Under the pieces are notes generated by a model. The model was not told the DNA's origin. It saw nothing but the letters and a program-made list of their open reading frames with translations, and did no database searches. From assembly GCA_013416795.1 (NCBI GenBank), contig RQSC01000015.1:489541-546894 (forward strand): a DNA stretch of 57,354 bases, in the 5' to 3' direction. The first letter of the stretch is position 1, and each line of letters opens with the position of its first letter. Shown here one piece after another: positions 1 through 57,354 of this stretch. The translations under genes were made by a program, and so were the position numbers. Source of the stretch: Prasinococcaceae sp. CCMP 1430 (lineage: Eukaryota; Plantae; Prasinodermophyta).

Positions 1-74
1 GGGCGGCGCGCTGGCGCGACGGTGGCGCCACAGTGGGCCCCTGCGAGCGGATGTTGGCGTGATCCGCGCGAGAG

Positions 75-1668
75 ATGTGCGCCTCCAAGTCGGCGCTGCG
101 GCGCACGCGCGCGGGCGCGCGGCGCGAGGCTGGCGCGGGAGGGGCAGCGCGAGCGGTGCCGCCTGCGCCGGTGACGGTCCCGCCGGACGAGGGCTGCGCG
201 TCTAACAGCGAGTCCGAGGCAGACACGGATGCGCGCGTGGGCTCCCGTTCGAGCTCGCCGAAGCACGACAGCAAGCAAGCGACCGGCATTTTGAAAGTAA
301 TCGTTGCGCCGCACGCCCGCTCGCACGGACAAAAGCTTGCAAAACAGGTGATCGCGGCGGCCGTGGAGCTCGCTTCCGCGGCGTCCATGGTCGCCGCGGG
401 CAGGGCGGCAGCGGCGTGCGTGAGCTTGGCCTCCTTGCACGCGGGCCTCTCAGAGTCGACGACGGGCGTCGCCTTCGCGTGCGCGTGGGCGGCGGCGTAC
501 GCGCGCATGCTGGCGGGCGCGGCGTACATGTCCGTGCAGGCCAGCCGTGGGCGCATGCTGCCCCGCCGAGAGCAGCTGTCGTGGTGGGAGTGCGCCGCGC
601 TGCTTGTGCGCGGTGCGGTCGTTCTGTCGCCCGCCGATGCCACCGTCGCGCTGCTGGCGTCGCGTGGTGCGCGAGCTGCGGGCAGCGCTCCGCTGGCGTT
701 GCCTGATGTTGGCTTTGGCGTCTTGGACGCGGCGCTGGCGCTGCTGGCGTACTGTTTGTGGTTCGTGGTGACCAACTTCGTGCTGGAGGCGGCCTTCGAC
801 TTCGCGCACTACTGGCTGCATCGCACGATGCACATGTCGCCCGTGCTGTACAGGCATCTACACGCTCGGCACCACCTGCACACGCGGCCAGTGGCGCTCT
901 GCTTGCTTGAGCAGTCGTACCCTCTCATGACCGACCGCTCGTGGCACAACGGCACGCGTAAGCGGGTCCACCAGCGCGCCATGCACGCGTCTGGCTGGCT
1001 CTCTGCGCGCCCACCGTTCTTGGCGCTTGCTTGCTGCACCCATGGCAGCGCGACGTACGAACAAGTCAACAGGCCCTCACGTGTCCCGACTGCGGGTTTC
1101 TAACCTGCGCATGCGTGTGCGCTCGCGTGTCGTCCTCCGTAGTCGCGTCTTTCGTCTTCCCGCCTTTTCTGTGCTCGAGTCGGAGCTGATGTTGTCGCAG
1201 AAGCTGATCATCGAGTTCGCTGGGCACTGCGGTTCTGACACGACCTGGAGCTCGTTCCCGACGTTCATGTGGCTCCCGCGGATGCTTGGATGCGGTGCGT
1301 GAGGGGGGTGGCCGAGGTTGCGGGCCCGAAAGCGGGCGCGTATGCTTATTGTCTCACTAGCGGACTTAGCCTTACCTGTCGCGACCGCCGTTTGTTGGAA
1401 CGTATCGCTGCCCTTGCGGCTGCGTGTGCTGACCGGTTCTTTCCTCAAACCATGCCCTCATGGGCTACCCTCCTCCTACTTCATCGCACGCCCCTCTTGT
1501 GCGAATGCAGAGCTGTACGTGTGCGACCACGACCTGCACCACTCCGCTGTGCGCTGCAACTACGGCAAGCGGTTGTCGGTGTGGGACAAGGCCTTCGGCA
1601 CCTACCGGCGCTCGTGGGGGACGGCCGCGCACGGCGAGGCGCCAGCGAACGCGACGCCCGCGCGCTGA
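75..1668 (+). CDS. Sterol desaturase / fatty acid hydroxylase superfamily protein, copy A (3 exons; end of exon 1 garbled in this sequence)
   Basis: His boxes HYWLH, HARHH, EFAGHCG and HDLHH. Exon 2 is 1143-1294 and exon 3 is 1511-1668, with AG/GT boundaries matching copy B. Positions 917-989 are the unreversed complement of copy B 8323-8395, which destroys 21 codons and the true donor (expected at 980). Confidence 0.85.
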
Positions 1669-1881
1669 TGTCGTGTGCCGCGGGAAGGGGCAGGAAGGGG
1701 GAAAGGGGGAAGGGGCGGGGAGGGGCGAGCCTTGGCCAGAGTCAGGAGCAGCGCGGCACAGCAGTCTGCCTGCGCGCCATTGTGTGAGTTTCCCAACTTG
1801 AAGTGCCTGCACGTTGCATGCAGCACACCACCGACGGCACACATGCCATTAAAAAAGACGCACGCAGCCAGCACGACCTGA

Positions 1882-1979
1882 CGATGCGGTTTGACGTACA
1901 CAAAAGTCTCCCGTGGGTTACTTGCGTAACGCACGTCAAACCGCATCGGAACGACCCGCGCATGAGTCTCCCGTGGGTT
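1882..1979. repeat. 16-bp perfect inverted repeat with 35-nt spacer, plus a 15-bp direct repeat
   Basis: cgatgcggtttgacgt (1882-1897) pairs with acgtcaaaccgcatcg (1933-1948). agtctcccgtgggtt occurs at 1905-1919 and 1965-1979. Confidence 0.85.
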
Positions 1980-2222
1980 TTTTCTGCCCGCAGCAGGTGG
2001 AGCACATCGCCGGGGCTAAATAACGCAATTGAAATGTGCGTCCTTGAGATGATATCTGATTAATTCACGTAATTACCAGGGCGAAATTTGTGCGCGATCG
2101 GGTGGCTCTCGGCGCGCGCGCGGCGCGCGCCCGCGACGAGCGGATCGGACTTGCGGCCGAGCGCCGGATTCCGTCCGGCGCGAAACCGCCGCGGATGCGA
2201 ATCGGAGGTTAAAAGCGCGGAT

Positions 2223-2238
2223 GGGGTAAATTTCGAAG
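2223..2238 (+). promoter_or_regulatory. Candidate upstream motif GGGT(T)AAATTTCGAAG
   Basis: Lies about 150 nt upstream of the TPI ATG. A near-identical copy at 11709-11724 lies about 165 nt upstream of the 11884 ATG. Confidence 0.4.
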
Positions 2239-2381
2239 TGGATTGCGTGGGTTGCAGGCGGGCCCCGCACGCGCGCGCGCGGGGCGTCACAGCGCGCGCA
2301 GGCGGCCGCAGCCTCGCGCACCTCTCTCCCCCCCCCTCCTCCACGCGCGCGCGCGCGCCCCGCCGCACACCCCCGATCGCG

Positions 2382-3757
<1,376 letters not shown>

Positions 3758-4021
3758 GAGCTAGAGCCAAACACAGCACTAACACATGTTCCCTAGCCCG
3801 CTGTGTAGTGCACGGGGTGAGGCGCGGGCGTGCAGGCGCCTTGCGCCTGCGAACGCCAGCAGGCGCGCGCGCGCGCCGTGGCACGGGCACCCGTCCGGCG
3901 AGCAAGCAGCCAGGTTCTCGTTACCTACCCTGCGCGAGCAGACCGTGCCGCGACCCGCCCATCCCCTCGCGTCTCCTCGCGCCTATCTGCGGTTTGCTGC
4001 CACCGCCGTCCGCACGCTACC

Positions 4022-4941
4022 CTACCCTCTGAACTGCGGGCCTGGGGATTGCCCCGGACTCGGTGGCATCATCGGTCCGCCGACGGGGAGCGGCTCGCCC
4101 GGATGGTCCATCACCCACTCGGCCAGCGCGTCCTGTTTGGGGGCGCGCACGGTCGGCTCCTGTCAGCCCAGCGCGCGCGCGCACGCGCGCGGGCGTGCAC
4201 GCATGCATGACGCGTGCGCGGCGCGACGCAAGCGCGTGAGCTGCGCTGCCCGCGCGTCCGAACCTGCTGCATCATCGCCTTGGCGATGCTCTTCTTCGAG
4301 TTGTCCTGCAAGTGGCCGCCCAGCAGCAACTCGTCAAGGATGTACGCGGCCTTGTGCTGGTTGAAGATGAGGTCCAGCTCGCAGACGTTGCCGAAGTACC
4401 TGTCGAGCGCCTCCACGTACAGGTGGATCACCTCGAGCGAAATGAGCTCATTCACTTGCACGTCGGTGACAAGGACGAAATACAGCGATGCGTACCGCTG
4501 CGCGGGCGCCAACATCGCATAAAGCACGCGCCCGCGAGCCCGCGCGTGCGTCAGTATGGCGCTGGCCAGGCGCGCACAGCCGGGGGCGCGACCGGCCCGA
4601 ACGCTGCCGCGCGACCGCGCGCGCACACCGCCGTTCCCCGGCGCGCCTGCGCAGGCGCCGGAGCGCGCTCGCACGGGCGAGCTAGCGCGCGCACGCCTCC
4701 GCACTCGCGCGTGCGGGCGGCGCACCGCCAGGGCGCCTGCGTGCGCTCGCAACGGTCGCACCTTGTAGATGATCTTCTTGTCGCGCCACTCGATGAAGTT
4801 GCACTGCCGCGGCTGCCTGGCGAGCGCGGCGCTGACGACCTCGGCGGTGATGCGCTTGCGCTCCTTCGAGGTCGCCTCGGAGAACCACTTGGACAGCCGC
4901 ACCTTGCCCTGCCGGTTGAACAGGAACGCGTAGTGGATCAT
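4022..4941 (-). CDS. AP1S: AP-1 adaptor complex sigma subunit (exons 4941-4762, 4497-4264, 4132-4022)
   Basis: MIHYAFLFNRQGKVRLSKWF, IIYK|RYASLYF and LDRYFGNVCELDLIFN match the clathrin adaptor small chain. Splice sites keep frame. Confidence 0.93.
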
Positions 4942-5190
4942 CGCGCCGCCCTCCCTTCCCGCGGGCGCGCGCCCCGCCCCGCCGCGGGCCACGGCCGCTG
5001 GCGCATATCAAATCGCACCCGCCGACCGCCGCCGCCGACTTGTGGTGCGGGCCGATCTTTTTCGAAAGCCGTCGGATTTTTATTTTTTTTTTCAATTTTT
5101 TGCTTCCGTTTTGTTTGTTTTGTTTTGTTTTGTTCGGTTCGGTTCGGTTCGGTTTGCCTTCGGCGAAGCTGTTTTATTTTATTATTTCTT

Positions 5191-6636
5191 TTATTTCTTT
5201 TTTATTCTTTTCTCTCTTTTATTTTCTTTATTTCGTTTTGACTTCAGTTCGCAGCTGCGAAACTTTTTCTTTGCTGCGAAATTTCGTTCTAAAACTTTCA
5301 TAATTTGGAATGAAAGGCGTCTCTTTTCCCCTTTCTTTTTGCGCGCATACTGCAGGCATAGTGGGCCCGCGCCGCCGCCGCCGCCCCACGCGCCCCCGCC
5401 CCCGCCGCTCTGAGGACAGTCGCGCGCCCAGTGCCCACTCTGCCCGCACTTGAAGCAAGTGCCGCTCCCTCCGCCTGGACCGCCGCCGTGGCCGGCGCTG
5501 CCGCTGTTCCATCCACCCGTGTTGTTGTTGTAGGCGTTGTAGTTTTCCTTGTTCGTGTTGTTGTTGGCGTTCCACCCGCCTCCTCCTGCGCTGGGCCCGT
5601 TCGGGCAGTCGCGGGCCCAGTGGCCGTCTTGACCGCACTTGAAGCAGGATCCCCCACCTCCTCCGGTGGTCGCCCGCCCGCCCGCCCCGCCGGCGCCACC
5701 GCCACCGCCCCAGTTCCCCTGGCTGCCGACGCGGTTGGCATTGTGCCCGGCCCCACCGCCGCTGGCGCCCGCGTTCGGGCAGTCGCGCGCCCAGTGGCCG
5801 GTCTGCCCGCACTTGAAACACTCGCCTCCCCCTCCGCCCCCTCCGCCGGCGGCAACGCCACCGCCATAGCCGGCCCCGGCGGCGCCGTACCCCGCGCCGC
5901 CACCGACGCCGGGATCGTCGCACCACTGGAAGAAGCCGCACTGGCACTTGAAGAACTGGCGACCCGGGTTCCTCGCCGTGTTGGACGTCCTCACCGTGCA
6001 CGGGACCTTGCACGTCGGGCACTGCTTGCCCTGCTCCTGCGACTCGGCGCCCTGACCAGACTCGAAGTTGCCACGCGCGCCGGGGGCTGCCGAGTAGCCC
6101 GTGAAGCCCGTGGGCGCCGGTTGGGCCCCGGTGTGCCTCGGTCCGTTGCGCGTGGTGGTCCAGCCGTCCCCGCGCAGCGCGGTGCTGTAGGGGTCGTTGG
6201 CGGAGTCGAACTCATGCGGGGCGTTGGCGCCATCGTTGCGACCGCCGCCGCCGTGGGCGTCGCCGCCCGAGTACGCGGCGGTGTTGCTCCAGCCGCCGCC
6301 GCGGTCGCCGCTGCCGTAGCCCCCGGCGTACGTGTCGGGCACGCCGCTGTCCGCGGGGCGGGCGGTGGTCTGCTGGTGGTGGTGCTGCCACGTCGCCCCG
6401 CCGCTGCGCGCCCCGGAGCCGCCGCTGTTTACTGCGCCGCCGGCGCTGCTACGCATCGCAGCGCCGCCGCCGCCGCCGCCCCCGCCCCCGCCCCCGCCGC
6501 CTGCGAAGAATTCCGCCTCCGCTTCCTCCGCTTCTGCGGCGGCCGCCGCGTAGGCGCCGTCCTCCTCTGCAGCCGCGAGCGCCCAGTCGTCGTCGTCGGG
6601 GGGCACATCGTCCGGCACGTACCGCGGCGGCGGCAT
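5191..6636 (-). CDS. Gly-rich protein with one GRF-type zinc finger and three CCHC zinc knuckles
   Basis: CPTCKVPC...[21 protein letters not shown] (~6023-5914) and three CFKCGQxGHWARDC units (~5820-5778, 5645-5603, 5460-5420). The 3' end runs into an AT-rich tract and is uncertain. Confidence 0.85.
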
Positions 6637-7489
6637 CGCTCCTGCCGCGCCCCTTTTTCTCGCGCGCCGCCGCCGCCGCCGCGCGGCGAGTCTGTGGCGC
6701 CCGCACCGCCGCCGCGCCACGCTGGCCGCGCGCGCGCGCGCGCCCAACACCCCGCGTTTTCAAATCCCATGGAATCCATCGCAACGTCAAAATACATATA
6801 AATAGCTTCGCGTAGCACGTGCGTGATACTGCAATATTTTTACAATAAGAAGGAATCCGAATCAATCTCATCATTTTGAATCCATTTGGCACACGCGGAT
6901 TCCCCGCGCCGCGCCCTCGGAACCGGAACCGGAACGAACCTCCGAAGCGCCGGGGAAACCCGGGTTCGACGTGCCGCGCACGCCCGGTTCCACCCGACGG
7001 ATCACCCTTCTCGACCGGGTTCCCCATCGATTGCCCCGGTCGACCACGGGGGCGCGCGCGCGCCCGCGCGCGCGCGCGCCCTCGATCGCATGCATTTTGA
7101 TGGGGTTTCGTTCCCCCGGGGACGGAGCTGGCGCGCGGACCCACCAACCGCCGCGGTGCGGCTACGGCTACGGCGACTACGGCCGGCGACGGGCCGCAGC
7201 GCCGCGGCGCCACAGCGCGCCCGGACGCCGAGGGGTGTGTAAGGGGGGGGGAGGGGCAGGGCCGGGCGAGGCGGCGGGGCGCGGGGCACGCGCCGCGTGC
7301 GAGCGTCGAGAGGTGGGGGGGGAAAGGGGGGCGCGCGAGGGCGCCCGCCGCCGGGTGCGGGCGACAGCTGCGGCTTTGAGTGGAGCAGGTGTAGGGCGGG
7401 TTGGAGGCGCGCGCGCGTGCATGCGCGCGAGCGGTTGCCGGAGCGGGACGCGGCCACGCGTGTGGGGGGCTCGGTGATCAGCGCACGCG

Positions 7490-9100
7490 ATGCGAGCCCC
7501 GGAGTCGGCGCCGCGGCGCACGCGCCAGAGCGTGCGGCGCGAGGCTGCTGTGACGGCGGCGGCCGGATCAGCGCGTCCAGCGCCCGTCCCCCCAACCCGG
7601 GACGAGGGTAGCCCATCAAGCAGCGAGTCCGCGGTGGGCACGCGCGTGGACTCTCGCGCGAGCTTGACTCAGCAAGACAGCGAGCGGACGCCAGGCGAGG
7701 TCAACGCTGCGCGGCAGGCTCGCCGCCTGCGTGGCGAAAGGCTGCCCAAACAGTTGCTCGCGGCGGCCGTGGAGCTCACATCCGCGGCGTCCATGGTCGC
7801 CGCGGGCAGAGCGGCAGCGGCGTGCGTGAGCTTGGCCTCCTTGCACGCGGGCCTCTCAGAGTCGACGACGGGCGTCGCCTTCGCGTGCGCGTGGGCGGCG
7901 GCGTACGCGCGCATGCTGGCGGGCGCGGCGTACATGTCCGTGCAGGCCAGCCGTGGGCGCATGCTGCCCCGCCGAGAGCAGCTGTCGTGGTGGGAGTGCG
8001 CCGCGCTGCTTGTGCGCGGTGCGGTCGTTCTGTCGCCCGCCGATGCCACCGTCGCGCTGCTGGCGTCGCGTGGTGCGCGAGCTGCGGGCAGCGCTCCGCT
8101 GGCGTTGCCTGATGTTGGCTTTGGCGTCTTGGACGCGGCGCTGGCGCTGCTGGCGTACTGTTTGTGGTTCGTGGTGACCAACTTCGTGCTGGAGGCGGCC
8201 TTCGACTTCGCGCATTACTGGATTCATCGCACGATGCACATGTCGCCCGTGCTGTACAGGCATCTGCACGCTCGGCACCACCTTCACACGCGGCCAGTGG
8301 CGCTTTGCCTGCTTGAGCAGTCCATGGGAGAGTACTGGCTGGCGAGCACCGTGTTGCCGTGCGCATTCGCCCAGGTGGTCGCGCGGTACGTGCGCCCTGC
8401 CGGCTCTCTGTGCGCGCTTCGTTCTTGGCGTGCTCGCGTGCTGCACATGTGCGCGTGCCCAGACGTGTCCTAATTCTGAGGTTCTGACTACCGCTTTTGT
8501 GTGCTCTCGCGCGTCGTTCTCAGTCGCGTCTTTCGTCTTCCCGCCTTTTCTGTGCTCGAGTCCGAGCTGATGTTGTCGCAGAAGCTGATCATCGAGTTCG
8601 CCGGGCACTGCGGTTCTGACACGACCTGGAGCTCGTTCCCGACGTTCATGTGGCTCCCTCGGATGCTTGGATGCGGTGCGTGAGGGTTTGGCCGAGGTCG
8701 CGAGCCCGAGGGCGGGCCCGCGTGCATTGCTCTCGCCTTGTTTATTGGTGGGCTCGTTTGCGCCTGTCGCGACCGCGCGTCTTGATGTACTTCTCCTTGG
8801 GTGGCCCGAGCGTGAGACTTGTACGTGAGCACATGTGCTGACTGTGCAAGCTTTCCCCCCCCCCACACACCACCACACACACACATACACACTCCTGCAA
8901 TCCTCCGACACGCCACCCCACTCCCACGCCCCTCTCGTGCGAATGCAGAGCTGTACGTGTGCGACCACGACCTGCACCACTCCGCTTTGCGCTGCAACTA
9001 CGGCAAGCGGTTGTCGCTGTGGGACAAGGTCTTCGGCACCTACTGGCGCTCGTGGGGGACGGCCGCGCACGGCGAGGCGCCAGCCAAGCGCGCGCGTTGA
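7490..9100 (+). CDS. Sterol desaturase / fatty acid hydroxylase superfamily protein, copy B, intact (exons 7490-8385, 8524-8675, 8949-9100)
   Basis: His boxes HYWIH, HARHH, EFAGHCG, HDLHH and C-terminal NYGKRLSLWDKVFGT. Both introns are GT-AG and keep frame. Confidence 0.92.
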
Positions 9101-9688
9101 GGCCGCGCAGGGATGTGCAAACAGCTGTACTCTAGTACTAATAATGTGTCACCGTTTTCAGGTTTGGGAGCCTGCGAGGGGTGCTGCGCGTGCATGTCTG
9201 ATGCGCGTCGGACACATACGGCGGCGGTGTGCCACGACGCCACTGACCGCCCGCAGCTCAGGCCGGCGCGCGCGCGGCGCGTGCCGCCTCGCGCTCGCCG
9301 GCAGGGCGCGGCACTCCCGACGCTCGAGAGAGAGGTGCGCCGTATGGAGCCAGCTGGAGCTTCGTTGGAGTAAAACCTCTCGAGTGAGAACCTGCCTGCC
9401 AAACTCCAGCGTGTTGTCGATGACACAGCCCCACCATCGGGATGCACGACGTGACCGTTCGCGTCTCGGAGCTGCAAATCCACTGTTCAAAGGTTGCGCG
9501 AGTGAGTAGTCTAATACAGGCACCGTTACCAGGCACGTAACAGTCGCAGCTATCAATATGAATAATCACAATTGATACAGTACTTCAGACTCACTTTGAG
9601 CGACGTTGCGCCCCAGTGGAGTCGATCGGACTCTGAATGCAGGCAGTGCTGCCATGATGCTGGCCATCGATCGTCGCGGAAAGCGGGC

Positions 9689-9985
<297 letters not shown>

Positions 9986-9986
9986 G

Positions 9987-10405
9987 GTGCGCGTGGGCGT
10001 GGAGGCGCTGAAGAAGGCGACGGGCGGCAAGGTGCCCGGCCTGGCGGTGGTGCTCGTGGGCGAGCGCAAGGACTCGCAGTCGTACGTGCGCGCCAAGAAG
10101 AAGGCGTGCGCCGAGGCGGGCATCGAGAGCGAGAGCCTCAGCGTCAACCTGCCCGAGAGCGCCACCGAGGAGGAGGTGCTCGGCGAGGTGCAGCGCCTCA
10201 ACGCCGACCCGGCCGTGCACGGCATCCTCGTGCAGCTGCCCATGCCCAAGCACATCAACGAGGAGCGCGTGCTGGGCGCCATCGACCTCGAGAAGGTGCG
10301 GCAAAGCTCACGGGGGCGCGGTCGAAGCGGTCGCGAGCGCCGCGCGCGTGCGTGCGTGTGGGCCTCTGTGTGTGTGTGTGTGCGTGTGCGTGTGTGTGTG
10401 CGTGT

Positions 10406-10458
<53 letters not shown>

Positions 10459-10981
10459 CGCGCATGTGCGCATGTGTGTGTGCGTGTGTGTGCGCGCGCG
10501 TGTGTGTGTGTGTGTACATGTGTGCGTGTCATCTCTGACGGCCCCGTGCGTTGCAGGACGTGGACGGCTTCCACCCGCTCAACATCGGCCGGCTGGCCAT
10601 GCGCGGCCGCGAGCCGCTCTTCGTGCCGTGCACGCCCGCGGGCTGCATGGAGCTCCTCGAGCGCAGCGGCGTGGAGATCGCCGGCAAGGAGGCCGTGGTG
10701 GTGGGCCGCTCCAACATCGTGGGCATGCCCGCCGCGCTGCTGCTGCTGCGGCGCGACGCCACCGTGACGGTGGTGCACTCGCGCACGAAGGACGCCGAGG
10801 CGTGCGTGCGCCGCGCGGACATCATCATCGCCGCCTGCGGCATCCCCAACTACGTCAAGGGCAACTGGGTCAAGCCCGGCGCGGCGGTCATCGACGTCGG
10901 CATCAACGTGCGTGGCGATCATGGGCGCGAGGCGCCAGCGCGTGCTGTGTGTGTGTGTGTGTATGTGTGTGTGTGTGTGTA

Positions 10982-11033
<52 letters not shown>

Positions 11034-11036
11034 TGT

Positions 11037-11110
<74 letters not shown>

Positions 11111-11409
11111 GTGTGTGTGTGTGTGTGTGTGTCCGCATGCGCGAGCGCGCTCTGACACGCGCTGTGCGCGCGCGCGCGCGCCTCCTCTCGCGCGCGCTCC
11201 CTCCGCGCGCCAACTCTTCGCAGGCGGTGGACGACGCCACGAAGAAGCGCGGCTACCGCCTGGTGGGCGACGCCGACTACGCCATGTGCAAGGAGGCCGC
11301 CTCGAAGATCACCCCCGTGCCCGGCGGCGTGGGGCCCATGACCATCGCCATGCTGCTCAAGAACGTCCTCGACGGCGCCGCGCGCGCGTATGGCGTCGAC
11401 CTCGACTAG
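9987..11409 (+). CDS. FOLD: Bifunctional methylenetetrahydrofolate dehydrogenase/cyclohydrolase, 5'-partial (exons 9987-10295, 10557-10907, 11224-11409)
   Basis: [44 protein letters not shown] and [17 protein letters not shown]. The N-terminal exon was not found. Confidence 0.96.
10946..11132. repeat. Alternating (TG)n/(CA)n/(TG)n/(CA)n/(TG)n inverted microsatellite inside a FolD intron
   Basis: Blocks at about 10946-10980 TG, 10983-11031 CA, 11041-11075 TG, 11078-11107 CA and 11109-11132 TG. Confidence 0.95.
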
Positions 11410-11497
11410 AGGCGCCAGCGGGCGGACGCCACACCGGCGAGGCCAGGCGAGGCGGGGCGAGGCGCGTGCTGGTAAACGATCCGATTCCCCACGGCAA

Positions 11498-11640
11498 TGT
11501 GTGTGTGTGTGTGTGCGCTGTGTGTGTGTGTGTGTGTGTGTGCATGCGTGCACGTGTGCGTGTGTGTGTGCGCGCATGCGTGTACGTGTGTGTGTGTGTG
11601 CGCTGTGTGTGTGTGTGTGTGTGTGTGTGTGCACGTGTGT
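11498..11640. repeat. Imperfect (TG)n microsatellite downstream of FolD
   Basis: Direct reading. Confidence 0.9.
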
Positions 11641-11883
11641 GCGCGCTCATGCGCGCGCACGTGCGCTCGCGTTCAGGTTTCCGGCTTGTTTTGATTTATT
11701 TGGGGTTAGGGTTAAATTTCGAAGCCTGCGCGCGAACGCCACGCGCGCGGCGCGCGAGCTGGCGCGCGCGCCACACGGCGCCCACCGGGTCCTGCAGCTC
11801 GCGCGGCACGCGGCACGCGGCACGCGCATCGTCGCCGGCCAGCCGCTCCCCGCGCGACGCCGTCCGCCGCCAAGGCCGCCGGC

Positions 11884-12285
11884 ATGGGCCAGCTGATGGA
11901 CGACCTAGCGGGCTTCGTGTCGACCCGCCACGCCGAGCTCGCGTCGGCGTACGCGGTCGGCCTCAAGGCGTACAACACCAAGACGCTGCCGGACATGTCG
12001 GACGTGTCCGGCTCGACGCTAGTGACCACGGTCGCGGCGATGGTGATCGCTAACACCGCGCTCATGTCGCTCACCTCGGGCGGCCGCAAGGTCATTGCCG
12101 ACGCCATCAACGCGGTCATCACCTTCGCGCTGCTCATCGTGCTCATCCTGCTCGTGCTCGGCGTCCCCGTCGGCTTCACCTACACCGCCTTCGTGGGGCT
12201 GAGGTACGCGTGGGTGTTCGCCTCGCCCTTCATCCTCGAGTACGGCGGCGCTGCAGTCGAGCTCGTCAAAGCCAAGATGGCCTGA
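11884..12285 (+). CDS. Hypothetical small membrane protein, 133 aa
   Basis: Clean ATG-TGA ORF with strongly C/G-ending codons like neighbouring true exons and 2-3 hydrophobic segments. No family recognised. Confidence 0.75.
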
Positions 12286-12528
12286 GCGGCGCTCAGCGAG
12301 CCCTGAGCGCTTGAGCGCACGCACACACCGGACAGGACAGGACGCACGCGCTCCGGCGTTGTGCGCGCGCGCCACGTCGGCGCGACGGCAAATCGCAGCG
12401 AGACACAGACATGGCGGCGGCGGCGCACAGACACACACTGTGCGTACACACTCACGCCGCACCTCAGCACGGCTGCTGACTCGACACTCTTTAAGATGCC
12501 ACACAATACCATGCCCGGGCGCACGAGC

Positions 12529-13597
12529 TTACGACGGCGGGGGCGCGTGCGTGTCCGCGCGTGCTTCTGAGGGGGCGACGACCGGCTGCTGTGGGGCATC
12601 CCCGCCAGCGGGCACGTCGGGCGCCACATCCGCGAGCGCCGGCGCGTCCGCCGCAAATGCCGGCGCGGCGGGCGCCACATCCGCGAGCGCCGGCGCGTCC
12701 GCTGCAAATGCGGGCGCGGCGGGTGGGGCAGTTGGCGCGTCCACTGCAACCGGGGGCGCGGCGGGCGCGGCAGCTGGCGCGACCTCCGCAGGTGGGACCG
12801 CCGCCGGCGCCTCCAGTCGCACTTCGAGCGCCGGGGCGCCCGCGGCAGGCTCTTCCACCGGTTGCTCGAGGGTAGGCAGCGCCATATCCCATGCTTTCGC
12901 CTCAATCTGGGGTCGCGACGCGCGCGTGTATGTGCGTGCGTGCGCGCGTGGAGACACGGGCGCGCGAAGGATGCGAGAGTGTGTCAGCCGTGCGCATCTC
13001 GGGCAGCGCGCGAGCACCCTGGAGGCGCTCGAGACGCGCGCACGTAGACGAGAGAGCGTGTGCGCGTGCGCGGCCGCGCGCATGGGCGGCCCCGACGGCG
13101 AGCGAGGGCATATGGCACTCACCTTGGGTCGCAGCGCCCTCTGGCGCTCCCTCTCGGCCTCCCTCTCGGCGCGCAGCCTCGCAGCGCGCGCGGCGGCCGC
13201 CGCGCGCTGCGCGGCGAGTGCCGCGGCGCGCTCCTCGGCGGCCTTCGCCTCCGCCTCAGCACGCGCGCTTGCCTCCTCCGCAGACAGCATCCCCGCGTCC
13301 GTCCTCTCCTCGATGACATCAGTGGTGACCACGTGCCCCGGGACCACCGCGCCTGCAGGAAACATGACCCCCTCGCCCCCGCCCCCGACAGCGCCGCCCG
13401 CGTCGGATGCAAGCACGACCTCCAGCTGCGGTGCCACAGCCGCCACGGGCTGCTGTGCGCCAGATCCTTCGGCGGCGTCGGCGGCGGCCACGGCGGCCTC
13501 GGCGGCCTCCACGAAGGCAGCTTCTTGCGCGGCCGCGCGTCGCTCCTCCTCTTGCGCGCGCGCGAGCGCGCCCTCGGCGGCGGCGGCCTCGCGCCCG
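12529..13597 (-). CDS. Ala/Glu/Pro-rich low-complexity protein, 5'-partial at the gap (exons <13597-13123, 12906-12529)
   Basis: AAG|GTGAGT donor at 13122 and CAG acceptor at 12909-12907 keep frame. Coiled-coil-like EAEAKAAEERAAA and a 51-bp (17-aa) tandem duplication at ~12621/12672. Confidence 0.65.
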
Positions 13598-13778
13598 NNN
13601 NNNNNNNNNNNNNNNNNNNNNNNNNNNNNNNNNNNNNNNNNNNNNNNNNNNNNNNNNNNNNNNNNNNNNNNNNNNNNNNNNNNNNNNNNNNNNNNNNNNN
13701 NNNNNNNNNNNNNNNNNNNNNNNNNNNNNNNNNNNNNNNNNNNNNNNNNNNNNNNNNNNNNNNNNNNNNNNNNNNNNN
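13598..13778. other. Assembly gap (N run)
   Basis: 181 consecutive N. Confidence 1.
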
Positions 13779-14566
13779 CCTCCGCACGCGCAAGCGCGCA
13801 CGGCCGCGCAGCCGCGGCCCCGTAGGCGCAGACGCAGGCGCTCGTCAGAGCGGCGTCGAGCAGGGCGAGAGGGCGGGCCAAGGGCGGGGGCGGGAGGGGT
13901 GGTAGGTGGGGGTTGGGGCGTGGTGGGGGCACCTGTGTGGCACGGAGCCTCCCACCAGCGCTGCGCTTCGCCAAAAAAAAAAAAAAAAGAATGGGGAGCG
14001 AGCGCGTGCGCACGCTCTGGTGCCGCTGCCCGCCAGCGGTGCCAGGGCGCGCGGGAGGGTGGCAGGAAGGGGCGGCGGGCGAGGAGGACGGAGCTGAGGG
14101 TCGTGCGTTGCTGCCGTCACACGGCACCGCGGTGGAGCGTGAAGGTGTCGTAGCAGGCGCTCTAGACTCAGTCGCTGGTGGCGTCGTCAAACTTCACACG
14201 TGCTTTTCAGTCAGTCTCACACATCAAATTGGTGCCCAAAAATTGCGGGCATGCACAGCCCGCCCCGCTACGCCTGGTGCGGGCAAGTCTGCAGCCGCGC
14301 GCCATTCGTCGCCAGCCGCGCGCGTTGGTGCCACTCGGGCGGCGCGTGGCACGTGTGCCAGTGGCCCTGCGTCCTCGCCGACGAGTCGCCGTGCAGTTGT
14401 CTTGGCAAGTCCTTATCGTCGCGTGAAGCAGTGGCGACGCGGACCCAAGCAGGGTGGCGCAGCAGTAGGGCTTGGTGATAGCTGTCACTGTAGAGCACGG
14501 CTCGCCACCGGGCTGCGAGCAGTGACCAAACCATCATTGGCACGCGCGCGCCACCCAGCCCTCGCT

Positions 14567-17431
14567 ATGGTCTGCCGCTCGCTGTACGTGCTGCTACTGT
14601 GGAGCTGGTATCGCCGCAAGGCGTGGGCAGAGGATCGCGGGGGCGGATTACCTCGCGAGAAGGTGAGGCTCTGGGACGGCGGCAAACCCGCGAAGCACCC
14701 CGACCCGACAAACAGGACGAAGCTCACGAGCCTGGAGAGAGGAGGGAGAGGGTTCTTCTACGAGGTATTGGCGGGGATATGCGGCGCCGTGAGCGAGGGT
14801 ATGGACGCTTGGTGCAAAAGGCAGCTTGAGTACTGCTGGGGGGTCTGCACCGTGCAGAACGGGCCTGAGAAATATGTTAAGGCAGAGCCCGCGGTCTATG
14901 CGTGGTACGCGATGCCTAACTACGACCTCGATGACGACGCCGAGTCCGCATTTTTAAACGAGGGCGACGGCGTCAAGCCTAACGTTGAAGCTAAATGGTG
15001 GATCAGGTTGAAGAAACTGCTCAGGTGGCCGCTCTCGGGTGAGACCGAGGCGCAGAGGACAAAGAACAACTTACACAAGGATATCAAGGCCCAGTGCGAA
15101 GAGGCACTGGTGGTCGCTGGCATCATAGAACGCGCAACAGAGAACAACGAGTCCGCGCGCCGGGCGTCGAAAGAGCGGCTTGACAGGCTTAAGCAGGCAT
15201 GCGATCGTGCAAAGGTGTTGCCAAAGACTGCACGGGCCGAGGACACGAAGGAGCTGACTTCGGTGCTTGATTCCATTGAGCAGGCTATCAAGGAGGCCAA
15301 AGGTCCGAACGCGACCCCTCCGACAGCGTCGAGATTGATAGCCGACGAGCTTTCTCGCCGTCTCACCTGGAGCGCCTTGTACGTCTCGGTCGCCGCCGAC
15401 ATCGACCTGGCTCTCGACTGGGTATTTTTCTCGCAGCTGGTGAGGCGCAGTCGCGATTCCAGCAAACCACTGGCAGAGTATGATCCTGGGGAAGCCGTCA
15501 CGTTCTGTGACAGCCGCTTAGCGTGGAACACGACTAACGTGCCGAATGCAACCGAGAGGGGATTTTGCGACGATTTGCAGGGCGACTTCATCCCACCGCG
15601 ATTCATGATCGTTGCGGCGGTCTTCGCTGCGCTTGGCACCGTGCTGTGGGCGCTCGCGGCGTTCGATCTTCTAGCTTGGGGACTGGATTACATATCACTC
15701 CTTCTCTTCAAAAGAGCCCCCTCCCCAGATGTGTATCCCTCGCGCGGAGTCGTGCTCCTGCTCAACCTGGCGCTGGAGGACGTGCCCCAGATCGTCATCT
15801 CATCGGTGGTAACGGCGGCGTACGATGGTGGGGGCACTGCCATCTCCTCGCTGGCGCTCGCGAACATCGTCACATCCGTCTACTCTCTGCTTTTCAAGGT
15901 CATGGCGACGTTTGAGTCCTCGGGCGGCGAGTACACAATCCCTGCGATGATCAGCGTGGCGCCCCTTGCGAGGGGCGAGATGGAGCAGCGGCGGCGCGCG
16001 CGTGATGCCTCCTCGCGGACTGCGCGAGAGTACGCGGTTGCCGCCGCCAACCGGATGCGCCTGCTGCAGGGCATATTCGACAAGGACGTGCTGGTATTGG
16101 ACGCGTGGTCTGACGTCCCGCCTGCCGATACGATGCGAGGGGGCGCATGGAGGAGACGGCTGCGGGCTGCCAAGACGGTTGAAAGGCTACGCATACGGAA
16201 ATTGAGAGGGAAGGCTGAAGTCGAAGACGTATTTGAGGTGCTAAATCAAAAGCACTCGTCGATCGTCACCCTTGATCTCGATCGTCAGTCCAGCAGTGAT
16301 GACCCCGCCATCGACGCTCCGGGCGTTGCAGCGCTCCGCGAAGCGCTCCAGACGAACAAAGCGCTCACGCGGCTTAACCTGTCCAACAATTCCATCGGCG
16401 AGGCCAGCGCGGAGGCGCTCGCGAAGGCGCTCAAGACGAACAAAGCGCTCACGCGGCTTAACCTGTCCAACAATTCCATCGGCGAGGCCAGCGCGGAGGC
16501 GCTCGCGAAGGCGCTCAAGACGAACAAAGCGCTCGCGTGGCTTAACCTGTCCAACAATTCCATCGGCGACGCCGGCGCGGAGGCGCTCGCGAAGGCGCTC
16601 AAGACGAACAAAGCGCTCGCGTGGCTTTACCTGGACGAGAATTCCATCGACGACGCCGGCGCACAAGCGCTCGCCGAGGCGCTCCAGACGAACGGCGCGC
16701 TCACGGAGCTTTGGCTGGGCAACAATTCCATCGGCGACGCCGGCGCACAGGCGCTCGCCGAGGCGCTCATGACGAACAAAGCACTCACGAGGCTTGACCT
16801 GGACATCAATTCCATCGGCGACGCCGGCGCACAAGCGCTCGCCGAGGCGCTCATGACGAACACAGCGCTCACGAGGCTTGACCTGGGCAACAATTCCATC
16901 GGCGACGCCGGCGCACAGGCGCTCGCCGAGGCGCTCATGACGAACAAAGCACTCACGAGGCTTGACCTGGACATCAATTCCATCGGCGACGCCGGCGCAC
17001 AAGCGCTCGCCGAGGCGCTCATGACGAACACAGCGCTCACGAGGCTTGACCTGGACCGCAATTCCATCGGCGACGCCGGCGCACAGGCGCTCGCCGAGGC
17101 GCTCAAGACAAACAAAGCGCTCACAGAGCTTTACCTGTACAACAATTCCATCGGCGACGCCGGCGCACAGGCGCTCGCCGAGGGGCTCAAGACAAACAAA
17201 GCGCTCATGAGGCTTAACCTGAACAACAATTCCATCGGCGTCGCCGGCGCACAGGCGCTCGCCGAGGCGCTCAAGACGAACGAAGCGCTCACGGACCTTT
17301 ACCTGGACGAGAATTCCATCGGCGACGCCGGCGCACAGGCGCTCGCCGAGGCAGAAAGGGCGGGCAGAGCGGAAGGTCGATACCTGACGATCACTCGTGT
17401 GTCTCAAAAGAAAGTACGAGGCTCTGAATGA
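14567..17431 (+). CDS. Intronless membrane protein: XK-like 4-TM module plus C-terminal RNI/NLRC3-type LRR array
   Basis: Four hydrophobic segments (~15362-15910) with DIDLALDWVFF and LEDVPQIVI motifs, followed by twelve 28-aa LRRs (ALxTNxALxxLxLxxNSIGDAGAQALAE). ATG 14567 is the first in-frame ATG after the GTG-called start. Confidence 0.85.
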   Translation: MVCRSLYVLLLWSWYRRKAWAEDRGGGLPREKVRLWDGGKPAKHPDPTNRTKLTSLERGGRGFFYEVLAGICGAVSEGMDAWCKRQLEYCWGVCTVQNGPEKYVKAEPAVYAWYAMPNYDLDDDAESAFLNEGDGVKPNVEAKWWIRLKKLLRWPLSGETEAQRTKNNLHKDIKAQCEEALVVAGIIERATENNESARRASKERLDRLKQACDRAKVLPKTARAEDTKELTSVLDSIEQAIKEAKGPNATPPTASRLIADELSRRLTWSALYVSVAADIDLALDWVFFSQLVRRSRDSSKPLAEYDPGEAVTFCDSRLAWNTTNVPNATERGFCDDLQGDFIPPRFMIVAAVFAALGTVLWALAAFDLLAWGLDYISLLLFKRAPSPDVYPSRGVVLLLNLALEDVPQIVISSVVTAAYDGGGTAISSLALANIVTSVYSLLFKVMATFESSGGEYTIPAMISVAPLARGEMEQRRRARDASSRTAREYAVAAANRMRLLQGIFDKDVLVLDAWSDVPPADTMRGGAWRRRLRAAKTVERLRIRKLRGKAEVEDVFEVLNQKHSSIVTLDLDRQSSSDDPAIDAPGVAALREALQTNKALTRLNLSNNSIGEASAEALAKALKTNKALTRLNLSNNSIGEASAEALAKALKTNKALAWLNLSNNSIGDAGAEALAKALKTNKALAWLYLDENSIDDAGAQALAEALQTNGALTELWLGNNSIGDAGAQALAEALMTNKALTRLDLDINSIGDAGAQALAEALMTNTALTRLDLGNNSIGDAGAQALAEALMTNKALTRLDLDINSIGDAGAQALAEALMTNTALTRLDLDRNSIGDAGAQALAEALKTNKALTELYLYNNSIGDAGAQALAEGLKTNKALMRLNLNNNSIGVAGAQALAEALKTNEALTDLYLDENSIGDAGAQALAEAERAGRAEGRYLTITRVSQKKVRGSE
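16343..17350 (+). repeat. 12 x 84-bp coding tandem repeat (LRR units)
   Basis: The period of 84 nt is seen directly (16343, 16427, ...). Units 1 and 2 and units 6 and 8 encode the same peptide. Confidence 0.97.
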
Positions 17432-17519
17432 CGCGAATCACGCGATATGACGTCCTGTTCCCACGCGCGCATCGGCGCTCACAAGCTGCCGCGCGGTGTA
17501 GCAGTAGCCCGTGTAGTAC

Positions 17520-17765
17520 CAAGACATTACGTGTGTACACGCAATCATGCACGTGCGTGTGCGTGTGCGCGTATGTGTGCTCACATGTGTGCGCTCGTAT
17601 GCGCGCGTGCGTGTTGTGAGTGTGTGTGTGCGTGCGCACGCGCGCGCGTGCACTTGTGTGTGTGTGCGTGTTTGTGTGTGTGTGTGTGTCTGTGTGTGTG
17701 TGTGTGTGTGTACGTGCGGATGTGTGTATGTATGTGTGTGTGTGTGTGTGCCTGCGCGTGTGCGC
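17520..17765. repeat. Imperfect (TG)n/(CG)n microsatellite
   Basis: Direct reading. Confidence 0.9.
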
Positions 17766-18017
17766 CCAAATCCATCACAGCGCCAATTCCCGCGCTTTTC
17801 CGGACGCGCGCGCCCCCGAATCGCGCTCCGCACGTTTTTTTTTGAAGTTCGGAGGAGAGTTCGGATCGGTTTCCGCGCTGCGCCGCGCGAGCCAGCGATC
17901 GCGCGCCACACCGCCCCCCTCCCCCTCCTCCTCCCCCCCCTTCCCTTCACTCCCCCCTCCCTTCATCCTTTCCTTCTCCCCTCCTGGTTCTGCCGTGAGT
18001 GATAGGCACCCTGATTG

Positions 18018-18071
18018 TGACGTGAGGGGTAGGGAGTGGTCCCTTGACGTGAGGGGTGCGGAGTGGTCCCT
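18018..18071. repeat. 2 x 27-bp direct repeat, each unit starting with TGACGT
   Basis: tgacgtgaggggtagggagtggtccct and tgacgtgaggggtgcggagtggtccct. Confidence 0.85.
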
Positions 18072-18492
18072 GACCCTCACTTGCACCGACCTCATGATCT
18101 CTTTGACAGACCACAATGGCGGCGATTCCCCCCCTCGCCCTTCTCCCCATGCACACCCCTCTTTCCTTCCCCTCTCCACCCTCTTTTCCTGTACTGCGAC
18201 CGTGGGCAATGGGTTCTGGACCCTCGACGCCAGCTGCTTCTGTGGTAAGTGCCTGGGACACCTACCTCCTTTCCCCCCTCCCCTTCCCCCCGCAACATCT
18301 GCCCTTGTCATCCAGGCACTTGCGCACCCTCAGGCTGCCGCCGCTGGTGTCGTCGACGGGGCCCGAGGAGGGAGCCGCGGTGCCGCGGTGCCGCGGTCGC
18401 GATGGGCGCGATGGGCGCGGGGGGCGCCCCCGGCCCGCGACGCGTGCGAATTGGGTAAAGGGCGAAAGGGGTGTGGCAGCTACGCCGCGCGT

Positions 18493-18648
18493 TTACTTCT
18501 TGGCAGGCTTCTTGGCCTTCTTGGCAGCCTTCTTGGGCTTGCGGCCGGTCTTGGCCTTCTTGGCCTTCTTGGCCTTGGGCTTCTTCGCCTTCTTCTTGGG
18601 CTTCTTGGCGGCCTTCTTCGCCTTCTTCTTCTTGGGCTTCGGCGGGCC
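18493..18648 (-). CDS. Orphan terminal exon encoding a linker histone H1-like Lys/Ala/Pro tail
   Basis: The minus strand reads ctccgcAG|[51 protein letters not shown] with a typical acceptor. No upstream exon or globular domain was found. Confidence 0.65.
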
Positions 18649-18700
18649 CTGCGGAGCGCGCGGAGGGCGCGGGCGGCGGCGGCGGCGTGCGTGCGCGCGT

Positions 18701-21700
18701 TTGGGACCGGCGGGCGCCGTCGTCGACGCGGCGTGGTGCGCGCTCGGGGGCTCGGGCGGGCGACTGCTGTGCATGCTGCGCGCGGGCGCCGTCGTCGAGG
18801 TGCACGCGGCGACGGGTGAGCGATGGGACGCGCCGCTCGCCGCGCCCGCCGACGGCATGCTGCCGACGCCGATTGGACTGCTGCTCACGCGCTCGGACGG
18901 CGCCGCGCCGAGGCTCCTCGACCATCCCCTCGCCGAGCCGCGCGAGGTGGACGTCGCTGGCGCATTCGCCGCCTCGACTCGGGCGAGCGGCATCGCCGCT
19001 TCCGAACGCGCCGCCGCGGTGCGCGTGGTGTGGGCGAGCGATGAGGCGCCGCTGGCGGTGTGTGTCGACGCCTCGCGCGCGCTCGTGTCGATCTGCTGGC
19101 TGGCGAGCGAAGCGTCGGACGGCGCCGCGACCGGCGCCGCGTACGCGCTGCGGTCCGCATGGGAGGCGCCGCTCGCGGCAAGCGTGGGCGCTGGCGCCGC
19201 GGACGCGAGCGCAGAGGCCGACGGCTTCATCGCGCACGGTGACAGTGACGAGCGACTTCTGTGTGTGCTCATCGCCGGCACGCTGCTCGCCTTCGAGCTC
19301 CCCACGACCGAGGGCGCACCGCTGCGCGACACGTTCGTGCGCGCTGGTGTTCGCGCTGCGGCGCCGGTCGTGGCGACGCGAGGCGACGCTGGCACGGGGG
19401 CGTCCGGCGATGACGACGGAGGGGATGGCAGCGGCGTGCGCGACGTGCTCATCGCCGACGCCGACGGCTCCTTGCGGCTGCTCGCCGGGACTCGCGAGGT
19501 CTGCGAGGTTGTGCTTCCCGACGTTCCGAATGGTGTGGAGGTGGTATCGCTGAGCGCGGGGTGCTACGACCGGGTGAGCGCAGGCCTCGGCGACGGGCGG
19601 CACCTGCGTATTGAGCTGCCGTTCGTGCCCGCCACGGCGCCCGCGCGCGCTCTCCTCCAGTGCGCGCGGGGATCGCTTCCGTCCGCGCAGGCGAGTGCGC
19701 TCGAAGCAGCCGTAGTGCGCGTCCTGGGTGGCGCGTCGCCGTCTCCCTGGCCGCGGACAACCTCCGCGGAGCTTGAGGCAGTGCGTGTTTGCGTGCTCTC
19801 CGCGGCGGGGATCGATCTGAGCGCTGATGACAAGCACGGCGTTTCTGGCGCGAGCCCGATGGCTGGCGACGCAGCATGGCAGTCTCTGTTGCGGTCGCAC
19901 ACGCACGCGTCTGCCACGGATGCGTGGGATTTCGCCGCATTGCGCCTGCCAAAGGCCACCCCAGGCGCGTCCTCCGGCAAGGCTGGCAGGAGCTCACTGC
20001 GACGCGCCGCCGCCGCTGCTGAGTCGGTGCGAGACACCATTGCGCCTGAGGTGCTGCTTGTGAGCTTGCACGCCGCGTACGAAGACCACAAGCTCGACAC
20101 CCTGCGCCACCCCGCGCTCCCAATGTTCGCCCGAATGCTCGCCACCCTCGCCGCGCGTGTGGGCGCACGCGCGCGAGCGTACTCGGAGCACTACGCACGC
20201 GATCAGCCGGCCGCGGCCGCTCGCGGCGCTGCTGAGGCCAACGCCGGCGAAAGCGCCGGCGGTGACGGCGACGAGCTGCCCCCTCCGTTTGACGTCTTTG
20301 GACGCCTCGAGGAGACCTTGGGAACGGCCAGTGCCGGCCAGCACGTGGCCCTCCGCGCAGCGTTGCCGCACGCTGTGGTCCATGGCGGCAGGGGGACGGC
20401 CTGGACGCGCGATGTGTTGTCATTCTACGAGCGCATCGGGGCCGACGATCCTACCATTGGCGATGGAAGTGGCGCAGCCGAGGCAGATGCGGTCCCTTTG
20501 CCACTGCTGATGACCGCGCGCGGCTTCGGGCTGACGCAGATAGGCCGCCTGCCGGTGGGCGTGGCCTTGCCGCTACAGCAAGACTTGCAGCGCTGGCGCG
20601 CGTCTCCACCGCCTGGCTGGCCGCGGGCTGTATACGTGCTTCTGGGGCGGGAAGACCTTGCGGCCAACGCGAGCGACGCCGCGGAGGGTGACGCAGCGGA
20701 CGGGCGTGTGGATGCGTTGCACTCGCTGCCTTACACGCTGCGGCCTCGTGCGCGCGATGCCGCGCTCACACAGCTGGCGGGTGTCCTGGAAGACGACCAT
20801 GCCTCCAACTCCCTCGGTGACGCGGGTGCATCCGCCGCGGTCGCTGGAGCAGCGGGCGCAGTCAGTGAAGACGCGGACGATGCGGCAGACGCTGACGGCA
20901 TGGCGCACATGTACGGCGCACCCAGCACGCAGGCAGGCGAGGATGTCGGCGCAGGCAGTGGAGAGGGTGCGCGCGCGAGCAGGCACGCGCACTCGGGGGC
21001 TTCAGCGTATCGCTCGCTCGGCCTCCGCTTCCGACGCGACCTGCGAATCCTGGAGGTTCGCCGGCTGCTCTCGAGCGCCACCGCGCGGGCTGTGCGTGTA
21101 GACAGTGGCGGTGGCGACTCGGCTGCGCCCGATCTGGTGGCTGCCCAGCAGGATCGGCTGCTCGCACTCGCGCATCGCACTGCGGCGGGCCCGCTCGGGC
21201 GCGGCGCCTTTACGCTGGCGACGGCATCAATTGCGCCGACGGAGTCGCTGCCAATCCCGTCGCTTGTCTACGACGGCCGGCTGCCGTCGCAGCAGAACGC
21301 AAAGATCACGCTGGATCCCAACGCGGGCGCCGCCGGCGGCGCCGCGGCGACCAACGCCGCGGCGACGGCCGCAGCGATTGGGGAGCTCGACGGGTGGCCG
21401 CACTTCCACAATGGCGTTGCCGCCGGGCTGTGCTTTGCGCCCTGGGCCGGCGCGCACGACGGTGCCGATGCCTCCGGTGGCAGAGCAGGCGGTGACGCCG
21501 GCCCTCCTAATCCAGTCACGCGCTCGTGGATCGTGTACAACAAGCCGCCCGAGCCGAGCTACGCTCACGCGGGTCTGCTCATGGCGCTTGGATTGACCGG
21601 CCAGTTGTCGGTGCTGTCTGCGACCGATGCCTTCCGCTACCTCAGCCAGGAGCACGACGCGACGGCCGTGGGTGTGCTCCTGGGCATGGGCGCCGCCCGC

Positions 21701-24145
21701 AAGGGCTCGATGGACCCCGCCGTCTCCAAGATGCTGCTTCTGCACGTGCCCGCTCGCCACCCAAACACCTATCCGGACCTCGAATTGTCGCCGCTTGTAC
21801 AGGCGGCCGCCCTGGTGGCGCTTGGTCTGCTGTACCAAGGCAGCGCGCACCGCCTGATGACGGAGGTGATGTTGCGTGAGATAGGGCGCAAGCCAGGCGC
21901 CGACGGCGGCCGCGGCCGCGAGGGCTACGCACTCGCGGCGGGGCTCGCCCTCGGGCTGGTTGCGCTTGCGAAGGGCCGCAGCGCTGCGGGGATCGCTGAC
22001 CTTCGGGTGGAAGACCGCCTGCGAAGGTACATGGTTGGCGGCCACGACGAGCGGCCCTCAGCCTCGAGCGCCACGCGGTCCGCAGGTGGCGCGGCGATCG
22101 CCACTGGAGGCATGTGGGGCACAGGCGCTGAGGGGTCCCACGCGCCCACGATCACTCATGGACCTGGCGTTGCCGAAGTGTACTCGCCCATGGCGAGCTC
22201 GGGGGTGGGTGGCAGCGCGGCCAGCGCGGGCGGCCAGAACAGCTCGGCCGACTACGACGATGGCGGGGCTGGCGTGAGCAACGGTCAGGTGATGGAGGGC
22301 GCCATGGTGAACTTGGATGTGAGCTCCCCCGGAGCAACCCTCGCACTGGGGCTGATGTTTCTCAAGACCAACGACGCGGCGGTGGCGCGGCGGTTGAGTG
22401 TGCCGGCCTCGCACTTCCAGCTGGACTACGTGCGGCCGGACTTCGTGCTGCTGCGCGTGCTCGCGCGTGGACTGGTGCTGTGGGATAGCGTGCAGCCAAC
22501 GCAGGCGTGGGTCGAAGGCAATCTGCCCACGCTCGTTGCGCGCTGGGCGCACGAGGCGGGCTTTGGGCCGTCGCCTGAGCCCGCGGCGCCGGGCGGCGCA
22601 GCTTCAGAAGCGAACGCGGATTGCGTGTGCGACTCCGACGATGATATCGACGTGGAGGCCCTGGGCCAGACGCACGCGTCGGTGCTCGCCGGTGCCTGCC
22701 TGGCACTCGGCATTCGCTTTGCGGGCACTGCGTGTGGAGCTGCCGCCCGCACGCTCACGTCCTACCTCGAGTACTTCCTCAAGCGCAAGGCTGACACCCC
22801 CGCGGCGGCCGCCGGGGTTGCGCCGCGGGTGGGCACCGATAGGGCGACCATCGAGTGCTGCATAAGCACGTGTGCGCTCGCGCTGGGCGTTGTCATGTCC
22901 GGCACGGGCGACCTGGCCACGCTGCGAGTGCTGCGGAGGCTGCGACGGCGTTTGGACGCTCCCGCGCTCACTTACGGCGACCACTGCGCTGCCAGCACGG
23001 CGATTGGTTTCCTGTTCCTCGGCGGCGGACGCATGACCTTTGGCCGCGGCGACCGCCAGATCGCCGCGCTCGTGTGCGCGCTCTACCCGCGCATGCCATC
23101 GTCGCCGGGCGACAACCGGTGCCACCTGCAAGCCCTTCGCCACCTATACGTGCTCGCCGCGCAGCCGCGCAGCATCGAGGCCCTCGATGTGGATACCGGC
23201 GAGGCTGTGTATGCCCCCATCGAGATTCTTCTTCACTCGGGCGCGACGCTCAAGCGCGTTGCGCCGTGCCAGCTACCCGACACGGATCTCGTCGCGAGCG
23301 TGCGCGTGCTCGGCCCACGCCACTTGCCGCAGTCGGTGGCGTTCTGCGCCGGCTGCCCGCCCGCGGGCCACGCACTGCGCCGCGGCGTGGTGTACGTGAA
23401 GCGCCGCACCGGCGCAACGACGTACGAAGCCGATCCGCTGGGCACGCGGTCGCTGGCCGCGCGTGCCCCCGGCGAGAACGGCGCGGGCGAGGCGCTGGTC
23501 GCTGCATTTTCGAGCAATCCCTCACTGCAGCAGCATGCGCTCATCCTCGCCGGTGGCGCCGACAGCGGGCCTTTCGCCGAGTTTGCGGCGGCGGCGCTCT
23601 ACGACTGCGCAGCGGGCGAGAAGCCGTTGGCGCTCTATTTGGGTCTGTACCATGCCGCGTGCGCGCTTGCGTTGTCTGAGGAGGCCGAAGGTGCCCACGT
23701 CGGGCCCAGTGGCACGCGAGGCCCGTGCGTGTTGCATTGCGGCCCCGCGGGTCCCGCGTTGGCGCTGTGGCAGATTCGACTGGCCCGCACGCACGCGCGC
23801 CTGCTGGCAGCCCGGGGCGAGGGCAGCTCCGCGCTCGTGCGTCCGGGATTGCTCGAGGGCCTGCACGAGTCTGTCATGGGTGTGCTGCGCAGCTGGGCAG
23901 CGAAACCGCAGACAGTGGCCGAGTTTGTGCGAGGCGGAACTGCGTCCTTTGGTGAGGGCGCGCGCGCGGCGCACTTCGGCGCAGCAGCTTCATACCTTGG
24001 GCTCCCTTCATCGCAGAGTGCCCTCCGCATCGCGCTTGAGGCCTCGCGCGCCGTGGGCGCCGTGGGCGACGCTGCGTTGCCAGCGCTCGCCGCGGCGCTG
24101 CCAGGCGTTCCGCTCGACGCGCTCAGGGTTCTCGCGGCGGCGTGA
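18701..24145 (+). CDS. APC1: Anaphase-promoting complex subunit 1, apparently intronless, N-terminus missing or uncertain
   Basis: AVVDAAWC...[38 protein letters not shown] repeats ([31 protein letters not shown]) and [16 protein letters not shown]. Confidence 0.95.
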
Positions 24146-24314
24146 GCCTGTGGCCATGTGAGCGCTTGGAAGGTGCATAGCATCGGATTCTTTACGTAAG
24201 GAAGTGCGTCTAATACAATACTTCGGTCGCGGGCGATCTGCGCCGGCGTGTCCTCCAGTGTGCGCGGACGCGCCTGTGTACGCGCGCCCCTCGCTCTTTT
24301 CTTTTCGTATGCGC

Positions 24315-25873
24315 TTATGCGTCAATGTCGAGCTTCACGTACGGGTGGTCCAGGTCGGCGAAGACCTCGACCGAGTCCATGGCGGTCTGCACGTGCGCAC
24401 GGCGTGGGAGGCGTGTTCTGGTCAGCGCGTGTCGCACCCTGCTACCTTGTCTGCGGGCAGACTTTCGGTCTCAACGTGCGCGCAAAACATCGGCGCACGC
24501 GTGCGCGCCGGCGCGCTGGCGCACTCACGTTGGCGCAGTCGGGGCTGCCCCAGTCGTCGTTCCAGCCTGTGGTGCACAGCCGGTGGCCACCGAAGGCCCA
24601 AACGAGGCCATTGCCGTCGGCGATCGCACCGAAACGGAAACGCGCGTGCGCCATCATTGCCTGAGCGCGCGCGTGCGATTGAGCGCGGTGGGGTCAGCGC
24701 GGTGCTGCGCGAGCGCCAGCGCGCGATCGCCCGCCCACGCGCGCACGCCAAGCGCTCTCGCCCCCGCGCGCTCACCTTGTCCTCCCACTCGTCGTGCTCA
24801 ATGTGGTAGACCTCGACGCGGTGGTCGGGGATCTGGTTCTTGTCCTCGCGCGCGTGCGTCTCGCCTCCGAGCACCATGAGCCTCTGGCCGGGCAACGCAA
24901 CGAGGGCGGCGTCGCCGCGCGGGTGGGTCGAGCTCGCGTGCTGCTGCCACTGGGCGGCGCCCGGCGACAGCGAGAAGAGCGAGCCCTGGAAGGTGCTGTC
25001 GCTCTTGGCCCATGCGCCAGTCGAGTCGTAGTAGCCTCCGGTGGCCCAGACCTTGCCAGCCTTTCCGACGCAGCTGATGTCACCGCGCGGCTCGGGGAGC
25101 GAGGGCTCGGTAGCGAACGCGAGCGCGTCGCTCCCGCCGAGCGTCAGCGACTCGACCGTGTCGAGGGTGTCATAGATCTCGGAGAAGCCGCCGACGACGT
25201 AGGCCGTCTTGCCGACGGCAGCCACGCACAGATCCTGGCGCGCGGCCGCCATCGAGGGGCCGGCCGACCAGGTGCCCTCGGCCACGTCGAAGATGATGGC
25301 GTCGGCGTGCCCCGTTCCCTGGTCGGCCTGGAGACCGCCGGCCACCACGATGTGGCCGTCGCCGTGGTCGACGTAGGCGGCTCCCATGCGGTACCTGGCA
25401 CCTCCCGGCATGTCCGGCAGCTGCGTCCACTCCTCGAGCAGCGTGTCGAAGCGCCACGCGCGCGCCTCGACTTCGTTGTCCGAGTTGAGCCCGCCGAACA
25501 GGTACACGTACTCTCCGGTGGGGTCGACGGTCATCGCGAAGTCCGACACGCGCAGCGGCATGCCGCCGGGGAGGGGCGTCCAGGAGCCGCTGCCGCGATA
25601 CAGCAGCTGCCCCGCGGTGTCGGCGTGGGTGCTCAGCCGCGCGCCCTCGAGCGAGGAGATCCGCGAGGCCAGCCCCGCAGTGTCGGCGTCAGTGCCCTTC
25701 TCGAGCGAGTTGATCCGCGAGGCGAGCGTGCCGCACCACGCCAGCGCGCCGACGCACGCGCCCGATGCCCCGAGCAGCGCCGCCCACAGGATCGCGTTGC
25801 TCCCCGCGCGCTTCGCCGGCCCGGGCGCCGACTTGGAGCCGATGTCGATCGCCACCCCATCCGCGCTCGACAT
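24315..25873 (-). CDS. Kelch-repeat beta-propeller protein with N-terminal membrane anchor (exons 25873-24776, 24660-24529, 24386-24315)
   Basis: Repeated GG motifs (YLFGGL, VVAGGL, YVVGGF, WATGGY, MVLGGE, WAFGGH) with spaced Trp residues, a hydrophobic segment [21 protein letters not shown], and frame-keeping GT-AG introns. Confidence 0.9.
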
Positions 25874-25994
25874 CGCGCCTGCCGCGTTCGCAGCCCGCCC
25901 CTCGGTCGCCTCGATCCCACGCCGCAAGTTGCTGCGCCTGCCGACGGCGAGCTGTGAGCAGTGCGAGCCGTGCGAGCTGTGGCATCCCGGCCGC

Positions 25995-25995
<1 letters not shown>

Positions 25996-26082
<87 letters not shown>

Positions 26083-26100
26083 CACACACGCACACACACA
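25996..26100. repeat. (CA)n microsatellite
   Basis: Direct reading. Confidence 0.95.
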
Positions 26101-26389
26101 CTCCGCCGCGGCGCGCGCGCGCGCGCGCGCGGGGAACCGCCCGCGTTCGCCCCGCAAGGCGGAATCCCATAGGTCTAAACAGAATCACATGAGTGTATGG
26201 ATTCCATTTATGTGCTTGTGTTTAACCGAATCCAGATGGAATCCTTATGCGGGCCGCCGCGCGCCGCTCGCGCGGAATCGTCAGATATTTTTCCGACTTT
26301 GTTAGTTTTTTTTTACTTTTTTTTTACTTTTTGACTTTTTTAAAACTTTTTTCACTTTTGTCCGTGTGCGGCAGATTTTTTTGTATGCG

Positions 26390-26625
26390 TGTGCGCGCGT
26401 GTCATTAGGGTCTGAAGAGTCATTTGAAACTCGATTATATGTGTTGGCGTATTGACGGTGAGGTTTGGGTTGTGATGGAAACCGCAAACCCGCGCAATGC
26501 CTGCTTCGTGTGCGCGCGCGCGCGCGCGTTGCGTTAGGGTCTGTAGAAGCGTTTGAAACTCAATCAAATGCATTGACGGATTGACGGTGATGTTTGGGTT
26601 GTGATGAAACCTCAAACAAACCCGC
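26390..26625. repeat. Degenerate ~130-bp tandem duplication with TTAGGGT cores
   Basis: ttagggtctg..tttgaaactc..attgacggtga.gtttgggttgtgatg.aaacc..aaacccgcgcaa occurs twice (~26405 and ~26533). Confidence 0.8.
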
Positions 26626-27142
26626 GCAAGGAGGGCGCCATCAGATCGGCTTCGGCGTCGGCTCTTATCTTTTTTTTTTGTTTTTGTTTTTTTTTAAATT
26701 CATTTTTACTGTAATCTTTATGAATACGGGCGCACTTTCCAGAAACAACGCGCGCCGAAATGTTTTTCATTCGACCTTTTTTTTTTTTCCTGTCCGGCGC
26801 GTGCCCGCGAGGCCCACGTCCTGGTAGCGGGATTTCGACCCGTGCGTTTCGGGACGCGCGCTCGCATCTCGTCGCGAATTCGCGGGACGCAACACGGGAT
26901 AAGACCCGGAATTTCGGCCCGCGCGAGCGCGCGAGGTCTCACTCGGTCGCTCGGTCGGCGCGGCGCGGCGTCGCAACCGGTTCCGAGTCCTGGGTTCGCG
27001 GGACGTCGGCGCGCATCTCGTCGCGGATTTCCGCGGGGTGATCCCAGGATCGGACCCGGAATTCGCGGCGTCAGCCAGCGAGCGCGCGAGCGCGCGCCGA
27101 TCGGTGGGTGGGTCTGCTGCGGGGCCGCCGACCTGCCACACA

Positions 27143-27173
<31 letters not shown>

Positions 27174-27234
27174 TCATCCTTTCCGTACTCTTCCCCCGCC
27201 CGACACCGCCCGCCCGCTCGCTCGGGCGGGGTAG

Positions 27235-28572
27235 GTGGGGGCTGGGAGGCGCGTGCGGGCGCTCCGCGGCGCCGCGGGGCCCTGCGCCGCCGAGCTGCGC
27301 GCGCGGGACGGCGTCGCCGGCGCCGGGGCGTGGGTGTGCGTCCACGGCGAGGTGTACGATGTCGCCCCGCTCGTGCCCAGGCACCCGGGCGGCGCGGCGC
27401 TGCTCCGCCGACACCTCGGCACAGACGCCACGCGCGCCATGGAAGAGCGCGGACACAGCGCCAACGCGTATCGCATGCTCAAGCAGTACCACGTTGGCAC
27501 GTTGGTGCCGCGGCCGCAGCGCAGCTCGCGCAACGAAGGGGGCGCTGATGCGAGGCAGTGCCCGGGCGATGGCGCCGGCGGTGCGGGCCGCTCCGGAGGC
27601 GGCGCCGGTGGCATGGGAGGAAGCGAAAGCAGCGCGCGTGGAGGGAGCGAACCCGCTGGACACTGGGAGATCGGGGAGGCTACCAGCGCGCGGCTGGGCA
27701 TCGACCCTCATCGCGCGCTCGTGTGGCAGGTGGGCGCGCTTGGGGACAAGTACAGCGCGTGGGTGCACACGCCCGAGGACGTCGCCTCGCCGCGTTTCTT
27801 CGTGAGCGGCTGGGCCGAGGCGCTCACGAAGACGCACTGGTGGGCAGTGCCACTCGCGTGGGTGCCCGTGTGCGCGCTCACGGCACTGCGCGCGGCGGCG
27901 ATCGCGGTCGCCGCGGCAGCGTCGCGGGCGTCCGAGACCGGCGCGGAGGAGGGGATCGCGAGGGTCGCTTCCATGTTCACAACCGCGGTATGGGGTGCGG
28001 CCGCGCCGCGGCGCGCCGTGCTGGCGTGTGTGGTCTTCCCGTTCGGGCTCGGTGCCCTCGTGCTCTGGCCGCTTCTTGAGTACGCCGTGCACCGCTTCGT
28101 GTTCCACGCGCGCACGTGCAGCTGGGCAGGCAACACCATGCACTTCCTTCTGCATGGCTGCCACCACAAGCACCCGATGGATCCGCTGCGCCTCGTCTTC
28201 CCCCCAGCGGCTGCCGCGCTGCCCGTGCTGGGACTGCTTGGGGTCGCCGTGCTGCTTGGCGAGCGCACTGGGTCGCCCTCGGCTCGTGCGGCGCTGCTCG
28301 CAGCACACGCGGGCACGGTCGCGGGATACGTCGCGTACGATCTGCTGCACTACCGCCTGCACCACTGCGAGGCCGCCTCCGCCCGCGAGGCCGCGCTGCA
28401 GCGCGGCCACATCTCACACCACTTCAAGGATGGCCGCGCCGCATTTTCGATATCGACGACGTGGCTCGACGCAGCGCTCGGTACCGCGCCGGTGCAGCGA
28501 AAGCGTGCCGGTCGCGGCGAGCAGCGCGAAGGGCGATCGAATGCGGGCGTGCGTCGCCCCGCCTGCGACTAA
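27235..28572 (+). CDS. FAH: Cytochrome b5-fused fatty acid 2-hydroxylase (FAH/SCS7 family); start codon not found
   Basis: WVCVHGEVYDV..HPGG and GHSANAYRML (b5 domain), LTKTHWWAVP, EYAVHRFVFH, HFLLHGCHHKHPMDPLRLVFPP and YDLLHYRLHH. Confidence 0.93.
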   Translation: MGAGRRVRALRGAAGPCAAELRARDGVAGAGAWVCVHGEVYDVAPLVPRHPGGAALLRRHLGTDATRAMEERGHSANAYRMLKQYHVGTLVPRPQRSSRNEGGADARQCPGDGAGGAGRSGGGAGGMGGSESSARGGSEPAGHWEIGEATSARLGIDPHRALVWQVGALGDKYSAWVHTPEDVASPRFFVSGWAEALTKTHWWAVPLAWVPVCALTALRAAAIAVAAAASRASETGAEEGIARVASMFTTAVWGAAAPRRAVLACVVFPFGLGALVLWPLLEYAVHRFVFHARTCSWAGNTMHFLLHGCHHKHPMDPLRLVFPPAAAALPVLGLLGVAVLLGERTGSPSARAALLAAHAGTVAGYVAYDLLHYRLHHCEAASAREAALQRGHISHHFKDGRAAFSISTTWLDAALGTAPVQRKRAGRGEQREGRSNAGVRRPACD

Positions 28573-28675
28573 TGACCGAACGAAGTAGGCTTATAATTAA
28601 TAGAGTCGTCATCCATCGCACGCGACTGTCGCGCGCGAGGTGTAGCGGTCGGAGCCACGCGTGCGCGCGCTGCAA

Positions 28676-30309
28676 CTATCGCGAGCGCGATCTCGACCTC
28701 GACTTGGACCTTGACCTTGACCTCGAGCGCGACCTCGACCGCGAGCGCGACCTCGACCTCGAGCGCGAACTGTACGACCTCGACCTGGACCGTGAGCTGT
28801 ACGATCTCGACCTCGAGCGGGAGCTGTACGACCTCGACCTCGACCGCGATCGCGAGCTAAAGCTATCCGAGGTATAGCTGCCCCCAGAGCCGCGCGACCG
28901 CGACCTGGATCTCGAGCGCGATCTCGAGCGCGAGCTGCCCGACGTGTAGCTACTCCCTGACGTATAGCTGCTGTAGCTACCCCGCGAGGTATACGAGTCG
29001 GAGCTGCGGCTATAGCTGCGGCGGCTGCGGCCGCGGCTACGCCGACGTGGACTGCGGCTCCTGCTCCTGCTCCTGCTCGTGCTGCGGCTGCGGCTTCGGC
29101 TGCGGCTGCGGCTGCGGCTGCGGCTGCGGCTGCGGCTGCGGTCGCTCTTTGCCGCCCCATCACGCGGTGAGCGCTCGCGCTCGCGCCCCTCTCTACTTCC
29201 TTTCCGCCGCGGTGACGCCGAACGCTCGCGCTCGCGCTTCTGCCTGCGCGCGGCCCGCTCCTTCTCGCGCGCCTCCCGCGCGCGCTCACGCTCGCGCGCC
29301 TGAGCTGCCTCGCGCCGCTCGGCCTTCTTGCGCGCCTGCAGCTCACGGTCGAAGGCCTCACCCTCTTTGATGTCGTCGCGCATGCGCAGCGCCCCGCGGA
29401 ATCGATCGAGCTCGGCGCGCTTGCGCGCTGCCGTGCCGTGCGTGCCCGCTCCTGCGCCGGTGTGCCTCACATCGCCCCTCCCGCCGCGGCGGGGACTGCG
29501 CGCGCGCGGCGCAGCGGATGCGAGGGCAGGACCCGCTCCATCCTCGCCCCCTCCGGCGCCGGCCTCAAGCGCGGTCGCCTTCTCCTGCTCCCGCGCTGCC
29601 GCCGCCGCCTTGGCGGCCTCGGCGCGCTCGCGCTCGGCCTCCTCCTCGCGTTCGAGCGCCGCATACAGGCGCTTGCGCTCCTCGTCGACGCGCCGCTCGA
29701 TCTCGTCATCCGGAAGGCTGTAAGCGACGCAGCGAGCGGGTGCGCGGGTGTGCACGTATGTTTGCGTATGGAGCGGGCGCGTCAGCGTCTGTTCGTGGCC
29801 ACGGGCACACGCCGCGCGGGGTGAACCCTAACCTCGCTGACACGGGCGCTAATCGTCACGGGCAGCGCATGGGGCGCGCACGCGCGCGCGCGTGCATGTG
29901 CCACGCGCGCGCATGCGCGCACACACACAAACAGCACGCGCGCGCGCACAAGCTCGTGCGCGGGCACGCGCGCGCGCACGGTACTCTCTCTCCCACGCCA
30001 CCTCGTCCGCACTCCTCACGGGACGCGCGGCACGCGTGTGCGCACGCACCCTTTCTCCTCGAGCTCGTCGGTAAGCTTCAAGAGCTTGAGCTCGACCTGG
30101 CGCTTGCGGTCGTGGCGCAGAATATCGGCGTTGGGCGCGCGCGCGCCGCCGCCGCGCTGCGCGCGCACAAGTCCCTCGCCGCCGTCCGAGCGGTAGCGGC
30201 CGTCGACGCCGCCGCGGCCCGCGCGCCGGCGGTGCGCGAACTTGTTGGCGACGACGTAGCCGTTGGTGCCGCTGCCGCGCGCGCTGCCGATGCCGATGCC
30301 GTTGTACAT
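28676..30309 (-). CDS. CWC21: Pre-mRNA splicing factor CWC21/SRRM2-like with RS-rich tail (exons 30309-30050, 29717-28676)
   Basis: MYNGIGIGSARGSGTNGYV, NADILRHDRKRQVELKL and G|LPDDEIERRV, followed by a long SR dipeptide C-terminus. The phase-2 intron keeps frame. Confidence 0.95.
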
Positions 30310-31960
30310 CGCGCGCAGCCGGAGCGGCGCCGCGCACCCGAGGGACGGAACGCGTCGACGGCGTCGACGCGAACGGGCGGGCGAGAGCGGGGCGCCGACA
30401 CCCCCTCACCAACGTCCCGCCCCCCCCTCGCCCCCGCCAGCGCGCTCTTTCGCGCGCCGCGGTACGCCGCGCGGCCGTGCACTCGCCATCGCCGAGTATC
30501 TTGGTCCACCAGGCGTAGCCGGGCCCTTGCAGCCCGCCTCCACGGCAGCGGCAACCGCCGCAACCCACCCCGCGGCAGCAGCAGCCGCCGCCGCAACCAC
30601 CCACCCGCTCGCCCTGTGGCGCACCCCCGCGCGAGGCCCCCCTCCCACCTCACAGCACCCATTGGCGCACGCCGCCGACACCCCCATTTTCTTTTTTTCT
30701 TTTTTTCTTTTTCTTTTCTTCATTTTTCTTTGCTTTTTTTTATTATTTTTATTTTTCTTCGGGGCGGGGTGGACAAAAGGCACCGTCTTTTTCTTTTCTT
30801 TTTCTTTTCTTTTCTTTTCTTTTTTGCGCTGGGTGGGATGAACGAAAGGCACGGGTTTTTGTTTTTGAAGCTTCGTATCAAAACGAATCGATTTCGACCG
30901 CGCCGTCGGCGCGCGCGACGAAATCGCTCGCCCGTGGGCAAATATTTGGTTCCCGGTTTTTTCTTTTTAATTTTAATTTTACTGTACTGTAAGTGTAATT
31001 AATTAATTAAGGTTTTTCCCGCGGTTCCCCGAACGACGGCGACCGAGCGCGTGCGCGCGCGCCCGTGCGCGGTAGGTATCCCTGCGCCCGCGAGCAGCGT
31101 ACTGGCATGCCGCCCAGCCAGCACGATGCCGGATCCGACCGAGGACAACAAGCATGGATGGGCGTCCTCGCTCGAGCTCGCCCGTCCCTCTTTCCAACCA
31201 GAGCTCCTCGCCGCGGCAAAAGTACAGAAGAGGCTTCTCAAAGACCACAGTCACACGCCGCCGGCCTGCCGTGAAGGGGTGTGCTCCTCGCCGCGCCGCT
31301 GCGAACTGTCTGTGCTGCCCCTCTCTGCTGCGCCCCTCCGTTCGTTCGACGGTGAGCCGGCGGGCGAGCAGCGCGTGTTCGACGTGGGCGCGTGCCGAAC
31401 GGACTCCGCGAGATTGCGACCGTCAAGATTGCCAACGTATCGTGGCCGGTGATTCGGGCCCGGAAGCGCATGCTGTAGGTAAGTGCTGTGCACTGGTAGG
31501 GGCGATCCGGGAAAGGATTACAAAGAGGCACGCCAAAGAGGCGCGCCAGCCAGAAGGGGTGCGCTGGTGCGGTGTGTGTGTTTGTGCGGGGAGGGGCGGC
31601 GTTGCAGTGCCGATATGTCGGCATCAGGGGCGTGTATAACTCCGCCGAGGGGCGGCCCATCTTCGAGGCGAGTGTGGGCGGGGAGGGGCGTCAGACCGCA
31701 CCGCGTGCGGCGCGCCGGCGGACCCGCGGCGCTCGCTCGGGAGCTCCGAGGGGGGCGTGCGCCCGCCGGCCCGCGCCGAACGCCTCGGCGCGGCGCGCAA
31801 GGCACAAGTTTGCGCGTGGACGCGCGAGCGCGATTGGCGCCCGCTGCGGGCGGGGCTGCACACTTCCGAGTGCGGCGTGCACTGCTGCCGCACGCACGCG
31901 CGAGGGACTGGGGCACACAGGGGCGCGCCGCGTTCGCTCCCGAGTCGCGTGCGCGAAGGC

Positions 31961-34900
31961 ATGCCTCGCGACGGGGACGCGCTCGTGCCGGCGCTGTGCG
32001 CTGCGGCAGGCGCTGTCGGTGTCGGCGTGCGGCGAGTGCTCGCGCATGCCAAGGAACAGGAGGGATGGCGAGCGCCTGCCACCCGCGCGGGCTCCGGCCA
32101 TAGCAAAGGCACCGCGACCGCGGACTCGCCTCGGTCACCCACAGACCTGCCAGGACGTGTGGGGGGTGGCGTTGAGTACTCTGCGCACGACCACCGCACC
32201 GTGGCGCGCTCCTCGAACGGCGGCGACAGGAAGCCAACACGTCGCATATCGCTAGTCGACCAGCTGCCGCGGCTGGAGAAACACCTGGACGCACTCGCGT
32301 GCGTCACGGCGTCGCAGCAGGGGGCGGCTGCCAAGTTGCGCGCCCTTTTCATCTGCCTGCGCTCGGCGGCGGCTGAGCTGGCGGGTGCCGACCGCGCGTC
32401 GCTGTTCATAGTCGACGAGGACGCAGACACGCTCTGGACGGTGCTTGACAACGGCGAGGACGTTGAAATACCGATCGAGACGGGCCTGGCGGGCGCGTGT
32501 GCGCGCGCCGCCAAGGTGGTCTCAGTGATGGATGCGTACGAGGACGAGCGCTTCGACCGAGGATTCGACAAACGCTTCGGCTACCGCACCAAGTCAGTTC
32601 TGTGCTTGCCCGTCGTGGTCGAGAAGAGGACCATCGGCGTGCTGCAGGTGGTGAACAAGATGCTGGTGCCGGGTGCGTACAAGGAGCCCTCGGAAGTTCA
32701 TGAGCCGACGCCCTTCACCGATGAGGACGGCGAGGTGCTCGCCGGCTTTCTGAGGATAGCGGCTGTGTCGATCTGGACGGCCAAGGGCATGCGCGCTGAC
32801 CAGACTGCCAAGCGGCGCTCAGAGACTTTGCACGGTCTCGCAGAGTCGCTTCTGTCGACGGTGGACGCGCAGCGCCTCTTTGCGCTTCTTACACGCACGG
32901 CCCTCTCGCTGTTTGGGTGCGAGGCTGCCCTCGTGCTATTGGCCGACCAAGGCAAGCAAGAGCTTTACAGCCTCAGAGGCGCTCCCGGGGGGCACGACGT
33001 GCGCGTGCCCCTGTCGACGCCGTGCGTAGCCACCATGGTGTGGGCACGGGCGGAAAACGCTCTCTCGAAAGCGCACGCACATGGCCTGGGCGCGGTGGGG
33101 GGTGTGGATGGGCTCTCAACCATGTGCGTGTGCAACTCCCCCACGGAGCTCGCTGAGCTCGAAGGCGCGTCCGGTGTGTCCATGCTGGACGCATTGCTGG
33201 TCGGCTGCGCGCCCAAGGCCATGGTGTGCATGGCAATCACGCTGCCGCCCAAGAATACAGCCACCGGTACTGTGTCTGGCCGCGTGTTGGGCGTCGTGCA
33301 GGTCTTCAACAAGCGTCGCACCAGCGGCTCCGAGGCGAGGCTGCCGTTGGACGGCGAGGGCCCCAAGGACGACAGCGAGGCCAATGGTCACACCCATCAC
33401 GCCGCAACCGATGGCGCTGCTGCCAGAGCCACAGGCTGGAATGGCCACAGGCGGCACATTTCTGAGCGCTTCAACGACGAAGACATTGAGACCCTTCGGG
33501 CGTACTGCTCGCTCGCCGCACATGGCGTGCAAAACTCAAACGTGTATAGTGACCTCAGCACCACGCGCACGCTCGACATCATGGGCAACGACGACAAGAC
33601 AGGTTCGCACTCTCCGCAAACGTCGCCTCGGAAGGTCGCGGCGCCCAGGCCCCTCAGGGTGCTCGACCGAGCTGCTGTCGGACCGGAGGGGGCCGACGGT
33701 GCCAGCAGCGGTGACGAATGTCGTCAGGTGTCTGCACCTAAGGCCTCGTCGTCAACGTTCTCAAACTCCTCGTTCTCGTATGGCAGTCGGTGCCGGTCGA
33801 TGCTCCCCACCGACGATGAGAACCATGCATCCATGAGAAAGCTGGCAATCAACACTAGGGCAGTCGGCGGACGCACAGATCTCCTCAGTTGGGACTGCGA
33901 TATCCTCGGCATGGCCAAGGAAGAGCTGCCCGAGCTCGTCCTGGCCATGTTCAACACATTTGAGTTGTGCGAGGAGTTCGACATCGAGCGCGAGATCCTC
34001 GCGCGCTTTGTGGGGCGCGTGCTGGACAACTACCGAGACAACCCATACCACAACGCCTACCACGCCGTGCAAGTCGTTCACTCAGTCTTCCTCATTTTGC
34101 TGCACTGCGAGCGCGTCAAGACCTCTCTGTCGAGCCTCGATGTGCTTGCGCTACTGATTGCGGCCGTCTGCCACGACGTTGACCACCGCGGCACCAACAA
34201 TGCTTATCACATGTCACTATGCGACGAGCTGGCGCTGCAGTACAACGACACGAGCGTCAATGAGCAGCACCACTGCAGGCTGACCTTTGCGATCCTCGAG
34301 GTACCGGGATGCGAGGTGCTGCAGAATCTGAGCGTGACTGAGCGGAGAACGGTCCGTGCGCGCTCCAGCCCCTTACCAGCGCCACACGCAGCGACCGGGG
34401 GCGCCATCTTCAGCTTCAACAGAAGCTCCGCAAATGCTGGGGCTGCGAGATGCGCCACCGCATCGCACACCCTGCGGCTTGCCCGCATCTTGATGCCTGT
34501 GCTGACGTCCCCTCCGTTTATTGCGCTGTGTGCTCTCGCCCCGCAGGTGCGCAAGCTTGTGATCGGATGCATCATGTCGACCGACATGTCCCAGCACCAC
34601 AAGGGAATCGCTAAATTGCGCAACCACCTCGAGCACGACTTCTCGCCTGAGTCGATGGACGACCGTCTACTGCTGTGCTCGTCAATACTACACGCGGCGG
34701 ACCTGTCGAGTCCAAGTCTGGAGTTCAAGCTCGCTACGCAGTGGGAACAGAAAGTCACGCGCGAGTTCAAGAAGCAGACGGTCCTGGAGGGGCGCATGGG
34801 CATCCCTGTGAGCGCGCACATGGCCAATACGAACTCATTGAGCCGCGCTTCGAGTCAGATGGGTTTCATCACGCAATTTGCCGAGCCGTTGTGGGAGACC

Positions 34901-35119
34901 ATGGCGCTCATCTTCCCCGAACTGCAGCCGCGCTACCAGCAGCTGCTTCGCAACCTCGACTACTACGCGAGGACCAAGAAGCGCCTGACAGCTCAGCTTC
35001 TCGCGGAGGCTGGGACGAGCGCGCGCGAGCAATCTTCCCCGCCACTACACAGGACAGGCTCCAACGGCAGCAGCGTGTCCGACCTTGCCGACCTGGGCAA
35101 CAGTAGCGACTCGCAGTAG
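31961..35119 (+). CDS. GAF-GAF class I 3',5'-cyclic nucleotide phosphodiesterase (intron 34352-34546)
   Basis: GAF motifs ADRASLFIVD, DAYEDERFD..FDKRFGYRTKSVLCLP, GVLQVVNK and F..EDIETL. Catalytic motifs YHNAYHA, HDVDHRGTNN, STDMSQH, HAADLS and SQMGFI. Hydrophobic N-terminus. Confidence 0.95.
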   Translation: MPRDGDALVPALCAAAGAVGVGVRRVLAHAKEQEGWRAPATRAGSGHSKGTATADSPRSPTDLPGRVGGGVEYSAHDHRTVARSSNGGDRKPTRRISLVDQLPRLEKHLDALACVTASQQGAAAKLRALFICLRSAAAELAGADRASLFIVDEDADTLWTVLDNGEDVEIPIETGLAGACARAAKVVSVMDAYEDERFDRGFDKRFGYRTKSVLCLPVVVEKRTIGVLQVVNKMLVPGAYKEPSEVHEPTPFTDEDGEVLAGFLRIAAVSIWTAKGMRADQTAKRRSETLHGLAESLLSTVDAQRLFALLTRTALSLFGCEAALVLLADQGKQELYSLRGAPGGHDVRVPLSTPCVATMVWARAENALSKAHAHGLGAVGGVDGLSTMCVCNSPTELAELEGASGVSMLDALLVGCAPKAMVCMAITLPPKNTATGTVSGRVLGVVQVFNKRRTSGSEARLPLDGEGPKDDSEANGHTHHAATDGAAARATGWNGHRRHISERFNDEDIETLRAYCSLAAHGVQNSNVYSDLSTTRTLDIMGNDDKTGSHSPQTSPRKVAAPRPLRVLDRAAVGPEGADGASSGDECRQVSAPKASSSTFSNSSFSYGSRCRSMLPTDDENHASMRKLAINTRAVGGRTDLLSWDCDILGMAKEELPELVLAMFNTFELCEEFDIEREILARFVGRVLDNYRDNPYHNAYHAVQVVHSVFLILLHCERVKTSLSSLDVLALLIAAVCHDVDHRGTNNAYHMSLCDELALQYNDTSVNEQHHCRLTFAILEVPGCEVLQNLSVTERRTVRARSSPLPAPHAATGGAIFSFNRSSANAGAARCATASHTLRLARILMPVLTSPPFIALCALAPQVRKLVIGCIMSTDMSQHHKGIAKLRNHLEHDFSPESMDDRLLLCSSILHAADLSSPSLEFKLATQWEQKVTREFKKQTVLEGRMGIPVSAHMANTNSLSRASSQMGFITQFAEPLWETMALIFPELQPRYQQLLRNLDYYARTKKRLTAQLLAEAGTSAREQSSPPLHRTGSNGSSVSDLADLGNSSDSQ

Positions 35120-35298
35120 GGAGGCCAAGTCGGGGAACGTGCATTATGTCGCAACGGGAGCTCGATGTCGATCGTGCGCGTTGCGCAGCTGGACACGAGC
35201 CACGCGCCCACAACCTATGTATTACTTGTATTTTTGTCGAGACACTCGCACGTGCCACGAGCGCCGCGCCACCGCGCGCGCGGAGGCGGCGCGGCCCG

Positions 35299-36250
35299 TC
35301 AGCCGCCCACGCCGCTCGCGCTTCGTAGCGCGAGGAAGAGTGCGACGGGCAGCACGACGACGGCCAGCGCCGCAACAATGGAGATCGTGTCCAGCGCGGA
35401 CGTGTCCTCCTCCTCGAAGACGAACCCCCGAGCCTCCTTCTCGTACGGGTTGAATTTGGTGAAGAAGGGGTCGTACTGCTTGGGGTCGAACGCCGTGCCC
35501 ATCTGGTCGACCTTGAGGAACGTGCTGGCGGTGTAGCCGAAGGCCATCTGCTCGGCCTTCTTTCGCACCTTGTCGTCCGGATGGCGCTTGAGCTGCTCGT
35601 AGAGCTGCTTGGCCTCGTCGGTGCGCCCTGCCGAGTCCAGGCAAATGGCGCGCTGCAGCGTGGCCATGCCCGCCTGCGGCGACCTCTCCACGAGCCGCCC
35701 CGCGGCGGTCCCGAATATCTCGGCCGCCTCCAGAAGCGCGCCGCGCGCCATCAGCGCCTCCGCCTCGGCGAAGTCCGTCTCGTAGTCGTCGAGCTCCTGC
35801 TGCGGCACGACCAGCCCCGCCTTGACCTTGAACGCCTCCATGCGCTCGCGCATGCGCTTCTCACGCGCGAGGGTCACCTCCTCCGGCTCGAGGCGCTCGC
35901 CAGGGCGGATGGTGCGTCCGCCGCCGTACGTCTTTGAGATGTCCTTCGGCCGGGGGAAGACGCCCCAGCTGCCGCTCGTGGACGGCGTGTACTCGGAGCT
36001 CCTCCTCGCCGGCTCCTCTTTGCGGCTGATGGTGAGCATGCTCTCGTCCGCGCGCTGGATGGTCACCTTGACGTCGGCGTTCACCGGCAGGCCTGCGTCG
36101 CGGTACGCCTGCTCGCGCGAGGCGTTCGCCGCCGCTTCCGCCGCGGCCGTCGTCGCCGCGTCGAACGCCGCGCGCGCCGTGTTCGCTGGCCGCCGCCGCC
36201 CGCATGGCGCGAGACCCTGGCTCGGGCGCGGCGCCCGCCCGCCGTCTGCC
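35299..36250 (-). CDS. Conserved green-lineage-type protein with TPR-like helices and C-terminal TM helix; start uncertain
   Basis: SWGVFPRPKDISKTYGGGRTIRPG motif, a TPR-like AICLDSAGRTDEAKQLYEQL segment and a hydrophobic C-terminus. No in-frame ATG is visible, and poly-C runs may hide an indel. Confidence 0.8.
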
Positions 36251-36753
36251 GTCCAGAGGCGACGCCGAAGCCCACGCCACCACGCTCCCCCCCCCTCCCC
36301 CCCCCCCTCCCCTGCCCCGAGGTGCACCGCTCGCGATCGCGCGCGCACGCGCGCGCCACACGCCCACCCGAACCCAAACCCAACCGCACACAATAGCATT
36401 CAAAACCACATCAAAACAACAACAAAATAAACCCGTAAAGCTTAAAACCTCAAATGGCCGCCGCGCGGCGCCAGCCACGAGTCACCGCCTCGCGTTATCC
36501 GAAGTCGCGTTCAGGTTTGTGTCCATAATTTAGGGTAGGGTTCACATTCAGAGCGGACGGGAGAGGTCTGCTCTTGGAAATGCGGGGTTCGCATACCCAC
36601 AGGAGAGTTGATTTTTGCAGGTGCAGTACGTACTGTACAACAGTGCATTTTCGTGAGATTCAAACCCGTGAAGGAAAACCCTTAAAATGAACCCTTACGT
36701 AACATGAACGCACGCGCGCCCGCCGCCGGGGAGGGGGCGGGGGGGGGGGGAGG

Positions 36754-36842
36754 NNNNNNNNNNNNNNNNNNNNNNNNNNNNNNNNNNNNNNNNNNNNNNN
36801 NNNNNNNNNNNNNNNNNNNNNNNNNNNNNNNNNNNNNNNNNN
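36754..36842. other. Assembly gap (N run)
   Basis: 89 consecutive N. Confidence 1.
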
Positions 36843-37478
36843 ACGCCGCCGCGCTGCGGCGCGAGCGGCGGCGCAACCGCGGAGCGAGCGAGCGAGCGCG
36901 GGGGGCTGCAGCGGCGGCCGCCGACTTGGACGCGGACGCCCACATCGACGGCGCGAAGACGGACGTGCCGGGCGACGCCACCTCCGACGCCCTCCTGAGC
37001 TGCCCAGCGTGCCTGGAGACGCTGTGTGTGGACTGCCAGCGCCATGTGGACCGGCCGGGGCAGTTCCGCGCCATGTTTGTGCGCAGCGTCAGGGTTGCGC
37101 ACGGCGAGATGTACAGGCCTGGCGACCAGGCAGCTGGCGGGTGCGTGCGACCAGCCAAGCGCGCGGGCAGCCCTCGCCTCCAAGCGCCGCCGCCGCCCTC
37201 AGTCCTCGCCGCGTCGTGTGTGTGTGTCTGCGTGTGTGTGTGTGTAATCTCAGGTACCGCTCTGGGCTCTCCCGCACCTGTCCGGTATCGTCGCGTGTCT
37301 GACCCGACACGCGCTCGCTCGCTCACGCCCGTCCCCGCGGAACAGGACGCCCGTCGAGGACGACGACGCGCCGCCGCCGTATCGCCCGGTGAGCTGCGCG
37401 GCGTGCGGCACGCGAGTCGCTGTTGTCGACGCCGCCGACGTCTTCCACTTCTTCCACGTGCTCGAGTCGGAGTGCTGA
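36843..37478 (+). CDS. EAPP: E2F-associated phosphoprotein-like, 5'-partial (exons <36843-37140, 37346-37478)
   Basis: SDALLSCPACLETLCVDCQRH...QFRAMFV, and after splicing YRPVSCAACGTRVAVVD..DVFHFFHVL, match the Eapp_C pattern. Confidence 0.88.
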
Positions 37479-37646
37479 GCGGCGAGCGGCGCGCAGAAGA
37501 GTGGGCAGACGCTGCTCGTCTGCTATGCCATGTACTCAATGTATCATATTACAGGTTGGCGGGGCGCGACGCATGCCTCATGTGGAGGCGCGCACGCTCG
37601 CCTGCGCGGGCGCTCGTCCCTGCCGGCGCGGCGCCTCTCACCCTAG

Positions 37647-38776
37647 CTAGCCGCACGAGTCGAGGTCGAGCAACTCACTGAGCCCCCAGCCGACGAAGTA
37701 CGCCGCGCCAGCCGCGACGCTGCCGTTCACGAGCATGTAGAACGCGGACTTGACCTGTGTCGGTGGGGACGGCGGGGTCAGGGAACGCAATCGTCCAACT
37801 GCTCGCGAGGCGAGCGGGGAGGCGACAGGCGCCCGAGCAACGATGCGCCCGTGCGCAGTCGCGCGGCGCGTGCGCACGCGCGGCGCGGCGCACCTTGTTC
37901 TGGCCGATGAACTGCGCCTTGGCCGCCCCGAGCGCCATGAGCGTCAGGGCGGTCAGGATGATTGCCAACACGAACGCGCCGGTGCTCGCAGTCTCGAACA
38001 CGAGGTACGAAATGAGCGGAATGAACCCGAAGACCTCGAACGCCACAAAGGTCACCAGGCCGTTCTTCCACGGCGCGTTGCCGGTCTCGACGGGCTGCAG
38101 GCCGAGCTCGACGTTCATCATGGTGTCCAAGAAGACGTCCGGGTATTTCGAGAGGATGTCAATGACGCGCGTGGCGTCCTCGTGCGTGAGGCCCTGACTC
38201 TCATACAGTTGGACCATTTCCACTTTCTCGCCGTCAAGGTTGTTGGCCATCTCCCAGCGCTCGCGCTGAACGAACGGTGGCGCGGTACGGCGCACAGGGG
38301 CGTCAGCGACTGCGACGCTCGAACTACGGCCAGCAGGCGTCCGCGGCGCGTGCGCGTCTACCAACGGCGGCGCGCTCATGCGCCGGCACCTTTTCCTCCT
38401 GCTTAATGTACTCGACCTCGCTCTTCTCCGAGAGGTAGTCGCCCAGTCCCATGGAGATGCCGTCGGCGAGGAGGTTGGCGAAGCCCAGCGTTATGACGAG
38501 GTTGCGCGACTGGTCGCCACCCACGGTGGCGGCCACGATGGCGAACGTCGTGATGATGCCGTCGAGGCCCCCGTACACCAGCGACTTGACGTACTTGCCA
38601 CCCTCGCCGCTATGGCCCTCCACGTGGCCGCCCGTCGCGCGCAAGTTGTGCGCCGCGATGGACGCCTCCACATCGACGGAGCTGTAGGCGGCGCGGGCGG
38701 CGCTCAGGTCGCGCGAGGGCCCCGCGCCCGACCGCGCGTCGCTCGCCGAGCCGCCGCCACTTCCACCCCCGGCCAT
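37647..38776 (-). CDS. VIT1: VIT1/CCC1-family vacuolar Fe/Mn transporter (exons 38776-38390, 38265-37894, 37754-37647)
   Basis: VYGGLDGIITTFAIV, LGFANLLADGISMGLGDYLS, RERWEM, MMNVELG and FGFIPL. Phase-0 introns. Confidence 0.95.
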
Positions 38777-39197
38777 CCTCGCGCCGCGGTTCAAAGTCCC
38801 CGCGCACGCAGCGCCCCCCGCACACCACACAGCCGCTCACGATCTCCGTCTCTTGGGGGGTGGGGGGGGAGGGAGGGCGGGGCGCGCCCGGCGCACCCCG
38901 CGCGCGCTCTGCCACCCACGTCACGTGCCCTCCCCACCCACCGACTCTATCCGCATTGGATTCCAATTACGTACGTACGGTTCCGAATTGGCAATATCAG
39001 CGCGGCTTTCCCTCGAAACGAAGGCTAAAAAAAACCGGATTCGGAATTCGCACGACATCCAGAAAAAAGGACGGAGCAAGGCGGCGAGAGCGCCGGGGGC
39101 GTGGGGCGGGGCGCGGCGAGGGCGGCGCAGGCGCCGGGGGTGTGCGGAGGGTACATCATACAGGGGGCGCTCGTTACAGCGCCGCGCCGGCCGGCCG

Positions 39198-40853
39198 CTA
39201 CTCGACGGCCTCGCCGATGCCGCTCCAGAGCTCCTGCGCGCGCACAACGGCCTCGCGCATGGGCGCCGTGGCCGGCATGGCCACGGCGAGCTCGTCGAAG
39301 AGCGGCAGGGTGAAGTCGCTCAGCCACTTCTGCTGCATGTCGGGCACCGCGCCGAAGCGCTTCGTGGGTTCGGCCTCCAGGTGCGCCTGCGCGAAGGCGG
39401 TGACGAATCCGTGCGGGAGATTGAGGATGGACTCCGCGACATGCTGTTGGGCAAACTCGGCGAGCAGAAGCTCCACCCAGCGTATCGTCGCGCGGTGGCC
39501 CCTCACCTCAGCGCCGATGTCGGACGACTTCATCACCAGTTCGAGCACAGCCGCTCGGTACTGCGCGTCCGACCACACGTCCGTGAGGCCTTCCTCGGCG
39601 AGCGCCTCCGCGCGCCTCCGCGACGCTCCGAGCCTCTCTTCGTGCTGTTGCATGTCGGTGGCCGCGACGATGCCCTTCGCGTGCGAGACGAATTCGTCGG
39701 CGTCGCGTGCGGAGAGCGCCTTGAGCACGCCCGACTCGCGCAGGGCGCGCGTCATCTTCTTCGCGTGCATCGCCTCGAGCGCGCCGCTCCCGAACTCGTG
39801 CGGCCGCGGCGCGCGCCACAGCGGCGAGTTGGTGGCCCTGATGAACGTGTTGTCCAGGCCTACGTGGCCCATGTCGTGGCCAAGCGCCGCGAGCAGCAGC
39901 ACCGACAGCTCCAGGTCGCTCACCCGGTCGTGAAGTCCACCCATGCTGGCGGCCGCTGCTGCGATCTGCATGACCGACACGCCGTGGCGAAAGTTGTGGA
40001 ACGGAACGCCAGCGTGGTAGCCCTCGGAGCACAGAACCACGTAGCGATGCACCGTCTCGCGCCCCACGCCGAGCACCTCGTGTACTTTTTGGTCGCAGAG
40101 AATTTCTGTCGCCAGCGCGACCAGCTCGTCGATCCCGGCGAGGTCTAAAGGGTCCCCCATGGCGAGGATCGGGTGGAGCGGCGCCTCCGTCTCCTCCGCA
40201 AAGTGGCCAGCCAGCTCTAATGTCTTGCGGAGCTGCATGTGCGAGACAGAGCGGACGAAGGCGAAGCCGTCGTCGTCGTGCGCATCCCCGTTCTCTGCAC
40301 CGCCACGCATGCTGAACGCCCTGCTAGGGACGGCGGTGCCGCACGAGCTCGTGAACCCGTGCGATTCTCTGAGCGCGCGGCTGGTCCACGAAGGCGCCCA
40401 CGCGCTCCCGGGCTCGGCGTGCGACAGTAGCTCCTCGATGCTGCTGGGCCCGAAGCTCTCCGTGAGGGCCTTGGCGGGTTGTTGGTCGCTGTCGGCGAAG
40501 CACTCGACCTCGCTGATGCTCAGCACGGCCGCGCGCGCCGACGCGTCTTCGCAGAGCAGCAACTTGAGCTTCTCCCCGCACATCGCGAGCGCAGACGCCT
40601 TCGTGGCGACGCCGCGCAGGGCGCTGCGTCCCGAGGGGGAGCTGTCCGCGTACTCGGAGTCGGCCACGCCCCGCCCGGCCTGCAGCTCCACCTCGATCAC
40701 AAACGGTGCGGAGGCCTCGTCCGCGCACGCCTCTTCGCCCTCCTCCATGAGATGGCGCTCAAGGTCGCACGCGTGGGTTTCCTGCAAGCGCACGAGCTCC
40801 ACATCGGCGTTGGTGCTGCCCGGCCGAACGGCGTTCACGGCCGCTGCCCGCAC
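39198..40853 (-). CDS. Class I cyclic nucleotide phosphodiesterase (HD domain), 5' end uncertain or truncated
   Basis: PFHNFRHG, ALGHDMGHVGLDN, LEAMH, ATDM, KSSDIG and EFAQQ. Confidence 0.9.
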   Translation of the reverse strand: MRAAAVNAVRPGSTNADVELVRLQETHACDLERHLMEEGEEACADEASAPFVIEVELQAGRGVADSEYADSSPSGRSALRGVATKASALAMCGEKLKLLLCEDASARAAVLSISEVECFADSDQQPAKALTESFGPSSIEELLSHAEPGSAWAPSWTSRALRESHGFTSSCGTAVPSRAFSMRGGAENGDAHDDDGFAFVRSVSHMQLRKTLELAGHFAEETEAPLHPILAMGDPLDLAGIDELVALATEILCDQKVHEVLGVGRETVHRYVVLCSEGYHAGVPFHNFRHGVSVMQIAAAAASMGGLHDRVSDLELSVLLLAALGHDMGHVGLDNTFIRATNSPLWRAPRPHEFGSGALEAMHAKKMTRALRESGVLKALSARDADEFVSHAKGIVAATDMQQHEERLGASRRRAEALAEEGLTDVWSDAQYRAAVLELVMKSSDIGAEVRGHRATIRWVELLLAEFAQQHVAESILNLPHGFVTAFAQAHLEAEPTKRFGAVPDMQQKWLSDFTLPLFDELAVAMPATAPMREAVVRAQELWSGIGEAVE

Positions 40854-40865
40854 GAGCGCGCGCGC

Positions 40866-41255
40866 GAGCTCGCGCCCCTGCTTGGGGAGCGCGCGGTGCT
40901 TTACCGCGAGTTAGCTGCAGGTTTCTACGGCCCAAGGGCCTACGGGCTGGCGGTGGCCATCGTAGAGCTGCCTTTTGTGACGGCGTCCACCTTCCTGTAC
41001 ATCTTTTGCTTCTATTTCCTGGTTGGCTTCCCTGCCTCTCGCCTCGGATACTTCATCGTCATGCAACTCGTTTTCGTATTTTTTGCCGTCTTCTTTGGGC
41101 AAGCCTGTGTCGTGTGGCTACCAAGCCTTGTCGATGCCCAGCAGACTGTTCCGACGCTCGGGATGCTTTTCCAGCTCTTCTGCGGGTTCTTGGTCCCCCG
41201 CTCCCAGATCCGTGGCTTCCTCATCTGGATATATTGGATCAACAGCTACACATAT
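40866..41255 (+). CDS. Isolated exon of an ABCG/PDR-type ABC transporter transmembrane domain
   Basis: ERAVLYRE...Y.LA..IVELPF...FCGFLVPRSQI...WIYWINSYTY, ending at a GTACGC donor. No acceptor, NBD or further exons were found. Confidence 0.85.
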
Positions 41256-41986
41256 GTACGCACGAATGCGCGAAAGTGCGCCACCGCGCTGCCGAATTGA
41301 CTCACACGATGTGCAGTTCACGGCGGCTCATCCTGCGCTGCCTAGGGATGCGCTCGCGCAGCCGATGCTGACAGTCAGGGCCCGCTCGCTCGCGCCCTCG
41401 TGCCCATTTCTACCGCAACCAAAGTACCTGGGCGGCCANCGAGGCGCCCCCGTGCCGCGCGGGGCGTGCGCGCGCTGTGGCGCGCGCGTGGCGCTCAACA
41501 CCCGCGCGCAGACGCGCGAAGATCTTTTTTTTTTGGCTTCAAAACTCAGAACCATTTCGACCGCATACATCCGCGAAACGCGCGCCGAAGATAACATCAG
41601 CATACATCACATACGCTCCGGCAAGGCTCCATTTTCGACGGAGCAAATCCGCGAAGCCGCGCGCGCAAACGCGCGCACGCGCGCCGCACGGTCAACGCCC
41701 CGCGGCGCCGCGCGCATTTTCGAAATTCTTTTTTTTGTTGCGGGAATTCGCACGATGTTTTGCACGCGCAGGAGGCCGTCGGACGCCGCGTTAAAAAAAC
41801 AAAAAAAAAAACAAAAAAAAAACTCAAAAACTCCAACCGGAACCGCCCGCAGCGAAAAAGAAAAAAAAAAGGGGGGGCCCTCGTCACTCAAGCGTCAACC
41901 AACCTCATCAAAACCCGTTCGCACGCGGCGGGTGCCCCAACTTTTTTTTTTAAATGTACGCAATTTGAGTTTGAAAAAGGTTAAAG

Positions 41987-42078
41987 GGTCCCTCCACACG
42001 CATTCTGACCTATCAATTCTTTTTGTTTTTGAGGTCCCTCTCCACGCATTCTGACCTATCAATTCCTTTTGTTTTTGA
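41987..42078. repeat. 2 x 46-bp tandem direct repeat in an AT-rich intergenic island
   Basis: ggtccctc..cacgcattctgacctatcaattc.ttttgtttttga at 41987 and 42033. Confidence 0.9.
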
Positions 42079-43025
42079 CGCCATCGGCATGTCGAGTGCG
42101 GCCCCGCGTTGGCGGAGTTTGCCTTTGGCGATGGTCAAAACGGATTCGAAAACTTCTGGAGGGTGTCATAAAACCCTAAACATTTCTTTCAAAAAAAGGC
42201 GTCGAAAATGTTCAAATTCGCTTGTTATTGCGTACTTTCGGCGGTGACGGCACCACGTGACGTGACGTCGCGTGCGGCGGCGGCCGCGCGCTGCCGGGGA
42301 TAAAAAAACTCCACCCCACAACCGTACCCCAAACGTCCATTCTCAAAACCTCAACCAGCGCACTCATTTTGCCCTGGGCGTTCGCGTCGCCCACGGGCGC
42401 GCCGCGGCGAAAAAAAAGAGGGTTCGCTCCTGATGCGGATTTGTACTGCGTGGGATGTGTGTGTGTTTTTTTTTTGCTTTTTTTTTTTGCGGGGCCGGGC
42501 GGATCGTCGCGATCCGGGCGGCTCGGCGTTCCCCGAGCGGCGCGGGCGCGCGCGCGCGCGCACACAGGCAGGCACACACAGGCACACACGCACTCACACA
42601 CACAAGCAAGCGCACACACACACGACGAGCCCCTAGCTAGGGGCAGCGCAGACGCGAGCACACACCCGAGAGCACGCGCGCCGCGCAGGACGCGCGCGCG
42701 CGGCGCGGGCGCGCGAGCCCACGCGCACACAGGNNAGGGGCGCGCGCGGGCCGCTTTTGGGCGCGGCGCCGAGGGCGCGGGTGCGTCGCGCCCGCGTGGG
42801 AGTGCGCGCGTGCGCGTGCGCGTGCGCGTGCGTGCGTGTGCGTGCGTGTGCGTGTGCGAGCCTGATGAATGCGGGGTGCTTGCGGTTGCGCGTGTGCGTG
42901 TTCGTGTGTGCGCGCGCGTGCGTTTGGGAATGGGATGGGCGAGGGGGCGTGTGCAGTGGCGTGCGCCCCCTCCTGTCCCCTTCCCCAGCGTGCTCACCTC
43001 CGCAGCAACAGGGGGGAAGGGGGAA

Positions 43026-43067
<42 letters not shown>

Positions 43068-43246
43068 TACTGCGCCTCCGTGCGGACGGCGCCACTCGCG
43101 CGCGCGCGTGCATGCGCGCCGCGCGCCGGGGGAGCGGTTCGCGCGGGCAGGCCGACGCGCGCGCGCGCGCCCGTGCGCGCCCGTGCGCGCGTGCGCGCGA
43201 GGAGGGGCCCCTGCTGGTGAGGGCGGACACTTAATAAGCGGCCGCT

Positions 43247-44301
43247 ATGTCGAAGGCCACCTCGTGCAAGGAGGCCATCAAGAACTTCGAGACCGCCAAG
43301 GGCGTCGACGCCACGGCCGCGGAAAAGGTGCGAGCGCTGGCGGGCGCGCGTTCGAGTGCGTCCGCTGGCGGCAACGCCAGCACTGCAAAGCCGCGTTCGG
43401 CGCTGACGTGCCGCGCACTGCGGACTTGCGCGCATGCATGCGCGCGCGCTCTCGCGCTCGCATGCGCCGGCGGATGCCCGTGTGCCCCGTCCTCTGCGCG
43501 CAGGTTACGCTGCTCGGTCAGATTCCGCCCATTGAGAAGCTCGACAACTCGCTGCAGACGCTCAAGGCAGTCAAGCACCTCTCGCTCTCCACCAACAGCA
43601 TCGACAAGGTGAGCAGCGCGCGCGTGGGACCGAGCCGCTTCAGCCGGTCGGATGGCAGGGAGACGAGTCCGATGCGCGTGCGCGCGTGCGCGTGCATGTG
43701 CGTGCGCATGCGTGCGCGCCGGCGCTGCTGCGCCCCCGTCGGTGCGATCAGCTGACGCGCGACCGCCATCCGCCCTCGCGCGCGCAGATCACCGGCCTGA
43801 GTGGCCTCGAAAACCTGCAGATCCTGTCGCTGGGACGCAATTGCATCAAGAGGATCGAGAACCTCGACGCCGTGGCGGACTCGCTGGAGGAGCTGTGGAT
43901 CTCGTACAACAACATCTCGTCGCTTTCCAATCTCGACAAGCTGCAGAAGCTGAAGGTGCTGTTCATTTCCAACAACAAGGTGCGTGCGCGCGCAAGCGTC
44001 CACGCGCGTGTGCGCGCGTGCTTGCGCGCGTGCACATGTGCGTTCCTCACACGCACACTCTCTGTCGCCCGCGTCCACCCGCGTGCAGATCAACTCGTGG
44101 GAGGAGGTGGACAAGCTGTCAAACAACTCGGTGCTCGAGAACCTGCTCCTCGTCGGCAACCCGCTGCACGCGCAGTACGAAGACGCGAGTACGCCGAGCT
44201 CCGAGTACCGCCTGCAGGTGCTCAAGCGCTTGCCCACGCTCATCAAGCTCGACGGCATCCCCATCGATCCCGACGAGAGGGCGGCCGTCAAGGCGCTCTA
44301 G
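43247..44301 (+). CDS. DNAL1: Axonemal outer-arm dynein light chain 1 (exons 43247-43327, 43504-43608, 43788-43979, 44089-44301)
   Basis: MSKATSCKEAIKNFE, IPPIEKLDNSL, HLSLSTNSIDKI, ILSLGRNCIKRIENL, LEELWISYN, LLLVGNPL and LDG. All introns are phase 0. Confidence 0.96.
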
Positions 44302-44537
44302 GCCTGAGGTGCGCTAGACCCCCCGTCTTCGACTCCGGCCGTCCGTGCGCGATTCCAAAGTGGGCGCATGAGCTTGTAAGTTAAGGGAGACGCGGACGAG
44401 CCGGACGTCTGCGCGTGTGGAGTGCATGGACCATGGGGTGCGTGCGCGCATTCGCGTGCACGCGCGCACGCGCGCGTGTGTCTTAGCCGCGGGGTATTAC
44501 GCGTGCGACGGAGCGCGTGGCGTCCACACCTACGCTT

Positions 44538-46222
44538 TCAGGCGCTCTTGTCGAGCTCCGCGACCAGCCTCTGCGAGAACACGTCGGGGACGTCTGGCTC
44601 CTTGTTTTCCCGGGCCTTGTTGATGACCGTCATACGCTGCGCGGCCTCTCCCTTGGCCCGCGCCCCCGGCAGGGCGGCGCGCTGGGCTGCCTCAAGGTCG
44701 CCATTGAATCCCGCAGGCACGCGTGGCAGGCCCTCGAGTGCCTCATTAAAGAGCCGCACGAGGTCATGAATCAGCGACAGACCCTCCTCCGTCATTTTGT
44801 TGCCGTCCTGCAGCCTGCACGTGCGCCGAGCAAGGCGCGAGAAATCGCCGCGAGGGTCAGGAGCGCGCACGAGCGGGCAAATGCGTGGGAGAATAGGCGG
44901 GGTGCGCCTCAACGCACGCGTGCGGATGCTGCCCGGGGCATGCGCGCGCACGCACTTGTAGCCCTTGCTCGCATCCCAGGTCGGTGGGGCCGGGATGGGA
45001 GTCAGCTCGCGAGGCCCTGCTGCGTACTGGCCGCTCGTGTACTCGCGCTTGTCCCATCGCCACACCTCTGCCCCGCTCGAGTCGCTGATGATCGTGCCCC
45101 ACGTGTAGTGGAACAGGGGCGCGTCGGTCCGCTTGACGGAGTTGGGCGGCTGAATCATCATGGACTCGTCGACGTCGAGTTCCAGACCCGCCTTGCGGCA
45201 GGCCAGGCTGAAGCCATACATGTCGCGCACCCACCCGAGACGAGCCGCCACGCTGCTGTTTGCCTCTATGCGCGCATTCATCTCGGCCCAGTGCGGCATC
45301 GTGCGCGCGAACGCCGCGCTTTCGAGGATGCTCGGGGCGTTGCCCGAGCGCGGCACGAGGCTCGCCGGCCCATACTTGGCCTGGGGCAGCAGAGCCTCGA
45401 TTATGTCACGCACGCCAGGGTGGGTCGGGAACACGTAGTTGAACTGCGTTGCGACGTCCCCATCCCGAGGTGCGACGGGCGTTGACCAACGACGGGGTAA
45501 AGGGCGGGCGTCAGTGCGCGCACGCGCGAATGGCAGGCCCTAGCCGGAGCGCGCATGTGCTTGCGAACGTGCGTCGCCGCATGATGCGGGCGCTCAGGCG
45601 CGCACGCACCTTGAAACCCCTCCCTTTACCGGGCGTTGGCAGGTCGGCAGTGGTGATCGGCCTCGCGTACAGGTAGTCCGTCTCGACCAGCATGAGGTGC
45701 GAGCATGTAGCCGCGTCGTCGGTGTGCAGCCAAGAGGACACAGCCGCAGCGCGGTCGGCGACCGGGTACACGCAGTAGTCGTCGCAGTCGGCGTGCAGCG
45801 GCTCCACCCGCCACGTAGGCACCTCGTGCACAAGCTCGTCGTCCGTGGAGCGATGCAGCACGCGCGTGAAGGCGCGCATGAGCCCGTCGCTGCGCGCCGC
45901 CGCGCGCAGGTACGACGCATACATTACCCTCGTCTGCCAGTTCACTGCGGAGCCGAGCGCGGCGCCGAGGGAGGGGGGGGGGGAACCTGCCACCGGCGCT
46001 GCTGCGCTCGAGCAGCGCACCGCGCTCCTCAGAAGGATCAGCACGCGCGATGCATGTCTGGTCCGGGACGTGAGGACGCCGAGCGCTCGCGCACGCACTG
46101 TACGGCGTCCCGTTGCTCGTCAGCACCGTGTGCAGGCATTGCTCGTGAGCCCGGGCCTCGCCCGCCGCCGCCGCCGCGACCAGGGCGGCCGCACACGCGA
46201 GAGCGACGACGCGTCGCGCCAT
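44538..46222 (-). CDS. HPAT: Hydroxyproline O-arabinosyltransferase-like (exons 46222-46099, 45944-45610, 45443-44956, 44814-44538)
   Basis: Signal/anchor peptide, HTVLTSNGTPY|MNWQTRVMY, FTRVLH...DEL...PT, MLVETDYL, SGNAP, GWVRDMYGFS and HYTWG. Splice phases are consistent. Confidence 0.88.
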
Positions 46223-46371
46223 CGGCGCTTCGAAGGGGAGCGGGCCCGCGCCCCCACCACCACCACCACCCGCGCCACCACCGCCGCCGCCCCGCTGTGT
46301 GGGCGTGCGGCGCCCGCACACGCGCCCGGGGAACTTTTTCTTTTTTTCTTTTATTTTCTTCATGTTTTTAA

Positions 46372-46514
46372 ATGACGCAGGCGTGTGGTTCGTGCGGGCA
46401 CCTAACAGATGTGAGACTCTCCCGTGGGTGTTCGTTGCGCATGCGTTGTGACCTGCGTACTTTCAAACTGAAGGTGTGCTTGGAGAGAGGGCGGCTGGTG
46501 CCACACAGCGCACC

Positions 46515-46552
<38 letters not shown>

Positions 46553-49500
46553 TGGGCAGCGCGCTGGAGGCTGGTGACCTTTCTGCCGCGCAGGCGGACG
46601 GCGCGGAGGCCGGGGGGGCGTCCGGGGCCGTCGTTGTGGCGGCGGGCTCGGACGCGGGCCCTGCGGCGTTCATGGCGCAGCTTGCGGCGTACGAGGAGCG
46701 CGCGAGGGCGGCAGAGGCGCGTGAGCGCGTGGCGAAGAACCGCGAGGCGGCGGCCGAGGCGCTCGCCCGGGAGGCCGAGGCGCGCGCGGCGCGCGCTGAG
46801 AGTGCGCTCGCCGAGGCCGACGCGTGCGCTGCGAACGCGCTCGCAGAGGCAAATGCGCGCGCGGCGCACGCAGACAAGGAGGTCGAGGTGCTCGAGGTTC
46901 GCTTGAAAGAGGAGTACGCCGCGCGCATCCAGGGCGCGGCCAACGCTGCCACCCTCGCCACGCGGCTTTCGAACGAGGCCGCCGAGCACCGGGTCGAACG
47001 CGAGAAGTGGATGGCGAAGTACGAGGCCATGGACAAGAACTTCGAGCGCGAGCGCGCGCACCTCGTGGCCAACATCGAGCAGTTGAAGACCGAGCGCGAG
47101 CACGAGAGGACCGAATTCGACTCGCGTTACAAGCAAATGGAGCTTCTGACGGCGAGGGTGACGGAGTCGATCGAGCCTCACGCCGATGCGGCGCACGCGG
47201 GCGCGCCTGGGGGCGCGCCGGCAGTGCCGCACAGCCAGGAGCCGAAAGAGCTCCTGGCCGATGCGCACGACAAACAGGGCGGTCCGCAGAAGCCCGAGTC
47301 GCCCCCGCCTCAGCAGCAGCCGGCCACGTGGCCCCCGGTCCCGCCGCTAGACAAGGGCGAGGACGCTCAGGTGTCATTCGGGGCAGGGACCTGCCCAGAT
47401 GACAACGACAACAACAGCAGTGGCACAGCGCGCGTGACTCTCGAGAAAGCCATTGAGGTCCAACAGCCTCGGCGCGGCGCGACGGAGGCCGAAGGCGCAG
47501 GCCCAGCATCGCAACTTGCAGGGGCGGACGGCGGCGACGACGGTGAGGTGGTCGCGTTTCTTTGGAAGCGCACGGCCAATGGCGGCTTTGCGCTCGGCCC
47601 AGCCTCAAGTGATCTGTGTGTTGACGAGGCGTTGCAAGCCCGAAAGGAAGGGCGCTGGGATGAGCTCAAGGAGCTGCAGCGCAACATGAAGGCAGGTTTC
47701 TTGGGTTACATGAACGACATCGTTGCATTGCGACACCAAGCAAAAGCGGTAGCCGATGCGGCAGCTGCACTCGCGCATACGTACACATATGACGATGGCA
47801 ACCCGGGCGCATCGCCCGACTACGACTCTGACAACGACTTTGCTATGGTCGACGCCGCACCTGACGCTGCACTGGATGGTGCCGACGTCGATGAGGATGA
47901 CGACGACATTGCTTTTGAGGTGTTTGCTGGCGATGCCGATGATGGTACAAGTGAGGAACGGCGTGATGAGGTGGACTCCGGTGCGGGCGACAACAGCGAG
48001 GATGACGACGATGCAATGAGCGATGACGGCGCCACCATGGAGGACAACAGCACTCTGCCGCACGCGGCACCTTCCCTCGCGCGTGCAGCCGGTGGGATGG
48101 ACTCGGCCGACACGCACCGCAACGCACAGAAGAGGCCAGCCGGCGACGTTCTTGCTCCGCCAGGTGGACACAAGGCCTCCAAGCAGGCCCGTCGTCGTGT
48201 CACCCCCAAGGCATTGAGCGCCGCCGATGTGCGCAGCTTGGAGGCGGAACTCGAGCAGAGGCGCGAGGCTGCCGAACGCGCGAATCCCAACATTGCGGGG
48301 ATGCGTGGCGGCGGCGGGATGGGTCCGCTGGAGACGCTCATCGGCACCCTCGAGACCCCGGGCTCGGCGCTTGCGAGGGATGTGGTGGAGGCGCAGCGAA
48401 AGAAGATCGAAGCGCAATGGGAGGCCACCGAGAGGCCTCAACTGGACAAGACGCGCGCTGTGATCTGGAAGGAGGTGACTTCGAGCAGCGCTGTTGATCT
48501 CGCGCAGGAGCTGGCGAGTTTCCGCGCGCGGCTTGCCAAGCTCACCCAGAGCCTAGTCGAGAGCTTCGAGGACGAGTGCGGGAGAGGTGTCCCCCCGGAG
48601 GACGCAGCGCGTCGATGCAGTGCGATGAAATTCACTGTTGCGTCCATCTGCCGACTGAAGTATCTACAGTCCCTGGCAGGCATGTCGGAGGCGCCTGACG
48701 ATGTGCGCGCGGAGGATCAGAGTGGCGATGGGGAAGCCCAGCGGCCTGCTGAACCTGTGAGTCGCAAGCACAGCGGCCGGGGCAACATTGCCCGCGACGT
48801 CGGCAGTACGGTGACGCTCGTCGATCTCATCAAGGCTGGCTTGGTAGAGGCCGGGAACAACGCTCTCGTGCTGCGCCTCAAACAGCAGGAGTTCGTGGCC
48901 GACCTGGACAAAGACGGGACAATCCGTTTCGAGGGGTGCGCCTTCAACTCGCTCAACGCTTTCGGCTCGCACGTTGCGAAGCTCTTTTCTGACAAGCTGA
49001 CCGTCAGTGCCTGGTTCGCGACACGACATCAGGGCAAGAAGATGTCTGAGTACAAGGCGACGTACAAGCAGCAGGTGCGCGAGGATATGGCGGACTTCAT
49101 CGAGGACGACATGCCAGAGGACACGATCGCGCAAGAGCGGGAGAAGGAACAGGAGGCTCCACAGAGAGTCCACGGAGTTGCCAACGGCGAGACGATCAAT
49201 CTCCTCGCCACCGACTGCGATGACACAGCCGACGGGATTGCGCAGGACTCCGCGCCGGCTGCCAAGCGCACGAAGAGCAAAGTCCGCGCGACCAACACGC
49301 AAATCATTCATCCTGCCTCGACCTCGCCCAATCACAGCAAAACGTATGTTCTGTGCTCTTTGTCTGAGGGAGATGCCTGCGAAGTGAGCGCAGACACCGA
49401 ACAGCCGGGCTCGGGTGACGAGTTTTGGCTGCCTGCGACGTTCGTAAAGCCCCTGTCCAGCGACGGGCGGGGCAAGTATGCGAGCGCCCAGGTGAAGCTA

Positions 49501-52500
49501 TCGCAGGCTTCTTCGCCGATACACACAGCCTTGGTCAAAGTGCGCCCGGTGCCGCCGAGTGCCCCTGACGACGAGCTGAGAGGATTCCAGGACGTCACTG
49601 TGGGGGAGACCGTCGAGGTGAAGGTGGAGTCAAAGGGCGCCCCCGGTGGCATTTGGAAACGCCTCGTGGTCGCACGCCAGGCCACGGCGGGCGCGTGGTA
49701 TGACTGCGCCACGCTCGCCGAGATTGGATTGCAAATTGGCGGAAATATCGGCGACGCAAGCGTCGGGCAGAACGCGAGCGTCGACGCAGCCACTGACATG
49801 GATGCCTCGCCTGCGTGGGGGCGCGTTTTGTCCAGGTTGCGAGCGGCGAAAGGGAGGAGCGGCTTGGAGGCCTTTGATGCATTCATTTGCGCCCACGGGC
49901 GTGGTCTGAATGACGTGCCCCCGGGGCTGCGGCGCCTGGGTGCGCAGGTTGCAAATGCGACGGTAACGACGGCGGCGCCGCTGCTGCGGGACGGCGGCGA
50001 GCGCATGCCTCGCATCCGCAGAGCGGCCAACTGGGATCCCACAGGCCAAAAATGGACGCCCATTGCGGCGCTCCCCCCTCGGCGCTGCAGAAGACTGCTG
50101 AAGAATCTTGGTTCGCGGTCTGACGCGCGCGAGAGAAGCCGCGCGCTGGCCCGGTGCCACAGCCACGCATTCGCCGGCGCATCCGAAGATCGCGCGCTCG
50201 CATCGGCGAGGTTGCAGTTTGCAAAGAAGCTTGCGCGCACGCCCACGTACCGCTTCGACGACACAAAGCACGTTCTCAGGGTCTCAGATCCGAGCGACGC
50301 CGCCCAGCTTGCCACCGACAGCAACGGCAGGCCCGACCGAGAGTTCGTGTACGTTTCGAGCAAGGGCGGGCGGCGGCGAGGGGGATTTACGAAGTCGCCA
50401 TTGTCGCAGGTGCGCAGGGCCAAGAGCGCAGGCAAAGACAAGGGCAAGGGACGGGCTGTCCCGAGCCCGAGTGCTGCTGCTGCGCGGCGGCGCGCGCGCG
50501 ACAAGAAGAGCCAGAGGCGCCTCGCCGAGTCCACGCGGGAAATTCACACTGCGGGCGCGCCGTTGCCTGCAGGGGCAGATCTCGACGGTGCCGACAGCGG
50601 GGCGCATGTCCTGCGTGCGGGCATCCCGCAGGTGTGTGGCGGAAGAGACATCACGGTGCTGCCCTATTTGGCGAATCAGCTGAAGAATCATCAGTGGGAT
50701 GGCCTACGCTACGTGTGGGATGCCATCGTCAGCAGGCCTCGCATGGCGGAGCTGTCAGACTCAGACTCAGACGACGACGGCGACGATGATGACGATGGCG
50801 CCGGACGCGACGATGCGACGGGTGGGTGCATCCTGGGCCACTCGATGGGCCTTGGAAAGTCCTTGCAGGCGATCGCGCTCATGCACACGCTGCGCAAGTA
50901 CGAGCTGGCGACGCGTTTCCTTCTCGTAGTTCCTGCCAACGTCGTCTTCAATTGGGTGCACGAGCTTGGCAAGTGGCTGCCCAATGGTGAGAGCTTCGTG
51001 CTCTACAATTGCACTGTGTACACCCGCGATGATCGCGCGCGCGCCGTGGTGCGCTGGGCTCGAGACGGGGGGCTCCTGTTGATGACCTACCACAACTTCG
51101 CCGAGCTCGTGAGCGGTGCAGGTCGAATGCCTAGCCAGCATGACGACGTGTTTGCTGTGAAAGCCATGAAGGACGCAGCGAACAAGCTCAGCGAATGCAC
51201 GGACCTGGTTATCCTCGACGAGGGCCATGAGCTTCGCAACAGCAGCACGCAGAAAGCTGCTGCGTTCAGTTCGTTCCAGTGCCCCATGCGCGTCGTGCTG
51301 ACCGGCTACCCGTTGCAGAACAGCCTTGAGGAGTACTGGACCATGATGAACTTCGTGGCCCCGGGGTTTCTCGGCACGGAGGGCGAATTTCGGGAGGAGT
51401 TCGTGGTACCGATCAAGGAGGGCAACCAGGAAGGCGCGTCGTCGATCGATCGCAGGGTGATGAAGCGGCAGCTGCACGTCCTGCGAGGGTTGGTCGAGGA
51501 TCACTGCCACAGGCTCGGCGCCGACATCCTTCAGGCGGAGCTCGCGGCGCAGGGCGTCACGCTTCACGAGCACGTGCTGCGGGTGGCTATGGTCCCGTTC
51601 CAGGAGGCGCTCTATGCACGGTGGATCGACCTCGCAATTCGCGCGAACGTCGATAGCTTTGTCGTACAGTTCGCGGGCCGGCGCATTATGTGCCACCCAC
51701 ACCTCTTCAAGGTCATTGACATCGACGGCACGAAGAAGGAGGATGCCCCCATCTCAGTAGACGCACTGACGGATGCGTCAATTCGTGCCGTGGATGCCAT
51801 AGAGGCCGCACTTGTGCGGGCCCTCGACGGACGTGATTTCAGATCAGGCCCGTGGCCTCCTCCCTCGCAGCTCGGTGCCTTCGTCGCCACGGCGCTCGAC
51901 TCTGCGCCCGAGGCCGCGGCGGTGGCCGCCGGGCTCGCCAATCAACTCAAAGGTTATGGCGAGAACGGTAGGGATACGACACTCGCTGAACTCAATGCAG
52001 AGAAACGGCGGCTTGCTGTAGCTGGTGCAGTCTCGAGCATATGTACCCCGCAGCACATTGAAAGCCTTCACCGGTCCGCATGCAAGGGCGGGGTGAACGC
52101 TGTGATTGCGCGAAACGAGTCAATCGCCCTCGCCTTGGGCAAGGAATACGTGCCCCGCGTCATGGCAACGCGGGCGTGGCGTCTCGCCAAGGCCGACGCC
52201 ACTGACGGCGGAGCGAGCGAGCCTTCGGGGCGCGTGAGTGTGCCACCGGACCCCACGCACGCCGCGAAGCTGCGAGTCCTGCTCAGCATTGCGGACGCAG
52301 TACAACAGAAGGGGGAGAAATTGCTCGTGTTCACCGACTCGGTCGAATTCATCCACCAGGTCCTCGTGCCGGTTCTGCGCAAGCTCGGATGGCGCCAGAA
52401 CGCCGAGTACTTCCACATCGACGGCAGCGTCGTGCCGGCGAAGCGCCAGGACGCCGTGCGGCACTTCAACAAGTCAAAGCGTGCCAGGATGTTCATTCTC

Positions 52501-53193
52501 TCTACAAAGGCCGGCGCCCTGGGAATCAACCTCACGTCGGCCAACCACTGCGTGCTGTTCGATGAGATTTGGAACCCTTCCTGGCGCAACCAGGCGCTGC
52601 ACCGTTGCTTTCGCATGGGTCAGGAGAAGCCCGTGCACGTGTATCGACTGATCGGCAGCGGCACCTTCGAGGAGATGGTGTACAAGACGTCGCTGGAGAA
52701 GGAGCGCCTGTTCTGCAGCGTCGTCGACAGCCAGAACGTCGGCCTGGCCTCCCATCGCAACAAAAAGATGGCGTTCGAGCGCTACACGAAGCACTCCCCC
52801 GACCTCGACGGCATGACCGCCGTGGCGGACGGAGTGGGCACCTCTGGCGCGGGTGGGCGGGCAGCGGCGGAGCACAGCTCCGTGCTCCGCGACCTGGCTC
52901 GCGCCGGCGCGTCTCAGGCGCTGCCGCTGCTCTCGGTGTACTCGGCGCGCGACGACATGCCGCCAGAGCAGCAGCTCGACCGCGACGACCGCGTTGGCGC
53001 CCTACGCGACGCCGTCGGGCGCTTCAGCAGGATGACCGGCCGCAAGGCCACGGCCGCTGAAGCGGGCGGCGGCGGCGGTGCCGCCGGCGGCTCCGCCGCG
53101 GCGGCGCGCGCCGAGCGCCGCGTGACCCGCCAGCGGCAGCGCAAGCTCGACGAGCTGCTGCGCCGCGAGGAAAGGACCGGGGCGGAGGGCTGA
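46372..53193 (+). CDS. Large intronless SNF2-family ATPase (ATRX/ARIP4-like) with coiled coil, RAMA domain and Agenet/Tudor-like repeats; true ATG may be downstream (e.g. 46672)
   Basis: GGCILGHSMGLGKSLQ, VILDEGH, VVLTGYPLQN, EKLLVFTDS, FILSTKAGALGINLTSAN and QALHRCFRMGQEKPVHVYRL. RAMA-like segment at 48811-49070. Confidence 0.93.
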
Positions 53194-53584
53194 CCCAGGC
53201 GTGCGGCCTCCCTCGCGCCAGGATGTGATGTAAACCCTACAATGATATTTGTACCATAAACGTAACCCAAACCATCGAATTCGCGAGCGGAGGACTGCGC
53301 GCGCTGCGCACGGGACCACTCCGCGCGCCCTGGGCGCGCGGGGGGCGCCTGGTCGCGCCCCCCTCTCCCCCCTCTGCCTGGGCAGGACACGCGCACGCAC
53401 GCACGCGGGCGCGCCCGCGCGCACACACACACATACCCCCGTACGGGCGTGCGCGCGCGCGTACGCACGCCCTGCCGCGCCCCCCCGCACCCACGCGCTC
53501 TTTTTTGCGCACGCTCTCGCTGGCGTGGGAGCGGGGGGCAAGAGCGTGGGCGGGCGGCAGAGAGGGGGGAGGCGAGCGCAGCCG

Positions 53585-55215
53585 ATGGTGCGGACGCGCG
53601 GTTCGGAAGCGGCGGCGACGCCGTCGCCGCTGCGGCGGCTGAAGCGGACGGGGCGCGACCGCGCGGCCGAGGCGCACGCTCCGTGTGCTGCATGCCCGCG
53701 TTCCGCTGGCCAGCTTCGACGTGGACCTGCACGCTAGGCGCCCGGGGGGGCGGGAGTGCGCCGACACTGCGCGACGCGCTGCTGCGGCGGCAGGACGAGG
53801 TGCTGGGCGCGCGGCGGCGCGGCGGCGCGACCGCCGACGACGCCATCGAGCTGCTGGACGACGACGACGACGACGACGGAACCACGAGCGGGGACGAACT
53901 GCTCGACGACTTCGACCTCGGCGCCCGTGACCTCTTCGCGCCTGCGCGGAGGCGGGCCCCTGCGCCCCGGCGGCAGGAGGCGCGTGCGCGCACGCGGCGC
54001 GTGGTGCTCGATGACAGCGAAGCGAGCGAGGACGACGACCTCGCCGACTTTATTGCTAGCGATGGTGAGGAGCTCGAGGGGGAGGAGGTCGCGGCAGATG
54101 ACCTCGAGGACATGGAGGCCATCATCGCAAGCCAGCGCGAGCGCGAGGCCCTCGACCGCAGCGACGACGAGGGCGCGCGCGCGGAACGCGCGGAGCGGCG
54201 CGTGCGCGGCATGCCCGCGTGGGAGCGGAGGCTCAGCGAAGATGAGCGTGACTGGGTGACGGATTTCAAGGCCATGATGACGTTCCTGCTCATTGAGCTC
54301 GCGGGCGGCCGGGACAGTGTCCAAGAGATCAACGCGGACGGCGCGCAGCGAGCGCACTTTGCGGAGGCCTGTCGGCGGTGCGAGGACCGCTTGCAGGTGC
54401 GCGCGGCCAGCTCGTTGGCGAGCGGTGGCTGGCAGCCGCGCTTTTCCGATGCGCTGCACGCTTGCCCCGCGATCGGCGTGTGCGACCTCGAGGATTTCGA
54501 GGAATGCGGGTGCGAAGCGTGTGGCCGCTCAAATCACGTCGCCAGGGGGCGCATCACGCTGAGGCGGCGGGCGCCAGCGCCCGGGCTCGCGCCTTCGATG
54601 CGGCCCTACCGGTGTGTTGACGACCACGGTCGACTAGTGTACAAGCCTCGGGAAGTCGATGAGGATGAGGACGACGACGAGGATGACGACGAGGATCCCG
54701 GTCACGAGTACGACTTCGAGGCCGGTGAGGGCGGGCGCGCGCTGCTCAATGCGAGATTCGACATAGGGCGCTTCTGCAGGGCGCGAAGCGTGCTCTTTCA
54801 TGCCGCGCTACACTTCACACGGAACTGCCGTCGCGCGGCCGCACGGCGCCTGCTGCGGGAGGTCAGACTGGCCAAGGACACGAGGGCGCGTCAAGCTGGT
54901 GGGGAGGAGCCAGAGGTGAACGTCTCAGCCATCATCAATCGCATCATCGAGGAGACGAGCCTTGTGCAGGACTGTTGGCAGATGGCCAAGCGTATCATTT
55001 GGCTGGCAGACAGGTATCTGGAGGAGGGCTCTAGGAGGAGCTACAAGCCCGGCCAGGCCACGGGCATGGAGGCCGAAGAGTACGACCTGCTACAATTTCA
55101 AGGAAAGCTGGGTGAGAGCGATGACGACCTCGGGCTGGGATGCGACGAGGGGGGGGAACAGGAAAGCGAGGAGGAGGACGCCCCGCGGCGGCGGCCCTCC
55201 CGCACGCGCCGTTGA
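53585..55215 (+). CDS. DUF4211/CCDC82-like acidic protein, N-terminal part; start and 5' splicing uncertain
   Basis: DDDLADFIASD, CEACGRSNH and FDIGRFCRAR..LFHAALHF pattern. The main frame is that of the 53449 ORF; MVRTR at 53585 is a plausible start in another frame. Confidence 0.7.
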
Positions 55216-56274
55216 CGAGGTGCGCAGCGAAACAGCGACGCAAGCGAAGATGACGACCTGGACGACTTCATTGTGGACGATGAGAACAACGAAGCGGAGT
55301 TGCTTGAGGATGACAGCGCCGACGAGGATGTACGCCACTCAAGCCTCTTGTCCTCGAGCAGCGACGACGACGAGGCTCGCTTGCTCGGTGGCCGGGTGGC
55401 CAATGTGGTATCAAAGCGGCGCAGGACTGACCGTGATGCAGGTGCTGGCGCAAGGGCGACGCGGACCGCTCGCACGGCATCGGCAGCAGCGGCAGGGCCT
55501 TCTCGGCGGCGCAATCTTGCAGAGGACGCAGATGCGTACGACGGGTCGCACGGCAGGCGCACACATGGCCTCGCTCGCACGGCGTCACTCGCGCACTCGC
55601 CGCGCGATCCCTCAAAGGTGACAGATGAGCGGTCCGCGGCAGTCGCCAGGCTTTCCAAGCTCGGTGCTGAGAGACGGTTGCGCCAGGCGCGCTTCAGGGA
55701 GAGTCTAGGAGGCGCCGACGACGCTGCCGGTGCCACAGGCGACGTAGTTGGCTCGGCTCGCCGCGAGCAGGAAGACGCGCTTGCCGAGCGACCGGAGGGC
55801 GACTGCCTGAACGATCTCGAGCGGCGCGCATTGCTCGTCCTTCGCATGCGCGCCGAGGCAACAGCGCGTGGTGAGGGCAAGAGCCCCGCAACCGCTCGTG
55901 AGGTCGCGCGCGACGCATCGATGCGCAGCTACAATGCGAAGCAGATCGCTGAGGGTCTCAAGTTCCTTGTGAAGAGTGGGCACATTGACCGCGGCGACGT
56001 GGAGGAGTCGTGCTGGCCCGAGGACCGCGCGGCTCGAAGCAGAGCGCACGCGCTTGGGGGGGGCGCCGAGGATGCCGTAGAGGTCATAAGCGACGGTGAC
56101 CGCGACGACCTTGCGGGCATCGACAACGAGCGCGGTCTCGAGGACGCGGGGCACGAGCTCGATGACGATGACGCCGGTGCCGGCGGGGAGCGCGCAAGCG
56201 GGGCGGGCAGGGCGGGGCGAGGGATGGCTCACAGCCGCCCACGCTTCAATGCAGTCGTGTACGATAGTGACTGA
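55216..56274 (+). CDS. In-frame continuation of the DUF4211 ORF beyond a single TGA
   Basis: Same frame with no gap: RTRR*RGAQRNSDASEDDDLDDFIVDDE. It repeats the DDDLxDFI motif of the upstream part and stays open for about 350 codons. Confidence 0.6.
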   Translation, partial: RGAQRNSDASEDDDLDDFIVDDENNEAELLEDDSADEDVRHSSLLSSSSDDDEARLLGGRVANVVSKRRRTDRDAGAGARATRTARTASAAAAGPSRRRNLAEDADAYDGSHGRRTHGLARTASLAHSPRDPSKVTDERSAAVARLSKLGAERRLRQARFRESLGGADDAAGATGDVVGSARREQEDALAERPEGDCLNDLERRALLVLRMRAEATARGEGKSPATAREVARDASMRSYNAKQIAEGLKFLVKSGHIDRGDVEESCWPEDRAARSRAHALGGGAEDAVEVISDGDRDDLAGIDNERGLEDAGHELDDDDAGAGGERASGAGRAGRGMAHSRPRFNAVVYDSD

Positions 56275-56340
56275 TGTCCATTAAGATGTTTTGTACATGT
56301 ATCTACTGGGGGCGGATGTGTGTCGCGCATGCGCCAGCAC

Positions 56341-57354
56341 TCATTGCGTCATTTGCACTCGCTCGTCTCCCTCGCGCCGTCGCTGCACGAGCCTCCGTGC
56401 GGCCATTGCGACCGACGCCACAAGGAGCACGTGGGCGCCAAACGTCGGCGCGCGCACGCCCAGCCGCACTGGCGCGCGCGGCGCCCGCTCCTGCAGCGCG
56501 GCGGCCATCTGCGCGAGCGCGACGCGGCCTCTTGCGGCCCGCTGCGCGGTTGCGCCTGCCCCGTGGCGCACGCCGAGGCGCGCTCGACGGAGTGCGCGCT
56601 TTGAGGCGCGCGCGGCGCCCACGGTGCCCACGGTGCCCACCTCCTCCGCCGTTGTGCCCACGCCAAACAGCAGCGGCACGCAGCCGAGCACGCAGCCCGC
56701 CGAGATGCCCACGACCTGGCCGATCGTGTCCGCCGCTCGCGCAGCCGGCTGGGCCTCCTGCTGCAGCGAGAGCCCGGGATCGGGGAGCACGGCCTCGCTG
56801 ATGCGCTCCACCGTGCCGCTCGTGAGGCAGCCGACCACATCGGCCACTAGGTTGCCCGCCGCGGCGGCGGCCAGGCCATACAGGCCGAAGCGCGGCCCCA
56901 GCTGCGCCTCGATCGCCTCGCCTGCCAGCAGCATCACAAAATTGTCCGAAAAACCGAAGCCCACCATGGAGCCCGCGCCTAGCGCGGCGTGCATGACGAG
57001 CTGCGCCGCCGAAACCTCGGCGTTGGACGCGGCCTCCTGCGCTGCGCGGAAGGCCACCCACTCTTCGCGCGTGAGCACCCCATCGGCGTTGGCGTCGGCG
57101 GTCGTGAACTCCTCGTGGACGTGTGCGGGCGCGTCCCTCTTCTGCTCGCGGCCGTCCAGTGCGAGCCTCCGCCTCGCGAGCGCGCCGAGCACCACCTCGC
57201 GCTCGTCGTCGCCCAGCGCGGCGGCGAACGCATCGAGCGCTGCGGCGCGGCCGCCCACGCCGTCGCCGCCGCACCCTCGCGCGAGCGCGCGGCCGAGCAG
57301 CTCGGCGGCGTCCTCGCCCTGCCGCCTGCGCTCCGCCGCGCTCAGCGCGGCTTC
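56341..57354 (-). CDS. EF-hand plus TMEM65-family membrane protein, 5' end outside the window
   Basis: Canonical EF loop DANADGVLTREE (57096-57061), then MVGFGFSDNFVMLLAGEAIE..LAAAAAGNLVADVVG, matching the TMEM65 pattern. The C-terminal end is uncertain. Confidence 0.82.
   Translation of the reverse strand, partial: EAALSAAERRRQGEDAAELLGRALARGCGGDGVGGRAAALDAFAAALGDDEREVVLGALARRRLALDGREQKRDAPAHVHEEFTTADANADGVLTREEWVAFRAAQEAASNAEVSAAQLVMHAALGAGSMVGFGFSDNFVMLLAGEAIEAQLGPRFGLYGLAAAAAGNLVADVVGCLTSGTVERISEAVLPDPGLSLQQEAQPAARAADTIGQVVGISAGCVLGCVPLLFGVGTTAEEVGTVGTVGAARASKRALRRARLGVRHGAGATAQRAARGRVALAQMAAALQERAPRAPVRLGVRAPTFGAHVLLVASVAMAARRLVQRRREGDERVQMTQ

Follow-up and report, generated by a model that had tools for sequence, protein, structure and literature searches.

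The 57,354-nucleotide window (the whole stretch of DNA that we analysed) carries on its forward strand an open reading frame of 2273 codons that is uninterrupted, with neither a stop codon nor an intron in its coding body (Table 1). It belongs to a single nuclear gene that is expressed in Prasinoderma coloniale and encodes an SNF2 remodeler of the ATRX/ARIP4 clade of about 2200 amino acids, whose database twin is PRCOL_00006930 of the same species. Where translation begins is uncertain: P0001 and P0002, the database proteins, both open with a methionine at the codon equivalent to 46591, and the following in-frame ATG within the window lies at 46672. The run of 33 C is probably 5' leader or promoter, outside the coding sequence; the 98%-identical relative L006 is unaligned over 46549-46592, which spans the end of that run.

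Contigs from RNA-labelled runs cover the span from DUF7607 to the ATPase unspliced. Run X2 gave a single 5178-nt contig colinear with 47864-53041, with zero mismatches or gaps, the contigs of run X1 tile 47300-53024 colinearly, and a seawater metatranscriptome holds fragments of the Agenet and ATPase portions. Two candidate splice joints (47680>51034 and 48317>53093) were rejected as chance matches, having 21-nt sides and being present in a DNA run too. The same frame was found on an independent 10.2-kb contig of another sample, and the relative L006, with its protein P0001, is 98.4% identical and retains all domains. With a single frame, unspliced RNA-labelled contigs and a close relative of the same architecture, the original prediction that RAMA, Agenet-like region and helicase reside in one product is borne out, although the public gene model P0002 departs from the frame in missing aa ~1207-1272.

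Table 1. Features of the remodeler gene in window coordinates.
Feature	Amino acids	Position	Strand	Basis or remark
Maximal ORF		46372..53193	+	four elements: DUF7607, RAMA, tandem Agenet fold (predicted), SNF2 ATPase
Run of 33 C		46521..46553	+	poly-Pro if maximal ORF translated
DUF7607 (PF24580)	670-775	48379..48696	+	Pfam 28.6 bits against cut-off 27; borderline, all-helical
Acidic tract 5' of RAMA	~771-790	48682..48741	+	aligns with MPND 'acidic region 1'
RAMA domain	807-903	48790..49080	+	Pfam, phmmer, Atlas features
Acidic tract directly 3' of RAMA	~907-930	49090..49161	+	positional match to MPND 'acidic region 2'
Agenet-like barrel 1	~994-1062	49351..49557	+	ends in V-R-P-V-P-P linker motif
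Agenet-like barrel 2, strands 1-2	~1063-1103	49558..49680	+	family alignment, model
Insert within barrel 2 (~110 aa)	~1104-1212	49681..50007	+	low-confidence helices, disorder
Agenet-like barrel 2, closing strands	~1213-1232	50008..50067	+	R-I-R-R-A-A-N-W-D...W; pLDDT ~70
Linear motif F-x-K/R-K/R-L-A-R-x-P-T	1283-1298	50218..50265	+	common to all algal homologues
SNF2 lobe 1	~1430-1753	50659..51630	+	motifs I, II, III
Motif I, GLGKS	1493	50848-50862	+	sequence
Motif II, DEGH	1616	51217-51228	+	sequence
Motif III, TGYPLQN	1644	51301-51321	+	sequence
Inter-lobe insertion (~215 aa)		51631..52272	+	common to P0003
Helicase_C lobe 2	1968-2084	52273..52623	+	includes motif VI
Motif VI, RxxRxGQ	2078-2084	52603-52623	+	sequence
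C-terminal tail		52624..53193	+	partial conservation with P0003; basic stretch, then stop codon

RAMA and adenine methylation

A RAMA domain had been predicted at 48811-49070, and profile searches agree: PF18755 matched the whole protein at E 2.2e-15 (56.9 bits, the cut-off being 35.2; model positions 12-106 of 107) and the isolated segment at E 4.7e-17 (62.3 bits), and Atlas features support the assignment (0.93; 210/256 shared). Its nearest solved relative is the RAMA domain of animal MPND, the sole match of a phmmer search against the PDB (7ydt, E 1e-7, ~34% identity by our count), in an alignment that extends beyond the domain into the acidic tracts found on both sides of it in both proteins. 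The MPND residues S113, S115 and W135, which contact the DNA backbone, align with S860, N862 and W881, so that two are identical and the third is changed from Ser to Asn. MPND is an MPN/JAB (pseudo)deubiquitinase, whereas Pfam found no MPN/JAB domain in the remodeler, whose effector is the SNF2 motor. Amino-acid changes relative to L006/P0001 cluster in linkers: the Agenet region has no non-synonymous difference, RAMA has two synonymous and one non-synonymous, and the acidic linker bin of aa 904-989, the fastest-evolving stretch, has one and six, counts that are small throughout.

The reading of RAMA as a sensor of modified adenine is a prediction from bacterial restriction-modification contexts, and eukaryotic RAMA domains were found in lineages thought to bear 6mA (PMC4738411); which proteins read 6mA is acknowledged to be an open question (PMC12695648). 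MPND, the sole eukaryotic RAMA protein with a structural study, was found by crystallography, EMSA and MST to bind dsDNA independently of sequence, unaffected by 6mA and through backbone contacts only; its RAMA domain also bound H3/H4, 'acidic region 2' enhanced histone binding, and the RAMA domain of CcrM is likewise non-specific (PMC9963953). Against this stands a pull-down by Kweon et al. 2019 (PMC6591016), which, as cited in PMC9963953, indicated 6mA-selective binding by the MPND domain. Because in the crystal study the MPND domain contacted only the backbone of dsDNA and was indifferent to 6mA, the role of RAMA as a 6mA reader, on which the original prediction relied, is a contested prediction and not an established fact, with the bioinformatic prediction and the earlier pull-down on one side and the crystal study on the other. 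The support that had been drawn from 6mA in Chlamydomonas falls away, because the genome is that of Prasinoderma coloniale, another organism. In a survey covering six classes of MT-A70 enzymes, P. coloniale scored 0 for AMT1, AMT6/7, AMT2/5, METTL4, METTL3 and METTL14 (PMC12695648, Supplementary Table 'MTA70distribution'), and our literature search found no paper mentioning Prasinoderma together with 6mA or DUF7607. A link of the remodeler to adenine-methylated DNA is doubtful.

The predicted tandem Agenet module

With medium confidence, structural modelling suggests that aa ~994-1230 form a tandem Agenet fold, with an insert splitting the second of its barrels. The AF2 model, built from a 4-sequence alignment (homologues P0103-P0105 were left out of the rebuilt alignment), has a mean pLDDT of 48.8, with 50-75 in the barrels. 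Its best Foldseek matches were solved tandem Agenets (E 8.4e-4 to 4e-3), nearly all of the top 50 being tandem Tudor-type domains; VIA aligned it with solved tandem Agenets at Z 9.1-10.0 across 111-129 residues, over a model range (2..249) that skips the insert, and Arabidopsis DUF724/AGDP1 Agenets ranked top in a search of AlphaFold DB. A single-sequence AF2 model of aa 657-1276 (mean pLDDT 40) is informative for secondary structure alone. In the family alignment W1019 of barrel 1 is invariant, the RIRRAANWD...W motif, quoted in the original prediction and forming the final strands of barrel 2, is kept in all algal relatives, and P0003, the closest homologue, conserves the C-terminal half of the barrel-2 insert.

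The Pfam Agenet family (PF05641) had no match in the remodeler itself at E up to 10 and was touched by two of seven aligned algal homologues (best E 0.002); the profile of seven homologues returned from the PDB only the ADCP1 Agenet 6ie4, at a non-significant E of 0.34, and phmmer with the Agenet pair of P0009 gave zero PDB matches. An exhaustive HMMER search of 1.84 billion representatives with aa 985-1245 returned, apart from the protein itself, a single spurious Ig-repeat protein, P0102; judged by such searches, relatives of the region are undetectable from a single sequence. The earlier description of ~49370-50060 as Agenet-like is upheld by the modelled fold and by the pattern common to the homologues, but not by a Pfam match in the remodeler.

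The best structural matches to the model are the plant tandem-Agenet H3K9me2 readers AGDP1/ADCP1 and AGDP3, with which the remodeler has in common the landmarks G-x-x-V-E-V, W and V-R-P-x-P-P. It differs from them in an identity of only 20-25%, in leaving the Pfam Agenet model unreached and in the ~110-aa insert of barrel 2; in the plant proteins, moreover, Agenets are a repeated scaffold, whereas here the module belongs to a fusion with an enzyme. Comparison by eye with the aromatic methyl-lysine cage of ADCP1 (Y129/W134/F151) points to W1095 as a plausible equivalent of W134, with W1109/Y1110 near and no evident aromatic at Y129.

The ATPase, its clade and its green-algal relatives

By its sequence motifs, the catalytic core is intact, with two RecA-like lobes (PF00176 E 7e-38, PF00271 E 3e-16). 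The GLGKS, DEGH and TGYPLQN motifs of the original helicase assignment are all present; TGYPLQN occurs also in insect ARIP4 sequences, whereas ATRX sequences have TGTPLQN, and the variants HSMGLGK and EYW are likewise as in ARIP4. Among PDB matches ATRX was best (1e-71), with RAD54 at 1e-52. In a tree built without RAD54 and plant ATRX, animal ATRX and ARIP4/RAD54L2 together with an algal clade separated from SWR1, CHD1 and bacterial SNF2 proteins at 100/100; the remodeler grouped with P0003 at 100/99, and under midpoint rooting the algal clade branched outside animal ATRX and ARIP4 (93/91). In ATRX, too, the motor is preceded by an extended N-terminal region that contains a histone-tail reader, to which the predicted Agenets may be likened. 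The ADD domain (GATA-like plus PHD), N-terminal in ATRX, proved absent, as had been proposed: PF17981 had no match anywhere in the remodeler, whereas animal ATRX matches carry it, and in place of ADD the remodeler has the putative tandem Agenet, RAMA and DUF7607.

Green-algal proteins P0004 (Trebouxia), P0009 and P0003 (both from metagenomes) have in common with the remodeler the ATPase clade, the tandem Agenet-like module and the F-x-K-K-L-A-R-x-P-T motif. Like the remodeler, P0004 and P0009 have DUF7607, at the equivalent relative position (33 and 45 bits); the near-identical P0001 scores 26.5 for this domain, the region is modelled as helices from a single sequence (pLDDT up to 82), and an Atlas search for it gave nothing usable. 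DUF7607, tandem Agenet and SNF2 ATPase, without ADD, make up the layout common to a small clade of green-algal proteins, which adjoins animal ATRX and ARIP4. None of the three relatives has RAMA, which sits in the DUF7607-Agenet linker, a stretch that is disordered in the relatives; among those found it occurs in Prasinoderma only, as far as few sequences and length- and word-limited searches reach. In P0003, a SAP domain and a CysS_C-like hairpin appear to stand where DUF7607 and RAMA stand here. The remodeler's RAMA-less algal relatives have the tandem Agenet as well, and among the relatives found the RAMA insertion alone is lineage-specific; in other green algae the architecture recurs in its DUF7607, Agenet and SNF2 parts. 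A word-indexed search with aa 660-1300 returned only the remodeler's own two database versions, and a metagenome scan with the ATPase alignment gave three distant, uninformative SNF2 loci (28-29% identity).

The combination of RAMA, tandem Agenet and ATRX/ARIP4-type SNF2 ATPase without ADD is real and apparently undescribed, as had been suspected: we found no description of it in the literature, and the survey by Iyer et al. 2016 (PMC4738411), which lists many eukaryotic RAMA fusions, does not contain 'SNF2' in its text.

Proposed targeting of the remodeler

Reasoning by analogy with characterised proteins, we think it fairly probable that this ATRX/ARIP4-clade remodeler docks on histone tails through its Agenets and is anchored to DNA or nucleosomes by RAMA independently of 6mA. 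The N-terminal half is a chain of putative targeting modules comprising a helical DUF7607, an MPND-type RAMA between acidic tracts and the tandem Agenet, of which the last would do what ADD does in ATRX by docking on an H3 tail state, as AGDP1/ADCP1 do on H3K9me2. RAMA and its acidic flanks would add sequence-independent contacts with dsDNA and the nucleosome (H3/H4), as for MPND, without being a 6mA-specific reader, and the ATPase would slide or exchange nucleosomes at the docked sites. A generic DNA-anchoring role at the position of RAMA fits the SAP domain that P0003 appears to carry in its place, upstream of the Agenets.

Were RAMA instead a true N6-methyladenine reader that, together with histone-methyl reading by the Agenets, recruits the remodeler to 6mA-marked chromatin, its good conservation here would fit, as would the sensor prediction and the lineages thought to bear 6mA (PMC4738411), the earlier MPND pull-down (as cited in PMC9963953) and the open question of 6mA readers (PMC12695648). 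We nevertheless consider this unlikely in view of the zero scores of P. coloniale in all six MT-A70 classes, AMT1 included (PMC12695648), the 6mA-indifferent, backbone-only binding of MPND and the non-specific CcrM domain (PMC9963953), the origin of the Chlamydomonas data in another organism and the lack of RAMA in P0003. The proposed coupling of 6mA and histone-methyl reading to remodelling accordingly keeps its domain fusion and loses ground in its 6mA link, no MT-A70 enzyme being scored and the crystal study having found MPND indifferent to 6mA. That RAMA here reads a modified base, either 6mA set by a Dam-type enzyme outside the MT-A70 family or some different modification, is a slim prospect; if true, the remodeler would be the first eukaryotic effector to turn adenine methylation straight into nucleosome remodelling powered by ATP, and the Agenets would add a histone-methylation input.

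The restriction of RAMA to Prasinoderma among the relatives found, within what is a disordered linker in the others, would also suit a recent lineage-specific insertion, through exon shuffling or transfer, in which RAMA does little or nothing and the working protein is the Agenet-SNF2 remodeler that other algae have as well. This we judge rather improbable, as the domain lies far above its Pfam threshold, retains the DNA-contact Ser and Trp and the MPND-like acidic flanks, and shows two synonymous to one non-synonymous difference from the 98% relative against one to six in the neighbouring linker (small counts). An assembly or annotation artefact fusing separate genes could account for the deviating gene model P0002, with its missing aa ~1207-1272, and for the uncertain start codon, but it is hardly credible beside a continuous frame, colinear independent DNA and RNA-labelled contigs in which every joint has sides of at most 21 nt, and the same frame on the independent 10.2-kb contig of the other sample.

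Candidate readers of adenine-methylated DNA are few in eukaryotes, and RAMA, so far studied only in MPND and with conflicting results, is one of them. Its natural fusion to a remodelling motor and a predicted pair of histone readers serves as a 'Rosetta stone' clue to action of RAMA at the nucleosome level. The weight of this clue is limited to one species and a near-identical relative, in a species from which the known eukaryotic 6mA writers are seemingly absent. The remodeler offers a compact domain set for tests on DNA with and without 6mA, on nucleosomes and on histone peptides. It also represents a green-algal branch of the ATRX/ARIP4 clade with a putative tandem Agenet where animal ATRX has ADD, and by analogy with the plant readers the two may possibly be convergent means of targeting to H3K9-methylated chromatin.

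Integrity of the gene and its start

The elements under study all lie in one stop-free maximal open reading frame of 2273 codons, whose coding body has a G+C content of ~60-67% (see the table; residues are numbered from its first codon, aa = (nt - 46372)/3 + 1). Because its protein-database twin, PRCOL_00006930-RA (P0002), belongs to Prasinoderma coloniale, the source organism, judged by this match, is an early-branching marine green alga (Prasinodermophyta), not Chlamydomonas. This twin and a second database version from a Logan contig (P0001) both start with Met at a codon where the window has CAG, downstream of an uninterrupted run of 33 C that also precedes the gene's probable start; the uncertain start codon has no effect on the RAMA, Agenet or ATPase domains. 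The contig encoding P0001 (L006), an independent 10.2-kb assembly from a different sample, is 98.4% identical and colinear across the gene and the next one, and it encodes the identical domain architecture. Its alignment breaks near the start, where it carries ATG against the window's CAG.

Public runs aligned onto positions 47300-53250 of the window indicate a single gene product. In one run labelled RNA (a label guessed by the tool), one contig of 5178 nt is colinear with 47864-53041 and free of mismatches and gaps. A second run so labelled yielded two overlapping contigs spanning 47300-53024, and pieces from a true seawater metatranscriptome are 95-99% identical across the Agenet and ATPase parts. 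Across DUF7607, RAMA, the Agenet region and the ATPase, the run contigs over 47300-53250 show no intron. The only two apparent joints have sides of 21 nt and are present in a DNA run too; we read them as chance matches and not as splicing. The P0002 gene model omits a segment, presumably as a predicted intron, and this omission is without contig support; because contigs of the RNA-labelled runs are colinear through it, the model seems to cut out coding sequence, including the strands that close Agenet barrel 2.

Features of the locus and codon differences from the L006 allele (Syn., synonymous; Non-syn., non-synonymous)
Feature	Window (nt)	Strand	Residues	Match	Syn.	Non-syn.
Maximal ORF	46372-53193	+			34	37
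Run of 33 C	46521-46553
Break in L006 alignment	46549-46592
Start codon of P0001 and P0002 (CAG in window)	46591
First in-frame ATG thereafter	46672
N-terminal region					5	13
RAMA (PF18755)			807-903	E 2e-15; 56.9 bits, cut-off 35.2	2	1
Linker bin with acidic tract after RAMA			904-989		1	6
Second acidic tract			~907-930
Region of the AlphaFold2 model			985-1300
Agenet-like pair					2	0
Second barrel, modelled parts			~1080-1099, ~1215-1230
Segment omitted from P0002	49990-50187		~1207-1272
F-x-K/R-K/R-L-A-R-x-P-T-x-x-Y/F-x-x-T motif	50218-50265
ATPase					12	7
SNF2-rel_dom			1483-1753	E 7e-38
Helicase_C			1968-2083	E 3e-16
DUF4211 gene	53449-55215	+		E 1.5e-12
TMEM65 ORF	56341-57258	-		E 2e-29

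Non-synonymous differences between the two alleles are concentrated in disordered parts, and the distribution, though of small counts, points towards constraint on the folded modules.

The RAMA, Agenet-like and SNF2 modules

The original prediction described an SNF2 remodeler with a RAMA domain and tandem Agenet/Tudor-like domains in place of the ATRX ADD domain, and its three sequence observations are all confirmed. The RAMA identification is solid on sequence grounds: besides the Pfam match well above cut-off, the segment searched alone matches PF18755 at E 5e-17, and its language-model features group with RAMA clusters (0.93). Human MPND supplies the only solved relative that sequence searching found, its RAMA domain (7ydt, E 1e-7), in an alignment that reaches into the upstream acidic tract; with the second tract directly after RAMA, the algal protein mirrors the MPND order of acidic region 1, RAMA and acidic region 2. 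In the MPND-DNA crystal, S113, S115 and W135 contact the DNA backbone, and mutating these residues abolishes binding (PMC9963953); S860, N862 and W881 align with them.

For the Agenet-like region, Pfam found no match in the protein and an exhaustive HMMER search returned nothing, yet structural comparison bears the assignment out at moderate confidence. Algal relatives share the pattern G-x-x-x-E-V, W, V-R-P-x-P-P, G-x-x-V-E-V, W, then R-x-A-x-x-W/F...W; Pfam Agenet touches two of seven aligned relatives (E 0.002), and the seven-sequence profile found a single, non-significant PDB match, the ADCP1 tandem Agenet (6ie4, E 0.34), with landmarks in register. An AlphaFold2 model from a four-sequence alignment (mean pLDDT 48.8, beta parts 50-75, closing strands ~70) placed NtAGDP3 AGD1-2, AGDP3, AGDP1 and ADCP1 at the top of a Foldseek search of the PDB (E 8e-4 to 9e-3), followed by UHRF1 tandem Tudor, FXR2/FMRP, SGF29 and Spindlin. 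VIA-align gave Z 9.1-10.0 over 111-129 residues for six tandem-Agenet entries and at most 7.8 for the remainder, and Arabidopsis DUF724 and AGDP1 Agenet pairs led the AlphaFold DB/Swiss-Prot search. Since the aligned model range (2..249) passes over residues ~120-228, the second barrel is, in this model, interrupted by a ~110-aa insert. The methyl-lysine cage of ADCP1 (Y129/W134/F151) is located in its second Agenet; W1095 fits W134, with further aromatics nearby, and the Y129 position has no evident aromatic. The short F-x-K/R-K/R-L-A-R-x-P-T motif, conserved in all algal relatives examined, falls after the Agenets and before the ATPase and may be a partner-binding peptide.

The ATPase retains motifs I (GLGKS), II (DEGH), III (TGYPLQN) and VI (RxxRxGQ), and its best solved match is ATRX (9l06, 1e-71), ahead of RAD54 (1e-52) and ERCC6 (1e-50). 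It shares TGYPLQN, HSMGLGK and EYW with insect ARIP4 (RAD54L2) sequences, whereas the ATRX sequences compared have TGTPLQN, HCMGLGK and EYH, so that the motif III variant is ARIP4-type, as predicted. Pfam detected no ADD domain in the whole protein. In a midpoint-rooted maximum-likelihood tree of 25 ATPase cores, with several long branches flagged and RAD54 and plant ATRX absent, the algal proteins group with ATRX and ARIP4 in one clade (100/100) against SWR1, CHD1 and bacterial SNF2. Within it, the protein pairs with a metagenomic one, P0003 (100/99), and both join Trebouxia P0004 and metagenomic P0009 in an algal group (94/90), next to which lie animal ATRX and ARIP4 (93/91).

Searches with the ATPase and P0009 recovered a small green-algal set with DUF7607, an Agenet pair and SNF2 (P0004, P0009 and its kin), in which a disordered linker joins DUF7607 to the Agenets; Prasinoderma has RAMA in that linker. 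No further protein combining RAMA and SNF2 was found among the matches listed in length-limited searches. P0003, the closest homologue, is 40-50% identical from aa 1149 on. On its contig (L004, 66% G+C), the 2.2 kb upstream yielded no DUF7607 or RAMA in the larger ORFs of the plus strand. Instead, the contig carries a SAP DNA-binding ORF (L004:1054-1278, Pfam E 1e-14) ~1 kb ahead of the SNF2 gene and a CysS_C-like helical hairpin (L004:2220-2350, 27.6 bits, cut-off 23) directly before the Agenet pair. The SAP ORF may belong to the P0003 gene as an exon further upstream, which would put SAP in RAMA's place; if so, two sister proteins would carry different DNA-binding modules before one Agenet-SNF2 core, which fits RAMA as a DNA/nucleosome anchor.

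Chromatin binding and adenine methylation

RAMA was defined by Iyer, Zhang and Aravind and predicted to discriminate modified adenine, with eukaryotic fusions to JAB, Dam, ankyrin, SET, PHD, Chromo, Tudor, Bromo, BRCT, ARID, MBD, PARP finger, AT-hook and RING (PMC4738411). "SNF2" is absent from that text; by its fusion list, RAMA with Tudor-type readers is a known theme and RAMA with a remodelling motor falls outside it. The domain architecture is apparently new, and its constituent families are known.

The predicted function is only partly supported: the protein very probably remodels chromatin and has chromatin-binding modules of two kinds before its motor, but the proposed coupling of remodelling to 6mA is unlikely on present evidence. 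MPND RAMA binds double-stranded DNA regardless of sequence and length through backbone-only contacts, 6mA has no effect, and the acidic flanks strengthened direct H3/H4 and nucleosome binding (PMC9963953). A eukaryote-wide 6mA survey, which states that readers are still to be identified, lists Prasinoderma coloniale with 0 in all six MT-A70 classes, in a table that excludes Dam-type enzymes, and AMT1 in Ostreococcus and Micromonas (PMC12695648). In the most likely mechanism, the Agenets would dock on a state of the H3 tail, by analogy with ATRX ADD and plant AGDP1/ADCP1, RAMA and its acidic flanks would grip DNA and histones non-specifically, and the motor would then remodel by ATP. The protein offers a useful natural construct for testing RAMA's role and, on the basis of one species and of predictions, evidence that an ATRX-like lineage in algae exchanged ADD for Agenets.

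Downstream, the product of the next gene is highly acidic and contains a DUF4211 domain, and an ORF on the opposite strand has a TMEM65 domain and a weak EF-hand match.
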